64,000 nucleotides of DNA from Eubacteriales bacterium (GCA_045588245.1 JAZNDW010000036.1:8068-72067), one strand, 5' to 3'. Positions 1-64,000 are shown, counted from the first letter of the stretch. Notes: generated by a model from the sequence alone, not told the origin. Made by a program: numbers and translations.

Positions 1-2130
1 GAATGCGATGTCTATATAATAAGGAGTACCTGCTTCCATATATAAAAGCATGGAAACTTCACCGTCGATATTGAACATTCTTTCGTCGCGTTCGAATACG
101 AGGAGCTCCGTTCCGTCTTCGGCGAATATCCATCCGTCAACACCATGAGCCGATTCATTGCGCGACGTGATTCTGTAAACGCCGGATACCGTGGGAATGA
201 ACTCGGCGCGCAGGCCTCGCGGCATGATAACGCGGTCATAGAAGAAGAAGTTCGTTTCAACACCTACACCGAGCGTTGCCTTATACGCAGATTCTGCAGA
301 CAAGCCCTTGATCGGATCCTCAAGCTGCTCGCCGTTTGTGCCGTATGACTGATAGTACTTGCAAATCTTAAGCCACTCGTTTTCCGTGCCGTCAAAGCCG
401 AGCACGGATGCGGTAATCTTCAGGTACTCCGCAAGCTCCTTCGTAACGGTGCAGATACCGTTGATCTGTGAATTGGATGCGTAATTGAAATACGGGAGCA
501 TGTCGTCGTAATAATTATATCCGCCGACGGTAACATCACCGTTGAGTGCCATAAGATAGATTGAATTTTCTTCGCTGAATACGGTCGTATTCATAAGATC
601 CGCCAAAAGAAGCGGTCCGTTGACGGAACCGACGTGGTAGTAGCCGTCATATTCATTATAGAAAACGTCAACGTAGTCATAGTTGATGCCGTCCTCGGTG
701 GATGCGGCATAGCGCGGGATATACGTTGCAACGTTGATTTTGTCAGCATCGACAACTCTGAAATTGTCAACGTAAACCGTGTCGTCGCCCTCGCCGGTCG
801 AATCGTCCTTGAGGTAGCAAAGCGCGACCTTATAAGTTCCGTCTTCCTCTGCGACGCAAGGATAGCAAGCCGTCCACACTTCGTTTTCGGGGATACCTGA
901 GATCTGATAGATATCTTCATCGTTTACGATAACGAACATGATGTCGGAGAAGCGTTCCGAGGAAGAAATATAGTCAAAAGCGAAAGCTTCACCCGCCTTG
1001 AGTTCGACGTCCGCGTAAATGATAGCATACGAGCCGTCGATGCCCGCATTAGACGCCTTCAGGCATTCTTCACCGATCTTTTCCGTCTTGATGAAAGGCC
1101 AGGAGTATTCGTCCTCTTCATCGGCACGGTATGTAACCGTAATCTCGCCGTCGTTTACGGCAGCGGCGATCTCGTCGGATGAAGGCATTTCATAGGTAGG
1201 AGCAACCTGTGTCAATAAATCGTCGGCGGAGCCGATGATCTTCTGTTTATAATCGTTTGCGGTGAAATGTTCAAAAATGGACGTCCAGTAACGAAGGCTG
1301 ACAAGAGCGCCTTCCTCGATCATGCAGATCGTGCCATAGCGGTCGATGATGACCGTCGTGGGGTATGCGTCTATATCGCCGCCGTTCACGTTGAATGCCG
1401 TCGTCCAGTTTGAAGAAACGGACGCCATTGTAAACGTAAGTCCGCGGGATTCCTGGTAGCCTTTCGTTGATGCGCTATCAAAAAGCGGATCAACGGCGAT
1501 GATCTCAACGTCACCCTCATACATATCATAAGCTTCCTGCATATAAGGGAACTCAAGTTCGCAGGCGGAACAGCCGTTATACCAGAAGTTGAGCACAACG
1601 ACCTTCTTATCTTTGAGTACCTCAGACAGCGTTACCGTTTCGCCGTCGGGCGTCGTAACGCTGAAGTCATACATAATATTGCCAACGCTCAGCTTTGCGC
1701 CAGCCATACTTTCGTCCGCAACGACGGAGGAATGAAGAGTAATGACGGCGGTGTTGCCGCTGAACTGATAATATTCTTCAACCTTGTAACCCTTCGGCAC
1801 GCCCGAAATAACTACCGCATAGTCGGAAGAAACGGGAAGTTCAAAGGTAGCTTTACCGTCGTTACCCGTTTCGGAATAGCCCTTAAGGTCGGCAAGAGTG
1901 GAGTCTGCGTAAACATACACGTACACTCCCGATAGCGGAAGTCCTCCGATGGACGCTACGCTGACGACGTATGTACCGGTACCGGACTGATCGGCGCTAC
2001 CGTTGTCCGTACCGTTAGTATCTCCGGTATCGTCGGCGTTGCCGTCACCGCAAGACACCATTGTAAAAATAGCGGTCAGCAGCATAGTAAGCGCAAGAAA
2101 GATTGACAGGGATTTTTTGAGCATTTTCAT
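1..2130 (-). CDS. Secreted lipoprotein, 3'-truncated by the window edge. It has a prealbumin/CarboxypepD_reg-like domain, a TlpA/redoxin-like thioredoxin domain (CxxC = CSAC) and a large uncharacterised C-terminal domain.
   Basis: Not in the supplied ORF track. My minus-strand translation from ATG 2130 (GGAGAA RBS at 2135-2140) stays open for all 710 codons down to position 1. The N-terminus is MKMLKKSLSIFLALTMLLTAIFTMVSCGDG (signal peptide plus lipobox-like VSC). Later motifs are VVLNFWYNGCSACELEFPYM and YPTTVIIDRYGTI (redoxin fold). Confidence 0.75.
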   Translation of the reverse strand, partial: MKMLKKSLSIFLALTMLLTAIFTMVSCGDGNADDTGDTNGTDNGSADQSGTGTYVVSVASIGGLPLSGVYVYVYADSTLADLKGYSETGNDGKATFELPVSSDYAVVISGVPKGYKVEEYYQFSGNTAVITLHSSVVADESMAGAKLSVGNIMYDFSVTTPDGETVTLSEVLKDKKVVVLNFWYNGCSACELEFPYMQEAYDMYEGDVEIIAVDPLFDSASTKGYQESRGLTFTMASVSSNWTTAFNVNGGDIDAYPTTVIIDRYGTICMIEEGALVSLRYWTSIFEHFTANDYKQKIIGSADDLLTQVAPTYEMPSSDEIAAAVNDGEITVTYRADEEDEYSWPFIKTEKIGEECLKASNAGIDGSYAIIYADVELKAGEAFAFDYISSSERFSDIMFVIVNDEDIYQISGIPENEVWTACYPCVAEEDGTYKVALCYLKDDSTGEGDDTVYVDNFRVVDADKINVATYIPRYAASTEDGINYDYVDVFYNEYDGYYHVGSVNGPLLLADLMNTTVFSEENSIYLMALNGDVTVGGYNYYDDMLPYFNYASNSQINGICTVTKELAEYLKITASVLGFDGTENEWLKICKYYQSYGTNGEQLEDPIKGLSAESAYKATLGVGVETNFFFYDRVIMPRGLRAEFIPTVSGVYRITSRNESAHGVDGWIFAEDGTELLVFERDERMFNIDGEVSMLLYMEAGTPYYIDIAF

Positions 2131-2285
2131 TTTGTTCTCCGATCGGCGTTTTTCTGCTAAAAAAATAAAACGCCATATTAATACAGATATCATAATATCA
2201 CAAAGCCTTTCGGTTGTCAACCTGCGTCGCTTACCGCAATCCGAGGATTTTCTCAAAAAAAGCTTTGCGGATCTTCTTTATTTCT

Positions 2286-2314
2286 TTGACACCGGGCATA
2301 TCTTTTGATATAAT
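2286..2314 (+). promoter_or_regulatory. Sigma-A type promoter for the GH4 gene
   Basis: TTGACA (2286-2291), 17-nt spacer, TATAAT (2309-2314). A leader of about 120 nt follows before the start codon. Confidence 0.5.
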
Positions 2315-2437
2315 CAAACTATGATAGGTCACGGGAGGCAAACGATTTGAATGTCGTTACGATAACGTTCGCCGAATCGCTTCCGGTAACTACATATTTT
2401 TTGCAGCATAATTACTTCAAAAAAAGGAGTCTACACC

Positions 2438-3772
2438 ATGGGAAAGATCACATTTATGGGTGCCGGAAGCACCGTTTTTGCAAAAAACGTCCTCGGTGAC
2501 TGTATGCTCACCCCGTCGCTTTGCGATTTTGACATCGCACTGTACGACATTGATGGCGAACGTCTTGAAGAATCGTATGTTATGATCTCCGCGCTCAACC
2601 GCAACATCAACGAAGGCCGCGCGAAGATAACCAAGCACCTCGGTGTTGAAAACCGCAAGGAAGCGCTTCGCGGCGCCGACTTTGTCGTTAATGCGATTCA
2701 GGTCGGAGGATACGAGCCCTGCACCGTCACCGATTTTGAAGTGCCGAAAAAATACGGACTTCGCCAAACGATCGCCGACACGCTCGGCATCGGCGGAATC
2801 TTCCGCACGCTCCGCACGATCCCCGTGCTCGAAGATTTTGCAAACGACATGGCAGAGGTCTGCCCCGACGCCTGGTTTCTGAATTACACCAACCCGATGG
2901 CGATGCTGACAGGTTACATGCTCCGCCACACACCGATCAAAACGGTCGGACTTTGTCACAGCGTTCAGGTTTGCTCGCGTCACCTTTTACGCTCGCTCGG
3001 AATCGAATATCACGAGCCGATCAAGGAGCGCATCGCGGGCATCAACCACATGGGCTGGCTGCTTGAGCTCTACGACGCAGACGGCACTGATCTATATCCC
3101 GAAGTGCGCCGCCGTGCCGTCGCAAAGCTTGAAGAAGAGCTTGCGTCGGGCAACTCAAAGCATCACGACCTTACTCGCTACGAATACATTCGTCGCTTCG
3201 GTTACTACTGCACCGAGTCGAGCGAGCACAACGCCGAATACAACAATTTCTTCATTAAGTCAAAATATCCCGAGCTTATCACAAAATATAATATTCCTCT
3301 CGACGAATATCCGCGCCGCTGTGTAAATCAGATAGCTGGCTGGAAGGCTGACCGCGAAAAGTACGTCTCAGGAGACGTCACGCACAAGCGTACACACGAA
3401 TACGCCTCCTACATCATGGAAGCTATGGTGACGGACACGCCTTATAAGATCGGCGGCAACGTACTCAACAACGGTCTTATTGAGAATCTGCCGCGGGAAG
3501 CGTGCGTTGAGGTCGCGTGCCTTGTAAACCGATACGGCGTACAGCCGACTTATCAGGGCGAGCTTCCGACGGTGCTCGCCGCGATGAATATGACGAACAT
3601 CAACACACAGCTTTTAACGATCGAAGCCGCCGTTACAAAGAAAAAGGAGCTTGTCTACCAGGCAGCGATGCTCGAACCGCACACGTCGTCCGAGCTTTCG
3701 ATAGACGACATCGTTTCGCTTTGCGACGACCTCTTTGAAGCGCACAAGGGTTGGCTGCCGGAATATAAATAA
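2438..3772 (+). CDS. Glycoside hydrolase family 4 (NAD+/Mn2+-dependent alpha-glucosidase / alpha-galactosidase, AglA/MelA type)
   Basis: 444-aa ORF with an AAGGAG RBS. The N-terminal Rossmann motif is MGKITFMGAGSTVFAKNVLGD. NYTNPMAMLT and VGLCHSVQ are GH4 hallmarks. Confidence 0.9.
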   Translation: MGKITFMGAGSTVFAKNVLGDCMLTPSLCDFDIALYDIDGERLEESYVMISALNRNINEGRAKITKHLGVENRKEALRGADFVVNAIQVGGYEPCTVTDFEVPKKYGLRQTIADTLGIGGIFRTLRTIPVLEDFANDMAEVCPDAWFLNYTNPMAMLTGYMLRHTPIKTVGLCHSVQVCSRHLLRSLGIEYHEPIKERIAGINHMGWLLELYDADGTDLYPEVRRRAVAKLEEELASGNSKHHDLTRYEYIRRFGYYCTESSEHNAEYNNFFIKSKYPELITKYNIPLDEYPRRCVNQIAGWKADREKYVSGDVTHKRTHEYASYIMEAMVTDTPYKIGGNVLNNGLIENLPREACVEVACLVNRYGVQPTYQGELPTVLAAMNMTNINTQLLTIEAAVTKKKELVYQAAMLEPHTSSELSIDDIVSLCDDLFEAHKGWLPEYK

Positions 3773-3795
3773 GGATTATAGCTGTAGATAACGAA

Positions 3796-3826
3796 AAACG
3801 GGAGGGGCTTCCCTCCTGTTTTTTTA
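3796..3826 (+). terminator. Rho-independent terminator of the GH4 gene
   Basis: GGGAGGGG / CCCTCCTG hairpin followed by a T7 run. Confidence 0.8.
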
Positions 3827-3834
3827 CACATTAT

Positions 3835-3851
3835 ATCAACCGTTGGTTGAT
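3835..3851. promoter_or_regulatory. Candidate operator: inverted repeat ATCAACC-N3-GGTTGAT upstream of the XRE-family gene
   Basis: The 7-bp arms are perfect. A third near-copy, TTCAACC, lies at 3861-3867. The site is about 110 nt upstream of the HTH gene start. Confidence 0.3.
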
Positions 3852-3959
3852 GATGTCAGTTTCAACCAACAGTTTATTTACTTTGCCGTTTTTTCGTGAT
3901 ACGCTTTTACCGTAAAAGGCAGCGCGGCCCCATTTCCACAAAAAATACGGAGGTTTCAA

Positions 3960-5009
3960 ATGAGAATCATTATTTCAGAGATAATCAAAGAACAGCGTCA
4001 GCGTCTCGGTATCAGTCAGGAAACTCTCGCCGTCAAGTTTGGTATTTCAACGCAAGCCGTTTCAAAGTGGGAAACGGGAGTTTCGTGTCCTGACATTTCC
4101 TTGTTGCCGGAGATTGCTGAATTTTTCGGTATCTCGGTCGATTATCTGTTAACGGGCAAAACGCTTGTTGCTCCCAACGGGTCTATAGACGCGGAGAGTG
4201 AAGATGCACCCGAAGCGGTTTACACTGTTGCGGGTGACAGCGAGATAAAGGATAAATGCCCTAAAGTTGACACGATATACGTTGTAGAGATCTATAACGG
4301 CCACATATTAGAAGCATCGGAGCATTATGACGACGTTGATAGAGTTAAGATCTCGATGCCATCGGGCATCTGGAATCTCGACATCAACTGCGCCGCATCT
4401 TTGGGTTTTGACCTCTTCAAAGGCACCGTCAACGTCAATTCGGGTAACGTCAGCTTCAACGGTGAAGTCTCGGGCAACGTAACGGTTGCGAATGCAAACG
4501 TTTCGTTCAACAAGCACGTTAACGGGGACGTTAGCATGAAAGAAAGCACCGCAGGCTTTCTTTCCGAGATCGCCGGGGACGTAAACGTAATGGGCGGCAG
4601 TATCGCGTGCGATGGTGATATTGCGGGTGATATTATGCATCAGAACGGTGAGATCACGATAAGCGGCGACGTTGCGGGAGATGTTGCCGTAAACGTCGGC
4701 AGCTTCACCTGTGAAGGCGACATCAGCGGTGACGTTACGGTTACAACGGGTAATTTTGTTGGTGAGGGTGACATAGGCGGCGACGCTTCCGTTAAAGGCG
4801 GTGACCTCACTTGCGAGGGTGACATAGGCGGCGACGTTAATGTTGACAGCGGTAATCTCACCTGTGAGGGTGACATTGACGGTGACGTTGATGTTTATTA
4901 CGGCAATCTTACCTGCGAGGGCGATATTGGTGGCGACGCTTCCGTCAAAAGCGGTAACCTCACCTGCGAGGGTGACATTGACGGCGACGCGTCGTGCGAT
5001 GATGACTGA
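3960..5009 (+). CDS. XRE (Cro/C1) helix-turn-helix protein fused to a C-terminal beta-helix-like G-D-[IV] repeat domain (bactofilin / DUF4097-like appearance)
   Basis: GGAGG RBS. The N-terminus, RQRLGISQETLAVKFGISTQAVSKWETG, is a classic XRE HTH. No TM segment is present. The C-terminal ~190 aa are repetitive (see the repeat feature). Confidence 0.85.
   Translation: MRIIISEIIKEQRQRLGISQETLAVKFGISTQAVSKWETGVSCPDISLLPEIAEFFGISVDYLLTGKTLVAPNGSIDAESEDAPEAVYTVAGDSEIKDKCPKVDTIYVVEIYNGHILEASEHYDDVDRVKISMPSGIWNLDINCAASLGFDLFKGTVNVNSGNVSFNGEVSGNVTVANANVSFNKHVNGDVSMKESTAGFLSEIAGDVNVMGGSIACDGDIAGDIMHQNGEITISGDVAGDVAVNVGSFTCEGDISGDVTVTTGNFVGEGDIGGDASVKGGDLTCEGDIGGDVNVDSGNLTCEGDIDGDVDVYYGNLTCEGDIGGDASVKSGNLTCEGDIDGDASCDDD
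4677..5006 (+). repeat. In-frame 51-bp (17-aa) tandem repeat, six full units plus a truncated seventh
   Basis: The units are GDVAVNVGSFTCEGDIS, GDVTVTTGNFVGEGDIG, GDASVKGGDLTCEGDIG, GDVNVDSGNLTCEGDID, GDVDVYYGNLTCEGDIG, GDASVKSGNLTCEGDID and GDASCDDD. The DNA copies differ mainly at synonymous positions. Confidence 0.9.
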
Positions 5010-5028
5010 AAAATACGATAACTACGCA

Positions 5029-5064
5029 AAAACAGCGAAAAGCCGAGGCTTTTCGCTGTTTTTG
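5029..5064. terminator. Bidirectional terminator between the XRE-repeat gene (+) and glnS (-)
   Basis: AAAACAGCGAAAAGCC / GGCTTTTCGCTGTTTT hairpin flanked by A and T runs. Confidence 0.8.
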
Positions 5065-5068
5065 ATAT

Positions 5069-6736
5069 TTATGCTTTGTAACTGCCCTTGAGACTTACGA
5101 TACGGTTATACGTATTCGGGAGCTTCTTGTCACGGATGAAGTATCCGTTTCTGACGAACTGATAATGAACTCCGTCCTCTTCTTCGGGGATGCACGGCTC
5201 AAGCTTACAGCCCTCATATTTTATAGAAGATTCGGGATTCAGATACTTTTCGTACTCTGCCGACGGGACGTCGTTCATGTTCGCTTCGGTAAAGAGCTTA
5301 TCGTAGTAAATAACATCTGCAGTGTGTGCGTACTCGGCGGAAACCCAATGGATAGTTCCCTTGACTTTTCTGCCGTCCGTGGGCATACCGCAACCCGTTT
5401 CAAGATCTGCCGCACAGCGGATTTCTGTCACGTTGCCGTCGCTGTCCTTGACGATCTCGTTACACTTGACGATGTACGAACCCATAAGGCGGACCTCGCC
5501 GTCAGGCTTCATGCGGAAAAACTTCGGAGGCGGAACCTCTGCAAAGTCGTCCTCTTCGATGTAAAGCTCGCGCGTGAACGGAACCTTGCGTGTTCCCGCT
5601 TCGGGGTCTGTCGGGTTATTCGGAAGATCGAAATATTCCGTTTTGTCCTCGGGATAGTTCGTGATAACTACCTTGATCGGCTTGATAACGGCTACTCGGC
5701 GCGGCGCTTTGCCCGAAAGGTCCTCGCGCACGCAGTGCTCGAGCAGTTCAAGCTCTGCCATTGAATTCGTCTTTGCGACGCCTACTCTGCCCAAAAAGTC
5801 GATGATCGATTCAGCGGTATAACCGCGGCGACGGAGACCGCACAGCGTTGGCATTCTCGGATCGTCCCAGCCGTCAACGAGTCCGGATTCAACGAGATAG
5901 CGCAAGAAGCGCTTCGACATTACGGTGTAGGAAAGGTTAAGACGCGCAAATTCGATCTGACGCGGCATCACGGGGCTGTCCATGTAGGGAGCAACGTGTT
6001 CTTTCACCCAGTCGTAAAGCGGACGGTGGATCTCGTACTCAAGCGAGCAGAGAGAGTGTGTGATGCCCTCTATATAGTCCTGTATCGGGTGAGCGAAGTC
6101 GTACATCGGGAAGATGCACCACTTCGTTCCCTGACGGTGATGCTCGATATAGCGGATTCTGTAAAGCACGGGGTCGCGCATATTGAAGTTGCCAGAGGCA
6201 AGGTCGATCTTTGCGCGGAGCGTGTACTGCCCTTCCTCGAATTCGCCCGCTTTCATTCGGCGGAACAGATCAAGGCTTTCCTCGATCGGTCTATTGCGGT
6301 AAGGAGAGATCGCGGGATGCGAAAGGTCACCGCGGTATTCGGAGAATTTTTCCGCGGAAAGCTCGCAAACGTATGCAAGACCGTCCATGATAAGATGCTC
6401 AGCGAGCTCGTATGTCTTTTCAAAGTAATCGGAGCCGTAGTAGAAGCGGTCGCCCCAATCGAAGCCGAGCCAATGGATATCCTCCTGAATGGCATCGACG
6501 TACTCGGTGTCTTCCTTTGCGGGGTTCGTGTCATCCATGCGGAGATTGCACTTGCCGCCGTACTTTTTCGCCGTTCCGAAGTCGATCAAAAGCGCTTTGC
6601 AGTGTCCGATGTGAAGATATCCGTTCGGCTCGGGCGGAAAACGTGTGTGTATGTCGTCGGCTTTGTATTTGCCCTCATTGATCTCGCCGTCAATTATTTC
6701 GTGAATGAAATTTGTGGTGTCTGCCATAATTGTCAC
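5069..6736 (-). CDS. glnS: Glutamine--tRNA ligase
   Basis: 555 aa. It has FPPEPNGYLHIGHCKA (HIGH), LRMDDTNP and VMSKR (KMSKS), with overall GlnRS architecture. Confidence 0.95.
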   Translation of the reverse strand: MTIMADTTNFIHEIIDGEINEGKYKADDIHTRFPPEPNGYLHIGHCKALLIDFGTAKKYGGKCNLRMDDTNPAKEDTEYVDAIQEDIHWLGFDWGDRFYYGSDYFEKTYELAEHLIMDGLAYVCELSAEKFSEYRGDLSHPAISPYRNRPIEESLDLFRRMKAGEFEEGQYTLRAKIDLASGNFNMRDPVLYRIRYIEHHRQGTKWCIFPMYDFAHPIQDYIEGITHSLCSLEYEIHRPLYDWVKEHVAPYMDSPVMPRQIEFARLNLSYTVMSKRFLRYLVESGLVDGWDDPRMPTLCGLRRRGYTAESIIDFLGRVGVAKTNSMAELELLEHCVREDLSGKAPRRVAVIKPIKVVITNYPEDKTEYFDLPNNPTDPEAGTRKVPFTRELYIEEDDFAEVPPPKFFRMKPDGEVRLMGSYIVKCNEIVKDSDGNVTEIRCAADLETGCGMPTDGRKVKGTIHWVSAEYAHTADVIYYDKLFTEANMNDVPSAEYEKYLNPESSIKYEGCKLEPCIPEEEDGVHYQFVRNGYFIRDKKLPNTYNRIVSLKGSYKA

Positions 6737-6747
6737 CTATCGTTATA

Positions 6748-8418
6748 TCAAAGTTTTTCTGTCATTTCGGTAAGTCTATATACGGAGCGCTCCGCACCGA
6801 TGATCTTCATAACGGTGTAAAGATCGGGCGAATTAAGCTTGCCCGTAACGGCTACGCGGATCATCATGCTGACGTCGGCAACGCTTCCCTTGTAGGCTTC
6901 GGGATTCTTGCGATATTCTTTCATATCGGTGCAGTAACCGAGTTCTGCGGCAATGTTTTTGACCTTCTCAAACCAGGCGTTTGCGTCGTCCTCGTGGTCG
7001 TACAGCTTCACAAAAGATGAAAGAACAGCCTTCACGTCGGCAAGGGATGTGCCCTCGGGGTACTCGTCCTCTACTTTGAAATATGCGTCATAGAAGAGCG
7101 ACATATATTCGCGGAGCTCAACCCACGTAGCGTAGTCTTTTCTCGGCTTGTTTCCGCCGCGGCCGATGTTGATGATCGCTTTTGCGTAATCGGGATCGGC
7201 GGCGAGCTTTTCGGAGAAATCTGCATCGAAGTCAACTGCCCAGCCGTAAAGTGCATCATAAATGTAATCTGCTGTCATTGTGGAAATGACGTTTTTGGAA
7301 ATGTCGGCGAGCTTGTTCATATCGAAAAGGCAACCCGAAACACTCATTTTCTTGATGTTGAACGGAAAATCTCTATATGATTTATCCTTGTTCTGAGCGT
7401 GCCATTCCTCAAAGTTTGAGTTAAGCAGTGTCATAACGTATTCGGAAACGCAGGCAGGATCGTAGCCAAGACGGCGGTAATCATCCATATTTGCGCCCAT
7501 GTCACGCTTTGAAAGCTTCTTCTTAGAGCCGTCCGCATCAAGCTTCATAAGCTGGGAGATGTGCATATACTTCGGTGCGCGCCAGCCGAGATAGCGGAAA
7601 AGCTGCAGGTGCTTTGTCAGGCTGGGGAGCCACTCCTCGCCTCTTACGACGTGAGTCGTACGCATGAGATGGTCGTCAACGACGTGAGCGAAGTGATACG
7701 TGGGAACGCCGTCGGACTTGAGCAAAACGACGTCCTCGTCGTTTTCGGAAAGCTCAAGATTGCCTCTGACAAGGTCAGTGAACTTGAATTTCTTTTCGGC
7801 GTCGCCTTCAGCGATTGCAAAAAGGGCGAACTTCTGTCCTTTTGCAAGCGCTTCTTCGACCGCTTCAATTGTGAACTGTCTGCGATCGAGCATCGCCTGA
7901 CGGCGTGCCGCGCCCTCGGCTTCCCAGTCAATACTCTTTATCTCAGCTTTTTTATCGACCGTCTTGATCTCGTGAAGCTCCTCTTCCGTTGAGAAAACGG
8001 GATAAGCTCTTCCCTCTTTAACGAGGCGCTTTGCGTATACGTGATAAATGTCAACGCGGCGGCTCTGGCGGTACGGTCCGTACTCGCCGACCTCGCCGTC
8101 AACGGTTTCGCCTTCGTCAAATTCCACGCCGTAATGCGCAAGAGTTTTAATAAGTGCGGCTGCGGCGCCCTCTACTTCACGGCGCGCGTCCGTATCCTCG
8201 ATACGCAGATAAAATACACCGCCCGACTGATGTGCAAGACGCTCGCCTACCATCGCGGGAAACATTCCGCCGAAGTGAACGAAGCCCGTGGGGCTCGGTG
8301 CGAATCTCGTAACCTTTGCGCCTTCGGGCAGGTTTCTTTCGGGATATCTTGCTTCAAGCTCCTCCTCCGTCATCGTAACGTTCGGAAAAAGCAACTCTGC
8401 CAAATAATTATAATCCAT
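6748..8418 (-). CDS. gltX: Glutamate--tRNA ligase (long form)
   Basis: 556 aa. It has RFAPSPTGFVHFGG (HIGH variant), YLRIEDTD and KLSKRD (KMSKS). It lies 11 nt upstream of glnS on the same strand. Confidence 0.92.
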   Translation of the reverse strand: MDYNYLAELLFPNVTMTEEELEARYPERNLPEGAKVTRFAPSPTGFVHFGGMFPAMVGERLAHQSGGVFYLRIEDTDARREVEGAAAALIKTLAHYGVEFDEGETVDGEVGEYGPYRQSRRVDIYHVYAKRLVKEGRAYPVFSTEEELHEIKTVDKKAEIKSIDWEAEGAARRQAMLDRRQFTIEAVEEALAKGQKFALFAIAEGDAEKKFKFTDLVRGNLELSENDEDVVLLKSDGVPTYHFAHVVDDHLMRTTHVVRGEEWLPSLTKHLQLFRYLGWRAPKYMHISQLMKLDADGSKKKLSKRDMGANMDDYRRLGYDPACVSEYVMTLLNSNFEEWHAQNKDKSYRDFPFNIKKMSVSGCLFDMNKLADISKNVISTMTADYIYDALYGWAVDFDADFSEKLAADPDYAKAIINIGRGGNKPRKDYATWVELREYMSLFYDAYFKVEDEYPEGTSLADVKAVLSSFVKLYDHEDDANAWFEKVKNIAAELGYCTDMKEYRKNPEAYKGSVADVSMMIRVAVTGKLNSPDLYTVMKIIGAERSVYRLTEMTEKL

Positions 8419-8573
8419 AATAACCTCATATAAAGTTAAATCATTATCTTATAAGCCAGCCGAAATAAACACGGCTTTTTAGATTATAACACGAAGACTT
8501 CGTCTTTTCAATAATAAATAATCCATATTTAACCCGTTAAATTGCAATTTTATAACTGTTATTTCCAAAAATA

Positions 8574-8602
8574 TTGATTTTTACGAAAAATAATGGTATC
8601 AT
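8574..8602 (+). promoter_or_regulatory. Sigma-A type promoter with extended -10 for the DivIVA-domain gene
   Basis: TTGATT, 17-nt spacer, TATCAT preceded by TGg (TGnTATCAT). Confidence 0.4.
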
Positions 8603-8665
8603 AACGTAAGTGGTAAATCATATTTACCGAGTACCGCCCAAAGCGGCGGATAACAGAGGTTAAAG

Positions 8666-9190
8666 ATGTCTGCAAATTTATTCAAAACCGCCATGGGCGG
8701 ATACAATAAGTCCGAGGTTGACGCATACATTCTTCACGTCAGCAAAAAGGGCGAACGCGAACGCCGCGATTACGAGAAAAAGATCGAGGTTTTAGAAGCT
8801 GAGATCAAAAAGCTCAAAGGTGAAAAAGAAAACGTCGAATCCCTTTTGAAAGAAGACGAAGCCATCATCTCCGCATTTCATAATATGGTCTCGGAAGCGG
8901 GCAGCGAAGCCGCTGATGCGCCTGCAGCGGAGGCTCTCCCCGAGGAAACGTCTGAGGTCCTCGAAAAATCGAAGCGTTACGATGAAATTAGCCGTCAGCT
9001 CGGCGAGATCATCATAAAAGTAAACACTGACGCGGCACGCATCATCAGCGAAGCCGAAACAGAAGCAAACGCCATCCGTCAAAAAGCGGCGCTTGACATA
9101 AAGCTTGCCGCCGAAAGCATCACGCAGAAGCTTTCTGAGATCGCAAACGAAACGGCAAACGCAGTTGCCGACAGCACCGACGCCGAATAA
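8666..9190 (+). CDS. DivIVA-domain coiled-coil protein
   Basis: GAGG RBS. The N-terminus, FKTAMGGYNKSEVDAYI, is the DivIVA N-terminal motif. The rest is charged coiled coil. Confidence 0.75.
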   Translation: MSANLFKTAMGGYNKSEVDAYILHVSKKGERERRDYEKKIEVLEAEIKKLKGEKENVESLLKEDEAIISAFHNMVSEAGSEAADAPAAEALPEETSEVLEKSKRYDEISRQLGEIIIKVNTDAARIISEAETEANAIRQKAALDIKLAAESITQKLSEIANETANAVADSTDAE

Positions 9191-9191
9191 C

Positions 9192-10016
9192 GTGAACATC
9201 GGTAAAAAGATCCGCTCGCTGCGCATCCAACGCGGCATGACGCAAAAGGAGCTTGCAGGCGGTGAGATCACACGCAATATGCTCTCTCGCATCGAAAACG
9301 GTGCCGCGTATCCTTCGATCGGCTCACTGTTGTATTTAGCGGAACGGCTTGAGGTCTCCCCGGCATACTTTTTCGATGAATCTGAAAAGACGCAAAGTGA
9401 AATTGAAAGTATGCTCTGCTCATACTATAACGAAGGCGAATACGAAAAATGTATCACCGCGGGCTCTGCCCTCCCCGCAACCGAATCGGGCAACATTTTG
9501 GCGCAGTGCTATCTGAACATGGCAGTTTCCGACTATCTTCAGATGAAGTTCAAAAGTGCGCGTGAATCGCTTTTATTGGCGAAGGAACAGTGCGAGTCAG
9601 CCGCCGACATAACCGACACGGTTTATAACATTGTGATGTGCCTACTCAAGCTGCAGGACGTTGCGTTTGACACGGGACTTGACGAGCTTTCCTCCGATAC
9701 GATCCCTTCGTATAAAGCGATGACGGCTAACTTTTATATGTTCCTGCTGGCAAACGCAGACTCGTGCGCCGACGCAGACGAGCTGTCCAAAAACAGCCTC
9801 TTCGGGCTTCACATTTCGGCAAGAGCGGAAATGTCCGCAGGAAACTACGCCTCTGCCGTAGATATACTGAAGATCGCAAAAACGCGCATTTCCGACACCA
9901 CACCGCCCGCACTTTCGTTTATGATCTACGACGATCTTGAAGCATCTGCCATCAAGACCGAAAATTATAAAGAAGCTTACGAGGCGTCGCGGCTCAAAAA
10001 TGCCGTCGGAAAATAA
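9192..10016 (+). CDS. XRE-family HTH regulator with a helical, TPR-like C-terminal domain
   Basis: The track ORF 9105-10016 overlaps the upstream gene. An in-frame GTG at 9192 sits 1 nt after the upstream TAA. VNIGKKIRSLRIQRGMTQKELAGGEITRNMLSRIENG is an XRE HTH. The C-terminal ~200 aa are helical repeats. Confidence 0.75.
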   Translation: MNIGKKIRSLRIQRGMTQKELAGGEITRNMLSRIENGAAYPSIGSLLYLAERLEVSPAYFFDESEKTQSEIESMLCSYYNEGEYEKCITAGSALPATESGNILAQCYLNMAVSDYLQMKFKSARESLLLAKEQCESAADITDTVYNIVMCLLKLQDVAFDTGLDELSSDTIPSYKAMTANFYMFLLANADSCADADELSKNSLFGLHISARAEMSAGNYASAVDILKIAKTRISDTTPPALSFMIYDDLEASAIKTENYKEAYEASRLKNAVGK

Positions 10017-10040
10017 GATACCGCACCATAGAATCGTATA

Positions 10041-10083
10041 AAGGGGACAGAGAACGAAGCCGTTCTCTGTCCCCTTTTTTGTT
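10041..10083 (+). terminator. Rho-independent terminator
   Basis: AGGGGACAGAGAACG / CGTTCTCTGTCCCCT hairpin followed by T6. Confidence 0.85.
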
Positions 10084-10218
10084 TATCCCGATCCGTTATA
10101 CCACGCATTGTTATATATAACGATAGATAACACAACATTTTGCGAACATTTTCGGGTCGAAGTATTTATATATAATGACGAAATTTCTCCGACAAGAGAA
10201 AAACTTCGGGAAAAGCTA

Positions 10219-10246
10219 TTGCAAAAATCGCGCTTTTAGATATAAT
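10219..10246 (+). promoter_or_regulatory. Candidate sigma-A promoter of the decarboxylase operon
   Basis: TTGCAA, 16-nt spacer, TATAAT. A second TATAAT lies 10 nt further on. Confidence 0.4.
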
Positions 10247-10333
10247 TAATTATAATGGGTTAAAATGGGGATAGAATGAATCGAAAAGATCCGTTCACTC
10301 ACGTTTATCTATATATCAACCGGAGGTTTGTAT

Positions 10334-11812
10334 ATGCAGAAAAAAGATTTCGAAGCGGTTGCAGAAGCGCTCAAGCGCGCTCAGCAGAAAACGACCGCTG
10401 CGATCAAAGACTTTCTCCGCGATCTTGACGGCAAAAACGAAACTGCCGCTCTCGCAGGAAAGCGCCTTACGGCAAGAGCCCGCATTACTGCTCTCTTTGA
10501 CGAAGGCACATTTGTAGAAACGGGAGCTTTCATCAAGCGCCGTGCTACAGAATTCGACCCCGAAGCCGTTGAATCTGACGACTTTGAAGCCGTCATCACC
10601 GGTTACGGCTCCGTAAACGGCAACCTCGTTTACGCTTTCGCTGAAGATCATTTCCGCAGCAAGGGTGCTGTGGGCGAAGCGCACGCAAAGAAAATCTGCG
10701 CGCTTTACGATCTCGCAATCAAGAACGGCGCTCCCGTTGTCGGCATCTTCGACAGTAACGGCGCATTCATTCTTGAAGGCACATCCGCACTTTCCGGTTA
10801 CGGAAAGATCATGTCGTCCGTTTCCCGTGCATCGGGCGTTATTCCGCAGATCGCCATCATCGCAGGCACCTGCGCCGGCTCCGCAGCCGTTATCGCTTCC
10901 ATGTTTGATGTCACGGTTCTTTCCGAACTCGACGGCAAATTCTACGTAACTCTCGGCAACGAATCCTCCCCTGCAATCTCTGTTGCAGACGAGATCTCCG
11001 CCATCAAAGAGGCGCAGGCACTTCTTTCCGTTCTTCCTTCCAACAACTGCGAAGGTACCGTACGTTACGACAATAACGCCAACGGCACCGTTGACGTTTC
11101 CTATGTTGCAAACGGAGGCTACGACGTTAAATCCGTTATCGCTGCCGTTGCTGACAACGGCGCTTATAAGGAGCTCTACGCAGCATACGCTCCCGAGCTC
11201 GTTACGGTTCTTTCTTCCGTCGGCGGTATCGTTACCGGTATCGTTGCAACTAACCCCGCCGTAAACGAAGGCAAGCTCACCTCTGCTGCAGCAAAGAAGG
11301 CTTCCCGCATGATCAGCCTTTGCGACAGCTTCAACATTCCCGTACTCACGCTCGTTGACGGTAAGGGTCTTGACCTTGAAAACGCTCCCGAAGCAAATGA
11401 GCTTTCCAAGCTCGCATTTGCTTACAGCTCCGCTGAATGTCCGAAGATCACCGTTATTGTCGGTGAAGCTTACGGTGCGGCTTACACCGTTCTCGGAAGC
11501 AAGTCCATCGGCGCAGATATGGCTCTTGCTCTTCCCACCGCCGTTATCAGCGCTATGCCCGCGAAGTCCGCAGTTGCACTGCTTTGGGACGAAAAATTCG
11601 CAGGTGCATCCGATCCCGCAGCTCGCCGTGCAGAGCTTGAAGAAGAGTGGAACTCCACGTTCGGCTCCGCCGTTGATGCCGCTTACAAGGGCGAAATTGA
11701 CGATATTATCGACTCCGCAGAGCTTCGTGCGCGTATCGCCGCGTCTCTTGAGATGCTCTCGATGAAAAACGACAGAGAGCCGTCCAGACGTCATATCAAT
11801 CTTCCCCTTTAA
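10334..11812 (+). CDS. Acyl-CoA carboxyltransferase (12S / MmdA / GcdA-type alpha subunit)
   Basis: The track start at 10328 is TTG. ATG 10334 lies 7 nt after GGAGG. GKRLTARARITALFDEGTFVE, AVGEAHAKKI and DSNGAFILEG fit the carboxyl-transferase family. Confidence 0.85.
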   Translation: MQKKDFEAVAEALKRAQQKTTAAIKDFLRDLDGKNETAALAGKRLTARARITALFDEGTFVETGAFIKRRATEFDPEAVESDDFEAVITGYGSVNGNLVYAFAEDHFRSKGAVGEAHAKKICALYDLAIKNGAPVVGIFDSNGAFILEGTSALSGYGKIMSSVSRASGVIPQIAIIAGTCAGSAAVIASMFDVTVLSELDGKFYVTLGNESSPAISVADEISAIKEAQALLSVLPSNNCEGTVRYDNNANGTVDVSYVANGGYDVKSVIAAVADNGAYKELYAAYAPELVTVLSSVGGIVTGIVATNPAVNEGKLTSAAAKKASRMISLCDSFNIPVLTLVDGKGLDLENAPEANELSKLAFAYSSAECPKITVIVGEAYGAAYTVLGSKSIGADMALALPTAVISAMPAKSAVALLWDEKFAGASDPAARRAELEEEWNSTFGSAVDAAYKGEIDDIIDSAELRARIAASLEMLSMKNDREPSRRHINLPL

Positions 11813-11827
11813 TGAAAGGAGAATATT

Positions 11828-12232
11828 ATGACCTTCATTAAATTTGCAGCTCTTGCCGCCGCTACATCCGGAACCGAGCCCTTAGCAACTGCCTCCGAAA
11901 AGCTCGAAACCGGTTTTACCGTTCTTTTGCTCGGTATGGCAACGGTATTTGTGGTGCTCGCCATTCTTTGGCTCGTGCTTGCGCTTTTCCGTGTAATTTT
12001 CTACCGAGAAAATAAGCCTGCAGCAAAGAAATCAGCTCCGGCTCCGGCTCCCGCACCTGCTCCGGCACCCGTCGCGGAACCTGCCGCTCCCGCAGCTGAC
12101 AACACCGCTCTCGTCGCCGCTATCACAGCCGCGATCGCCGCTTACACGTCCGATGATCCCGGATTTACGGGCGGCTTCAGAGTCGTTTCCTTCAGACGCA
12201 AGGGTACGGCTTCCCCGTGGAACAAACGATAA
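11828..12232 (+). CDS. OadG-family small membrane subunit (gamma/delta) of a Na+-translocating decarboxylase
   Basis: AAAGGAG RBS. It has one TM helix (LLLGMATVFVVLAILWLVLALF), an Ala/Pro linker, and VAAITAAIAAY plus FRVVSFRR at the C-terminus. Confidence 0.8.
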   Translation: MTFIKFAALAAATSGTEPLATASEKLETGFTVLLLGMATVFVVLAILWLVLALFRVIFYRENKPAAKKSAPAPAPAPAPAPVAEPAAPAADNTALVAAITAAIAAYTSDDPGFTGGFRVVSFRRKGTASPWNKR

Positions 12233-12277
12233 TTGATCGACTCTTAAAAACACTTTTGAAAGGAAAAAGGTTTTATC

Positions 12278-12643
12278 ATGAAAAAGTACAATGTAACCGT
12301 AAACGGTATCGTATATGAGGTTATCGTAGAGGAAGCAGGCGTTGTTGCTTCCTCTCCCGTAGCCGCTCCCGCTCCTGCACCCGTAGCAGCACCCGCTCCC
12401 GCTCCTGTAGCCGCTGCAGCTCCCGCAGGCGCCGTTACCGTTAACGCTCCGATGCCCGGAACGATCCTCAAGGTAAACGTTTCCGCAGGTTCTGAAGTTA
12501 AGGAAGGCGACGTTCTCTGCATCCTCGAAGCTATGAAGATGGAAAACGAGATCCTCGCTCCCAAGTCCGGTAAGGTAGCATCCGTCAACGTTTCCGGCGG
12601 TCAGTCCGTTTCCACCGGCGACCTTCTCGTATCTCTTTCGTAA
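12278..12643 (+). CDS. Biotin carboxyl carrier subunit (1.3S / MmdC / GcdC type)
   Basis: 121 aa. It has an Ala/Pro linker and a biotinyl domain with CILEAMKMENEI (biotin-lysine motif). Confidence 0.9.
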   Translation: MKKYNVTVNGIVYEVIVEEAGVVASSPVAAPAPAPVAAPAPAPVAAAAPAGAVTVNAPMPGTILKVNVSAGSEVKEGDVLCILEAMKMENEILAPKSGKVASVNVSGGQSVSTGDLLVSLS

Positions 12644-12697
12644 TATAGGCTTAACTATTCAAGTTTCACCAAAATATTATAAAGGAGTGTAACCGGT

Positions 12698-13906
12698 TTG
12701 GAATTCGTTAAAAAATTCTTAGAAACGACGGGATTCATGCAGCTCATCTTTGATGAATCCGGTGCTGTTAATCCGGACTTCATCAAGACGCTCATTATGT
12801 ACGCCATTATCGGTGGGCTCTTCTATCTCGGTGTCGTTAAAAAATTCGAGCCGCTTCTTCTCGTTCCGATCGCTTTTGGTATGCTTCTGGCGAACCTTCC
12901 CGGAGCAAATCTGATCCACATGGATTTCTTCATCAGCGAAGACAACAGTCTTTCTCTCGTTGATACATTAAAGCTCGTCGTTAACGAAGGCGGACTTCTC
13001 GATATTCTCTATCTCGGCGTTAAGCTCGGTATTTACCCCTCGCTCATCTTCATGGGCGTCGGTGCCATGACCGACTTCTCCGCCCTTATCGCTAACCCCG
13101 TATCCCTCATGATGGGTGCGGCGGCACAGCTCGGCGTATTCGTTGCCTTCTTCGGTGCTCTGTTCCTCGGCTTTACCCCCGCAGAAGCTGCCTCTATCGG
13201 TATCATCGGCGGTGCTGACGGCCCGACAGCCATCCTCGTAACAAAGACGCTTGCTCCTCAGCTTCTCGGCGCTATCGCAATCGCGGCTTACAGCTACATG
13301 GCTTTGATCCCGTTCATTCAGCCGCCTTTCATGAAGCTGTTCACCACGAAGAAGGAACGTCAGATCAAGATGTCCACGCTTCGTCCCGTTTCCAAGCTTG
13401 AGCTTGTTATATTCCCCATCGTAGTTACCCTTATCGTAACAATGGTAGTTCCGGATGCGGCTCCTCTCGTAGGCTTCCTCATGCTCGGTAACCTCTTCAA
13501 CGTAACAGGCATTACCGACCGTCTTTCCAAGACAGCGCAGAATGAACTTATAAACATCTGCACGATCTTCCTCGGCGTTTCCGTCGGTGCAACCGCAAAC
13601 GCTTCGAACTTCCTCGCTTGGGACACGATCTTTATCATCGCTCTCGGCTTGACTGCGTTCATTTGCTCAACTTGCGGCGGACTTATCTGCGGCAAATTCC
13701 TCTGCTGGGTAACCAAGGGTAAGATCAATCCTCTCATCGGCTCTGCAGGCGTTTCCGCCGTTCCTATGGCGGCTCGCGTTTCCCAGACAGTCGGTCAGAA
13801 GGAGAACCCCTCCAACTTCCTGCTCATGCACGCTATGGGCCCGAACGTCGCCGGAGTTATCGGCTCCGCCGTTGCTGCAGGTGTCCTGCTCTCGCTTTAC
13901 GCTTAA
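12698..13906 (+). CDS. Na+-translocating decarboxylase beta subunit (OadB/MmdB/GcdB family)
   Basis: 402-aa polytopic membrane protein. The TTG start lies 10 nt after AAAGGAG. IGIIGGADGPTAI and SAGVSAVPMAARV are typical of the OAD_beta family. Confidence 0.88.
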   Translation: MEFVKKFLETTGFMQLIFDESGAVNPDFIKTLIMYAIIGGLFYLGVVKKFEPLLLVPIAFGMLLANLPGANLIHMDFFISEDNSLSLVDTLKLVVNEGGLLDILYLGVKLGIYPSLIFMGVGAMTDFSALIANPVSLMMGAAAQLGVFVAFFGALFLGFTPAEAASIGIIGGADGPTAILVTKTLAPQLLGAIAIAAYSYMALIPFIQPPFMKLFTTKKERQIKMSTLRPVSKLELVIFPIVVTLIVTMVVPDAAPLVGFLMLGNLFNVTGITDRLSKTAQNELINICTIFLGVSVGATANASNFLAWDTIFIIALGLTAFICSTCGGLICGKFLCWVTKGKINPLIGSAGVSAVPMAARVSQTVGQKENPSNFLLMHAMGPNVAGVIGSAVAAGVLLSLYA

Positions 13907-13935
13907 TTAAACTACAGAAAGGAACAGTAATATAA

Positions 13936-15333
13936 ATGGCAAAGGTTAAAATTACCGAAACCGTTCTTCGTGACTCGCATCAGTCCCTGATCGCTACACG
14001 AATGACAACGGAAGAAATGCTCCCCATCCTGTCCGAGATGGATAAGGTTGGCTATCATTCCCTCGAAGCATGGGGCGGCGCTACATTCGATTCCTGCCTC
14101 CGTTTCCTTAATGAGGATCCCTGGGAAAGACTCCGCAAGATCCGCGCAGAGGTAAAGAACACAAAGCTTCAGATGCTCTTCCGCGGACAGAATATTCTCG
14201 GTTACCGCCACTATGCTGATGACGTTGTTGAATATTTCGTTCAGAAGTCTATCGCAAACGGTATCGACATCCTCCGTATTTTCGACGCTCTCAACGACCC
14301 CCGCAACTTAAAGACAGCTATCGACGCTACAAGAAAAGAAGGCGGTCACGTTCAGGCGGTTCTCTCTTACACGACGAGCCCCGTTCACAACAATGAATAC
14401 TTCGCCAAGTATGCACGTCAGCTTGAAGAGATGGGCGCTGACTCCATCTGCATCAAGGATATGGCAGGTCTGCTCCTCCCCTACGACGCTTACGAGCTCG
14501 TAAAGGCTATCAAGGCGCACTCTTCTCTGCCCGTACAGCTTCACACGCACTACACATCCGGTCTTGCATCCATGACGATCCTCAAGGCTGTTGAGGCAGG
14601 CTGTGACATCGTTGACTGTGCTATCTCTCCGATGGCTCTCGGTACGTCCCAGCCCCCGACAGAAGCGATCGTTGCTACTCTCGCAGGCACCGAGTTCGAC
14701 ACAGGTCTTGACCTCGCTCAGCTCGACAAGATTAACCGTTACTTCACACCCATGCGTGAAAAGTACTTGAAGTCCGGTCTTATGGATCCCAAGGTACTCC
14801 AGGTCAACATCAACACGCTTCTTTATCAGATCCCCGGCGGTATGTACAGTAACCTCATCTCCCAGCTTAAGAATGCAGGCAAGTCCGAGCTTCTTAATGA
14901 CGTTTTAGAGGAAGTACCGCGCGTTCGCGCAGACGCAGGCTACGTTCCGCTCGTAACACCTACTTCCCAGATCGTTGGTACGCAGGCAGTTATGAACGTA
15001 CTCACAGGCCAGCGCTACAAGATGTGCACAAACGAATTCAAGGGCGTTCTTAGAGGTGACTACGGTGAAACACCCGCACCGATCGATCCCGAGTTCCGTA
15101 AGTCCATCATCGGCACGACCGAATACAAGAACTACCGTCCCGCAGACGATCTCAAGCCCGAGCTTGATAAGCTCCGCGCCGAGATCGCACAGTATATCGA
15201 GCAGGACGAGGACGTTCTCTCCTACGCACTGTTTGAGCAGGTTGCAACGAAGTTCTTCGAAGCACGCAAGGCTGCGAAGTATAACCTCGACGCAGAGGCT
15301 GCAGACAAGGCACTCAAGGTTCATCCGGTATAA
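13936..15333 (+). CDS. Oxaloacetate decarboxylase alpha / transcarboxylase 5S-type carboxyltransferase, lacking a biotinyl domain
   Basis: 465 aa. KITETVLRDSHQSLIATRM and SLEAWGGATFDSCLRFLNEDPWERL match the HMGL-like/PYC_OADA fold. The protein ends without an AMKM biotin motif. Confidence 0.88.
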   Translation: MAKVKITETVLRDSHQSLIATRMTTEEMLPILSEMDKVGYHSLEAWGGATFDSCLRFLNEDPWERLRKIRAEVKNTKLQMLFRGQNILGYRHYADDVVEYFVQKSIANGIDILRIFDALNDPRNLKTAIDATRKEGGHVQAVLSYTTSPVHNNEYFAKYARQLEEMGADSICIKDMAGLLLPYDAYELVKAIKAHSSLPVQLHTHYTSGLASMTILKAVEAGCDIVDCAISPMALGTSQPPTEAIVATLAGTEFDTGLDLAQLDKINRYFTPMREKYLKSGLMDPKVLQVNINTLLYQIPGGMYSNLISQLKNAGKSELLNDVLEEVPRVRADAGYVPLVTPTSQIVGTQAVMNVLTGQRYKMCTNEFKGVLRGDYGETPAPIDPEFRKSIIGTTEYKNYRPADDLKPELDKLRAEIAQYIEQDEDVLSYALFEQVATKFFEARKAAKYNLDAEAADKALKVHPV

Positions 15334-15344
15334 TTAAAACGGTA

Positions 15345-15375
15345 TAAAAAAACGCGCCTGCGGGCGCGTTTTTTA
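15345..15375 (+). terminator. Rho-independent terminator of the decarboxylase operon
   Basis: AACGCGCC-TGCG-GGCGCGTT hairpin followed by a T run. Confidence 0.85.
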
Positions 15376-15384
15376 TAGTCGCAA

Positions 15385-15434
15385 AGAAGAAGCCTCCCAA
15401 CCGCCTATAAAAAGGAGAACGGGAGACTTCTTCT
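15385..15434. repeat. Long imperfect inverted repeat (13 of 14 bp paired, 22-nt loop)
   Basis: AGAAGAAGCCTCCC (15385-15398) pairs with GGGAGACTTCTTCT (15421-15434). It may be the terminator of a decayed minus-strand gene. Confidence 0.5.
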
Positions 15435-16355
15435 CTATTTAATAAGTAATTGTTAATTTTAGGTACGGGGTCGGAATCCGAAGAAATATTGCCGAAAAAT
15501 AATTGATTTCATTTGAACCAAAAGGACGATTTGTCCCGGAAATGCGGTATATATTATCTTCTTATTTTGCCGACACCGTTTTTGTGTTTCCGTGATCTTT
15601 CATTGAACCTCTGCTTTCGCACCCTTACCGTTCAAAGCTATAAGCTCTCAATATATTCGTTATTATATCTTAAATCGATCTGCTCCGTCGCATATTAAGG
15701 TGGAGGTTATAATTGCATAGCCTTCGTTTTCTTCGAGCATCGACTCCAATATATTTTTCGGATTACCCTTTTGCTCGGTCGGCTTGATCCGGAGCTTTTC
15801 GGTTGACTCATATCATACTTCATCGCCGTCTTTTGACAGCAACCGTAACCGTATATGAAATCATAATATTGATTTTTACCTTCGCCTCAGCTTTATCAGC
15901 TTTTCTTTAATAAAGGTGCTGATTTTTTTGTTTTGCATATAGACACTTAATCAACCAAAATGCCTATATGCAGATACTCCAGAAGATAAGGGGATAATCA
16001 TATTCGATGACAAAATTTCTGTAGTTTTTCATAGAGTATTGACTATTAACCTCCTTCCTTTGATTCAAAACAAATAAAGCGCATAACGATACCAAATCAG
16101 CTCTTTAATACATTCGGCGTTACTGCGCTTTTATATGGTACAAGTATATCTTGTACTCGAATCGCAAAGGCATCGCCGCGGGTAAATGTATTTCGGTGAG
16201 CGATTTGTGTTCGGGTGCTTTTGTTTCTGCGTCTATTATAACAGTTCGTTCACATTTACGCAAGAGTTTTTTACCGATTTTCGTCTTTTTGTATCGATAC
16301 ACAATTTTTATTTTTATTTTTTGTTCATTTTGCACAACCACAGAGCATTTTGATT

Positions 16356-16394
16356 TGCAAAAAACGCCCGAGGGATCATCACCTCGGGCGTTTT
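16356..16394 (-). terminator. Rho-independent terminator of the MoxR-operon / XpaC-like gene
   Basis: CGCCCGAGG / CCTCGGGCG hairpin, with T6 on the minus strand immediately after the stop at 16397. Confidence 0.85.
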
Positions 16395-16396
16395 GT

Positions 16397-17818
16397 TCAG
16401 CCATTATTATCATCAGGTTTGACGGCGGCGGCGCTGCCGGCACCGAAAGCCGCTCCCGTCCCGGACGTCAGATCGAAGTCGCTGTGATTCATGAATCCGT
16501 CAGCCTTCATCATCTGACCGAGGACGTTAATATCCGTCGTTACGTCGAGCGTGTCGGATTCGAAAAGCTTATCGAGCTGGTTGCGGTATCCGCTGACGAG
16601 CATATCGAGCGTTTCTTCAATATTTTTCATGCCCGCGTTGATGTTGTCTCCGCGAACCCCCTGCTCTTCGAAATATGCGTAGGAATTGAGCAGCTTCAGA
16701 GTTGTCGGCAGGTAATACGACAAAAAGCTGTCAAGCTGTGATTCGAGCTCGGGCTTTTCGTCCACAAGCTTGAATATCTTGCGCGTGAGCGCCTCGATCT
16801 CGTCTATTTTCGCGGAAACCGTTTCGTCGTCGATGTCATCGTTCAGCTCGCGTATGCGGGCGAGTATTTTTTCGTTATCGGAAAGATCCGTCGCTGCGGC
16901 TTTTTTTGCCTCGGCGCGTTCATGTCTCGCTGTGATTCTGTCACCGCTCAGCCGTCCGTATTCAGCAGCGGCGCCTTCCCTGCCGTCCGCGGTAATGATC
17001 AGATACTGCATCTTTTTGTCTATCAGCGCATACGGGCCAAGCAGATCCTTCGCCAGCATATACTGCAGATCCTTTATCACTCTCGACACGGGCACGTCTG
17101 CGATCTCCGCAAGTGTCTTGACGGAATAAAACTTCTTGTCACGAAGGACGGAAAGATACGTTATGATTCTGTAATCGCGCGATTTATAGTACTGACGGAA
17201 AAGGTAAAGTATCGCCGCGATCGACGAGGAGATCATCGCAGAAACGATCTCAAACGTTGAATTCATAACGCCGTAGTCAATGATCGACGATATAAGAGCC
17301 GCGAAAAATACGAGCGCAAAAAACATTGAGATTCCCATAAAGACCGTCGTGAGAACGGTCGCGGTGCTCACTTTGTGCTTTTTCTTCAGCGTTGTTGCTG
17401 CGTTTGCAGTATTTGACACGCCCGACGCACCTACCGTAGATGTGCCCGACTTTCCCGCGTAATTCATCTGAGGAACGGTTGCGGCTTTTTTCTGCGGTTC
17501 GGCGGTCGCACCGCTCTTATTTGCCGCGTTCGCGGCACCGTCAGCTTTATCCGTTTCCTTTTTTATATAGCTGTAGTGATACGTCGTGTCGGGCTCGGTA
17601 TTATTACTTTCACTCTCGTTATATTTTGAGTGATACACCGTATGCATATTTGACGGTTGCGACTGCTTATTTGAATTTTGCGAATTCTGCGTTTTTTTCG
17701 CATCTTCTTTATTCGATTCACTTATGACGCGCAAAATTATGAGAAAGACTCCGACAGGCCAAGCACCGAAAACAAAGCTCAGCACGATTACCGGGATCGG
17801 AATATTTATATTTTTCAT
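16397..17818 (-). CDS. Membrane protein with a C-terminal XpaC-like (5-bromo-4-chloroindolyl phosphate hydrolysis protein family) domain
   Basis: 473 aa. It has an N-terminal TM segment, a low-complexity linker and two more TM segments. The C-terminal FLSYYLPTTLKLLNSYAYFEEQG and LDMLVSGYRNQLDKLFE match my recollection of the XpaC family. Confidence 0.6.
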   Translation of the reverse strand: MKNINIPIPVIVLSFVFGAWPVGVFLIILRVISESNKEDAKKTQNSQNSNKQSQPSNMHTVYHSKYNESESNNTEPDTTYHYSYIKKETDKADGAANAANKSGATAEPQKKAATVPQMNYAGKSGTSTVGASGVSNTANAATTLKKKHKVSTATVLTTVFMGISMFFALVFFAALISSIIDYGVMNSTFEIVSAMISSSIAAILYLFRQYYKSRDYRIITYLSVLRDKKFYSVKTLAEIADVPVSRVIKDLQYMLAKDLLGPYALIDKKMQYLIITADGREGAAAEYGRLSGDRITARHERAEAKKAAATDLSDNEKILARIRELNDDIDDETVSAKIDEIEALTRKIFKLVDEKPELESQLDSFLSYYLPTTLKLLNSYAYFEEQGVRGDNINAGMKNIEETLDMLVSGYRNQLDKLFESDTLDVTTDINVLGQMMKADGFMNHSDFDLTSGTGAAFGAGSAAAVKPDDNNG

Positions 17819-17850
17819 CTGTTACAGTTCTCCTGATCGGCAGTTGATAT

Positions 17851-19308
17851 TTATGATGTAAAATGTTTTTCCATAACGCGGCACATCGCTCGGAGCGCGC
17901 GCTCGCAGTCCTCCGACGGAGGCTCAACTTCAATATAATCTATAGATTCAACGGCAGCTCTCACTTCGGTCATTCCCGAATCCGTCGAGCGCGAGCGTAT
18001 TCTGCGCTCGGTTTCACGAGGTGTTTCGGATTTGCGTATCCCGTATCCGAGTGAATGATATACCGAAAGCATCGTCATATACGCATACCGTATCTGCTCT
18101 GTCGCCGTGTCAAGGCTGTTCAGATACGCCAAAAACTCGCGGTACGATCTGCGCTGTGCGATCTTTGGATCGTACGATCGGATCGTTGCATCCTGCAGAC
18201 TGATCTGTTCGTCCTGATAATTCGTATATTCAAAGTATTTTTCCTTGCTCATACCGCCAAATTCCTTCAGCGACATAAAGAACAAAAACAATTCGCGGAG
18301 CCACAGCTTGATCAGCTCGATCATTCTTTTGGTTGCAGCATGACCGCGGAATATGAAGAATATTATCGCGCCGACAAAAAGAAGTATGCACAAGACAACC
18401 ATTAATTTGTCGCCAACGGGCTGATTCTTCAACAGCACTTCCGAAAAGCCCGCTTCAGCTTCACCGACATCAAAATATTTATCGTCAGTGCCCGATCCTC
18501 CCCACGAATACAAATGTGCAAGATAAGCCAGCGCAAATCTGAGGAAGAATCCAACACCGGTGAGGATAACGGCACAGACGAACAGAATCACCACAACGGC
18601 GATCATCGCCACTATCGTGAGCTTGAAATTATACAGCCGTCCCTCGCCCGATATGGCGGTGACGGTGCCCATCACGCCTTTTTGAATATACGTTTGATTC
18701 AGAACGATAAACTCACAGGCAAAGAATACGACAAAGGAAATCGAGAGCATCGTCGTCGGCACGGACAGCATCACGGAAAGCGCGAAGATCACGCCCATTA
18801 CGGCGAAATACGGAAGTACCATCCGATGCGAAATGATTCTGTGCGCGGGATAAAACCAAAGCACAATACCCGCGAACATATATAGGAAAACGAACGCAGC
18901 TCCTATGAGCGGATATACCGATTGGCTGTTATACGTCATTATCACATCGGCTCTATATAAAGCAAAAAGGATGGCGTTTATGATCCCGAACGATGAGATG
19001 GCGAGGACAGCCGCCACCGTCAGCGGCAGCGCGGCACGCAACGGCTGAAACGGTTTGTCGGCACCCTCATATCCGTCCTCGTCATAGTACGCACGTCTTG
19101 CGTCGTGTCGAGGTGAGGTGATCGTGCCGTAAAGCGCCTGCATACCGTATCCCGCGCCGACAAAAACGGCGCTGAGAAGAAGCAGAATGGGCGACAGTCC
19201 CTTTGGAATCAGGTGATAAAACAGCAAATAAACGATCGGGTTGATGATACATATCGTTGCCGCAACTGTCAGAAGCTTGTATATCTTATTGAACGGTTTA
19301 GCCTGCAT
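17851..19308 (-). CDS. Polytopic membrane protein with a C-terminal DUF4129-like domain
   Basis: 485 aa with about 9 hydrophobic segments. The soluble C-terminal tail is SYREFLAYLNS, YHSLGYGIRKSETPRETERRI. Its position after MoxR and DUF58 is typical for this family. Confidence 0.6.
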   Translation of the reverse strand: MQAKPFNKIYKLLTVAATICIINPIVYLLFYHLIPKGLSPILLLLSAVFVGAGYGMQALYGTITSPRHDARRAYYDEDGYEGADKPFQPLRAALPLTVAAVLAISSFGIINAILFALYRADVIMTYNSQSVYPLIGAAFVFLYMFAGIVLWFYPAHRIISHRMVLPYFAVMGVIFALSVMLSVPTTMLSISFVVFFACEFIVLNQTYIQKGVMGTVTAISGEGRLYNFKLTIVAMIAVVVILFVCAVILTGVGFFLRFALAYLAHLYSWGGSGTDDKYFDVGEAEAGFSEVLLKNQPVGDKLMVVLCILLFVGAIIFFIFRGHAATKRMIELIKLWLRELFLFFMSLKEFGGMSKEKYFEYTNYQDEQISLQDATIRSYDPKIAQRRSYREFLAYLNSLDTATEQIRYAYMTMLSVYHSLGYGIRKSETPRETERRIRSRSTDSGMTEVRAAVESIDYIEVEPPSEDCERALRAMCRVMEKHFTS

Positions 19309-19341
19309 TCACGCTTCTCCTTTCTATACGGTATTGTAATT

Positions 19342-20550
19342 TTATGATTCAAAATACGTTTTATAATATACCTCAACGTTCGGCGGAATTATCTCTGCGT
19401 TGCGGTTCGTTGTCGTAACGTAGAAGATAACGTGAACACCGTTTTTCGCCATTTCATCGTGGAATACTATCATTCGCTCGCTGATATACGAGGAAACGAC
19501 GATAAGATTTCCCGCTTCCGAAAATGCGGTCGGATGAAGCAGAACGTAATCGAGCATCTGCTCGATCGGACAGGACATTTCCGTTTTGATCGCGGCAAGG
19601 ACGCGAAGCGCCGTTATCATGTCGCGTTTGCCCTCGTACGCAGGCGTGAATAATATCTTTGCGCCGATTCCGTCAGCATCGGCACGAAAATCCTCGTGTA
19701 CCGCCTCGGGCGGTGTATTCGATATAAGTCGTACCGGAACATTTTCCCGGGAAATGCGGTCAAGGATCGATGCGCACACGGTGATGCACATTTCAACACT
19801 GTCGGGACTTGACGGATAGATCGGGTGCAGCTCAATATCGCGCGAATTCATATTCAGCATGATATTGAATCTGTGGCGCTGCGTGAACTCTTCGTTGTTG
19901 ACCATCAGCTTGCCGTGAACTGCGGTCTGCTTCCAGTTGATCTTATTCATGGGGTCAAACGTCGTGTATTCGCGTGCACCTGCGATGCGGAGCGGATCAG
20001 TCAGAAGGCTGTGATTCTTTATTACGTCGCCGCTGTGGTAAAACGAAGACGTAAAGTGCTCCTCAAGATCAACCGTTCGGGGCAAAACGACGACCGTATT
20101 TGATTTATTCGATTCGCAAACGTATCCTTTTGATGAGGGATTCATTCCAAACAGATCGTTTGCAACAAGAGTTGCTCCGCCGACGGTGTAAACACCGCGC
20201 GTGCGGCAGTTTACGCGCCAGCGGCGGCGTATCTTTTCCTTGCTTTTCAGGACGAACACGGAACCTACTCGCTCAGTAAGCGTATCTTTCGGTTTGCCTG
20301 TACGTTTATCGTATTCTGTTATACGGAAAGCGAGTCCCTTCGGCAAGGTCGTATCGACTTTTGCGTAAGGCAACGGGATATATTTATCGTTGGAAAGCTC
20401 CTCATAAACGAAGATATCCTCGCCCTCAAACGCTTCCTCCGTGCTTACGGTAACCTTATAGTCGATATCATCGAACGTATGCTTATCGTAAAGCTTATAT
20501 TGCCATACATAAACGATAAGTACGGCAACGATCAACGCTAAAAACAGCAT
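19342..20550 (-). CDS. DUF58 (vWA-like) protein, MoxR partner
   Basis: The track start at 20562 is TTG and lies inside the RBS. ATG 20550 follows GGAGA. It has an N-terminal TM segment and GAREYTTFDPMNKINWKQTA, the DUF58 signature R-x-Y-x(2)-D-x(5)-W-K. Confidence 0.8.
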   Translation of the reverse strand: MLFLALIVAVLIVYVWQYKLYDKHTFDDIDYKVTVSTEEAFEGEDIFVYEELSNDKYIPLPYAKVDTTLPKGLAFRITEYDKRTGKPKDTLTERVGSVFVLKSKEKIRRRWRVNCRTRGVYTVGGATLVANDLFGMNPSSKGYVCESNKSNTVVVLPRTVDLEEHFTSSFYHSGDVIKNHSLLTDPLRIAGAREYTTFDPMNKINWKQTAVHGKLMVNNEEFTQRHRFNIMLNMNSRDIELHPIYPSSPDSVEMCITVCASILDRISRENVPVRLISNTPPEAVHEDFRADADGIGAKILFTPAYEGKRDMITALRVLAAIKTEMSCPIEQMLDYVLLHPTAFSEAGNLIVVSSYISERMIVFHDEMAKNGVHVIFYVTTTNRNAEIIPPNVEVYYKTYFES

Positions 20551-20608
20551 ATTTATCTCCAATCACCGCGCTTGGCGGTCAATTCGTGTTACGGTGCAAA
20601 AAGTACGG

Positions 20609-21556
20609 TTACTGAATGGGCACCTCAACTGTTTCGATGATATACTGAATAATATTTGAGTTGGAATCGGAAAGGCGGATCGTTCCCTGCGAGCGTGAGA
20701 TGATCCTGTGCGAAAGCACGGGAACAGCAATGGCTTTCACGTCGTCAGGCAGAACGTAGTCTCTGCCCTCCATCGCCGCCCAAGCCTGCGAAGCGCGCAT
20801 AAGTGCGAGCGTTCCGCGAGGGCTGACGCCGAGACGGACTCTGTCGGAGGAACGTGTTTCCGAAACAATATTCACGATATATTTTTTTGTAAGCTCGCTG
20901 ACCTTGATCTGTCTTACAGCCGCCTGCGCTGCGGCGACGTCGCTCTTTGAGCACACCGCCGTGAGAGAATCGAGCGGTGATACGTCGCCGTGTCCGTTAA
21001 GAACGTCAAGCTCCGCCTTCGCTGACGGATATCCGAGCGACAGCTTCATCAAAAATCTGTCCGTCTGCGCTTCGGGCAGCGGGAACGTTCCCTGCGATTC
21101 GATTGGATTCTGCGTCGCTATAACGAAGAACGGTGCGTCAAGCTTATACGTTTCGCCGTCGATCGTCGTCTGACGCTCGCCCATACATTCAAGAAGTGCG
21201 GACTGTGTACGCGGTGTTGTACGGTTAATTTCGTCAGCGATGACGATATTCGTGAAGATAGGGCCTGCGCGGAAAACGAATTCGTTGTCGCGCTGGCTGT
21301 AAAAATTGATTCCCGTGATATCCGACGGCAAAAGGTCGGGGGTGAACTGAACGCGCTTGCAATCCGCCGAAATGGACTTCGCCAATGCTTTTGCCAAAGT
21401 CGTTTTTCCGGTTCCCGGAATATCGTCAAGCAGGACGTGCCCTTCCGAAAGAAGTGCTGTTACGATGTATCTGATCTCGGTTTCTTTGCCGTATATGACT
21501 CTCGAAACATTCTCCGTGATTCCGCCGGCGATTTTTGCGATACCTGTATGATCCAT
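20609..21556 (-). CDS. MoxR-family AAA+ ATPase
   Basis: 315 aa. It has GHVLLDDIPGTGKTTLAKALA (Walker A), VIADEINR (Walker B) and VIATQNP. Confidence 0.92.
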   Translation of the reverse strand: MDHTGIAKIAGGITENVSRVIYGKETEIRYIVTALLSEGHVLLDDIPGTGKTTLAKALAKSISADCKRVQFTPDLLPSDITGINFYSQRDNEFVFRAGPIFTNIVIADEINRTTPRTQSALLECMGERQTTIDGETYKLDAPFFVIATQNPIESQGTFPLPEAQTDRFLMKLSLGYPSAKAELDVLNGHGDVSPLDSLTAVCSKSDVAAAQAAVRQIKVSELTKKYIVNIVSETRSSDRVRLGVSPRGTLALMRASQAWAAMEGRDYVLPDDVKAIAVPVLSHRIISRSQGTIRLSDSNSNIIQYIIETVEVPIQ

Positions 21557-21595
21557 TTTTAGTTCCCCACAATTTGATATAATTATCTAAATTAC

Positions 21596-21624
21596 ATTAT
21601 AGCACAGTTTTTTTGCGTATGCAA
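21596..21624 (-). promoter_or_regulatory. Sigma-A promoter (extended -10) of the moxR operon
   Basis: The minus strand reads TTGCAT, 17-nt spacer, TATAAT with TGc immediately upstream. Confidence 0.55.
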
Positions 21625-21826
21625 CAACGTAGCCGTCAAAATGAAAAAATGGAAATGCACAAAAGCATACGCCTCGGTGAATTTCCCATATATATTATAC
21701 CACGATTTTATCCAAAAAACAAGACTTGTAATGCGGTGTGTGTCGAAGTATAATCTATTTTGCGAAAGCACTTGTTATATATTAATAAAATATGAATTTT
21801 TCTTATATAATTCTTATTTAATTAAC

Positions 21827-21855
21827 TTGACTGTTACAGTATGGACAAGTATAAT
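21827..21855 (+). promoter_or_regulatory. Sigma-A promoter of the ABC/DUF1854/ABC operon
   Basis: TTGACT, 17-nt spacer, TATAAT. It lies about 70 nt before the start codon. Confidence 0.6.
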
Positions 21856-21926
21856 TGTATTCGGGTTAATAAGGATTTAATTAACATGCCTTAATATGAA
21901 CATTATTCAAGGAGGTGAAATCACCT

Positions 21927-24326
21927 GTGACTGAACTGTTTGATATTCCGCAGTCGGTGAAATCGGTTATTGAAACGAAGGGTATTCCCTATGACAGCAT
22001 CACTATCGCTGCAAAAACCGACCTTAACCGCGATTGTGTCCCCACCGACAACTATATTTTCATCACAGAAACCGACCTCATTCTTCTGAGCGGCTCTATG
22101 ACAGGACTCTCGCCGAAGACGTCGCGCATCAAGCGCCCCTCTCCCGAGCGCAATTTTGAAGAGCTGACCTACGACTTTTATCCGCTTTCGATGTACGAAA
22201 GCTTCGCTGTCGAAGAAATGCTCTCTTCCGCACGAATCGTAGCGAAAGTAAAGCCCACAGAAGATTCGATCGGATATTCTGTTTTGATCGCTAACCTTTC
22301 AAATACCTTCAAGTCCGAAGCATACAAGTTCACGCGACTGCTGAACGTGCAGCTCCACGGCGAAGAAGAATCCGCCGAAAACGAGAGCGAACACGGTCAT
22401 GATCACGGACATGGCGGATTTGGCGGACCTCACGGTTTCGGCGGACCTCGCGGACACGGCGGTCCCCGCACATACGACGGCGACGACAAAAAGGAAGAGC
22501 TTTTCTGCCCGAAATGCGGCAAACGTTATGCCGATCCCGACAGAAAGATCTGTCCGCGATGCATGGACAAAGTCCACATTCTGAAGCGCTTTTCAGGCTT
22601 CTTCTTCCGCTATAAAGGTCAGCTCGCGCTGATCCTCATGACGCTCGTTTTAACGAGCGGACTCGGTGTTCTTTCGCCGTACATATCGAGCGGATTTTAC
22701 TATGACGAGGTGCTCTCCGAGGACGGTAAATTCGCAGGACAGCTTCTGCTCGTTATCGGAATCATACTCGCAACGCGCATTCTCTCGATGCTCGTTACGA
22801 TGCTGAATAACTACATCACCTCAGTTATCGCAGCCCGTGTTACATACGACCTCAAAAAAGAGATCTTCAAGTCCATCGAACGTCTTTCGATCAGCTATTT
22901 CACTAACCGTCAGACGGGCGGACTTATGACGCAGGTAAACCGTGACGCAAACAACATTTACCGTTTCTTCTGCGATACCGTTCCCTATTTCCTTGTAAAC
23001 GTATGTCAGATCCTCGGTATACTCATCATCATGATAATAATGAACTGGAAGCTGACGCTTCTTGCGATGTGTACCGTTCCGATCGTTGCGTTCCTCATCA
23101 AAAAGCTTTTCGACAAGATGGAAAAGTTCCACGCAAAGCGATTCTCTGCTTCCCGTTCGCTTAACTCGCTTTTGAGCGACGTTTTGACGGGAATCCGCGT
23201 CGTTAAAGCCTTCTCCAAGGAAGAAGCAGAAACGGAGCGCTTCACGAAGCGTAACCGTGCCGTTGCCGAAGCAGACAAAAAAGCTTCCGTTTATAACTCG
23301 ACAGCATTCCCCCTCGTTAACTTCCTGCTCTACATCGGCAACATCGTTATTATCGGTGCCGGCGGCTGGATGGTCATCAAGGGTTCGATCACATACGGTA
23401 TGCTCCTGACTTTCACATCGTATATGAACATGGTATACAGCCCCCTCATGTTCTTTATCGACGTCGTTTACATGATGACGGACAGCTTGAACTCCATGAA
23501 CCGTTTGTCTGAGATCATGGACGCTATCCCAGAGGTGACCGAAAGTGAAAACCCCACCTCTCTTGGCGAAGTGAAAGGTCACGTAGAGTTCAAGAATGTT
23601 GAGTTTTCATACGAAAAGAACCGCAAGATCATCGACGGCATAAGCTTTGACATCGAGCCCGGCAAGATCATTGGTATCGTCGGACACACGGGTGCAGGTA
23701 AATCTACTCTCGCAAATCTGCTTATCCGACTTTACGACACCGTTTCGGGTGAGATCCTGATCGACGGCGTCAACGTACGCGACATTCCCTTTGCGGAACT
23801 GCGCCGTAACATCGCGATCGTTTCCCAGGAAACGTATCTGTTCATGGGCACGATCAAGGATAACATCAAGTACGCACGTCCCGACGCAACGGACGAGGAA
23901 GTCATTACCGCCTCCAAGATCGCGGGCGCTCACGATTTCATCGTGAAGCTTCCTGACGGCTACAATACACAGATCGGCTTCGGCTACAAGGATCTTTCGG
24001 GCGGCGAACGCCAGCGCGTTTCGATCGCAAGAGCGATCCTTCTCAACCCGCGTATTCTCATTATGGACGAAGCAACGGCAGCCATGGACACGCAAACGGA
24101 GCGTCAGATACAGACGGCACTTGAGCAGCTCATCAAGGGACGTACGACGATCATGATCGCTCACCGTCTTTCCACGCTGCGCGATGCTGACCATCTGATC
24201 GTTATCGAAAACGGCAAGATGCCCGAGTTCGGAACTCATCTTGAGCTTATCCGCAAAAAAGGCATTTACTATGGCTTATATATGATGCAGATGGAAGCTC
24301 TCCGCAACATCAGCATTGAAGGTTAA
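21927..24326 (+). CDS. ABC exporter half-transporter (TMD-NBD) with a ~230-aa N-terminal cytoplasmic extension ending in a Cys4 zinc ribbon
   Basis: The track start GTG 21915 overlaps the GGAGG, so GTG 21927 is more plausible. It has CPKCGKRYADPDRKICPRC, six TM segments, GHTGAGKST, LSGGERQR, IMDEATAAMD and IAHRLST. Confidence 0.88.
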   Translation: MTELFDIPQSVKSVIETKGIPYDSITIAAKTDLNRDCVPTDNYIFITETDLILLSGSMTGLSPKTSRIKRPSPERNFEELTYDFYPLSMYESFAVEEMLSSARIVAKVKPTEDSIGYSVLIANLSNTFKSEAYKFTRLLNVQLHGEEESAENESEHGHDHGHGGFGGPHGFGGPRGHGGPRTYDGDDKKEELFCPKCGKRYADPDRKICPRCMDKVHILKRFSGFFFRYKGQLALILMTLVLTSGLGVLSPYISSGFYYDEVLSEDGKFAGQLLLVIGIILATRILSMLVTMLNNYITSVIAARVTYDLKKEIFKSIERLSISYFTNRQTGGLMTQVNRDANNIYRFFCDTVPYFLVNVCQILGILIIMIIMNWKLTLLAMCTVPIVAFLIKKLFDKMEKFHAKRFSASRSLNSLLSDVLTGIRVVKAFSKEEAETERFTKRNRAVAEADKKASVYNSTAFPLVNFLLYIGNIVIIGAGGWMVIKGSITYGMLLTFTSYMNMVYSPLMFFIDVVYMMTDSLNSMNRLSEIMDAIPEVTESENPTSLGEVKGHVEFKNVEFSYEKNRKIIDGISFDIEPGKIIGIVGHTGAGKSTLANLLIRLYDTVSGEILIDGVNVRDIPFAELRRNIAIVSQETYLFMGTIKDNIKYARPDATDEEVITASKIAGAHDFIVKLPDGYNTQIGFGYKDLSGGERQRVSIARAILLNPRILIMDEATAAMDTQTERQIQTALEQLIKGRTTIMIAHRLSTLRDADHLIVIENGKMPEFGTHLELIRKKGIYYGLYMMQMEALRNISIEG

Positions 24327-24373
24327 CCGTCAGTAAACATCGAAACTCTAAAGAAAGGTTGGATTAATTATTT

Positions 24374-24934
24374 ATGAATGAACTTAAAACAACGGCTCTT
24401 TCCGATGTCGTATCTATAACGTATATCACAAAAGAGAATTCCGTTTTCGCTCACGAGGGTGATTTCCTCTCGCTCAAGATCAACCTGCCCGAAGGTGTCG
24501 GTATCGACGGAGAGCCCACAGGCGGCGAAAAATACTACGACCGCATTTATCTGCACCGTTCCTTCCCCTACGAGCATCATTACCGCTACATCTCCGTACT
24601 CGACCGCGACAACGTCGAGATTGGCCTGATCTCCAACATCGAAGATTTCGACAGCGAAGTGGCAGAAATGCTCCGTGCGGAGCTTGACCGCAAATATTAT
24701 TCCCCTGTTATCACAAAGATCCTCTCCGTCAAGGAGCGTTACGGATACTCTTACTGGGAGGTCATGTCGGGTGACCGTCATCTTTCCTTTACGATCCGTG
24801 ACACGTTCCGTTCGATCCTTAAGGTAACTCCCGAGCACATTTTCATCACAGATAATGACTCGAACAGATACGAGATACCGAACGTTGAAGCACTTGACCG
24901 CAAGAGCTACAAAAAAATAGAGCTTTACCTCTGA
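24374..24934 (+). CDS. DUF1854-family soluble protein
   Basis: 186 aa. FPYEHHYRYISVLDRDNVEIGLI, LRAELDRKYYSPVITKILSVKERYGYSYWEV and RYEIPNVEALDRKS match my recollection of the ABC-associated DUF1854 family. Confidence 0.7.
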   Translation: MNELKTTALSDVVSITYITKENSVFAHEGDFLSLKINLPEGVGIDGEPTGGEKYYDRIYLHRSFPYEHHYRYISVLDRDNVEIGLISNIEDFDSEVAEMLRAELDRKYYSPVITKILSVKERYGYSYWEVMSGDRHLSFTIRDTFRSILKVTPEHIFITDNDSNRYEIPNVEALDRKSYKKIELYL

Positions 24935-24968
24935 TTTTACAGCTCCGTCAATGAAAGGAGACTCTAAT

Positions 24969-27197
24969 ATGAGTGACAGAATCAAGCTGGCTGAACGCTT
25001 ATCAAAGCTCAACGGCAATGTCGCTACCGATGATGTGATCGTTGCTTTCGGTTTCGACCTCCGCCCCGACGATTCATACGAATCGACCGACGGATTCGTT
25101 GCTGTGACCGACGATAGGATCTACATCTACGAAAACGACACGCTTCAAAGTGAGCTTGACGCTACAAAAGTCAGCGAATACATATTTACAATGGGCGTCG
25201 GCTGTGTATTTGCCGAGTGCGTTTACGACGGCACACATACGCTTCTCTGCCGCGGCACAATGGCAAACAAGGATGCCTATTCCTCAATCATCTGGCAGCT
25301 CAACCGACGTATCGAGCACGGAACCTACAACTACAGATACGAAGAAGATATTGACGTCATTTGCCCCCAATGTAACAGAAAATATCCGCCGGGCTCCCAT
25401 ATTTGTCCGCACTGTACGGCAAAAGCAGGGTACCTAAAGCGCATTTGGGAGATAGCAAAGCCATATCGTCTTTTCATTTTCATCTCGATAGTCCTTTATT
25501 TCGTTACAGCGGCAATCCAGCTCTTGCCGCCTGAGCTCAACCGTATCCTCGTTGACAGCTACATTGAGAAGGAAGGTGCCGCGGAGCTTTCCGAAACGAC
25601 AGCTTTTGTCATCGGTTTTCTCTCCGTCATCGGTGCTATACTCGGCGTAAGTATTCTTCAGCGTTTACTCGGTGTCGTCCGCAGTCTTGTAACTATCAAC
25701 GCGAGCACAAAAATCACCGTTGAGCTTCGAGACCTGGTATTCGGCAAGATCCAGGAGCTTTCCGTTTCGAGGATTTCCAAGCGTACGGCAGGCGAGCTGA
25801 TGAACCGTGTCACAGACGATACGAACCAGCTTCAGGGCTTCATTACACACGAGCTTGGCGGTTTCGTTGAGCAGATATTGATCTTCCTCATCGCAGGAAC
25901 GATCCTTTTCGCCTACGACTGGCGGCTTGCCCTTCTGATCATTATTCCCGCTCCGCTCGTAATGTTTGCAAACCGTATGTTCCGCAAGCTTATGGGGCGT
26001 ATGTTCCGCCGTCAATGGCAGATGAACTCCCGTGCAAATACGATCCTACACGACATTTTCAGCGGTATCCGCGTCGTCAAAGCGTTCGGCATGGAACACC
26101 ACGAAATGAAGCGTTACGACAAAGCAACAAAAGATGTATGTGACGCGCAGATCTACAGCGAGACGTTCTTTGCAAAGTTCTCCCCTCTTATGAGCTTTTG
26201 CATGGGTATCGGTGAGTTTTTCCTGCTTTATTACGTTGGCTCTCGCATTCTTGCAGGCGAAATGACGCTTGGTGAAATGTCAAAGTTCACCGCATACGTC
26301 GGCATCATTTACGGCCCGCTCCGTTGGATCTCCAACTTCCCGCGCCGTCTTGAGCACGTTATGACGAGCATCGTCAAGATCTTCGACATCATTGACGAGG
26401 ACGTTGACGTTAAAGATGATGCCAATGCCAAGGACATCGATATTGTCGGTCACATTGAATTTTCTGACGTTGCATTCGGTTACGACACGGGCGCAAACGT
26501 GCTTCACGACGTTTCTCTCAAGGTTGAGCCGGGTGACTTCATAGGTATCGTCGGACGCTCGGGCGTCGGAAAATCGACGCTTATCAACCTCGTTATGCGT
26601 CTTTACGACGTGGATGACGGCTCTATCAAGATAGACGGCGTTGACATCCGCGACATTTCACAGCAGTCACTCCGTTCACAGATAGGTGTCGTGCTTCAGG
26701 AAACGTTCCTTTTCTCGGGCACCATCTACGATAACATCGCCTACGCAAAACCGACGGCAACACGCGACGAGGTACTCGCCGCAGCGAAGCTCGCCGGCGC
26801 GCACAACTTCATCATGCGTATGCCCGATGCTTACAACACGAAGGTCGGCGAAAAAGGACACACCCTCTCGGGCGGTGAGCGTCAGCGAATTGCGATCGCT
26901 CGTGCGCTTCTGCACGATCCTCGCATACTTATCCTTGACGAAGCAACAGCTTCGCTTGACACGGAAACGGAAAAGCAGATACAGGATGCGCTGCAGATCC
27001 TCTCTTCCAACAGAACGACGCTCGCAATCGCGCACCGTCTTTCCACGCTCCGCAACGCAACGAAGCTTATCGTTCTTGATAAAGGAACCGTTGCTGAGGT
27101 CGGCACGCATGACGAGCTCATGCGCCGCGGCGGCATTTACTACGGTCTTGTTATGGCACAGCGCCAGATGTCAAGAATGTCACCCAAGAACACTTGA
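24969..27197 (+). CDS. ABC exporter half-transporter (TMD-NBD) with a ~160-aa N-terminal cytoplasmic extension ending in a Cys4 zinc ribbon
   Basis: ATG 24969 follows AAAGGAG (the track start at 24951 lacks an RBS). It has CPQCNRKYPPGSHICPHC, GRSGVGKST, LSGGERQR, ILDEATASLD and IAHRLST. Confidence 0.88.
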   Translation: MSDRIKLAERLSKLNGNVATDDVIVAFGFDLRPDDSYESTDGFVAVTDDRIYIYENDTLQSELDATKVSEYIFTMGVGCVFAECVYDGTHTLLCRGTMANKDAYSSIIWQLNRRIEHGTYNYRYEEDIDVICPQCNRKYPPGSHICPHCTAKAGYLKRIWEIAKPYRLFIFISIVLYFVTAAIQLLPPELNRILVDSYIEKEGAAELSETTAFVIGFLSVIGAILGVSILQRLLGVVRSLVTINASTKITVELRDLVFGKIQELSVSRISKRTAGELMNRVTDDTNQLQGFITHELGGFVEQILIFLIAGTILFAYDWRLALLIIIPAPLVMFANRMFRKLMGRMFRRQWQMNSRANTILHDIFSGIRVVKAFGMEHHEMKRYDKATKDVCDAQIYSETFFAKFSPLMSFCMGIGEFFLLYYVGSRILAGEMTLGEMSKFTAYVGIIYGPLRWISNFPRRLEHVMTSIVKIFDIIDEDVDVKDDANAKDIDIVGHIEFSDVAFGYDTGANVLHDVSLKVEPGDFIGIVGRSGVGKSTLINLVMRLYDVDDGSIKIDGVDIRDISQQSLRSQIGVVLQETFLFSGTIYDNIAYAKPTATRDEVLAAAKLAGAHNFIMRMPDAYNTKVGEKGHTLSGGERQRIAIARALLHDPRILILDEATASLDTETEKQIQDALQILSSNRTTLAIAHRLSTLRNATKLIVLDKGTVAEVGTHDELMRRGGIYYGLVMAQRQMSRMSPKNT

Positions 27198-27204
27198 TTT
27201 TTAT

Positions 27205-27240
27205 AAAAAACAGCACGGCGGCTGCCGTGCTGTTTTTTTG
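27205..27240. terminator. Bidirectional terminator
   Basis: CAGCACGGC-GGCT-GCCGTGCTG hairpin with A6 before it and T7 after it. Confidence 0.85.
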
Positions 27241-27255
27241 TTATATTCAATAATG

Positions 27256-28305
27256 TCAGTTGAAGAAATAAAGCGTTGCGACGACACGGTCGATCATAAT
27301 GTCAGTATAGATCGAGCAATAACCGTTGTCAAAATCGCTGATATAGCTGGAGTTTATGTAAACATAGTAGCCACGCGAATCATCATCAAGGTAATCGGTG
27401 CTAAAACCTGAGGATATGCTGCTGGAACGTTCGTAGTTAACGTAACCCACTTCGTTTACCGTAATGTCGTATGTTGAAGTATCAACGGAAACATAGTAAC
27501 CGCCGTAAATATATGAATATTCCATAGCATAACTCGAAAGAGTAGAATAATATCTGTCAGCGTATTCGCTCTTCATTGTGAATCTTTGACTATATGAAAC
27601 GTCCGAAAGCTCATTGAAGGCGTTGAATGAGGGCGTTATTGTTTCGGTATATTCAAAATAATCGTACCAGTTATCGACTGTGAGCTCAACAACGGTCATT
27701 TCATCAACGTCGTAAGCGGAGTTGGAAACCGATGCGTAGTAGCCATTTTCGTGATCGTAACCGTAAAGATATGTGTACCAACGTTCGTTATCACTGTCGT
27801 ATCTGTAGTATACCTGATAAGGAACAGCATCTCCATCCGTGATATTGATCTCAAAATATGTGATCGGATCTTCATAGTCTCTTACATTGCCAAGCGTCCA
27901 TTCGTAAGACGTGCCGAAAATCTCACACGTTCCATCCTCTCTTACGGTGAACGCAATATTGGATTCGGTATCGTAATCGTAGTAAGTCCATGTGCCGGGG
28001 ATAATGTCTGCCGTCCATGCGTATTTGTCGGAAGGATCCTCGGCAGTTTCCGTATCCATTATATCGCCACCGTCGTTGCGATCGGTATCACCGTCTTCTC
28101 CGTCGTCATCTTCTTCGGAGAATATATCTTCGATTTCTTTCATTACATCATCGTAATCTTCGTCTTCAAGAGCTTCTATAAGATCTTCATATTTTTCATA
28201 AAGATCGATCTTTTCCTGCTGTTTTTCAGTCAGCTCTGCTTCGCAGGAGCAAAGCGGAAGCACGCACATCGTGAGTGCCAAAAGTATAAGTACAGTTTTT
28301 TTCAT
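27256..28305 (-). CDS. Secreted lipoprotein of unknown function, rich in Asp, Glu and Tyr
   Basis: MKKTVLILLALTMCVLPLCSCEA is a signal peptide plus lipobox. An acidic linker follows, then a Tyr-rich beta-type region. I recognise no family. Confidence 0.7.
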   Translation of the reverse strand: MKKTVLILLALTMCVLPLCSCEAELTEKQQEKIDLYEKYEDLIEALEDEDYDDVMKEIEDIFSEEDDDGEDGDTDRNDGGDIMDTETAEDPSDKYAWTADIIPGTWTYYDYDTESNIAFTVREDGTCEIFGTSYEWTLGNVRDYEDPITYFEINITDGDAVPYQVYYRYDSDNERWYTYLYGYDHENGYYASVSNSAYDVDEMTVVELTVDNWYDYFEYTETITPSFNAFNELSDVSYSQRFTMKSEYADRYYSTLSSYAMEYSYIYGGYYVSVDTSTYDITVNEVGYVNYERSSSISSGFSTDYLDDDSRGYYVYINSSYISDFDNGYCSIYTDIMIDRVVATLYFFN

Positions 28306-28369
28306 GTCAACACCTCTGTATAGTAGTTACAAATGGAAACGGCAGTCTTAAGGACTACCGTTTTAGGTT

Positions 28370-29143
28370 TTATTCTTCGTCCTGTTCCCAGTTGTGGTAA
28401 ACGTTCTGCACGTCGTCGTTATCGTCAAGCATTTCAAGAAGCAGGTTCATGTTCTTGATCGCATCCTCATCGGTGAGAGTAACATAGCTCTGCGGAACCA
28501 TATCCTTTTCTGCGGAAATGACGGGATAACCTGCGGCTTCAAGAGCTTCGCGGACGGCGCCCATATCGTTCGGCTCGGTGGAGATCTCGTAAACCTCGTC
28601 ATCGTCAGCGTTAAAATCGGTCGCGCCGACGTCAAGTGCCGCCATCATGAGTTCTTCTTCGTCAACAGGTGTGGGCTTCGTGCCTCTCGGAGCCTTGGGA
28701 TCGGGCTCGATCTCACGTGCAACGAGAACGACGCCGCGTTCGTCAAACATATAGCTTACGCAGCCGTTCGTACCCATGTTTCCGCCGTATTTGTCAAAGT
28801 AGTGACGCATTTCGCCGGCAGTACGGTTTCTGTTGTCCGTCGTCGTTTCAACGATAACGGCAACACCGGACGGGCCATAGCCCTCGTAAACAACCTCTTC
28901 GTAAACCGTGCCGTCGTTACCTGATGCTTTTTTGAGCGTACGCTCGATGTTATCGTTCGGAACGTTGTTTGCTTTCGCCTTTGAAATAAGGTCGCGGAGC
29001 TTGCTGTTGGATGCCGGATCCGCTCCGCCCTCGCGTACAGCGATGGCGATTTCCTTACCGATCTTTGTGAAAATTTTGGCGCGCTGAGCGTCTGTTTTTT
29101 CCTTTTTGTGTTTTATGTTGTTCCATTTGCTATGGCCGGACAT
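28370..29143 (-). CDS. yebC: YebC/PmpR-family DNA-binding regulator
   Basis: MSGHSKWNNIKHKKEKTDAQRAKIFTKIGKEI is the family signature N-terminus. Confidence 0.93.
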   Translation of the reverse strand: MSGHSKWNNIKHKKEKTDAQRAKIFTKIGKEIAIAVREGGADPASNSKLRDLISKAKANNVPNDNIERTLKKASGNDGTVYEEVVYEGYGPSGVAVIVETTTDNRNRTAGEMRHYFDKYGGNMGTNGCVSYMFDERGVVLVAREIEPDPKAPRGTKPTPVDEEELMMAALDVGATDFNADDDEVYEISTEPNDMGAVREALEAAGYPVISAEKDMVPQSYVTLTDEDAIKNMNLLLEMLDDNDDVQNVYHNWEQDEE

Positions 29144-29181
29144 AAAAACCTCCGTTTGTTATAAATAAAATAAATTACAGC

Positions 29182-30915
29182 TTATATGCGCTCGGTTTTC
29201 TTGATGCAGATCAGCTCAAGCGCGTTTCCGAGAACGGAATTGGCAGCTTCGCAAAGTCCGAGACGGAAAGATTTTACCGAATCATCTTCTGCCGACAGAA
29301 TCGGGCAGTTATGATAGAAGCGGTTGAAGTCTCCGCAAACGTCAAGAATATATCTTGTAACGATCGACGGTTCATATTCGCGGACGGCGGACTCAACAAC
29401 TTCATAAAAACGCGAAAGCGTGATAAGCAAATCACGTTCCTCCTCGGCGGTAACAGCCCCTGCCGCAGATTTTATGCCTTCTGCCGCAGCTTTATTCTTT
29501 ATGCTGCAGGTTCTTGCATAGGTATACATTGCGTAAGGACCGGTATTGCCTTCAAAGTTAAGAGCGTCGTCCATATTGAAGTTGATGTCGCGTACGCGGT
29601 TGGATGACAGATAGTAAAATATGATCGCGCCGACGCCGACAGCTTCGGCTGTAGCCGCCTTTTCTTCGCCTGACAGCGTAGGATTCTTAACGGAAACGAT
29701 CTCCGCTACCTTTTCGATCGCGGTGCGGAACAGATCCTTCAGCAAAATGACGTTGCCCGTTCTCGTCGCAAGCTTTTCGCCGCCAATGCTGACGGTGCCG
29801 TACGGCACGTGTACGAGCTTATCGTACCAATCGTATCCCATAAGCTGTACGACGCGGAACCACTGTGCAAAGTGCAGGCTCTGGCCGGCAGAGGTAACGT
29901 AAATGCACTTTTCGAAATCGTATTCGCGTTTTCTGTAAACAGCGGCAGAAATATCACGAGTAGGATAAAGAGTTGATCCGTCGCGCTTCAAAATAAGGCA
30001 TGGAGGCATATTGAACTCTGACAAGTCAACGATAGAAGCACCGTCGTCGATCTTCAAGAGATCCATCTGACGCAAGCGCTCGACCTGCTCGGGCATTTTA
30101 TCAGTATAGAAGCTTTCGCCTGCGTAGCTGTCAAATTCGATACCGAGCTGATTATACGTTACGTTATATTCTTTGAAGCTGACGTCGATAAACCAACGCC
30201 AAAGCGCGAGGTTGTCCTCATCGCCTTCTTCAAGCTTATGAAATTCTGCACGTGCGGAGGATTCAAGGGAGGGATCTTTCTCCGCTTCTGCGTGGAATTT
30301 AACGTAAAGAGCAACGAGCTCGTCGATACCGCCCGATTCGATCTTTTCGCGGTCACCCCAAAGACGGTATGCGACTATCATCTTACCGAACTGTGTTCCC
30401 CAGTCGCCGAGATGATTGATACCGATGCAGTTATAGCCGCAGAATTCATGCAGCTTTTTAAGCGAGTGACCGATAACGGTCGTGCCGAGATGACCGATAT
30501 GGAAAGGCTTAGCAACGTTAGGGGACGAATAGTCGAGAACGACCGTTTTGCCCTCTCCGACGTTCGTGCGTCCGTAGTCAGCCCCGAGAGCATCGATTTT
30601 ACAGTAAAGCTCGCCGGCAAGGTACTGTGCGCTGATCTTGAAATTGAGGTATCCGCCTGCAAGCGTCATGTCGGCAACGCCGTCAAGAAGCTTGTTTTCG
30701 GAGATGTGATTTGCGATAGATTCCGCAATTTTCGGAGGCGCTGAACGGAGCTCGCGACTGAAACGGAAGCAAGGCAGCGCAAGATCTCCCATCGTTTTGT
30801 CCGGAGGATACTCAAGATACGAAACTATATCCTCCGCCTTGACGGAACTGTTGGGATAGAGCGCCGCAATCGCGCTTGCCGCCGACGCGGCAATCTTATT
30901 TTTTATATAGAGCAT
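29182..30915 (-). CDS. argS: Arginine--tRNA ligase
   Basis: 577 aa. It has SSPNVAKPFHIGHLGTTVIG (HIGH) and the C-terminal anticodon-binding DALR-type region. Confidence 0.93.
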   Translation of the reverse strand: MLYIKNKIAASAASAIAALYPNSSVKAEDIVSYLEYPPDKTMGDLALPCFRFSRELRSAPPKIAESIANHISENKLLDGVADMTLAGGYLNFKISAQYLAGELYCKIDALGADYGRTNVGEGKTVVLDYSSPNVAKPFHIGHLGTTVIGHSLKKLHEFCGYNCIGINHLGDWGTQFGKMIVAYRLWGDREKIESGGIDELVALYVKFHAEAEKDPSLESSARAEFHKLEEGDEDNLALWRWFIDVSFKEYNVTYNQLGIEFDSYAGESFYTDKMPEQVERLRQMDLLKIDDGASIVDLSEFNMPPCLILKRDGSTLYPTRDISAAVYRKREYDFEKCIYVTSAGQSLHFAQWFRVVQLMGYDWYDKLVHVPYGTVSIGGEKLATRTGNVILLKDLFRTAIEKVAEIVSVKNPTLSGEEKAATAEAVGVGAIIFYYLSSNRVRDINFNMDDALNFEGNTGPYAMYTYARTCSIKNKAAAEGIKSAAGAVTAEEERDLLITLSRFYEVVESAVREYEPSIVTRYILDVCGDFNRFYHNCPILSAEDDSVKSFRLGLCEAANSVLGNALELICIKKTERI

Positions 30916-30947
30916 AGTTTGTCCTTATATACTAACTAAATATTGTA

Positions 30948-32108
30948 TCAGTTGTTACTATCTATCTTGATCTGCGAATTGTTGAGCCGAAACGCTTCGT
31001 TATGCTTTTCAACGATCGCGTTGATCTTTGCAACGGGATCAAGCAGTGCGCTCATCGTGTGGTCCTGGTTGAGCGTGTCAATAATCATCGCAACGTACTT
31101 GCAAAGATTGACCTCGGTATACCATTCGCGAGCTTTGAGCTCTTCTGTGCGGTAGATCAGGTTCGTTGTGAATATTTGTGTGAAAGCGCCTTCCGCGTAT
31201 GCGCGGTCAAACGCTTCAAGACCGTTGCAGAACAGTCCGAACGAGCAGAAAACGTAAACGTTGTTTGCGCCCTTTGCCTTAAGCTGCTTGCAGACGTCGA
31301 TCATCGATTCGCCCGAGGAGATCATGTCCTCGCCAACGATAACGTCCATTTCGCGCAGATCGCGTCCGATGTATTCGTGCGCTTCGATGGGGTTTCTTCC
31401 GTCAACAACGCGGGTGTAGTCACGGCGCTTATAGAACATACCGAGCTCAACACCGAGCATGGAGCTGTAATAAATACAGCGGGACATCGCGCCCTCGTCG
31501 GGAGAAACGATCATGAGATCGTCTTTTGAAAGAGAAATATCAGGGAACTTATGCAAGAGTGCCTTGATCATCTGATATGTGGGACGCACGTTTTCAAATC
31601 CGGAAAGCGGAATAGCGTTCTGTACGCGCGGGTCGTGTGCATCAAACGTGATGAGGTTGGATACGCCCATTTCGGCAAGCTCCTTGAGCATGAGTGCACA
31701 GTCAAGAGACTCACGTGAGGAACGCTTGTGCTGTCTGCCTTCGTAAAGCATGGGCATAATGACGTTGATACGGTGAGCTTTACCGCCGATGGCACCGATG
31801 ATTCTCTTCAGATCCTGGAAATGATCGTCGGGGCTCATACGGTTATACTGACCGTACATTTTATACTGCACGCTGTAGTTGAAGCAGTCGACGATTATGT
31901 AAACGTCGTGTCCGCGGAGTGATTCCAAAATAAGGCCCTTGCCTTCGCCGGAGCCAAATCTCGGACAATCCGTTTTTACAAGGAACGTTTTTTCCTCACG
32001 TCCTTCGGGTGTGCGCCAGGATGAAAGATACTCTTCTACGGTTTTTGCGAACTCCTCACAGCCTTTCATGGCTATAATGCTGAGTTCGCCGTTAATACAT
32101 GCAAGCAT
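30948..32108 (-). CDS. prs: Ribose-phosphate pyrophosphokinase family protein (long, ~386-aa variant)
   Basis: It has IIAMKGCEEFA, ITFDAHDPRVQNAIP and VGEDMISSGESMID (PRPP-binding loop). Confidence 0.75.
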   Translation of the reverse strand: MLACINGELSIIAMKGCEEFAKTVEEYLSSWRTPEGREEKTFLVKTDCPRFGSGEGKGLILESLRGHDVYIIVDCFNYSVQYKMYGQYNRMSPDDHFQDLKRIIGAIGGKAHRINVIMPMLYEGRQHKRSSRESLDCALMLKELAEMGVSNLITFDAHDPRVQNAIPLSGFENVRPTYQMIKALLHKFPDISLSKDDLMIVSPDEGAMSRCIYYSSMLGVELGMFYKRRDYTRVVDGRNPIEAHEYIGRDLREMDVIVGEDMISSGESMIDVCKQLKAKGANNVYVFCSFGLFCNGLEAFDRAYAEGAFTQIFTTNLIYRTEELKAREWYTEVNLCKYVAMIIDTLNQDHTMSALLDPVAKINAIVEKHNEAFRLNNSQIKIDSNN

Positions 32109-32371
32109 TATAAGTTCCCTCCAAATAATGTGTATGAATTATGTATTTTGAAATATAGCAACAAAATACATTGTATATTATAGCACAAAATCAGCTTCTA
32201 TGAAACACTTTATATAAAATTTTGTCTTTTTTTGTTCGAATTTATGTTTTATGTATAATAGTGATTGCAGAACGGGATTTTTTTTGGTATACTATTACAT
32301 ATAGACAACTTTGATTTTCCGGCAATACTGCCGCCACCGCAATACACGTATCAAAAAAGGATCATTATCTG

Positions 32372-32950
32372 ATGAAAAAGCATCTTCGTTTTTATATTAT
32401 AAAGCTGTTTTTACTTGTCATAATCGCGCTCTGTGCAACGCTCGTTGCTTTTCTTTGCAAATCGATTATCGTGCCGTTTGAAAGCCTGATGTACCGCGTG
32501 CTCAGAAACGGCATTCCGATGCTCTTTTTCATGTACTTCATGTATACGGTCGAATCGCGCATCAAGGTGCCCGAAAACAAAGAAAAGCTCACGGGAAAAT
32601 ATTTTTTCTTGTTTTCCCTGCACGAGCTTTCCGTTTACGTTATATTTTTGATCCCGATGCATGTGCTGTACATCCGTGACAGTATGTTTATTTACGGCGA
32701 CGGCTTTCTCTCGCTGTTTTATGAGCCTCACGCGCTCTTTTATCACATATTGCGCGGGCTGCCAACGATAGTGAACACGCTCATTCCTGCCATTATTTTC
32801 GGCGGTGTTGCGTGTCTTGCACACTACAACAAGTCCAAGCGTCCGGCTCCAGTGCCGTCCGTTGACGAGCTTGCCGGAAATGGCGCTTACGATGACGACG
32901 ACGGAGACGTCGACAATTCCAAAGCCGAGAGCTCCGACAGCGAAGAATAA
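32372..32950 (+). CDS. Hypothetical integral membrane protein with an acidic C-terminal tail
   Basis: 192 aa with about 5 hydrophobic segments. I recognise no family. Confidence 0.55.
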   Translation: MKKHLRFYIIKLFLLVIIALCATLVAFLCKSIIVPFESLMYRVLRNGIPMLFFMYFMYTVESRIKVPENKEKLTGKYFFLFSLHELSVYVIFLIPMHVLYIRDSMFIYGDGFLSLFYEPHALFYHILRGLPTIVNTLIPAIIFGGVACLAHYNKSKRPAPVPSVDELAGNGAYDDDDGDVDNSKAESSDSEE

Positions 32951-33637
32951 CTACTGCTTTATAATCTCCGTAACGGTGAGATTATCGCCGTTTACACGAA
33001 ATTTTATCTCAAAGCCTGCATAAACGAAGCCGTATATCCTTTCGGCATCGTTCTGATACGACGGACGCGGATCGTCTGCGAGAATCGCGCAGACGGCGGC
33101 TCTGTGTTCAGGGGGTATCATCGCTTCACATTCATCGGGTACCGTTACGTTCAGCTTGTGGCCCTCCACCTCGTCGGCAAATCCGCCGACGGCGTCGGGA
33201 TGCATATCCGACGCAGGCAGATACGGCTTCACATCGTATATCGGCGTGCCGTCTATCAGATCAGCGCCTTCAACGATCAGTGTCGGTGCGTCGGGACTGT
33301 CGTAGTCAATGTCGACGAGCTTCACCGACGACAGCCCGATCGGGTTCGGTCTGTATGGCGAACGCGTTGCAAATACGCCGACGCGCTTATTTCCGCCAAG
33401 ACGCGGCGGACGAACGGTGGGGCGCCAGCCTTCCCCGTTTTTCGGAGCGTCCGCAAGCTCCGAAAACTCCCAGATAAGCCATATATGTGAATATCCGAGA
33501 AGTCCTCTGAACGCTTCTTCACGTCTGTACTGCGGCTCGAATACGATCCTGCCGTAAACGCCCGAAACACGTCCGCTTTGGCGAGGTACACCGAACTTCT
33601 GCGGAAAATCCGTTTTTATCGTTGCTATTTTTTTCAT
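32951..33637 (-). CDS. trmO: tRNA (t6A37-N6)-methyltransferase TrmO (YaeB family)
   Basis: The start is re-set to ATG 33637 (AAAGGAAAG RBS). MKKIATIKTDFPQKFGVPRQSG and YSHIWLIWEF are TrmO/TsaA hallmarks. Confidence 0.88.
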   Translation of the reverse strand: MKKIATIKTDFPQKFGVPRQSGRVSGVYGRIVFEPQYRREEAFRGLLGYSHIWLIWEFSELADAPKNGEGWRPTVRPPRLGGNKRVGVFATRSPYRPNPIGLSSVKLVDIDYDSPDAPTLIVEGADLIDGTPIYDVKPYLPASDMHPDAVGGFADEVEGHKLNVTVPDECEAMIPPEHRAAVCAILADDPRPSYQNDAERIYGFVYAGFEIKFRVNGDNLTVTEIIKQ

Positions 33638-33720
33638 TACAGTATAACTTTCCTTTTGGTTGTTATCGTGATTATTATAATACTTTACCCCAAATAAAAT
33701 CAATAGTTTGGAGACGTGCC

Positions 33721-35898
33721 ATGAAAAAACACACAAAGATCCTCTTTTGCGTTTGCATCTTACTCATATTAACAGCGATAGCAACAGCGTCAATTTACGC
33801 TAAAGACCCAAACGCACCGCCGATGTCCGTCGTCGTCGGGCTTGACGACGGGTATGAATACGTAATAGAGCCGTATGAATCGTGGGGAAGCTATTATTTT
33901 CTGCTTCCCGGTACCGTTGATCCGAAAAACATCACCGTTAAGTATACAGGCTCATATATGATCTGCAACGAAAAAGGCGACGTTGAGCTTTATTCCGGCG
34001 ACACGGTCGTTTGCGACGGCAACAAGGGCACGATTTCTATTAAAGAATACGATTCGGACAAGAAAACATACAACAAATACTCCGTAAACGTCATTTTCGG
34101 AAGCGATATCGGCTCCGTTTACATCACGCTTGACGGCGGCGACAAAGCTTTCAACAGAGTTAACACATCGAAAGAAAACGACGAAACGGGCGATATTACC
34201 GTTATAGACAAGGCAGGAAACGTCATTTACGACGGTGAAATGACCAGGCTTGCGGGTCATGGGCTTACGTCCTATTCGACCGGTCCCTCATCACAAGTCA
34301 AAAACTCGCTCAATCTCAATATTGCGGAGAAGACCGAGCTGATCTACGGCGCGGGAGATGCAAAAAAATGGGTCCTTCTGACACCTCGCAGATACGCGGG
34401 TGACCGCGACACTACGGGACTTTCGCAGATCGCGGCTTTCCGCACGTACAGTGCCATTATCGGAAACAAGCGTGCTTCCATAGAAGGCGAATACATCGAC
34501 CTTTACGTGAACGGCGAATACCGCGGACTCTATATCCTCACCGAACGAATGAACGATGGCGGTGCCATCGACGTTAAGGGGCTTGAAGATTACGTCACTC
34601 CGTCAGGAAATCTCAAAACTGTCCGTGATTACGAAAATAACGGACGCGATCCCGCACTCAACACGGGGCTTCACAAATATACCTACGACGAGGGAGCGAA
34701 GCTCACCGACAAATCCATCGACATCACGGGCGGATACGTCCTTGAAGTTATGTGCGACAATTATGAGGGATGCGGCTTTGAAACAAAGCACGGACTTAAC
34801 GTTGCGATAAAGAGCCCCGAATCCTGCACAAAGGAAATGGTCCGTTATATTGCCGCATACGTTCAGAATTTTGAAAATGCAATTTACTCGGAAACGGGCT
34901 ACAACAGCGAAGGCAAGCACTATTCCGAATATGCCGACGTGAAAAGTCTTGCGGACACGGTTCTCGTTTATTCTTATTACATAAACTTTGAATATTTCCG
35001 CACGAGCACCTATATGTATAAGGATGCAGACGGCAAATCAAACGATCTGTTAACGTTTGGTCCTGCGTGGGATTTTGAAACGGGCGCGCAGTACCTGAAG
35101 AATGATAAGACCCTTTTCGGCACGACGAACGGATTTACGTATAACGTTCTTCAGCAGTATATCTGGTCTGAACAGTTGTGGCAGCACGGCGACTTTATGG
35201 AATATCTTTGCAAAGAGAACGAACGAATGAAAGCCGCACTGTCCGAATTGACGGGACTCAAAGAATCAACGACCGTAATTCCGCTGCAGTCAACCGTTGA
35301 TACCGTTGCCGATTCGGCTGACATGAATCATATGCGTTGGGGCGGCGACAATTTCAACGATATGTTCGGCAGCTTCACAAAAGCCGTTGACACTCGATTC
35401 TCCCATTGGTACGATACGTTATGGAATCCCGATGAATATTTGCTTTACGTTTCGGTTAACGCAAAAGAAAACGATGACAGCACGATCACTTTAACGGCAA
35501 CAAGCCTCGGCGAAAACGACGGATATTACAAATGGTACCGTATTGATACCGATGAGCCCGAAAAGTCCTACATCTTTGCGACGAAAAAGGAATCTATCAC
35601 CGTTGAAGCAGATGGGACCGTCTACTATTGCACCCTCTCGGGCGCGAATAACGCTTATTACGAATTTGCATCCGGCGACATCTTCAGCAGTGACACCATT
35701 ACTATGAAAAGCGGTAACGTAGCGGCTGTTGCAGGCGTATACGTTGATCCGCCCGAAACGGAGCCGATAACCGACACCGAACCGCCGACGAACACCACTG
35801 AAAACGGATGCGGAGGATCGCTTGGCTTTGCCGCCGTACCGATCATAATCATGCTCGCGTTTGCATCAGCTGTAACGTTCAAAAAAGAAAATCAATAA
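33721..35898 (+). CDS. CotH-family (atypical kinase fold) secreted protein with a C-terminal membrane anchor
   Basis: The start is re-set to ATG 33721 (signal peptide MKKHTKILFCVCILLILTAIATASIYA). YIDLYVNGEYRGLYILTERMNDG is CotH-like. The C-terminus, GSLGFAAVPIIIMLAFASAVTFKKENQ, is a TM anchor. Confidence 0.7.
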   Translation: MKKHTKILFCVCILLILTAIATASIYAKDPNAPPMSVVVGLDDGYEYVIEPYESWGSYYFLLPGTVDPKNITVKYTGSYMICNEKGDVELYSGDTVVCDGNKGTISIKEYDSDKKTYNKYSVNVIFGSDIGSVYITLDGGDKAFNRVNTSKENDETGDITVIDKAGNVIYDGEMTRLAGHGLTSYSTGPSSQVKNSLNLNIAEKTELIYGAGDAKKWVLLTPRRYAGDRDTTGLSQIAAFRTYSAIIGNKRASIEGEYIDLYVNGEYRGLYILTERMNDGGAIDVKGLEDYVTPSGNLKTVRDYENNGRDPALNTGLHKYTYDEGAKLTDKSIDITGGYVLEVMCDNYEGCGFETKHGLNVAIKSPESCTKEMVRYIAAYVQNFENAIYSETGYNSEGKHYSEYADVKSLADTVLVYSYYINFEYFRTSTYMYKDADGKSNDLLTFGPAWDFETGAQYLKNDKTLFGTTNGFTYNVLQQYIWSEQLWQHGDFMEYLCKENERMKAALSELTGLKESTTVIPLQSTVDTVADSADMNHMRWGGDNFNDMFGSFTKAVDTRFSHWYDTLWNPDEYLLYVSVNAKENDDSTITLTATSLGENDGYYKWYRIDTDEPEKSYIFATKKESITVEADGTVYYCTLSGANNAYYEFASGDIFSSDTITMKSGNVAAVAGVYVDPPETEPITDTEPPTNTTENGCGGSLGFAAVPIIIMLAFASAVTFKKENQ

Positions 35899-35920
35899 AT
35901 ACTACACGGAGGCAACACAA

Positions 35921-37033
35921 ATGGAATATCGCACTATAAAAGACAAAAACGTTTCCCTTTTCGGTTTTGGCTGCATGAGATTTTCTCGCAACCCGGACGG
36001 CACCATCGATCGTCCCAAAGCGTATGCCCTCATCGATCAGGCGTACGAAGCAGGCATCAATTATTTTGACACAGCTTACGTTTATCTTGAGGGAGAGAGC
36101 GAAAAGATCGTAGGCGAAGCTCTGAAAAAGTATCCTCGTGACAGCTATTACGTTGCAACAAAGCTGCCCTCCTGGGGCACCGACACCCCCGAGCGTGCTA
36201 TTGAGATATTTGAAGAACAGCTCACGCGCCTCGGCATGGATTACGTTGACTACTATCTGCTCCACGCGATGAATCGCGGATCTTTTAACAAGTTCGTCGA
36301 AAACGGTATCGTCGATTTCTGCAAAAAACTCAAAGAAGATGGCCGCATCAAGAATCTCGGTTTTTCGTTCCACGACAATTACGAAGCTTTTGAGTACATA
36401 CTCGGCTATACCGATTGGGATTTCTGCCAGGTGCAGTATAACTACATGGATCAGAACGATCAGGCAACCACAAAAGGTGTCGATCTCTGCCTGGAAAAAG
36501 GCATTCCCGTTATCATAATGGAGCCCATAAAGGGAGGTACGCTCGCAAACATTCCCGAAGACGCTATGGCGCCGCTCAAGGCGATCGCTCCCGACGCTTC
36601 GGCTTCGTCCTGGGCGCTTCGCTGGGTCGGCTCGCATCCCGCAGTAAAGGTCATCCTCAGCGGCATGAACGAAAAATGGCAGCTTGACGATAACCTCAAT
36701 ACGTTCAATGCTTTCAAGCCGCTCACGGAGGAAGAATATTCCGCCGTTGAAAGAACGCGTCGCATCATTCTTTCGCGCGTGAGAAACGGTTGCACAGGTT
36801 GCCGTTACTGTATGCCCTGCCCCGGCGGCGTTGATATACCGCGAATTTTCGGCATCTGGAACGAATATGCCAGATACGGCAACGTCCGCACTGCGAAAGG
36901 TTACGGACGCGTGAAGCCCGAAGCCAAGGCTGACAACTGCCTTGAGTGCGGAGCCTGCATGGAAAAGTGCCCGCAGGGCTTTGACATTATTGCCGATCTC
37001 AAAGCCGCAAAGGCAGAACTCGAATCCGTGTAA
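35921..37033 (+). CDS. Aldo/keto reductase with a C-terminal 4Fe-4S ferredoxin-like Cys cluster
   Basis: GGAGG RBS. It has FGFGCMRF, INYFDTAYVY, and CTGCRYCMPCP plus CLECGACMEKCP. Confidence 0.88.
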   Translation: MEYRTIKDKNVSLFGFGCMRFSRNPDGTIDRPKAYALIDQAYEAGINYFDTAYVYLEGESEKIVGEALKKYPRDSYYVATKLPSWGTDTPERAIEIFEEQLTRLGMDYVDYYLLHAMNRGSFNKFVENGIVDFCKKLKEDGRIKNLGFSFHDNYEAFEYILGYTDWDFCQVQYNYMDQNDQATTKGVDLCLEKGIPVIIMEPIKGGTLANIPEDAMAPLKAIAPDASASSWALRWVGSHPAVKVILSGMNEKWQLDDNLNTFNAFKPLTEEEYSAVERTRRIILSRVRNGCTGCRYCMPCPGGVDIPRIFGIWNEYARYGNVRTAKGYGRVKPEAKADNCLECGACMEKCPQGFDIIADLKAAKAELESV

Positions 37034-37061
37034 TATTAAAAGAATATACTTAACATCATAA

Positions 37062-37099
37062 TAAAAAGCCATAGCACGTTTGTGCTATGGCTTTTATTT
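37062..37099. terminator. Bidirectional terminator
   Basis: AGCCATAGCAC-GTTT-GTGCTATGGCT hairpin flanked by A and T runs. Confidence 0.8.
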
Positions 37100-37110
37100 A
37101 GTAAAAGGAA

Positions 37111-37494
37111 TCAGAAGAGCTTGTTAGCGTCAACAACGTACTTATCCATAACGATCTTGACAAGGTCAATCAGAGCAAGGATGCCGCCGATTCCGCAAAC
37201 AAAAGACATGATGATCTTGAAAATGCCTTTCTTTGTTTCGCCAAGCATAAAGTTGTGGATACCCAAGCCGCCGACGAAGAGGCAAACGAGGATTATAACG
37301 AGTTTATCCTGACCGTTGAGGCCTGCGGAAGCTTTCTTAAGAGCAACACCGCAGTTAAGACAAACTTCGGCACCTTCGTTAACTGCATTTCCGCAGTTAT
37401 GGCAGAAAGAAGTGCCGTCACCGACTTTAACGCCACACTTTAAGCAAATAGCCTGATTATCGTTGAGCTGTTCGCCGCAATTCTTGCAATACAT
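37111..37494 (-). CDS. Double zinc-ribbon / TM2-domain membrane protein
   Basis: MYCKNCGEQL, CLKCG, FCHNCGN and CLNCG form two zinc ribbons. GGLGIHNFMLGETKKG is the TM2 domain motif. Confidence 0.8.
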   Translation of the reverse strand: MYCKNCGEQLNDNQAICLKCGVKVGDGTSFCHNCGNAVNEGAEVCLNCGVALKKASAGLNGQDKLVIILVCLFVGGLGIHNFMLGETKKGIFKIIMSFVCGIGGILALIDLVKIVMDKYVVDANKLF

Positions 37495-37611
37495 AGTAAT
37501 TCCTCACATTCTTTAGAGTTAATATAATTGTAACATCTCATCAGACATTTGTCAACTATATATGACATATTATAAGCATATTTTCTCCGTTCTCCGATCT
37601 TAACAAAGCAT

Positions 37612-37650
37612 AAAAAAGCACCTATGGCAACTGCCATAGGTGCTTTTATT
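37612..37650 (-). terminator. Rho-independent terminator of the solute-binding lipoprotein gene
   Basis: AGCACCTATGGCA / TGCCATAGGTGCT hairpin, with T6 on the minus strand. Confidence 0.8.
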
Positions 37651-37668
37651 CGGTTGATTATTCCGATA

Positions 37669-39414
37669 TTATTCTGTTGCGCCCTCTTCGGGAACTTCTT
37701 CTACTGCGAAGTTTTCAGCATAGAAGGTAGAATACATATACGTTAAGCTGTATTCCCAGTCAGCAGCAATAAGCTGTGCTGCAAGTTCGCTTGCGGTAAG
37801 CTCGGAGTGAGCTTCGCTGAAGAATGTATCAACGTCTTCAAGCTTGGTAGCCATCAAACGCTCGTAAAGTCCCGCAGAAATGCTCGTTACCTCTGCAAAG
37901 TTAGCTGCATTTTCCTCATTCTTGAGGTTCGGGCAGTAGAGGAACGGGCTGGAGCCGGAAGCAAGGTTAGCCTGCTTTGCATCTTCCCATTCGTTGCCTG
38001 TCATGGTCTCATCAAAGTAAGCCATGTAGGTGTTACCTGTGTAGAGGATATTCATGGGATAGTCGTCGCTGATCTTTTCGATCGTCTTAAGACCGTTTTC
38101 ATCTTCGGATACTACTCTGTAGTGAGTATCTTCAACGCCGTACTGAAGGATGTTGCGGAGCTCGGGATCAGTGTTGAGAGCCGTGATAATTTCCATAGCG
38201 CGGTCGAGATTTTCAGTGTATTCGCTGACTGCAAATGCACCTGCGAATACGCTTTCCTGCGTTGCCATGGGATATTCGTAAACGGATACGTAGTAGTTCT
38301 CTTCGTATGCAGCGATATCGCTGTAGCTGCCGTCAACGACTGCAACTGCGAAGTTTTCACAGTTTTCGGGATCTGCTGCGATATATCCGCCTTCTTCGAG
38401 CGTCTTCATGAATTTGAAGTTGGACTTGTAAACGTTATTCTTGAAGATGCTTCCGATAGAGCCCTGAGAAGAAAAGCCGTTGGTGCTTCCGAGAACGGAT
38501 GCGATAGCGCTCCATTCGCCGTTTTCAGACCAATACGTCATACCTGCGGGTTCAACCCAAGAAAGAAGCGGAGTTACAACACTCATATCTTCATACATAA
38601 TAACGGCATCGAGGAAATCTCTGAGAGGAGCGATCGTACCGTCATTTACAACTGCAGACGCAAGTGTTTCGGGATTGTAGTGCAATTCGTCTACAAGCTC
38701 CTTATTAAGAAGGAGGAATTTGTAGTCGTCAACTCCGTGGTTGTTGGGGATAGCGTATGTAGTGCCGTTGAACTTTGCAGCCTCAAGGTACGTCGGATAA
38801 ATATAGCTCTTGAGAACCTTTGACGTGGAGTTGAGGTTTGTATCGAGCTCGTGCAGAGCACCGCGGTCGATAAGCTCAAGATATTCTGTATAGTCTGTGA
38901 TGAGGAAAATATCCATCTGATATTCGCCGACAGAGGGATATCTCTGCTCGGTTACGCCCCATTCGTTCTTGAATGTTTCAACTTCGGTAGTATCGGTAGG
39001 CAGAGCTGTCGTCTGTGTAGGAACCTTACCTTCAAGACGGAGGCTCTTTTCTTCTTCGCGGCGTTTCTGTTCAGCGATCTTATCGTCTTCAGCCTTCTTT
39101 TCGATCTTAGCAATGCGATCTTCTACAGCCTTGGCATAATTTTCCTCGGTGTAGATTTCGAGATCTATAGCCGTTGTGTAATTGGATTTAAGATATTCAT
39201 TCATAGCGTTCTCAACGAGAGCGACGGTTTCAGCATCGATTTCGGACTCGGCGGGAAGCCAAAAAGTAAGCGTAACGGGTGTGCGGTCGGTATCGGAAAG
39301 TTCTTCTTCACCTTCAACCGTGTCAACGTCGCCGCTATTGAGCGAGCAACTTGTCATTACGAATGACAGCATCATAATTACGCAAATAAACATGCATAAA
39401 AGCTTCTTGTTCAT
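37669..39414 (-). CDS. Large extracellular solute-binding-type lipoprotein (ABC SBP family 1-like) with a coiled-coil insertion
   Basis: The start is re-set to ATG 39414 (AGGAGA RBS). MNKKLLCMFICVIMMLSFVMTSCS is a lipobox signal. VTLTFWLP and TYAIPNN are SBP-like. No permease or ATPase gene is adjacent. Confidence 0.6.
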   Translation of the reverse strand: MNKKLLCMFICVIMMLSFVMTSCSLNSGDVDTVEGEEELSDTDRTPVTLTFWLPAESEIDAETVALVENAMNEYLKSNYTTAIDLEIYTEENYAKAVEDRIAKIEKKAEDDKIAEQKRREEEKSLRLEGKVPTQTTALPTDTTEVETFKNEWGVTEQRYPSVGEYQMDIFLITDYTEYLELIDRGALHELDTNLNSTSKVLKSYIYPTYLEAAKFNGTTYAIPNNHGVDDYKFLLLNKELVDELHYNPETLASAVVNDGTIAPLRDFLDAVIMYEDMSVVTPLLSWVEPAGMTYWSENGEWSAIASVLGSTNGFSSQGSIGSIFKNNVYKSNFKFMKTLEEGGYIAADPENCENFAVAVVDGSYSDIAAYEENYYVSVYEYPMATQESVFAGAFAVSEYTENLDRAMEIITALNTDPELRNILQYGVEDTHYRVVSEDENGLKTIEKISDDYPMNILYTGNTYMAYFDETMTGNEWEDAKQANLASGSSPFLYCPNLKNEENAANFAEVTSISAGLYERLMATKLEDVDTFFSEAHSELTASELAAQLIAADWEYSLTYMYSTFYAENFAVEEVPEEGATE

Positions 39415-39481
39415 GTGGAATTCTCCTAAAACATACTTGGTGTCGCACCATATAATCCGAGTGCATATAAACACCTATAAT

Positions 39482-39510
39482 ATTTTAACTCAATTAATCT
39501 AAACTGTCAA
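39482..39510 (-). promoter_or_regulatory. Sigma-A promoter of the solute-binding lipoprotein gene
   Basis: The minus strand reads TTGACA, 17-nt spacer, TAAAAT. Confidence 0.5.
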
Positions 39511-39693
39511 GCGATATTTATTATTATGATAAACAATATTATTCAACCTGCAAAGAATTACGTTACGAATTCTTCACATTTACGGTGCAACTTGAACAAT
39601 TTTCGAGAGTCAATTTTGTTGCTTTCGTCCATCTCTGTGTGCATTTTACACAATAACAAAAGCAAAAGTTTGTATAATACGACAACGGTCGTA

Positions 39694-40800
39694 TCAATCA
39701 AGGAAGTCGCGTAGGCGCTTGGAACGGCTGGGATGACGCAGTTTGCGGAGCGCTTTTGCCTCGATCTGACGGATACGTTCGCGGGTGATATTGAATTCTC
39801 TGCCAACCTCTTCAAGAGTTCTCGTTTTTCCGTCATCAAGACCGAAGCGGCGCTTGAGAACGAGCTCTTCACGTGGGGTAAGCGTATGCAGGACCTCTGC
39901 AAGCTGTTCGCGTAAAACCGCATAGGAAGCAGCTTCAGGCGGTGCGGGAGACTCCTGGTCCTCAATAAAATCTCCGAGATGCGAGTCTTCTTCTTCGCCG
40001 ATAGGTGTTTCAAGAGAAACGGGATCCTGCGCGATCTTCATGATCTCGCGGACTTTTTCGGGCGTCATGTTGAGCTTTTCCGCGATCTCTTCTGCCGTTG
40101 CTTCGTGTCCGTTTTCCTGAAGAAGCTGACGGGAATAGCGGGAAACCTTATGGATCGTTTCAACCATGTGAACGGGGATACGGATCGTACGTGCCTGATC
40201 TGCGATGGCACGTGTGATTGCCTGACGGATCCACCACGTTGCGTAAGTCGAGAATTTATAGCCTTTCGTGTAATCGAACTTATCAACTGCCTTCATCAAG
40301 CCAAGGTTGCCCTCTTGGATAAGATCAAGGAAGAACATTCCCTTTCCGACGTAACGCTTGGCGATACTTACAACAAGACGCAGATTCGCAACAACGAGAT
40401 CGTTTTTAGCCTGTTCATCACCCTCTGCCATACGCATCGCAAGCTCAAGCTCACGCTCCGAATCGAGCAGCGGAACTTTACCGATCTCCTTCAGATACAT
40501 TCTGACAGGGTCATCGATCGAAAGGCCCTCCTGCGTGAGTGCCTTTTCCATATCTTCGGCGCTTCCCATGCGTCCGACTTCGGATTCGATCTCTTCAAAG
40601 TCAGCCGTTTCGGTTTCTATGCCGATGCCGCTCGTTTCAAGAGTGTCGTAAAGTTTTTCGATTCTGTCAAGGTCGTTATCCGCAAAATCTTCATCTGCAA
40701 AAGCTTCGTCGATGTCGCTCTGCGTAACCGTTCCCTTTTCTTTTCCTTTTTCGATAAGCTCCTGTTCTTTTGTAAGCTTAACGTTGTCCTTTTCTTCCAT
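39694..40800 (-). CDS. rpoD: Primary RNA polymerase sigma factor
   Basis: 368 aa. It has [27 protein letters not shown] (region 2.4/3) and a region 4 [22 protein letters not shown]. Confidence 0.95.
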
Positions 40801-40878
40801 TGTTACCTCCGTTCCGCCGCACCGCGGCGGTTGATTTATCCTTCTTAAAAAATTACTGCGTGTTTTGCGGTATACCGC

Positions 40879-42651
40879 TTATGTATCGCTGTTTTTCTTG
40901 TTTTTTTCGCGCAAGCGTTTGATCGTGTCAAACGCATCCTCGCCTTTTTTGTCTGCACGTCCGCGCTCCGTTTTAAGAGCCTTGACGTTTTGCAGATAAA
41001 CGTTTTTGTCGTTATTCAGCTTTTGTCTGTCGAGCGCAAGCTTTGATATACGGGACACTTCTTCCTGCGAAAACTCGCCCGAAAGCGCCCCAAAGTCAAA
41101 GCTTTCGGATTCACGGTATATCTCCGTAATGGCGCGGAAGACGCGCTTTCCGAATTCCGTTCCGAAATCTTCGACAGCAAGTGCACCGTCGCCCTCGGAA
41201 ACAGCCGCTTTTATATATTCCGGATATGCCACAAGCATACCGAGCACGACTTCCTCGCAGCTTGCGCGGCGAAGCTGAGTCAGCTTATCGCGGTTTATCC
41301 TGTCGCCGTAACCTGCGGTTTCGCGCAAAAGCTCCTCAGATTCGTCTTTTTTCTTCGCACGGCGCTTTTTATTTATAATGAACAAAACGTCGCTTTTTAT
41401 ACTTTCCTCGGAAATTCCAAGCGCTGCGGACGCCTGATGTATATAAACCTCACGTTCAACGCCGCTGTATATGCCTGCAATATATTCGTTGATCTCGCGC
41501 AAAGCGCGGATCTTTTCTTCGTCGGTTGAAACGTCGTACTTGGCAAGGATACCCGACATGACGTGATTGAACTTCGTGCTGCTTGCGGCAAGTGCATCGC
41601 GGAACTTGTCCACACCGTATTTTTTGATAAACTCATCCGGGTCCTTTGCCCCTTTGAGCCGCAGGATCCGCACATCAAGTCCCGTTTCCGTCAACAGATC
41701 GATCGCGCGCGAAGCGGCACGTTTGCCCGCTTCGTCGCTGTCATAGCAAATAACGACGCGCTTGGTATGCTTTGCCATAAGGCGCGCCTGCTCCGACGTA
41801 AGCGCCGTTCCGAGTGTTGCGACGGCGTTTTCGACTCCTGCGTTATGAAGTGCGATAACGTCCATATATCCCTCGCAAAGTATCAGCTCCTCGGCACAAT
41901 GCTCTTTCGCGTAATTGAGCGCATACAAGGTCTTGCTCTTCTTGAAGGCGGGGGTATCCGACGAGTTGAGATATTTCGGCTCGCCGTCGCCCATGATCCT
42001 TCCTCCGAACGCAACTACGCGCCCCGACGTGTCGATTATCGGGAACATTACACGTCCGCGAAACATATCATACGGCTTACCCGTGCGATCGCTGTACTTT
42101 GAAAGAAATCCCGCAACGAGCTCGTCCGTCGTATAACCTTTTTTACGCATATAATTGCTCATCTCAAAACCTTCGGGCGCATATCCGAGCCCGAAGCGTT
42201 TGATTATAGCGGAGGACAGTCCGCGTCTGATAAGATAGTCGCGTGCTTGTTTGCCTGCACGCTCATCGAAAAGGCGGTCGCGGTAAAACCTTGCCGCCTC
42301 GCGGTTCATCTCAAATATGCGGTTTCGGCTGACCGTCGTTTGTCCTCCCACACTGTCCGTCGGGAGCTTGACTCCCGCTCGGTCGGCAAGAAGCGTCAAC
42401 GCTTCGATATATGATAAATTTTCAATGTTCATTATGAAGGAAACGACGTCTCCGCCGGCGCCGCAACCGAAGCAGTAATAGCTTTGCGTTGCGGGGAAAA
42501 CAGTGAACGACGGTGTTCGTTCGGAATGAAACGGACACGAACCGGAAAAATTGCTTCCGGCGCGCTTCAGATTCACATATCGCGAAATGACCTCTTCGAT
42601 ATCGCACCGCTCTTTTATTTCCTCAATAACGCTTACCGGTATTCTCGGCAT
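40879..42651 (-). CDS. dnaG: DNA primase
   Basis: It has CPFHSERTPSFTVFPATQSYYCFGCGAGGDVV (zinc finger) and a TOPRIM domain, ILCEGYMDVIAL. Confidence 0.95.
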   Translation of the reverse strand: MPRIPVSVIEEIKERCDIEEVISRYVNLKRAGSNFSGSCPFHSERTPSFTVFPATQSYYCFGCGAGGDVVSFIMNIENLSYIEALTLLADRAGVKLPTDSVGGQTTVSRNRIFEMNREAARFYRDRLFDERAGKQARDYLIRRGLSSAIIKRFGLGYAPEGFEMSNYMRKKGYTTDELVAGFLSKYSDRTGKPYDMFRGRVMFPIIDTSGRVVAFGGRIMGDGEPKYLNSSDTPAFKKSKTLYALNYAKEHCAEELILCEGYMDVIALHNAGVENAVATLGTALTSEQARLMAKHTKRVVICYDSDEAGKRAASRAIDLLTETGLDVRILRLKGAKDPDEFIKKYGVDKFRDALAASSTKFNHVMSGILAKYDVSTDEEKIRALREINEYIAGIYSGVEREVYIHQASAALGISEESIKSDVLFIINKKRRAKKKDESEELLRETAGYGDRINRDKLTQLRRASCEEVVLGMLVAYPEYIKAAVSEGDGALAVEDFGTEFGKRVFRAITEIYRESESFDFGALSGEFSQEEVSRISKLALDRQKLNNDKNVYLQNVKALKTERGRADKKGEDAFDTIKRLREKNKKNSDT

Positions 42652-42682
42652 TTAATCTTTCCTTTCGATAAATATGTCACTT

Positions 42683-43708
42683 TTAGAATTCGGAAACACC
42701 GCGCCAGGCTTCGGGAATGAACAGCTCGCGGTATTTGTCTATGGCATATCTGTCCGTCATGGCGGAAAGGTAATCGCACACGGCGCGTTCCGTTCCCTCT
42801 TTTTCCGCGATTGTCAGGTAAAATTGCGGCATCTTTTCAGGATACTTACAGAAGTAATCGTAAAGCCGTGCCAACAGCTCGCGTGCTTTGTTTTCCTCCG
42901 TCTTCGCCGCGCTGTCAATATAAACGTGATCGAACAGGAATTTTCGCAACTCCATCGTAGCGTCGTAAACATCCTTTACCATCGTGATCTCGTTTTTATC
43001 CGTTGACGCATCGACAACGGCGGTCACCATCGTGTTTATTCTGACGGAATGCGATTCGCCGAGAACCTCGCGCAGATGCTTCGGTATATCGTCAATACAC
43101 AGAATACCGCCGCGTATAGCGTCGTCGATATCGTGGTTTATGTATGCGATCCTATCTGCAAATTTGACTATTCTGCCCTCAAGAGTTGACGCTTGGTTAT
43201 CCCCTGAATGATTGAGTATACCGTCGCGCACCTCCCAGGTGAGATTGAGCCCTTTACCATCCTTTTCGAGCACTTCAACGACGCGGACACTCTGTTTATA
43301 GTGCGTAAACTCAGGATCGTAGCACTTCTGCATAACGGTCTCACCCGCGTGACCGAACGGTGTATGTCCGAGGTCATGTCCGAGGGCGGCAGCTTCCGTC
43401 AAGTCCTCATTAAGACGGAGCGCGCGGCAGATGATACGCGCTATCTGCGTGACCTCAAGCGTATGCGTCATGCGCGTGCGGTAGTGTTCGTCCGTCGGGA
43501 ACAAGAAGACCTGAGTTTTATGCATAAGGCGGCGGAAGGATTTGCTGTGCAGGATCTTATCGCGATCGCGCTGAAATTCCGTCCTGTTGACGCACGGAAC
43601 GTATTCGCGGTCGCGTCCGCGCGTGTTTTCGGTCAAAAATGCGTATTTGGACAAAAATCCGCGCTCTCGTTCGAGAAATATATCACATACGTTCTTATGT
43701 TCCGACAT
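42683..43708 (-). CDS. dgt: dGTP triphosphohydrolase-like HD-domain protein
   Basis: The start is re-set to ATG 43708 (GGAGG RBS). It has RTRMTHTLEVTQIAR and AAALGHDLGHTPFGH. Confidence 0.85.
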   Translation of the reverse strand: MSEHKNVCDIFLERERGFLSKYAFLTENTRGRDREYVPCVNRTEFQRDRDKILHSKSFRRLMHKTQVFLFPTDEHYRTRMTHTLEVTQIARIICRALRLNEDLTEAAALGHDLGHTPFGHAGETVMQKCYDPEFTHYKQSVRVVEVLEKDGKGLNLTWEVRDGILNHSGDNQASTLEGRIVKFADRIAYINHDIDDAIRGGILCIDDIPKHLREVLGESHSVRINTMVTAVVDASTDKNEITMVKDVYDATMELRKFLFDHVYIDSAAKTEENKARELLARLYDYFCKYPEKMPQFYLTIAEKEGTERAVCDYLSAMTDRYAIDKYRELFIPEAWRGVSEF

Positions 43709-43844
43709 AGTTGACCTCCGACACAGTTGTTTTTTCAAAAGCAATTTTTGCTTACAATATAAATATACGCAAGTGTTTTGAAAAACACTTGCGTAATTTA
43801 GAAATATTCGATTATTTTTTGCATAAAACGTGTATCTGCACCGA

Positions 43845-44495
43845 TTATGCGTCAAATCTTTCACCTGTCACCGTAATACCGATACGTCCCGCGCCGAGTT
43901 CGGAGATTTTCTTTGTCAGTTCGTCGAGTACCGTACGTTTGACAGCGATATTAACCGTCACCGAAGCACCGAAATCGACAGAGTCTGTCTTTGCGCCATG
44001 GCGCGGAAGCTCGTAGGTGAGCTTCTGATAATCGGAATAGGATGCAGTGACGGTCAGCTCGGTGTAACATTCGTACGTTACGACCTCCGCTTCGGCTATC
44101 GCAAGCTTTGCCCCCTCCGTATACGCGCGGACGAGTCCGCCCGTTCCGAGAAGTATGCCGCCGAAATACCGCGTCACAACGACGGCAGCGTCAACGGCAC
44201 CCGAGCCTTTGATAACACTCAGAATCGGAAGCCCCGCGGTGCCTTGCGGTTCACCGTCATCCGAATAGCGTGCGATGTTCCCTTCCTTTAATGAATACGC
44301 CCAGCAGTTGTGGCGTGCGTCGGAATACTCTTTTTTTATCGACGCCACAAACGCTTTCGCCTCGTCTTCGCTCGTCACACGCATGGCATGACCGATAAAA
44401 ACGGATTTGCGCTCCTCAAACTCCGCCGAGCCGCGCTGACGCAGAGTCGTATATGTTATTGCCTCGTTTGTCGGTTCGGTTGAATTCTTTTTCAT
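43845..44495 (-). CDS. yigZ: YigZ / IMPACT-family protein
   Basis: It has ERKSVFIGHA and YSDARHNCWAY, followed by a C-terminal DUF1949-like segment. Confidence 0.85.
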   Translation of the reverse strand: MKKNSTEPTNEAITYTTLRQRGSAEFEERKSVFIGHAMRVTSEDEAKAFVASIKKEYSDARHNCWAYSLKEGNIARYSDDGEPQGTAGLPILSVIKGSGAVDAAVVVTRYFGGILLGTGGLVRAYTEGAKLAIAEAEVVTYECYTELTVTASYSDYQKLTYELPRHGAKTDSVDFGASVTVNIAVKRTVLDELTKKISELGAGRIGITVTGERFDA

Positions 44496-44524
44496 CGGAA
44501 TAAGATCCTTTCGGAGATTGACTT

Positions 44525-45823
44525 TTATTCGGCAAGATACTGTGTAAGCTGTCCGCGAAGTGCATCGTCCGTCACGGCGGTGACGCGGACGGAGCCGTCT
44601 GCATTATATTCAATGTCCTTCACTTCACCCGAACGGTATAGCTTTGATACCATTCCCGACGCCTGTGGCGGAAAGACGAACACAGACACGCGCTTCAGTG
44701 CGCGGATCTCCGCTTCAAGCTTTTCTATAAGCGCACCGACGCCCTCACCCGTTGCCGCGGACATATAGACCGTCGTTTTATCGGCAGAAATGCGAGGTGC
44801 GGAATTTGCCTGTTTGTCGCATTTGTTGAAAGCGTAGATCAGCGGTTTTCCCTCCGCTCCGAGAGAATGGAGCAGCTCTTCTGTGACCTCGATGTGACTT
44901 TCGTACTCGGGGTCCGACGCATCGATCACGATAAGGATAATATCCGCATAGACCGCCTCGTCAAGCGTCGATTTGAACGCCTTTATAAGATGGTGCGGCA
45001 GCTTGCGTATAAATCCGACCGTATCGGTCAGGAGTATTTCCTGCCCTGACGGCAGCTTATACTTGCGCGTCGTGGGATCAAGCGTTGCGAACAGCTTGTC
45101 CTCCGCCAAAATCCCCGCGTCTGTAAGGCGGTTGAGAAGCGTCGACTTGCCGGCGTTCGTATATCCGACGATCGACACGCGCAAAAGTCCGCTTCTGTCG
45201 CGTGCGGCTCTCATCGTTGAGCGCGTGCGCTCAAGCTCGCGTATCTGCGCTTCAAGCGCTGCTATACGCGTTTTCATGCGGCGGCGGTCTATCTCAAGCT
45301 TCGTTTCGCCGGGACCTCTCGTTCCGATAGGATTACCGCCGACAGCACCCTGACGCGACATTTCCGTTCCGTGTCCGGTAAGTCTCGGTGCGGAATATTT
45401 GAGCTGTGCCAGCTCGACCTGAAGCTTACCCTCGCCCGTTACGGCGTGCTGTGCGAAAATATCCAAAATGAGCATACTGCGGTCGATGACGGTCACGTCC
45501 CCGCCGAGCTCGTCTTCAATATTTCGTATTTGTGACGGCGAAAGCTCGTCATCAAATATGACAAGGTCGATACTCTCGCGTTCGCAAAGCTCACAAAGCT
45601 CCTCCGTCTTGCCGGAACCGATGTAGGTGCGTTTATCGGGCGAGGTTCGGCTTTGCGTCATGCGGACGACAACGTCCGCGCCTGCCGTATCCGCTAACGC
45701 TTCCAGCTCGGATAGCGAGATCATCATTTCTTCTTCTGTTACGTTATAGCCGTCAAATACGCCGACTGTCACGGCGCGGCGGCGGCTCTCTTCCGTATTA
45801 TTCAAAGTTTCCAAATCTTTCAT
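44525..45823 (-). CDS. hflX: Ribosome-associated GTPase HflX
   Basis: It has VGYTNAGKSTLLNRLT (G1), LTDTVGFI (G3) and FNKCD (G4). Confidence 0.93.
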   Translation of the reverse strand: MKDLETLNNTEESRRRAVTVGVFDGYNVTEEEMMISLSELEALADTAGADVVVRMTQSRTSPDKRTYIGSGKTEELCELCERESIDLVIFDDELSPSQIRNIEDELGGDVTVIDRSMLILDIFAQHAVTGEGKLQVELAQLKYSAPRLTGHGTEMSRQGAVGGNPIGTRGPGETKLEIDRRRMKTRIAALEAQIRELERTRSTMRAARDRSGLLRVSIVGYTNAGKSTLLNRLTDAGILAEDKLFATLDPTTRKYKLPSGQEILLTDTVGFIRKLPHHLIKAFKSTLDEAVYADIILIVIDASDPEYESHIEVTEELLHSLGAEGKPLIYAFNKCDKQANSAPRISADKTTVYMSAATGEGVGALIEKLEAEIRALKRVSVFVFPPQASGMVSKLYRSGEVKDIEYNADGSVRVTAVTDDALRGQLTQYLAE

Positions 45824-45842
45824 AATATGTCCGTCACCTCCG

Positions 45843-45892
45843 TAAAAAAATAAAAAAACAGGTGTTACACGGTTAAATGCGCGTGTAACACC
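45843..45892 (-). terminator. Rho-independent terminator after rpmE, ending ~20 nt before the hflX start codon
   Basis: The minus strand has GGTGTTACACG-10 nt-CGTGTAACACC (a perfect 11-bp stem). T7-A-T7 follows, then GGAGGTG (the hflX RBS). Confidence 0.8.
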
Positions 45893-45922
45893 CTCGGCTG
45901 CACATATTACAGATATGCGAAA

Positions 45923-46129
45923 TTACTTGCCGCTTGCCTCGAGACGACGCTTGAACTTGTCAACACGTCCGCCCGTATCCACGAACTTCTGTTTGCCCGT
46001 GAAGAACGGATGGCATTTGGAGCAGATTTCAACGCGCATATCGCCCTTGGTGGATCTTGTTACGACGGTCTCGCCGCAAGCGCATTTAATGGTGCATTCC
46101 TTATAGTCAGGATGAATACCCTTCTTCAT
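45923..46129 (-). CDS. rpmE: 50S ribosomal protein L31 (Zn-binding type A)
   Basis: The start is re-set to ATG 46129 (GGGGGA RBS). The sequence reads [33 protein letters not shown]. Confidence 0.95.
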
Positions 46130-46175
46130 TTTGCTCTGTCCCCCTTCTGTAACTTTTTCATTCACAATGCAACGT

Positions 46176-46204
46176 ATTATAACACGTTATTTCGAAAAAT
46201 GCAA
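46176..46204 (-). promoter_or_regulatory. Sigma-A promoter (extended -10) of rpmE
   Basis: The minus strand reads TTGCAT, 17-nt spacer, TATAAT preceded by TGt. Confidence 0.6.
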
Positions 46205-46262
46205 TAGCTTTTTTCATTTTTTCAAAACTTTTTGGAAATTCTTTTTTTACCGAAAAAACGCT

Positions 46263-46991
46263 CTACATCTTCTGTCCGATATCGTCACGCAGCTCGCTTA
46301 ATATCTTTTTTTCAAGCCTTGAAATATACGACTGCGAGATGCCGAGCATCTCCGCTACCTCCGCCTGCGTGCGCTCCCGACCGCCTGAAAGACCGAACCT
46401 TAACGTTATGATCACACGCTCTCGCTCGGGCAAGCGTTCGACGGCGAGCCGCAGAAGCTTATAGTCTTCGTCGTGCTCGATGCAGTCGTAGACCTCGTCC
46501 TCGCCGCAAGATAAAACGTCGGACAACAGTAGCTCGTTTCCGTCCCAATCGACTCGGAGCGGCTCGTCTATCGAAACGTCCGCACGTTTACCCGAATTTT
46601 TTCGTATATACATCAGTATCTCGTTTTCTATACATCGCGACGCATAAGTAGCAAGCTTGATATTTTTATCGCTTTTGAAGGTATTTATCGCTTTGATAAG
46701 ACCTATTGTGCCGATACTGACCAGATCTTCGATATCAACTCCCGTATTTTCAAATTTTTTCGCTATATAAACAACGAGCCGCAGATTTCTTTCGATCAGC
46801 ACTCGCGACGCTTCCTCGTCCTCGCCGAGCTTGCTTATCACCTCCGCTTCTTCCGTCGGTGACAGAGGCGGCGGCAACGTATCCGCACCGTTAATATAGT
46901 ATTGCTCACCGTCGCGGATAAAGTCAAATATCCGCCGCACCGCATCGCGCAGGTGATATAAAAACACCGTTATCTTTTCACCGAACGTCAT
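46263..46991 (-). CDS. sigE: Sporulation sigma factor E (pro-sigma-E)
   Basis: The start is re-set to ATG 46991 (AAAGGGGGA RBS). [64 protein letters not shown] and [12 protein letters not shown] closely parallel Bacillus SigE. Confidence 0.92.
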
Positions 46992-47019
46992 ACCGTCCCC
47001 CTTTGTTATTACACAAAAT

Positions 47020-47871
47020 TCACAATAGTTCCGCAGGAATAATTGCGTCGTGACCGCCAAAATCACCGTCGATACGGCTGATCGCAAGAAAGCAGTCAAC
47101 ATTTCTTCTGCCTCTGTGCGAGCTGACCGTAACTTCATCCGGGCGGTAACCGAGTAAAATACCATCGCCCGCAACCCCGGAAACGGGAAGGATCCTGATC
47201 CTTGAGAGCAGCGACGGCGATATTGATTCAACGGCAAGCGCCGTATCGTCCGCCAAAGCGGCGGCTATGACCTCCGCAGGTAACACCTCCGCCACAGTAT
47301 TGGCACGGACTACGAGAGCAGGACGCCCCGACAGCGGCTCACGAAGAAAGCTTCCGCTGTCGGCAAGCGCCGACAGCGTGCGCGATCTGCCGCCGTCAAC
47401 AACGGTGACTCTCCGCGTGCCTGCGAATGAACGTCTCCCTGCAATTCTGCCTGCGGCGGCGGTGATCGCTGCCGCCGTTGCGGCGACGGAGAAAAGAAGC
47501 TCTCCGCCCTCCGTACCGCCATTGAGCGAATCACGGTATCCTCTGCCGACAGACGAGATCGCCGTCATCGCGCCGCCAAGCGCGGAGCCGACGGCGAACA
47601 TTAGCACCGACGCACCGAAATATCCGAAAGCACCCGCTTTTTTATATGCGCATACGCACATAGATCCGCAAACTGCAACAGACGCCACACCGTATACCAC
47701 GCCATCCATATCAAAGATCAGTGCCGCCGTCGCAAACGCGGCACCGAGCGATGCTGACAGACACATCCTCCACGTCACCATGGATAACGACATCAGCCGT
47801 CCCGTTATGTAAAGCGTTACAAAATCAAGGCTCCAGTTAACGATGAAAAGAACGTCAGCGTATACGGTCAC
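47020..47871 (-). CDS. spoIIGA: Sigma-E processing peptidase SpoIIGA
   Basis: An in-frame GTG at 47871 follows [34 protein letters not shown] begins the membrane domain. Its position directly upstream of sigE supports the call. Confidence 0.8.
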
Positions 47872-47907
47872 GTCCCTACCCCCTTTCGTCCGAGCAATAA
47901 AAGTATA

Positions 47908-47945
47908 GCCCACCCGACGCGCGAATCGAGTCGCATCGGGTGGGC
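47908..47945 (-). terminator. Stem-loop between the DUF1015 gene and spoIIGA (probable terminator with a weak U tract)
   Basis: GCCCACCCGA / TCGGGTGGGC, a 10-bp stem. Confidence 0.45.
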
Positions 47946-47984
47946 ATATCTGCTCTATTTATAACGATTTTATAGTGGGAACGG

Positions 47985-49262
47985 TCAAACGGAAAGTTCC
48001 CCGTCGTATTTTATGCGTCGTGCCTCTACGTAGTACCGCTTATCGTGGGCATGCCCCATCGAAAACGTCTTTCTCGGAAGGGAGCCCGACTCAACGACCG
48101 ACGAAAAGAGATCCGACTTCTTCATTCCGTCAAATACAAAAGCTACGGCACCGTCGGCGTCGGCAAGACGGCGCACGGTATCCTCGCCGTGGATATAGTC
48201 GATCTTACATTCGGTATGGGCGGCAACGTATGCGTCAAGGAATATTCCGAGCGAGCCGACCGTGAGCGGATGCGGCGCGGACTCGAAAACGATCTCTCCT
48301 TCTTCTGACTTCGTTATATAGGTCACGATCTCTTGGCGTTCGTGTCCGCAGCTTGCTTCTGCGGCAAACGAGCGAAGCTCCAAAAGAAGCGCGTCCGTGT
48401 CCGCGTTTGTGACGATCCTGTAAATAGGCTCAAAATTGAGCGTGTCATCGTGCAGGTTGACGATCTCTGCCATGGCATAGCGGGCGGGGTGTACGGCACG
48501 AAGCTCTTCGGGAAGATTCGGCTTGAGCGTTTCCCACCACGATTTTGCTGTTGCAAGCGAGTGATTGCCGTCGCCGACGGCAAAAACGAGCGGATCTTCA
48601 CCGCCTGCGGCGGTGTCGGCAAGGTCTGAAAGTGCAACTCTGATGCGCTCGCATTCCTCTCGGAGAAGCTCATATCCGCGGATGTGACCTCCTCCGCCCG
48701 AAAGGTCAAAATCGTATACGGGCTCGCCCGAGATCCCGACGTTTTCAACGACGGTGCGTTCTCTGTCGTCTATCAGTATCATAATATGTGGCAGCTCGAT
48801 CGGCGCACCCGAGCGAATGCGGACGCGAGGCGGGATGCGGTCAAGCACCGTCGCCTCCGTCGCTCTGATGAGCGACTTTGAGCCGACGGAATAATCGTAT
48901 TCCTCAAGGTCGAATATTCCGACGACGCCGCGGCGGATACCGCCGTCCGCGAGCGTGCGCTCAACGTACATCATCGATTCTCCGCTGCCAGAAAGGTAAT
49001 TATATAGATAATTCCGCATCGTGCGGTTGATGGTGTCGATTCTTGACGGGGTGCCCTCGGACAAAAACGCTTCGGGCAGGATGCATTTAAGCGTTGACGG
49101 AGCCTCGCCTACAAATTCTTCAATCCTGTGCCAATACTCAGGCTCGGACGTATACTGATCACACGCAATGACTCCCCAGCGGCTCATGTCGGCACCGCGC
49201 GGCGGCAAAAGAATGTCTGTCGGGCGGAATGCATTATATATTCGTGTCTTTATATCGTTCAT
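47985..49262 (-). CDS. DUF1015-family protein
   Basis: 425 aa. AFRPTDILLPP and WGVIACDQYTSEPEYW match my recollection of the DUF1015 N-terminus. Confidence 0.7.
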   Translation of the reverse strand: MNDIKTRIYNAFRPTDILLPPRGADMSRWGVIACDQYTSEPEYWHRIEEFVGEAPSTLKCILPEAFLSEGTPSRIDTINRTMRNYLYNYLSGSGESMMYVERTLADGGIRRGVVGIFDLEEYDYSVGSKSLIRATEATVLDRIPPRVRIRSGAPIELPHIMILIDDRERTVVENVGISGEPVYDFDLSGGGGHIRGYELLREECERIRVALSDLADTAAGGEDPLVFAVGDGNHSLATAKSWWETLKPNLPEELRAVHPARYAMAEIVNLHDDTLNFEPIYRIVTNADTDALLLELRSFAAEASCGHERQEIVTYITKSEEGEIVFESAPHPLTVGSLGIFLDAYVAAHTECKIDYIHGEDTVRRLADADGAVAFVFDGMKKSDLFSSVVESGSLPRKTFSMGHAHDKRYYVEARRIKYDGELSV

Positions 49263-49336
49263 GTGTGTCTCCGTGATAATGTGATGTATTAAAGTATATC
49301 ACATTATGTCGAATTCGGCAACGGAAATTTCAGCAC

Positions 49337-49367
49337 GAAAAAACCGCGCCACAGGCGCGGTTTTTCG
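49337..49367. terminator. Bidirectional-looking terminator after the anti-sigma-like gene
   Basis: ACCGCGCC-ACAG-GCGCGGT hairpin flanked by A6 and T5. Confidence 0.8.
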
Positions 49368-49373
49368 TATAGA

Positions 49374-50765
49374 TCAATAGTATATTTCCTCAGGGGTTAC
49401 GTTCATATTGATCTCATCTCCGAGATTCTTTATTATCAAATCCTCCAAAGCCCCGATAGCTTCTATCTGTTCCTTGCTGAGTGTAAACTGTTGATACGTA
49501 TATTCCGTTTCCACAACGTACTTGTTGGTTAGCTCACCTTCGGCTGTCTTATTCCATGACGTTACGGATTTTTTTATAACGCTGCCAAATCCGTTGTAGG
49601 TGTATACGGATTCAGAACCGCTGCCAAAAGCAACCTCCCCGTTCTCATCGTATTGAGTGTAGTCCTGTTGCATTTTCGCGATCTTTTTTGTGTCGTCGTA
49701 TTCGATAGTATAGGATAGATCGGTGAGGATCTGTCCGTTTACATACTCCGTTATCCTTGTGATATTCCCGTATTCGTCGTATTCGTTAACGGTTCGGCTC
49801 CCTTCCTCTGCCATGTTATTATAATACTGTATCAGAATACAATTTCCTTTTTCATCATAAGTAAGACGGTTTTCGGAGGTAAATACCAATTCGCCGTCAA
49901 CAGATTCAAAATATTTATATGACAGCATATTTCCGTTATCGTCGTATTCACCCGTCTGCATAGCATTAACTGCACCGTATCGAACAAGCTGTAACTCCGT
50001 TAAGTTTCCGTTACTGTCGTAAATCTCTACGGTTCCCTCTTTTTCTGTACCGAAGGCATCAATTTTTTTGGTTTCTTTCCGAAGTCCCGTATCGCTGTAC
50101 GTGTATGAATATACCGTTTCGTATATCGTACCGTTTTCATCATATATCTCGCGCAAGACATTACCGTATTCATCATATATAAGCTTTGGATTGGTGATAT
50201 CGCTTCCATCTGCCACCGAATACATTTTATAATCATATATTTTTCCGTTATTAATCAAATATTCTTTTTTTATCTCGTCAAAGTAAACGGCAACAAGCTT
50301 GATTATATTTCCATCTTCATCGCACGTAATATGATATTCCGACATCATATCGGAGTCAGTCATGGCAATAAGAGTACCGTTTGCATTATATTCATACGAC
50401 TGCTCCGATAACAATCCGTTTGTATTGCTCGATTTTATAGACGTGCATAAAAATATCGTTTCCGTCACAGCTTCCGCGCCTGTTTCCGTATCATCTGTGG
50501 TGTCCGCCGGCGGCGTCGATATACTGTTACGCATCAGAATGAACGCGATCACAATAACGGCTGCAAGCACGACGCACGCAACAGCCGTAAGTACGCTTTT
50601 GAGAGTGTCCGACACCGTGCCGACGACGTAGACAGGCATATCTGACGATTCAGATCGCTTTTCCGTGAGCACTCCCGCAATGTGTGTTGCAGCTTTGTCC
50701 GTAACGGCTGAAACGTAACGCTCGTCTATCATAGATAAAGCTTCCGCAAGTATTGCTCTATTCAT
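49374..50765 (-). CDS. Single-pass membrane protein: putative anti-sigma factor with a YD-repeat-like ectodomain
   Basis: Its start overlaps the sigma gene stop (ATGA). The N-terminus is ALSMIDERYVSAV. It has one TM segment (VLTAVACVVLAAVIVIAFILM). I count nine [YC][DN]xxG motifs (YDENGN-like). Confidence 0.65.
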   Translation of the reverse strand: MNRAILAEALSMIDERYVSAVTDKAATHIAGVLTEKRSESSDMPVYVVGTVSDTLKSVLTAVACVVLAAVIVIAFILMRNSISTPPADTTDDTETGAEAVTETIFLCTSIKSSNTNGLLSEQSYEYNANGTLIAMTDSDMMSEYHITCDEDGNIIKLVAVYFDEIKKEYLINNGKIYDYKMYSVADGSDITNPKLIYDEYGNVLREIYDENGTIYETVYSYTYSDTGLRKETKKIDAFGTEKEGTVEIYDSNGNLTELQLVRYGAVNAMQTGEYDDNGNMLSYKYFESVDGELVFTSENRLTYDEKGNCILIQYYNNMAEEGSRTVNEYDEYGNITRITEYVNGQILTDLSYTIEYDDTKKIAKMQQDYTQYDENGEVAFGSGSESVYTYNGFGSVIKKSVTSWNKTAEGELTNKYVVETEYTYQQFTLSKEQIEAIGALEDLIIKNLGDEINMNVTPEEIYY

Positions 50766-51319
50766 ATTATGTACCCCTCCTCACGCAAAAATTTACTTAG
50801 TCTGTCGCGTTGGCGCGACAGTCTCACCGACGCTTTATTCACGCTGATCGTCATCGACATCGCTGCCGCAGCTACCGACTCACACAGATAATATCGTCTG
50901 ACGAACAGCTCGCGGTCAACGGGACGCTCGCGCTTCAAAAATGCGTTTATAGCCGCTGCAAGCTCCGACGCGCTTATCTGCTCCTCCGTCCAGTTTGGCG
51001 CCGATATCGCGTCGTACAGCTCGTCAAGAGACTTGTCGTATTCGCTGTTTCTTAGCTTTGTGGTGTTGTACGCACACTTTTTTCGAGCTATATTCCGCGC
51101 AATGCCGCACGAGTACGCCGAAAGCGAATTCGGTCGCTTCGGCGGTATCGTGTCCCAGACGCAGAGGTATGTATCGTTGCAGCACTCCTCAGCGTCTGCA
51201 CGGTTGCCGACGATGTTCATCGCCACACGCATCAACAGCGCTCCGTATTTCGCCGTCAGCTCCGATATTGCACGCTCGCTCCGCGCGAAAAACATCTCAA
51301 TGATTTTCTCGTCTTTCAT
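50762..51319 (-). CDS. ECF-type sigma-70 family RNA polymerase sigma factor
   Basis: The start is re-set to ATG 51319 (AAGGAGAAA RBS). The region 2-like segment is DAEECCNDTYLCVW. The region 4-like C-terminus is MTISVNKASVRLSRQRDRL. Confidence 0.8.
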   Translation of the reverse strand: MKDEKIIEMFFARSERAISELTAKYGALLMRVAMNIVGNRADAEECCNDTYLCVWDTIPPKRPNSLSAYSCGIARNIARKKCAYNTTKLRNSEYDKSLDELYDAISAPNWTEEQISASELAAAINAFLKRERPVDRELFVRRYYLCESVAAAAMSMTISVNKASVRLSRQRDRLSKFLREEGYII

Positions 51320-51377
51320 TGTTTTTCTCCTTCTTGTATTTTGGACGCAGACTATTCTCCGCCCTACACCATATAAG

Positions 51378-51402
51378 TACGCTTTTTTTGATAAATCTTT
51401 CA
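51378..51402 (-). promoter_or_regulatory. Candidate ECF-type autoregulated promoter
   Basis: The minus strand reads TGAAAG-15 nt-CGTA, which resembles the TGAAAC-N16-CGTA class. It lies ~60 nt upstream of the sigma gene. Confidence 0.3.
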
Positions 51403-51465
51403 CTTTTTTCAAAAATTATTTTTTATATTTTTATTATAGCATTATTTTATATTCATTTGACGTCC

Positions 51466-51494
51466 TTGACATAATATCTTTCGTTTTATAAAAT
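51466..51494 (+). promoter_or_regulatory. Sigma-A promoter of the GH43 gene
   Basis: TTGACA, 17-nt spacer, TAAAAT. Confidence 0.55.
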
Positions 51495-51533
51495 AAAATG
51501 GGAAACAAAATTTCTGTTTTTGAGGTGTAAATT

Positions 51534-53141
51534 ATGGCATTCATCAAAGCATACACGCGAGATATCGTCGACAGACGGACGTACCCGAGCGCGCTCGCCC
51601 ATAGCGTTCATTTTGCCGTAAGCTATAACGGTGTCGATTTCACTCCCCTCAAAGGTAACTACGGTATCCTTTTTCCTCGCGCGGAGATAGGCTCGAAAAA
51701 CGAGATCCTCGAACGCGGAGCGGCATCTCCGAGGATCGCCGACCTCGGCTATAAATACGTCATCGTTGCCGAGTACGTCGATGCGGCAGGTAACGTGATC
51801 GACGAAGAATCTCTTTGGGCGTGGGAAACGTTTGATTTCGTCAGCTTTTCCGAGTCGGGACTCGTCAAAAAGTCCGAGCTCTTGCGTGAGCTGTCGGTTG
51901 CAACCGAAACTATAGCTATCGAAACATCGCTTATCGAGGACATCATAAACGCATACATGCCCGTTCATTTCGTCCGCGCAGACCTGCCCGAAAGCGTAAC
52001 GCTCTGCGATATTTCCGAGCTTGACGTCGTCCGTGCCGTCTGCCGATATTCCGACGGCTCGACTGACGTAAAGCCGATCGTTTGGGACACAGAATCGGTC
52101 TGCGGCAAGGGTACATACAAAATAAACGGACAGATCATACAGCCCGAGTTTTCCTCGCCGTGTATCGAAGGCTTTGCCGATCCGACGGTGTTCCGATGGG
52201 AAGATAAATGGTACTTTTTAGCGACGAACGACAAAACGGGAAACGTCGGATTGTACGCTTCTCGCGCCGACACGGTAGAGGGACTGTTCACCCCCGACAA
52301 TCCGCCTGTATGCATTTTGCCGTATAACGAAGAAAAAGGCTTGATCTCGACGTTCTGGGCGCCCGAATTTCACGTGATCGGCGGCGAGCTTTATATACTT
52401 TTCGCCGTCGGCGGAAAGGTATGGTCGCCGCAGTCGCACATGATGAAGCTGAAGCACGGCGGCGACATTCTGTCGCCCGACTCGTGGTATGATCCTGTGC
52501 GGATGATGAAAAAGGACGGCACCCCTCTCGGTGTCGGAGAGATCACGCTTGACATGACGTATTTTTCCGCGAACGGACGCCACTTTGTCGCGTGGTCACA
52601 GCGCACGTTTTCGCCCGTTGACTCGGGTTCGATGATCTACATCGCCGAGATCTCGCCCGACGTGCCGTATCGACTCATAAGCGATCCGACGCTGATAGCG
52701 CGTCCGCTTTATGGCTGGGAGAATCAAAGCGGCACCGTCAACAACGAAGGCCCGTACGCGCTTTTGCGCGACGGCAGGATATATTTAGCGTATTCGGGCG
52801 GCGCTGCCGGCGGATATTCGTATTCGCTCGGCTATCTAATCGCCGACGCCGACGCGGACCTGCTTGTTGCGGAAAGCTGGCGCAAAACGATCACGCCCGT
52901 TCTGACCTCGTACGATACTGTTGACCGAGAGGGATCGGGACACAACGCGTTTTACATCGGAGACGACGGCAAAACGATGATAACGTATCACGCGCAAAGG
53001 CTGAACTCCGACGGCAAGCGCAACACGTACATCCACCGCGTTCATTTTTCGCACAACGGTTATCCGATACTCAATATGATCCCCGAACGCGATCTGCCAA
53101 GCGGCGCACACGCCGTCAGCATCACGGTCACGATCGAATAA
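51534..53141 (+). CDS. Glycoside hydrolase family 43 protein (beta-xylosidase / alpha-L-arabinofuranosidase type), cytoplasmic, with an extra N-terminal domain
   Basis: It has GFADPTVFRWEDKWYFLATND, FWAPEFHVIGGELYILFA and NNEGPYALLRDGRIYLAYSG (five-bladed propeller motifs). No signal peptide is present. Confidence 0.85.
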   Translation: MAFIKAYTRDIVDRRTYPSALAHSVHFAVSYNGVDFTPLKGNYGILFPRAEIGSKNEILERGAASPRIADLGYKYVIVAEYVDAAGNVIDEESLWAWETFDFVSFSESGLVKKSELLRELSVATETIAIETSLIEDIINAYMPVHFVRADLPESVTLCDISELDVVRAVCRYSDGSTDVKPIVWDTESVCGKGTYKINGQIIQPEFSSPCIEGFADPTVFRWEDKWYFLATNDKTGNVGLYASRADTVEGLFTPDNPPVCILPYNEEKGLISTFWAPEFHVIGGELYILFAVGGKVWSPQSHMMKLKHGGDILSPDSWYDPVRMMKKDGTPLGVGEITLDMTYFSANGRHFVAWSQRTFSPVDSGSMIYIAEISPDVPYRLISDPTLIARPLYGWENQSGTVNNEGPYALLRDGRIYLAYSGGAAGGYSYSLGYLIADADADLLVAESWRKTITPVLTSYDTVDREGSGHNAFYIGDDGKTMITYHAQRLNSDGKRNTYIHRVHFSHNGYPILNMIPERDLPSGAHAVSITVTIE

Positions 53142-53147
53142 CAATTA

Positions 53148-53204
53148 CTCCCCGTAAAACAGCGACGCTTTTGCGTAATCCGCTGTTTTACAGGGAGTTT
53201 TTTC
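53148..53204 (+). terminator. Rho-independent terminator of the GH43 gene
   Basis: CTCCCCGTAAAACAGCG / CGCTGTTTTACAGGGAG (17-bp stem with 1 mismatch) followed by T6. Confidence 0.8.
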
Positions 53205-53210
53205 ATATTA

Positions 53211-53756
53211 TTATGCCGCAACGTCGCCGTCAAGGCTCCACAAGAGCACAAGCGAGCCGTCGCTGTTTTTATAGTATACGCGGTTGATCCGCAGGTCGAG
53301 ATACGACTCTACCCCTTCGGGAGTTTTATAAAGCTGAACGTCACCAAAGCAAAGATTATCCCCGTCGGCGGAAAGGGAGAACTGACTGAATTGCGCATTT
53401 TCCGTCATGCTGAACAGCCGTCCCCACGTCGTCGTTTCACCCTCAATATACCACGAGCGGTACTCTATTTTATGCTGTAGATCTATGTAATCGTGCTCAG
53501 CATCGTGGATCAGTCCGCCGCGATATGCAGTGTGCTTGATTGGCGCATTTGCGTGAAACGTAATGACGCCGTCCGTAACCTCGCACCGTATGCCTCCCTC
53601 GATGTCTCCGTAATCCATGGCTTTCGGAATAAAGAATAACAAATACACCACAGCGAACAGCACAAATATCGTAAGCGCCGACAGCGTTATAAAATTCGTC
53701 ACGCCGCCAAGGGTGATCTTTCTTTTGTTCATGTTATTTTCATAGCCGTATATCAT
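53211..53756 (-). CDS. Hypothetical membrane-anchored protein
   Basis: The start is re-set to ATG 53756 (GGAGAA RBS). It has one N-terminal TM segment (FITLSALTIFVLFAVVYLLFFIP). I recognise no family. Confidence 0.55.
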   Translation of the reverse strand: MIYGYENNMNKRKITLGGVTNFITLSALTIFVLFAVVYLLFFIPKAMDYGDIEGGIRCEVTDGVITFHANAPIKHTAYRGGLIHDAEHDYIDLQHKIEYRSWYIEGETTTWGRLFSMTENAQFSQFSLSADGDNLCFGDVQLYKTPEGVESYLDLRINRVYYKNSDGSLVLLWSLDGDVAA

Positions 53757-53956
53757 AAACCGTTCTCCGTTTCCGAGGCACCTCACCTACACTATATATG
53801 TCGCCATTCGGATCAAAATCTTTCACAAAAATGATAATGTTTTTATTTTATTAACAATTTACACGCGGTACTAATTTATATTGACGTCATTTGTTGCGCG
53901 AATGTTTCCTCATTCACCATTTCGTAACAAATTCGTGATTTTATTTTCAAAATATT

Positions 53957-54030
53957 AATTAATAAGGTTCCTTATCATCTTGACGTTTGTTTTCTATGGG
54001 TGTAAAATAATGATAAGGAATCTTACTAAT
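53957..54030 (+). promoter_or_regulatory. marR promoter bracketed by two copies of a 20-nt pseudo-palindromic operator
   Basis: TGATAAGGAACCTTATTAAT (reverse strand, 53957-53977) and TGATAAGGAATCTTACTAAT (54011-54030) are 18/20 identical. They flank TTGACG (53980-53985), a 17-nt spacer and TAAAAT (54003-54008). Confidence 0.65.
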
Positions 54031-54052
54031 CACAAAATTGAAGGGAGCAAAA

Positions 54053-54526
54053 ATGACAGGTTTTGACTTAATGAAGCTGCTTCATCGGTTGGAAGCGCAG
54101 TCACGGCGCGATTTCATGCCTCAGCACAGCCAGGAACACCATCATCCGCCGCACGATGCACCGCCGCCGTTCAACGTTCACCACGGCAAAGGCCGCATCA
54201 TCTCCGTTTTGTTCCGCCACGCGGGAATATCGCAAAAGGAGCTTGCCGAACGCCTTGCCATACGTCCGCAGTCACTTTCCGATGCCATATCCAAGCTTGA
54301 AACGGACGGGCTTATTTACCGCGAACGTTCCGAAGAGGATAAACGCGAACTTTTGCTTTACCTGACAGACTCGGGAAAACAAAGAGCCGAGGAAGTGCAT
54401 CAACGCCGCACTATGCGAGCGGAGGAATTTTTTTCACCGCTGACGAATGAAGAAAAAGAAACGCTCGGAACACTTTTACAAAAACTTTGCGATGCGGACG
54501 AAAACAAGCAGTCTCCAAACAATTAA
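54053..54526 (+). CDS. MarR-family transcriptional regulator with a His/Pro-rich N-terminal extension
   Basis: ATG 54053 follows AAGGGAG (the track start at 54038 is TTG). The extension reads QHSQEHHHPPHDAPPPFNVHHGKGR. The wHTH is ISQKELAERLAIRPQSLSDAISKLETDGLIYR. Confidence 0.85.
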   Translation: MTGFDLMKLLHRLEAQSRRDFMPQHSQEHHHPPHDAPPPFNVHHGKGRIISVLFRHAGISQKELAERLAIRPQSLSDAISKLETDGLIYRERSEEDKRELLLYLTDSGKQRAEEVHQRRTMRAEEFFSPLTNEEKETLGTLLQKLCDADENKQSPNN

Positions 54527-54558
54527 GTAAATTATAAATATAGAAAGGAAATATTTTT

Positions 54559-56727
54559 ATGGGACCTATGATGGGACCGCCCCCCGGATGGGGCGGAAGA
54601 CGAAATGATGACTTAAAACCTCCAAAGCCGAAAAACATCAAAGAGGTGCCGCAGTATCTCTGGCGCCTCATTTCAGGCTTCGTTTTCAGACTATTCTACA
54701 TATTCAAGCTCGTATGGGATGCACGTCCGTCGCTATTATTCCTTATGATGTTTATGAGCGTGTTCAACGGTATCGTGCCCGTATTGGGATCGCTTATCTC
54801 AGCCGACTTGATCAACTCGCTCGTTGCGCCTTTGAAAGTCGAGCAATACACCGTCGTCGGTAAATTCATAATCAATCTGACGGATGCCGCCGCGACGTCG
54901 GACGGTTGGCGCGTAATAATGTCGCTGTTGATACTGCAGTTCTCATATATGCTCTTCAACTCGGTGGTCTCGAGCCTTTATAATATGTTCGTCAACATCT
55001 CCGGCGAGATCGTTACGAACCATATCAAAGTCAAGATCATCAACAAGGCAAAGGAAGTAGACATCGCAAGCTTCGACCTGCCCTCGTTCTACGAAAAGCT
55101 TGAGAACGCAAACCGCGAAGCGGGTTCGCGTCCGATCCAGATCATGCGCTCCACCTTCAGCCTCGTTTCGACTATCATCACAATGACGAGCTATATCGTC
55201 ATTCTCTCGAACGTTGCTTCGTGGATCTCGTTCGTTGTGATCCTTCTGGCTATCCCCTCTGCCATTATCAACTTCACGTACAGAAGAAAGACCTTCTTCT
55301 ATATGCGTCGCCGCAGTAAAGACCGCCGCCAGATGGACTATTACAGCAACCTGATGGTAAACAAGGACATGGTAAAAGAGATCCGTCTTTTCGGACTTTC
55401 CGACACTTTTATCGCACGCTTCCGCGAAACGTTCAAGAAATATTACGCAGGCATCAAACGCCTCATCATCAACGAAAACATCTGGCACATTTCCGTGTCG
55501 ATCTTCTCTTCCGTCGTCAACTGTTTGCTTTATCTCTTTATTGCAAAGCAGGTATTTGCAGGCATATTTGCTATCGGTGATTACTCGCTTTACACCGGTG
55601 CGCTTTCGTCCGTTTCACACGGTGTTGCAAGCCTTATCGGCGTCGTTTCTTCCATTTATGAGGGCGGTCTTTTCATTGACAACCTCATCCTCTTCATGAA
55701 AGAAGAAAAGCGCATCAAGCCGAAGCTTGACTGCAATCCCGAAAACAAGCTCGCCGAGCCGCGACACGTTAAGCGCCGCTGCGGTCACACGATCGAATTC
55801 AAAAACGTATGCTTCAGCTATCCCGGCACCGAGCGTATGGTTCTCAAAAACATCAATTTCAAGCTGAATGAAGGCGAGACCTGTGTTCTTGTCGGCTTGA
55901 ACGGCGCAGGCAAAACGACGCTCATCAAGCTTCTGACGCGTCTATATGACCCGACGGAGGGTGTGATCCTGCTCGACGGATACGACATCCGCGAATACGA
56001 TATCGACGAGCTTTATCAGATGTACGGAATCATATTCCAAGACTTCGGAAAGTATGCCGTTTCCGTTTCGGAAAACATCAAGTTTGGTGATATCTTCAAC
56101 GAGCACCAAGACGGTGACGTCCCCGAAGCTGCCCGTCAGTCGAGCGCAGACGTATTCATCGACAAGCTTCCCGACAAGTATGACACGCCTTTGATGCGTT
56201 ACTTCGAAGAAAACGGAATCGAGCTTTCGATCGGTCAATGGCAAAAGCTTTCGATCGCACGTGCGTTCTACTCCGATTCCGATTTCCTTATCCTCGACGA
56301 GCCGACGGCTTCCCTTGACGCCATCGCCGAGCAGGAGATCTTCAATCAGTTTGACAGTCTGCGTCAGGACAAAACGACTATCTTTGTTTCTCACAGACTC
56401 TCAAGCGCCACCGTTGCATCTAAGATCATCGTTCTTGAATACGGTGAGATCATTGAAGAGGGTAACCACAGCCAGCTTATGAACAAACGCGGCAGATATT
56501 GGGAACTCTTCTCAACGCAGGCAAAGCGTTACCTCACAGAGGTTGACGAAAACGACACGCTTGACTCCGCAGGAACCGCTCCCGCTCTCGCCGATGGCGA
56601 AAATGCTCATGCCTTCGGCAGACATAAACGCGGTATGGCTCCTCATGAAGACCATGGACATCATGGACACCACGAACACCACGGACCTCGCGGTCCGCGC
56701 GGTGGACACCGTCCCGACGGCGAATAA
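54559..56727 (+). CDS. ABC exporter (TMD-NBD, presumably homodimeric) with a His-rich C-terminal tail
   Basis: It has GLNGAGKTT, LSIGQWQK, LILDEPTASLD and VSHRLSS. The tail reads HEDHGHHGHHEHHGPRGPRGGHRPDGE. Confidence 0.88.
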   Translation: MGPMMGPPPGWGGRRNDDLKPPKPKNIKEVPQYLWRLISGFVFRLFYIFKLVWDARPSLLFLMMFMSVFNGIVPVLGSLISADLINSLVAPLKVEQYTVVGKFIINLTDAAATSDGWRVIMSLLILQFSYMLFNSVVSSLYNMFVNISGEIVTNHIKVKIINKAKEVDIASFDLPSFYEKLENANREAGSRPIQIMRSTFSLVSTIITMTSYIVILSNVASWISFVVILLAIPSAIINFTYRRKTFFYMRRRSKDRRQMDYYSNLMVNKDMVKEIRLFGLSDTFIARFRETFKKYYAGIKRLIINENIWHISVSIFSSVVNCLLYLFIAKQVFAGIFAIGDYSLYTGALSSVSHGVASLIGVVSSIYEGGLFIDNLILFMKEEKRIKPKLDCNPENKLAEPRHVKRRCGHTIEFKNVCFSYPGTERMVLKNINFKLNEGETCVLVGLNGAGKTTLIKLLTRLYDPTEGVILLDGYDIREYDIDELYQMYGIIFQDFGKYAVSVSENIKFGDIFNEHQDGDVPEAARQSSADVFIDKLPDKYDTPLMRYFEENGIELSIGQWQKLSIARAFYSDSDFLILDEPTASLDAIAEQEIFNQFDSLRQDKTTIFVSHRLSSATVASKIIVLEYGEIIEEGNHSQLMNKRGRYWELFSTQAKRYLTEVDENDTLDSAGTAPALADGENAHAFGRHKRGMAPHEDHGHHGHHEHHGPRGPRGGHRPDGE

Positions 56728-56734
56728 CAAAGCG

Positions 56735-56771
56735 CAAAAAACCTCCTGAACAATGTTCGGGAGGTTTTTTA
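56735..56771 (+). terminator. Rho-independent terminator
   Basis: AACCTCCTGAACA / TGTTCGGGAGGTT hairpin followed by T6. Confidence 0.85.
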
Positions 56772-56837
56772 TTGTCTATTCATAAAAACGGTACATATAT
56801 GAACCGTAAAAACGGCATTTCTTCCAACCGACGATTC

Positions 56838-56866
56838 TTGACAAAAAACGATGTCGGGCATATAAT
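56838..56866 (+). promoter_or_regulatory. Sigma-A promoter of the aspartate kinase gene
   Basis: TTGACA, 17-nt spacer, TATAAT. The leader is only ~60 nt. Confidence 0.6.
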
Positions 56867-56925
56867 GAAATGTAACGATTATTTTCGCGCACGAGCGAAT
56901 AAATATACATTACTGAGGTACGGAC

Positions 56926-58242
56926 GTGCAGGTAAAGGCTGTTAAATTCGGAGGTTCTTCGCTTTCTGACGCAGAACAGTTCCGTAAAGTTTATAATATA
57001 ATCAAATCGGACGAAAGCCGCAGATACGTTGTGGCATCGGCTCCGGGCAAACGTTATCCCGAAGACACAAAGGTCACGGATATGTTCTACGCTTGCTATG
57101 ATATGGCACTCGCAGGCCTTGACATTGACCCATTCTTCGAAGGAATCAAGAAAAGATTTAATTCTATCATTGATGAGCTCGGCTTGTCGCTCGATCTTTC
57201 CGAAGAATACGAAAAGATCAAAACATCGCTCCGCCGCCGTGCGGGACGCGATTACGCGGCATCTCGCGGTGAATATTTGAACTCGATAATCTTGGCTGAG
57301 TATCTCGGCTACGATTTCATCAACGCATCTGAGGTCATATTCTTTAACGAGGACGGCTCTTTTGACGAAGACCGCACCAACCGCGTTTTGTCAGGTGTGC
57401 TCAAGCGTCACGAACGCGTCGTTATCCCCGGTTTTTACGGTGCTATGCCCAACGATACGATAAAGACGTTCTCACGCGGCGGTTCCGACATCACGGGTTC
57501 TATCGTTGCCCGTGCCGCCAACGCTATGATTTACGAAAACTGGACGGACGTATCCGGCTTTCTTATGGCTGATCCGAGAATCGTAAAAGATCCGCTCGGC
57601 ATCGAAACGGTAACGTACCGCGAGCTTCGTGAGCTTTCCTACATGGGTGCAGGCGTGCTTCACGAAGACAGCGTTTTCCCCGTAAGATTTGCGGGAATAC
57701 CGATCAATATCAGAAACACCAACCGACCCGAAGATAAAGGCACGATGATCGTCGCCTCTACCGACAAGCACGATAAAAAGCACGTTATCACAGGTCTTGC
57801 AGGTAAGAAGCATTTCTCCGTCATACGTATCGAAAAAGATAAAATGGCATATCAGAAAGGTATGCTCCACCGCATAATCGAAATACTCGATTATCACGGT
57901 GTTCATGCCGAGCATATCCCGTCCGGTATCGACACGATGTCTATCGTTGCAGACACCGCTCAGCTTGAAGGAAAATACGAGATCATCACCGAATCGATAA
58001 CACGAGCCGTTACACCCGATTTTATGATAATTGAGGACGGTCTTGCGCTCATCGCCGTCGTTGGCCGCGGCATGGTACGCTCCAAAGGTACTGCGGCACG
58101 CGTATTCAAAGCTGTTGCAAATGCGGGAATAAATATCCGTATGATCGACCAAGGCTCCTGTGAGCTTAACATTATTGTCGGTGTCGATGCGTCGGATTTC
58201 GAAAATGCTTTGTGCGCAATTTACAAGGAATTTGTAAAATAA
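56926..58242 (+). CDS. Aspartate kinase (monofunctional, with C-terminal ACT domains)
   Basis: GTG start. It has VKFGGSSLSD, SRGGSDITGS and a C-terminal ACT-like region, LIAVVGRGM. Confidence 0.88.
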   Translation: MQVKAVKFGGSSLSDAEQFRKVYNIIKSDESRRYVVASAPGKRYPEDTKVTDMFYACYDMALAGLDIDPFFEGIKKRFNSIIDELGLSLDLSEEYEKIKTSLRRRAGRDYAASRGEYLNSIILAEYLGYDFINASEVIFFNEDGSFDEDRTNRVLSGVLKRHERVVIPGFYGAMPNDTIKTFSRGGSDITGSIVARAANAMIYENWTDVSGFLMADPRIVKDPLGIETVTYRELRELSYMGAGVLHEDSVFPVRFAGIPINIRNTNRPEDKGTMIVASTDKHDKKHVITGLAGKKHFSVIRIEKDKMAYQKGMLHRIIEILDYHGVHAEHIPSGIDTMSIVADTAQLEGKYEIITESITRAVTPDFMIIEDGLALIAVVGRGMVRSKGTAARVFKAVANAGINIRMIDQGSCELNIIVGVDASDFENALCAIYKEFVK

Positions 58243-58267
58243 GCCGATTTTTGTACGTTTATCCCAA

Positions 58268-58296
58268 TTGACATGATTGGCGCGACAATGTATAAT
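58268..58296 (+). promoter_or_regulatory. Sigma-A promoter driving the T-box leader
   Basis: TTGACA (58268-58273), 17-nt spacer, TATAAT (58291-58296). Confidence 0.7.
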
Positions 58297-58310
58297 ATTC
58301 GCATAAATAA

Positions 58311-58612
58311 GCTTTGATGGAGAAAACGGTACTCAATATGCCGGCACAGAGAATGGATCCGCACCGAACGGTGTGCGCTGGAAGATCCTGCGGCAGACGT
58401 GTATCGACTCACTCCGGAGCTCGTCAAGGAACGGATATATATCTCATTAGACTGACGCGGAAGCCCTCCGTTATCACAGGGCAAGTCATCGCTTCCATTA
58501 AGCCGTGACCGTTGAGCTGCATCCCTATTCGGATGAACGCGGGTGGTACCGCGCGGCATTTTTGAAAGCTGCGTCCCGTATCGTAAGATCTACGATACGG
58601 GACTTTTTATTT
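58311..58612 (+). promoter_or_regulatory. T-box riboswitch leader (tRNA-sensing transcription attenuator), apparent specifier CUC (Leu)
   Basis: Stem I has a GA/K-turn base (GAUGGAG / CUCCGGAGC), an AGAGA bulge (58348-58352) and a distal GCUGGAA. The specifier loop reads GA-CUC-A (CUC = 58408-58410). The F-box is CCGUUA. The T-box core is GGGUGGUACCGCG (58541-58553). The antiterminator competes with a 13-bp terminator (58573-58603) followed by U5. Confidence 0.85.
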
Positions 58613-58638
58613 TCTCAAATCAAAAAAGGAGAAACACA

Positions 58639-60303
58639 ATGGAATTTTTGAACTACACCCTCGGCGCATGGATGGACAAAATAGCGGCGGAATATCCCGA
58701 CCAACCTGCCGTTGTTTACACCCATAAATTTGACTACAAGCGCACCTATCGCACCTTCAACGAAGAATGCGACAAGATCGCAAAGTCATTTCTCGCCATC
58801 GGCATCAAACGCGGCGACCACGTAGCTATCTGGGCAACAAACTATCCGCAGTGGATGCTCACCCTTTTCGCTTGCGCTAAGATCGGTGCTGTGCTCGTAA
58901 CCGTTAATACTGCATATAAGATCCACGAAGCTGAATATCTGCTCAAGCAGTCCGATACAAAGGTGCTCGTTATGAGCACGGGGCTGAAAGACGTCAACTA
59001 CGTTGACATCGTGAACCGTCTGTGCCCCGAATTTGCCGAGGAGCCCGAGCTTCGCGAGCATAACTGCGAGCGTCTCCCCTATCTCCGCTCCGCGATCACG
59101 CTTGATGAAGAATCCTACCCCGGAATGTACAATTGGCGCGATCTTTATCCGCTCGCCGACACCGTTACCGACGAAGAATACGACGCGGCACGCCAAGGGC
59201 TTGACTGTCACGATGTCGTAAACATGCAGTACACGTCGGGCACGACGGGCTTCCCGAAGGGCGTTATGCTGACGCACTATAATATTCTCAATAACGGCAA
59301 AACGATCGGCGACCGCATGAAGTTCACAACGAACGATAAGCTCTGCATCACTGTTCCCTTCTTCCATTGTTTCGGCCTTGTGCTTGCGATGATGGCGTCC
59401 ATCACGCACGCGACGACGATGGTCCCCGTTGACCGTTACTCTCCCCGTATCGTTATGGAAGCTCTCGAACGCGAACAGTGCACCGCCGTGCACGGCGTGC
59501 CTACGATGTTCATCGGTATGCTTGAGCATCCCGATTTCAAACAGTTCAAGTTCAATCTGCGCACCGGTATCATGGCAGGCTCGCCCTGCCCGATCAAGGT
59601 CATGCAGCAGGTCGTTGACGACATGGGCATGAGCGAGATCACTATCGTTTACGGACAGACTGAGGCTTCGCCCGGATGCACGCAGACGACGACGGACGAC
59701 CCTCTCGAACGCCGCGTCAACACAGTCGGACGCTCGTTCCCCGGCGTTGAAACGAAGATCATCGACCCCGAAACGGGCGAAACGCTCGGTCCGGGCAAGA
59801 TCGGTGAGTTCTGCGCACGCGGATACAACATCATGAAAGGCTATTACAAGATGCCCGAGGCAACGGCTCAGGCAATCGATAAGGACGGGTGGCTCCACAC
59901 GGGCGACCTTGCCTGCTGTGACGAGGACGGCTACTACAAGATCACAGGCCGCATCAAAGACATGATAATCCGCGGCGGCGAAAACATCTATCCGAAGGAG
60001 ATTGAAGATTTTATCTACACACATCCGAAGGTTTCCGACGTTCAGGTCATCGGCGTACCGAGCAAAGCGTACGGCGAGGAGATCATGGCTTGCGTTATCA
60101 CAAAGGAAGGCGAAACGCTTACCGAACAGGACGTCAAGGATTACGTTCTCGCGTCAATGGCGAAGCACAAGGTTCCGAGCTACGTTATGTTCGTCCCCGC
60201 ATTCCCCATGAATGCCGCAGGCAAGATCCTCAAATATAAGCTTCGTGAAATGGCAGTTGACGAACTCAATCTGCACGAAGCGAACTTGATCGAAACCGCG
60301 TAA
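58639..60303 (+). CDS. AMP-forming acyl-CoA synthetase (ANL superfamily; medium/branched-chain fatty-acid CoA ligase-like)
   Basis: The start is re-set to ATG 58639 (AAAGGAGAAA RBS); the track ORF start lies inside the T-box. It has MQYTSGTTGFPKGVMLTH (AMP-binding P-loop), YGQTEASP, WLHTGDL and RGGENIYPKEIE. Confidence 0.88.
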   Translation: MEFLNYTLGAWMDKIAAEYPDQPAVVYTHKFDYKRTYRTFNEECDKIAKSFLAIGIKRGDHVAIWATNYPQWMLTLFACAKIGAVLVTVNTAYKIHEAEYLLKQSDTKVLVMSTGLKDVNYVDIVNRLCPEFAEEPELREHNCERLPYLRSAITLDEESYPGMYNWRDLYPLADTVTDEEYDAARQGLDCHDVVNMQYTSGTTGFPKGVMLTHYNILNNGKTIGDRMKFTTNDKLCITVPFFHCFGLVLAMMASITHATTMVPVDRYSPRIVMEALEREQCTAVHGVPTMFIGMLEHPDFKQFKFNLRTGIMAGSPCPIKVMQQVVDDMGMSEITIVYGQTEASPGCTQTTTDDPLERRVNTVGRSFPGVETKIIDPETGETLGPGKIGEFCARGYNIMKGYYKMPEATAQAIDKDGWLHTGDLACCDEDGYYKITGRIKDMIIRGGENIYPKEIEDFIYTHPKVSDVQVIGVPSKAYGEEIMACVITKEGETLTEQDVKDYVLASMAKHKVPSYVMFVPAFPMNAAGKILKYKLREMAVDELNLHEANLIETA

Positions 60304-60395
60304 GTCTCTTGCAGGAATCGGCAGTTTATTGTATAATATTTTCAGTGAAAAACAACTGACATACTGATAATCAACAGTGAAAGGCACATAAATAT

Positions 60396-61220
60396 ATGAA
60401 GCTATCATTCTCAACACTTGGATGCCCCGATTGGACGTTTTCAGAGATATTCGCCGTTGCCTCCGACCTGAAGTATGACGGAATTGAGATCCGCGGCATC
60501 GCAGATGAAATATACGCACCGAAGATCGGCGTTTTCGCAAAGAATAAGCTTGACGAAACGAAAGGAAAGCTTGACGAGGCCGGTATTGAGATCCCGATAC
60601 TGACGTCGGGCGCTTACCTTATCGGCAACGATAACATCGAAGCTTCCATCAAAGAAACGAAGGATTATATCGACCTTGCTACCGCTCTCGGCGCACCGTA
60701 TGTCCGTATGATGGGCGAGAAAACGCCCGATCCCGTCATTTCCGACATTGATCTTGACAACGTACGCAAGAATTATACCGAGCTTTGCCGCTACGCGGAC
60801 GACAACGGCGTAAAGCTTCTTATTGAAACGAACGGCTGCTTTGCCGACACAAAGCTTCTTTCCGAGTTTTATACCTCCGTTGATTCGGACGGTAAGGGCG
60901 TGCTTTGGGATATTCATCATCCCGTTCGTTATTTCAACGAAACACCTGCCGAAACGGCAAGCAACATCGGCTCGTACGTCCGTCACGTCCACGTGAAGGA
61001 CTCCGTTGTGGGAACAAACGGCAAGCTCACGTATATGCTCACAGGCTACGGCACGCTTCCCGTTGACGACTGCATCAAGGTGCTCATTCTTCTCGGCTAC
61101 GATGCTTACCTTTCTTATGAATGGGTAAAGCGTTGGTCACGCGATCTTGCCGACCCCGGCATCGCTTTCTATCAGTACCTCGATTACATGAGATACGCCG
61201 TTAAAAAGGCAAAAAAATAA
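60396..61220 (+). CDS. Xylose-isomerase-like TIM-barrel protein (sugar phosphate isomerase/epimerase family)
   Basis: It has MKLSFSTLGCPDWTF, DGIEIRG and LLIETNG. Its own TTGCAG-17 nt-TATAAT promoter lies in the 92-nt gap upstream. Confidence 0.8.
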   Translation: MKLSFSTLGCPDWTFSEIFAVASDLKYDGIEIRGIADEIYAPKIGVFAKNKLDETKGKLDEAGIEIPILTSGAYLIGNDNIEASIKETKDYIDLATALGAPYVRMMGEKTPDPVISDIDLDNVRKNYTELCRYADDNGVKLLIETNGCFADTKLLSEFYTSVDSDGKGVLWDIHHPVRYFNETPAETASNIGSYVRHVHVKDSVVGTNGKLTYMLTGYGTLPVDDCIKVLILLGYDAYLSYEWVKRWSRDLADPGIAFYQYLDYMRYAVKKAKK

Positions 61221-61228
61221 CCGTCAGC

Positions 61229-61268
61229 AAAAAAGCTCGGGGAGGCACCGATGGCGGCGCCTCCCCGT
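61229..61268 (-). terminator. Terminator of the HIT gene (also closes the convergent TIM-barrel gene)
   Basis: CGGGGAGGC / GCCTCCCCG hairpin, with T6 on the minus strand. Confidence 0.75.
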
Positions 61269-61284
61269 TAAAATGTTTATATAC

Positions 61285-61635
61285 TTATTCTTTTTCGGCA
61301 AAAACGTGTGCCGGAAGCTGTGCGCCACCGATAACGTGGAAATGCAGATGATGAACGCTCTGGCAAGCATCGGGACCGCAATTTGTGATAACGCGGTATC
61401 CGTTTTCGGCTCCGCCGAGCCCCGCGATTTTGGGAATGCACTCAAAAATGTGTGCAACAACAGCGCTGTTTTCCGCTGTCACAGCGTCAACAGACGCTAT
61501 GTGCGTCTTCGGGATAACGAGCACGTGGCAAGGCGCTTCGGGCGCGATGTCGCGGAAGGCGTAAATGAGCTCATCTTCATATACCTTCGACGAAGGAATA
61601 TCACCGGCGATTATTTTGCAAAAAAGGCAATCCAT
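61285..61635 (-). CDS. HIT-family (histidine triad) nucleotide-binding protein
   Basis: It has CLFCKIIAGDIPS and SVHHLHFHVIGG. Confidence 0.93.
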   Translation of the reverse strand: MDCLFCKIIAGDIPSSKVYEDELIYAFRDIAPEAPCHVLVIPKTHIASVDAVTAENSAVVAHIFECIPKIAGLGGAENGYRVITNCGPDACQSVHHLHFHVIGGAQLPAHVFAEKE

Positions 61636-61708
61636 ATTTTTTCTCCGTTCATTACTGTGGTTTAGTAAATCATATCACAAAAACGATAGTTTTTCAAGAG
61701 GCATAAAA

Positions 61709-62524
61709 ATGTATAAGATTTTTGACATTCATACGCATACGTACCCGGAGATACTTTCCGTTCGCGCAACGCAGAATCTCGGCAAATTTTATAATTTTCA
61801 CGTTGAGGCAAAAGGAACCGTCGCCGATCTGATGGAAGAAAGCAGGCGCGCAGGTATTTCGGGATTTCTCATCCTCGGCGTCGCAACGAACGCGCGTCAG
61901 GTGCCGCGCGTCAACGAAGCCGTTGCCGCCGACGTGAAGCGTGCGCGTGAAGCAGGCTTTGCCGCTTTCGGTTACGCAGGTATGCATCAGGACACCGTCG
62001 ATTTTTCTGCTGAACTCGATTACGCAGAATCTCTCGGTCTGTCGGGTGTGAAGCTGCACCCCGACATTCAGGGTGCCGACATCGACGACGAACGGTTCTT
62101 CCCTCTTTACCGCGAGCTGGAGGCGCGCGATCTTCCGCTTTATCTGCACATGGGCGACGACCGTGAAGAGTACCGCTACAGCATGCCCGAAAAGCTTGCG
62201 CGCGTGCTTGATATGTTCCCAAAACTGCGTGTCTTCGCGGCTCATTTCGGCGGATACAAAGCATGGGACGAGGCTGTAACACACCTGGCGGGACGTAAAA
62301 ACATTTGGTACGACACGTCCTCTGCTCTTTGGGCTATGACACCCACATGCGCGCGTTATTTGATAGACAAGCTTGGCGCGGAAAACATAATGTTCGGCAC
62401 AGACTCACCCGTCGTTCACTCGGACTCGTATCTTGATCTGTTCATGCAGATCGATCTGTCCGAAGAGGAAAGACGCGCTATCCTTTGGGATAACGCGGCA
62501 AAATTTTTCGGCATCGATGACTGA
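61709..62524 (+). CDS. Amidohydrolase-2 / TIM-barrel metal-dependent hydrolase family protein
   Basis: The start is re-set to the internal Met (MYKIFDIHTHTYPE). The coordinate is taken from the track frame and may be off by 1 nt. It has GVKLHPDIQG and IMFGTDSP. Confidence 0.75.
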   Translation: MYKIFDIHTHTYPEILSVRATQNLGKFYNFHVEAKGTVADLMEESRRAGISGFLILGVATNARQVPRVNEAVAADVKRAREAGFAAFGYAGMHQDTVDFSAELDYAESLGLSGVKLHPDIQGADIDDERFFPLYRELEARDLPLYLHMGDDREEYRYSMPEKLARVLDMFPKLRVFAAHFGGYKAWDEAVTHLAGRKNIWYDTSSALWAMTPTCARYLIDKLGAENIMFGTDSPVVHSDSYLDLFMQIDLSEEERRAILWDNAAKFFGIDD

Positions 62525-63617
62525 CGCATATTCTCTGCCCCCGATCGGTACGCCGGACGTCTGGCAGCGCATGGCAAACGAAAAAGTACCGCTTTTTATG
62601 TACGGGACGGGTAACGGTGCTGATAAAATTATCGACATAATGGAGTCGCGCGGCATCAAGTTAAACGGAATTTTCGCCTCGGACGGCTTCGTCCGAAGCC
62701 GCACCTTCCGCGGCTTCCCCGTTCGCTCGTACGGCGATATTTGCGGCGAATGCCGCGATTTTGCCGTCGTCCTTGCCTTCGGCTCGTCGCGACCCGAAGT
62801 TCTTCAAAACGTCGAAAAAATCGCCTCCGAGCGCCCCCTATACTGCCCCGACGTTCCTGCTGTCGGTGACACTCTGTTCGACAGCGCGTTTTACGACGCG
62901 CTCCGCGATGATTTTCTCACCGTTTACGATTCCTTTGCCGACGATGAGTCGCGCCGCGTCTATTGCGAGATAATCAAATATAAGCTTTCGGGCGACGTTT
63001 CGCATCTGTACGCATCGGCATCTGCAGGTGACCCCGGTGCGGACGTCTTGCGTTACGGCAAATACGAGTCCATGCTCGACCTCGGCGCTTACACAGGCGA
63101 CACCGTCAAATCGGCGATAGAGTCGATGCCGCATCTGCAACGCGTAATCGCCGTTGAACCCGACCTAAGAGCTTACAAAAAGCTGTCGGCATACGCCGAC
63201 ACGGTCGGATTCCCTCTCGTCACTCCCATAAACGCTGCCGCTTGGGATGAGGATACCACTCTAACGTTTACGTCAAACGCGAGCCGCGGCTCGACGCTCG
63301 ATTCGGGTGACCGCGCACACCGCCGCGGTGAGCGCGAAGTCAGCGTCACGGCGCTCACGCCCGACACCGCCGCCAACGGCGAGCGTATCGATTATGTCAA
63401 ATATGACGTTGAGGGCGCGGAAGCACGCGCACTTTACGGCTCACAGAGTCTTATCCGTTCGTGCTGTCCCGATATGCTCGTGTCGCTTTACCACAGAAGT
63501 GAGGACCTTTACGCACTCCCAATGCTCGTAAGAAAGCTTGCACCCGATCATAAGCTCTACCTACGCCGTGCCGTCGGTGTGCCCGCGTGGGACATAAATC
63601 TTTACGTCATACGTTAA
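62517..63617 (+). CDS. FkbM-family SAM-dependent methyltransferase
   Basis: ATG 62517 overlaps the upstream gene's end by 8 nt. It has MLDLGAYTGDT, VIAVEPD, TLTFTSN and IDYVKYDVEGAE. Confidence 0.8.
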   Translation: MTDAYSLPPIGTPDVWQRMANEKVPLFMYGTGNGADKIIDIMESRGIKLNGIFASDGFVRSRTFRGFPVRSYGDICGECRDFAVVLAFGSSRPEVLQNVEKIASERPLYCPDVPAVGDTLFDSAFYDALRDDFLTVYDSFADDESRRVYCEIIKYKLSGDVSHLYASASAGDPGADVLRYGKYESMLDLGAYTGDTVKSAIESMPHLQRVIAVEPDLRAYKKLSAYADTVGFPLVTPINAAAWDEDTTLTFTSNASRGSTLDSGDRAHRRGEREVSVTALTPDTAANGERIDYVKYDVEGAEARALYGSQSLIRSCCPDMLVSLYHRSEDLYALPMLVRKLAPDHKLYLRRAVGVPAWDINLYVIR

Positions 63618-63668
63618 CCGGCGGCACAAATACGGCAAAGACTTCATAAACTCATATTTCCGCAATAA

Positions 63669-63696
63669 CAAAAAGCACCCTATCGGGTGCTTTTTA
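63669..63696. terminator. Bidirectional terminator between the fkbM-like gene and rpsU
   Basis: GCACCC-TATC-GGGTGC hairpin flanked by A5 and T5. Confidence 0.8.
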
Positions 63697-63703
63697 TTAA
63701 TCC

Positions 63704-63880
63704 TTATTTATACTTGCGCTTTCTTGCAGCTTCGGATTTCTTCTTTTTCTTTACGCTGGGTTTCTCGTAATGCTCTCTCTTGCGGAGTTCGGCGAGGACG
63801 CCCGATCTTGCGCACTGACGCTTGAATCTACGAAGCGCACTGTCAAGAGATTCGTTTTCCTTAACTCTGATTTCTGCCAT
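63704..63880 (-). CDS. rpsU: 30S ribosomal protein S21
   Basis: The start is re-set to ATG 63880 (GAAGGGGGGGA RBS). The sequence is [42 protein letters not shown]. Confidence 0.95.
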
Positions 63881-64000
63881 CTGTCTTTCCCCCCCTTCGA
63901 ATTGAGCATGAGAGCTGTAATAAACGCTCACTTGAGTATTATAGCAAAAGATTCTCCATATGTCAATAATATATTGAAATTTTATGAAATATTAGAGCGA

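Follow-up and report, generated by a model that had tools for sequence, protein, structure and literature searches.

T-box leaders sense uncharged tRNA and usually turn on genes that restore the supply of the cognate amino acid. The described cases closest to the one reported here are the leucine T-boxes of leuS and ilv-leu in Bacillus and Clostridia (Rfam RF00230). A second related system is metabolic. Fibre-degrading anaerobes of rumen and gut classically depend on branched-chain volatile fatty acids, and this trait matters economically. Allison and co-workers reportedly established in the 1960s-70s that rumen anaerobes reductively carboxylate branched-chain acids to branched-chain amino acids (BCAAs), and this carboxylation uses oxidoreductases of the VOR or PFOR type. 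To our knowledge, the activating enzyme of the pathway has no assigned gene and the pathway has no known regulator. The third system is MbcS, the methylbutyryl-CoA synthetase of Staphylococcus aureus. This AMP-forming enzyme salvages exogenous branched short-chain acids, prefers 2-methylbutyrate and isobutyrate, handles isovalerate poorly, and supplies FabH for membrane lipids (PMC10026030, PMC11167679). It is an example of a branched short-chain acyl-CoA ligase that works for lipids and not for amino acids (PMC10026030).

Acyl-CoA ligases are absent as T-box targets from the accessible part of one T-box survey (PMC2494555) and from another survey (PMC3766115). In the searchable literature we found no T-box described in front of acyl-CoA ligase or VOR genes, and an earlier mention may exist beyond it. 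Here we describe a 64-kb stretch of DNA (64,000 nucleotides, called the window) in which a predicted leucine T-box precedes a putative acyl-CoA ligase gene.

A sigma-70-type promoter, TTGACA-17 nt-TATAAT, lies at 58268..58296 (+ strand, as are the following features unless stated otherwise) and matched 12 of 12 consensus positions; similar promoters were found just 5' of the leaders in related loci. It is followed at 58305..58581 by a T-box leader RNA consisting of Stem I, a Stem II/IIA-B region with CCGUUA (58468-58473), Stem III, and the antiterminator. The promoter and the leader, with its K-turn, AGAGA, CCGUUA and T-box core, had been claimed in an initial annotation made from the sequence, and both claims held. 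Scoring against RF00230, which the same annotation had proposed as a check, gave a divided answer: the match was full length (model 1-219) with an E of 4.6e-11 in a 501-nt search, but its 53.8 bits lay below the gathering score of 93, which places the leader outside the family on that measure. Because of this score, a scan of the whole window with Rfam at the gathering threshold returned no match; the T-box was reported only under an E-value cut-off. With a profile of orthologous leaders, the window leader was recovered at an E of 5.5e-22. The orthologous leaders scored 84-123 bits against the Rfam T-box model, four of them at least 93.

Stem I (58311..58420), delimited by folding and by covariance-model alignment, has a K-turn base, a specifier loop, the AGAGA bulge (58348-58352), and a distal loop. 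In the K-turn base, GC..UGAU-GGAG (58311-58322) pairs with CUCC-G-GAGC (58412-58420). The AGUA/GAA S-turn columns of the specifier loop align to A-CG/GA- and are non-canonical in the window copy. The distal loop contains a lineage-specific extra hairpin, CGCACCG-AAC-GGUGUGCG (58360..58377), which is missing from the leaders of relatives that are 90%, 80% and 71% identical; in the Rfam alignment this loop shows a 26-nt insert against 11 nt in the model. The hairpin is probably the reason for the low Rfam score, and variable linker regions add to the shortfall.

The covariance model placed the specifier at CUC (Leu; 58408..58410), followed by A58411 and the helix strand CUCC, and Stem I folded alone gave the same specifier internal loop, so that both methods agree with the codon first proposed. 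The codon is followed by a purine and lies directly 5' of the closing helix. Specifiers of related leaders were read by profile column, by Rfam alignments, and by visual checks. In all 36 leaders (35 loci and the window) the specifier column encoded Leu (CUC in 34 and CUG in two), and no non-Leu specifier precedes the orthologous ligase operons. Rfam-based alignments gave concordant specifiers for loci L075, L027, L037 and L018. The specifier is bracketed by six base pairs that covary: over 40 leaders, 99.6% are paired and 61 cells have changed on both sides. This pairing was matched by 0 of 500 shuffles and fell to 40-54% when the helix was slid by one column, with loss of the codon register that the helix fixes.

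The antiterminator (58539..58578, from the covariance-model alignment) has the core GGGUGGUACCGCG (58541-58553), the UGGU bulge (58544-58547), and the 3' strand UGCGUCCCG (58570-58578). The model alignment flanks the bulge with the helices CGGG/CCCG and GCGCG/UGCGU. The intrinsic terminator (58573..58613) is formed by a 13-bp stem (58573-58603) with a 5-nt loop, followed by TTTTTATTTT. Its 5' arm GUCCCG is shared with the 3' strand of the antiterminator, which makes the two structures mutually exclusive; both the bulge and the shared strand had been noticed initially. All 41 related leaders with a recognisable core have UGGU, and an equivalent terminator hairpin (-12 to -28 kcal/mol) with a T-run was found in 41 of 41 related leaders. 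Ahead of a ligase that is 90% identical, the leader sequence had diverged and the T-box features were retained. UGGU fits an A73 discriminator and hence tRNA-Leu, as had been argued, but the Ile and Val leaders of related loci likewise read UGGU; for this reason the bulge is consistent with Leu and does not discriminate Leu from Ile or Val. No tRNA genes were found within the 64-kb window. We predict that the leader works by transcription attenuation, as a T-box riboswitch specific for tRNA-Leu whose CUC is read by the anticodon GAG.

The gene behind the leader encodes a 554-aa acyl-CoA ligase of the ANL superfamily (58639..60303), with the domains PF00501 (AMP-binding, 320 bits) and PF13193 (AMP-binding_C, 62 bits). 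The initial annotation had identified it correctly and needed two adjustments: the start codon is the ATG at 58639 and not at 58640, and the terminator ends about 15-25 nt, not 30 nt, before the RBS (GGAG, 58628-58631). The best NCBIfam model was NF009233 (PRK12583, "fatty acid CoA ligase family"), of which the ligase is not a member, with 749 bits against a cut-off of 832. Orthologues that are 57-90% identical occur in many Clostridia. A sequence search of the PDB related the ligase to solved CoA ligases with E of about 1e-75 or weaker, and found no close characterised homologue of the ligase, of the TIM barrel, or of the amidohydrolase described below. From its genomic context, we propose the protein as a candidate isovalerate (branched short-chain acid)-CoA ligase.

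The initial annotation had overlooked the partner of the ligase, a xylose-isomerase-like TIM barrel of 274 aa (60396..61220; PF01261, 99 bits), as well as a PF04909 amidohydrolase and a degenerate LeuA paralogue. No + strand terminator was found in the 92-nt gap between the ligase and TIM genes. In 54 of 79 cases the barrel forms the N-terminal part of a fusion with the ligase, and in nine it is encoded next to it; in the window its gene is probably co-transcribed with the ligase as an obligate partner. An AlphaFold2 model of the barrel (pLDDT 96.5) had ketose 3-epimerases, UlaE and IolI as nearest folds. All of 31 sequences keep residues E144, D172, H199 and E242, which, judged by position alone, resemble the metal/catalytic tetrad of ketose 3-epimerases. 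A 13-bp GC-rich hairpin 3' of the TIM gene (61238..61267, no strand assigned) probably closes the ligase-TIM unit and also serves as the terminator of a convergent HIT gene. This opposite-strand gene separates the unit from a PF04909 amidohydrolase (61565..62524, from Pfam; the true start is probably near 61709), which is 36% identical to one encoded directly 3' of the ligase in about 15 loci. By gene order it is a conserved neighbour of the ligase, predicted not to be co-transcribed with it in the window lineage. A tblastn search of the 64-kb window for VOR, PFOR, ilvE, leuA-like and P-loop genes found none.

For the comparison we used 80 species-representative orthologue loci, in which T-boxes were found with a whole-locus regex and an nhmmer profile. 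A T-box lies ahead of the ligase operon in 35 of these loci and in the window, all with Leu specifiers, a positive answer to the initial question whether orthologous ligases are found behind such leaders; in the remaining 45 of 80 a ligase-linked T-box was not seen. A regex confined to 800 nt 5' of the tblastn match gives 11 T-box loci, as it misses the TIM-fused and leuA-like-led operons. The same question had been put for Ile or Val T-boxes, and these occur with distant paralogues of the ligase, which lie behind T-boxes with AUC (Ile) in five cases and GUA (Val) in one. Next to these paralogues, on their 3' side, come P-loop, Fer4 delta, vorB, beta and gamma genes. They lack the TIM domain and have an HTH-cupin instead, though they lie in the same clusters. 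Many of these loci belong to genomes from the rumen, the gut and anaerobic digesters.

Several related operons contain further genes, which in some Leu T-box operons include ilvE and a complete VOR. In L037, a single Leu T-box is followed by a leuA-like gene, TIM::ligase, ilvE, P-loop, delta, vorB, beta and gamma genes; as far as the P-loop gene, neighbouring genes are -15 to 30 nt apart, the delta ORF fills a 210-nt space before vorB, and the T-box's own terminator is the sole strong one on the + strand. Ligase, ilvE and VOR occur together in L037, L048 and L054. In L031 and L077, VOR and ilvE adjoin the leuA-like-ligase operon, and a T-box was detected ahead of it in L031. The Leu T-box operon runs on into a PFOR-type oxidoreductase in L046, L060 and L064, and PFOR is also linked in L052. 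VorB scored 552 bits (cut-off 399) and IlvE 486 bits (cut-off 307). The oxidoreductase that the initial annotation had proposed to look for elsewhere in the genome is thus encoded, with IlvE, in related Leu T-box operons, but not in the 64-kb window. The window and 16 related loci have the ligase with neither an oxidoreductase nor a transaminase as neighbour.

The leuA-like gene leads 18 operons. Its product scored 315 bits, far under the LeuA cut-off of 532; the HxH metal ligands are missing in 18 of 18 sequences, and an intact RDGEQ motif was found in 0 of 18. Judged by these residues the protein is probably not a synthase, and we speculate that it may be a leucine-binding regulatory subunit.

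The RNA element with its specifier, the conserved pairing of Leu T-box and ligase, and the ilvE and oxidoreductase genes in the same operons of relatives are observed. The explanation that we favor, with a probability of about 0.6, is that Leu-tRNA starvation induces the activation of isovalerate, which would then be converted to leucine by reductive carboxylation and transamination. We infer the response of the window leader from its structures. With charged tRNA-Leu, the 13-bp terminator would fold and transcription would halt ahead of the genes. When uncharged tRNA-Leu builds up, its anticodon would pair with the CUC of Stem I and its free NCCA end with UGGU; this pairing would steady the antiterminator and let RNA polymerase enter the two-gene unit of the ligase and the TIM-barrel partner, which we take to be metal-dependent. 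Branched-chain acid salvage would be entered, specifically for leucine, through the ligase, which would convert exogenous isovalerate, ATP and CoA to isovaleryl-CoA. A branched-chain 2-oxoacid:ferredoxin oxidoreductase of the VOR or PFOR type would carboxylate this reductively to 2-oxoisocaproate, and IlvE would transaminate the latter to leucine. We infer the ligase substrate and the direction of flux from the operons of relatives: an AMP-forming ligase makes the step from acid to acyl-CoA essentially irreversible, and a ligase, an oxidoreductase and a transaminase in one starvation-induced operon are sensible only in the anabolic direction.

The TIM barrel, the amidohydrolase and the degenerate LeuA have no place in this three-step route, so the true chemistry may differ. 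A wider interpretation, which we offer tentatively and with some doubt, is a T-box regulon with which gut, rumen and digester Clostridia rebuild BCAAs from scavenged acids. It would have separate Leu-, Ile- and Val-wired ligases, and its leucine module (an epimerase-like TIM::ligase, often with the PF04909 amidohydrolase, and a dead LeuA paralogue as a possible leucine sensor) would do chemistry beyond isovalerate activation.

These three proteins also bear on another explanation, which we consider unlikely, in which the Leu T-box is real and the TIM::ligase acts on a carboxylate other than isovalerate, making a leucine precursor by a new route. The barrel would couple CoA activation to an enolate-type step, which could be an isomerisation, an epimerisation or a dehydration, and the amidohydrolase and the LeuA-like protein might take part. 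The frequent fusion or adjacency of barrel and ligase, the confident AlphaFold2 model with its invariant epimerase-like tetrad, the amidohydrolase directly 3' of the ligase and the leuA-like gene at the head of operons agree with it, and conversion of isovalerate to leucine needs none of the three proteins. However, ilvE and VOR or PFOR in the same operon already complete a route from a branched acyl-CoA, and the replacement of the barrel by an HTH-cupin in the Ile and Val paralogues of the same clusters suggests that the N-terminal domains are accessory. We know of no leucine pathway that uses enzymes of the TIM/amidohydrolase type.

Isovalerate might instead be activated for lipids. Rumen bacteria put it into lipids and leucine alike, and on leucine starvation isovaleryl-CoA could prime iso-odd branched-chain fatty acids, so that leucine is spared from degradation for membranes, as in salvage of the MbcS type. 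MbcS, itself an ANL ligase, supplies FabH with exogenous branched acids (PMC10026030), and the window and the 16 loci where the ligase stands apart from oxidoreductase and transaminase genes fit such a role. The partners that are linked to the ligases in Leu and Ile T-box operons are nevertheless ilvE and 2-oxoacid:ferredoxin oxidoreductases, and these, run oxidatively under starvation, would waste the amino acid; among the conserved neighbours there are no fatty-acid-synthesis genes (fab, pls). We regard lipid synthesis as an improbable explanation of the operons, and it is not mutually exclusive with a role in leucine synthesis.

The score of 53.8 bits, the 18-nt insertion in a distal loop whose usual role is to stack on the tRNA elbow, and the non-canonical S-turn could mean that the window leader is a decayed or constitutive relic ahead of a housekeeping fatty-acid ligase. 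We rejected this as very improbable: the promoter is perfect, and the specifier, its purine, the K-turn, CCGUUA, the 13-nt core, UGGU and the strong overlapping terminator are intact and are kept in relatives despite heavy sequence turnover. With a dead sensor, the intact terminator would also shut off a gene whose orthologues are 57-90% identical, which argues against decay. A role in leucine or isovalerate catabolism, as for yngI of the B. subtilis leucine-degradation operon, was rejected as barely credible even though the ligase belongs to what we take to be the same broad "FACL-like" group as enzymes neighbouring leucine-degradation genes, because a T-box induces on shortage of charged tRNA-Leu, the opposite of a catabolic need, and isovaleryl-CoA dehydrogenase, methylcrotonyl-CoA carboxylase and HMG-CoA lyase are not among the conserved neighbours.

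If isovalerate salvage for leucine is the correct explanation, a rumen and gut pathway known for 60 years gains a testable gene for its unnamed first step. The T-box serves as a built-in label of amino-acid specificity, with one ligase family for leucine and a second for isoleucine and valine, which makes the assignment directly testable. Metagenome annotation would gain a marker of cross-feeding on isovalerate, 2-methylbutyrate and isobutyrate, and the TIM-barrel domain and degenerate LeuA paralogue may conceal new enzymology or a feedback mechanism.

Compared with known proteins, the window TIM barrel has the fold of the ketose 3-epimerase/UlaE/IolI branch of PF01261 (TM 0.75-0.82 to 3cqj, 3vni and 1i60, which are UlaE, DPEase and IolI), with the invariant Glu, Asp, His and Glu in family-like positions. 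It differs in being only 15-20% identical and in its setting, under a leucine T-box and paired or fused with a ligase, outside any sugar-metabolism context. The LeuA-like protein of related loci shares with LeuA (2-isopropylmalate synthase) an HMGL-like TIM barrel and a C-terminal regulatory domain, and its gene comes first behind the Leu T-box, as real leuA often does. MbcS is likened to the window ligase by the function proposed for the latter; it has no reported T-box and no TIM partner.

The rumen pathway needs an activating enzyme, a 2-oxoacid:ferredoxin oxidoreductase and IlvE, the set that is linked to the ligase in related operons, and its habitat agrees with that of the rumen, gut and digester loci. 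What differs here is a ligase family as the putative activating step and control by Leu, Ile and Val T-boxes, together with a TIM barrel, an amidohydrolase and a LeuA-like protein outside the classical scheme. The window leader has in common with the leuS and ilv-leu T-boxes the RNA family, the predicted mechanism, CUC and UGGU, the same competition of terminator and antiterminator, and the same proposed leucine-supply logic. It differs from them in its extra distal-loop hairpin and sub-threshold Rfam score and in its target, an ANL ligase with a TIM partner in place of an aminoacyl-tRNA synthetase, a canonical biosynthesis gene or a transporter; this would add the salvage of acids fermented by neighbouring microbes to a T-box regulon known for synthetases, de novo biosynthesis and transport.

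The ligase leader, a T-box RNA (Rfam RF00230) at 58305-58581, is preceded by a sigma-70 promoter, TTGACA-17-TATAAT (58268-58296), which matches the consensus at 12 of 12 positions. The K-turn base (GC..UGAU-GGAG paired with CUCC-G-GAGC), the AGAGA motif of Stem I (58348-58352), CCGUUA (58468-58473), and the T-box core GGGUGGUACCGCG with its UGGU bulge (58541-58553) are all present. The 3' strand of the antiterminator, UGCGUCCCG, overlaps the 5' arm of the terminator (58573-58603), a 13-bp stem followed by TTTTTATTTT. The promoter and every one of these elements lie where the initial annotation, made without database searches, had placed them. The covariance model put the specifier, the codon read by the tRNA, at 58408-58410 (CUC, next base A), and Stem I folded alone gave the identical specifier loop, in agreement with the Leu assignment made earlier. 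The S-turn is non-canonical.

The Rfam T-box model had been proposed as a check on the element. In a local search it aligned end to end (1-219, E 4.6e-11), but the 53.8 bits obtained fall short of the gathering score of 93, and a standard Rfam scan of the whole window thus reported zero RNA families. The low score is probably due to an extra hairpin in the Stem I distal loop (58360-58377), missing from the leaders of the nearest relatives; the usual role of this loop is to stack on the elbow of the tRNA. Apart from the Rfam score, the S-turn, and the distal loop, the RNA has the structure of an ordinary T-box. Two ORFs overlap it: a 112-aa antisense ORF (58221-58559, - strand) and a segment that would lengthen the ligase at its N-terminus from a GTG start (58543-58638, + strand). 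Neither is likely to be real, since the stretch is already explained by the T-box, the terminator, and a good RBS followed by an ATG at 58639.

The regulated gene (58639-60303) encodes, as first described, a 554-aa ANL enzyme (PF00501 and PF13193). Its start was corrected to the ATG at 58639, and its RBS lies ~15-25 nt 3' of the terminator instead of the 30 nt first given. The best curated family, NF009233 ("fatty acid CoA ligase family"), scored 749 bits, under its 832-bit cut-off. An aspartate kinase gene (56926-58242) lies immediately 5' of the leader, and a gene for a 274-aa xylose-isomerase-like TIM-barrel protein (TIM; 60396-61220) lies 3' of the ligase; the order aspartate kinase, leader, ligase, TIM is kept in two close relatives, L081 and L082. 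Both also share the position of a histidine triad nucleotide hydrolase (HIT-family) gene (61285-61635, - strand), which in the window stands between the TIM gene and an amidohydrolase gene. HIT enzymes split acyl- and aminoacyl-adenylates, so the protein may conceivably be connected with the ligase, which forms adenylates. The surrounding genes appear unrelated: besides the aspartate kinase, they encode an ABC exporter (54559-56727), a glycoside hydrolase of family GH43 (51534-53141), and a methyltransferase of the FkbM type (62433-63617). L082, the relative at 80% identity, has a leucyl-tRNA-synthetase-like gene (8441-9662, - strand; tRNA-synt_1 and tRNA-synt_1_2) ~3 kb 3' of the ligase and TIM genes.

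The comparison set consisted of 80 orthologue loci (ligases 57-73% identical) from species-representative genomes, nearly all of uncultured Clostridia sampled from the rumen, the gut, termites, and digesters. A profile made from the first leaders detected 44 T-box leaders across these loci and the window. A T-box stood ahead of the ligase or its operon in 35 of the 80 loci and in the window; for the other 45 loci, the profile search found no ligase-linked T-box. All 36 ligase-operon leaders carried a Leu codon in the specifier column (34 CUC, 2 CUG), which bears out the expectation that orthologous ligases would also sit behind Leu T-boxes. The Rfam alignments of four leaders (L075, L027, L037, L018) agreed with the profile column on the specifier codon; these scored 84-123 bits, and three (114-123) exceeded the gathering threshold.

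To examine the register without selection for complementarity, the strands of the K-turn-proximal helices were read in 40 leaders at profile columns set beforehand. We found that 99.6% of the cells were paired and that 61 had changed on both sides; 0 of 500 shuffles matched the observed values, and shifting the partner strand by one column lowered pairing to 40-54%. Every one of the 41 leaders in which a core could be detected keeps UGGU, a stable hairpin, and a T-run. The leaders of relatives with 90% or 80% identical ligases keep these elements too, although their sequence is heavily diverged. On this evidence, the association of Leu T-box and ligase is conserved and under selection. The L026 Leu T-box (1384-1610 and 1880-1954) has ~270 nt of GC-rich repeats between its Stem I/II part and its antiterminator; upstream of the L015 ligase (2277-2432) only the T-box 5' part (Stem I, CUC specifier) was found, without core or antiterminator; and one T-box in L012 (~9916-10166, - strand) is unrelated, reads UGG (Trp) at its specifier, and stands ahead of a 455-aa opposite-strand gene.

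Partner genes were identified by clustering neighbours across the related loci. TIM is fused to the ligase N-terminus in 54 of 79 cases (PF01261, PF00501, and PF13193 in one protein), is an adjoining gene in nine, the window among them, and lies more than two genes away or is missing in 16. Its confident AlphaFold2 model (pLDDT 96.5) resembles ketose 3-epimerases, UlaE, and IolI (TM 0.75-0.82; 15-20% identity). The invariance of E144, D172, H199, and E242 suggests an active metal-dependent enolate enzyme. A PF04909 amidohydrolase gene follows the ligase directly in ~15 loci; the window has a copy 36% identical (61565-62524), parted from the ligase in this lineage by the convergent HIT gene and so not co-transcribed with it. 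A leuA-like gene, absent from the window, comes first in the operon in 18 related loci (e.g., L075 3721-5133, L037 3669-5132). Its products all lack the HxH metal ligands, none has an intact isopropylmalate synthase RDGEQ, and all retain the C-terminal LeuA regulatory domain; the protein may be a leucine-binding pseudoenzyme.

Also recurrent beside the ligase are ilvE (486 bits; cut-off 307), vorB (552 bits; cut-off 399), and genes for oxidoreductase beta, POR gamma, and small 2x[4Fe-4S] delta subunits and a NUBPL-like P-loop protein. At L037, one Leu T-box is followed by leuA-like, TIM::ligase, ilvE, P-loop, delta, vorB, beta, and gamma genes, with gaps of -15 to 30 nt as far as the P-loop gene. 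The apparent 210-nt space upstream of vorB is the delta ORF, and the sole strong same-strand terminator is that of the T-box itself. At three further loci (L046, L060, and L064), the operon behind the Leu T-box continues directly into a PFOR-type oxidoreductase. The suggested link to branched-chain 2-oxoacid:ferredoxin oxidoreductases thus holds in related loci, within the same Leu T-box operons, but neither an oxidoreductase nor an ilvE gene was found within the 64 kb of the window. At the level of sequence, these data show a transcription-attenuation T-box with a Leu (CUC) specifier, placed to control the ligase-TIM unit, and, in relatives, the same switch placed to govern ligase, IlvE, and 2-oxoacid:ferredoxin oxidoreductase.

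Five loci (L027 8771-9052, L029 8559-8836, L070 6222-6485, L075 8543-8802, and L044) have a further T-box, its specifier AUC (Ile), ahead of a distant ANL paralogue, and L044 has a third, with GUA (Val), likewise ahead of an ANL paralogue (both L044 T-boxes: 8513-8781 and 11133-11410). The paralogues are 24-27% identical to the window ligase and have HTH_XRE and Cupin_2 at the N-terminus in place of TIM. At four loci of this group, the paralogue is followed by genes for the P-loop protein, Fer4 delta, VorB, beta, and gamma. Since paralogues sit behind Ile and Val T-boxes and orthologues behind Leu T-boxes, the ligases, besides the oxidoreductases, are each wired to a Leu, Ile, or Val sensor. 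Such separate wiring is expected of ligases that each activate the corresponding branched-chain acid (isovalerate, 2-methylbutyrate, or isobutyrate).

T-boxes switch on genes upon uncharged tRNA. AMP-forming ligases convert acids to acyl-CoAs essentially irreversibly. VOR and PFOR work in both directions and, when supplied with reduced ferredoxin, can turn acyl-CoAs into 2-oxoacids by carboxylation; in rumen anaerobes, leucine, isoleucine, and valine are formed by this route, in reactions that depend on ATP and CoA. Under leucine starvation, scavenged isovalerate would be activated to isovaleryl-CoA, carboxylated to 2-oxoisocaproate, and transaminated to leucine. The comparative tests support this isovalerate salvage, first proposed from the window alone, and the partner proteins extend it; we give it a probability of about 0.6. 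Our reserve comes from the missing oxidoreductase and ilvE in the window, the 45 of 80 loci without a ligase-linked T-box, and the near-obligate TIM partner. Because the simple three-step route has no place for a TIM-type enolate step, the chemistry may be richer than plain isovalerate activation and involve TIM, although we consider this rather unlikely. That the ligase provides primers for lipids and so spares leucine, in the manner of Staphylococcus aureus MbcS (PMC10026030), has a still smaller chance; this reading is compatible with the leucine route but leaves ilvE and VOR in starvation-induced operons unaccounted for. A decayed T-box is very unlikely, and a catabolic ligase even more so.

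The switch type and the pathway chemistry are already known. In the full-text literature searched, a T-box linked to an acyl-CoA ligase, isovalerate, or a branched-chain oxidoreductase was not found, and an earlier mention is possible. The T-box targets surveyed in PMC3766115 and in the main text of PMC2494555 are synthetases, biosynthetic genes, and transporters, and the ligase is unlike any of these; the unusual feature is the target, not the RNA. What these loci add to the known systems is a further class of T-box target, a proposed entry enzyme for the route from branched-chain acid to leucine, and a conserved TIM::ligase fusion with a presumably dead LeuA-like accessory protein.
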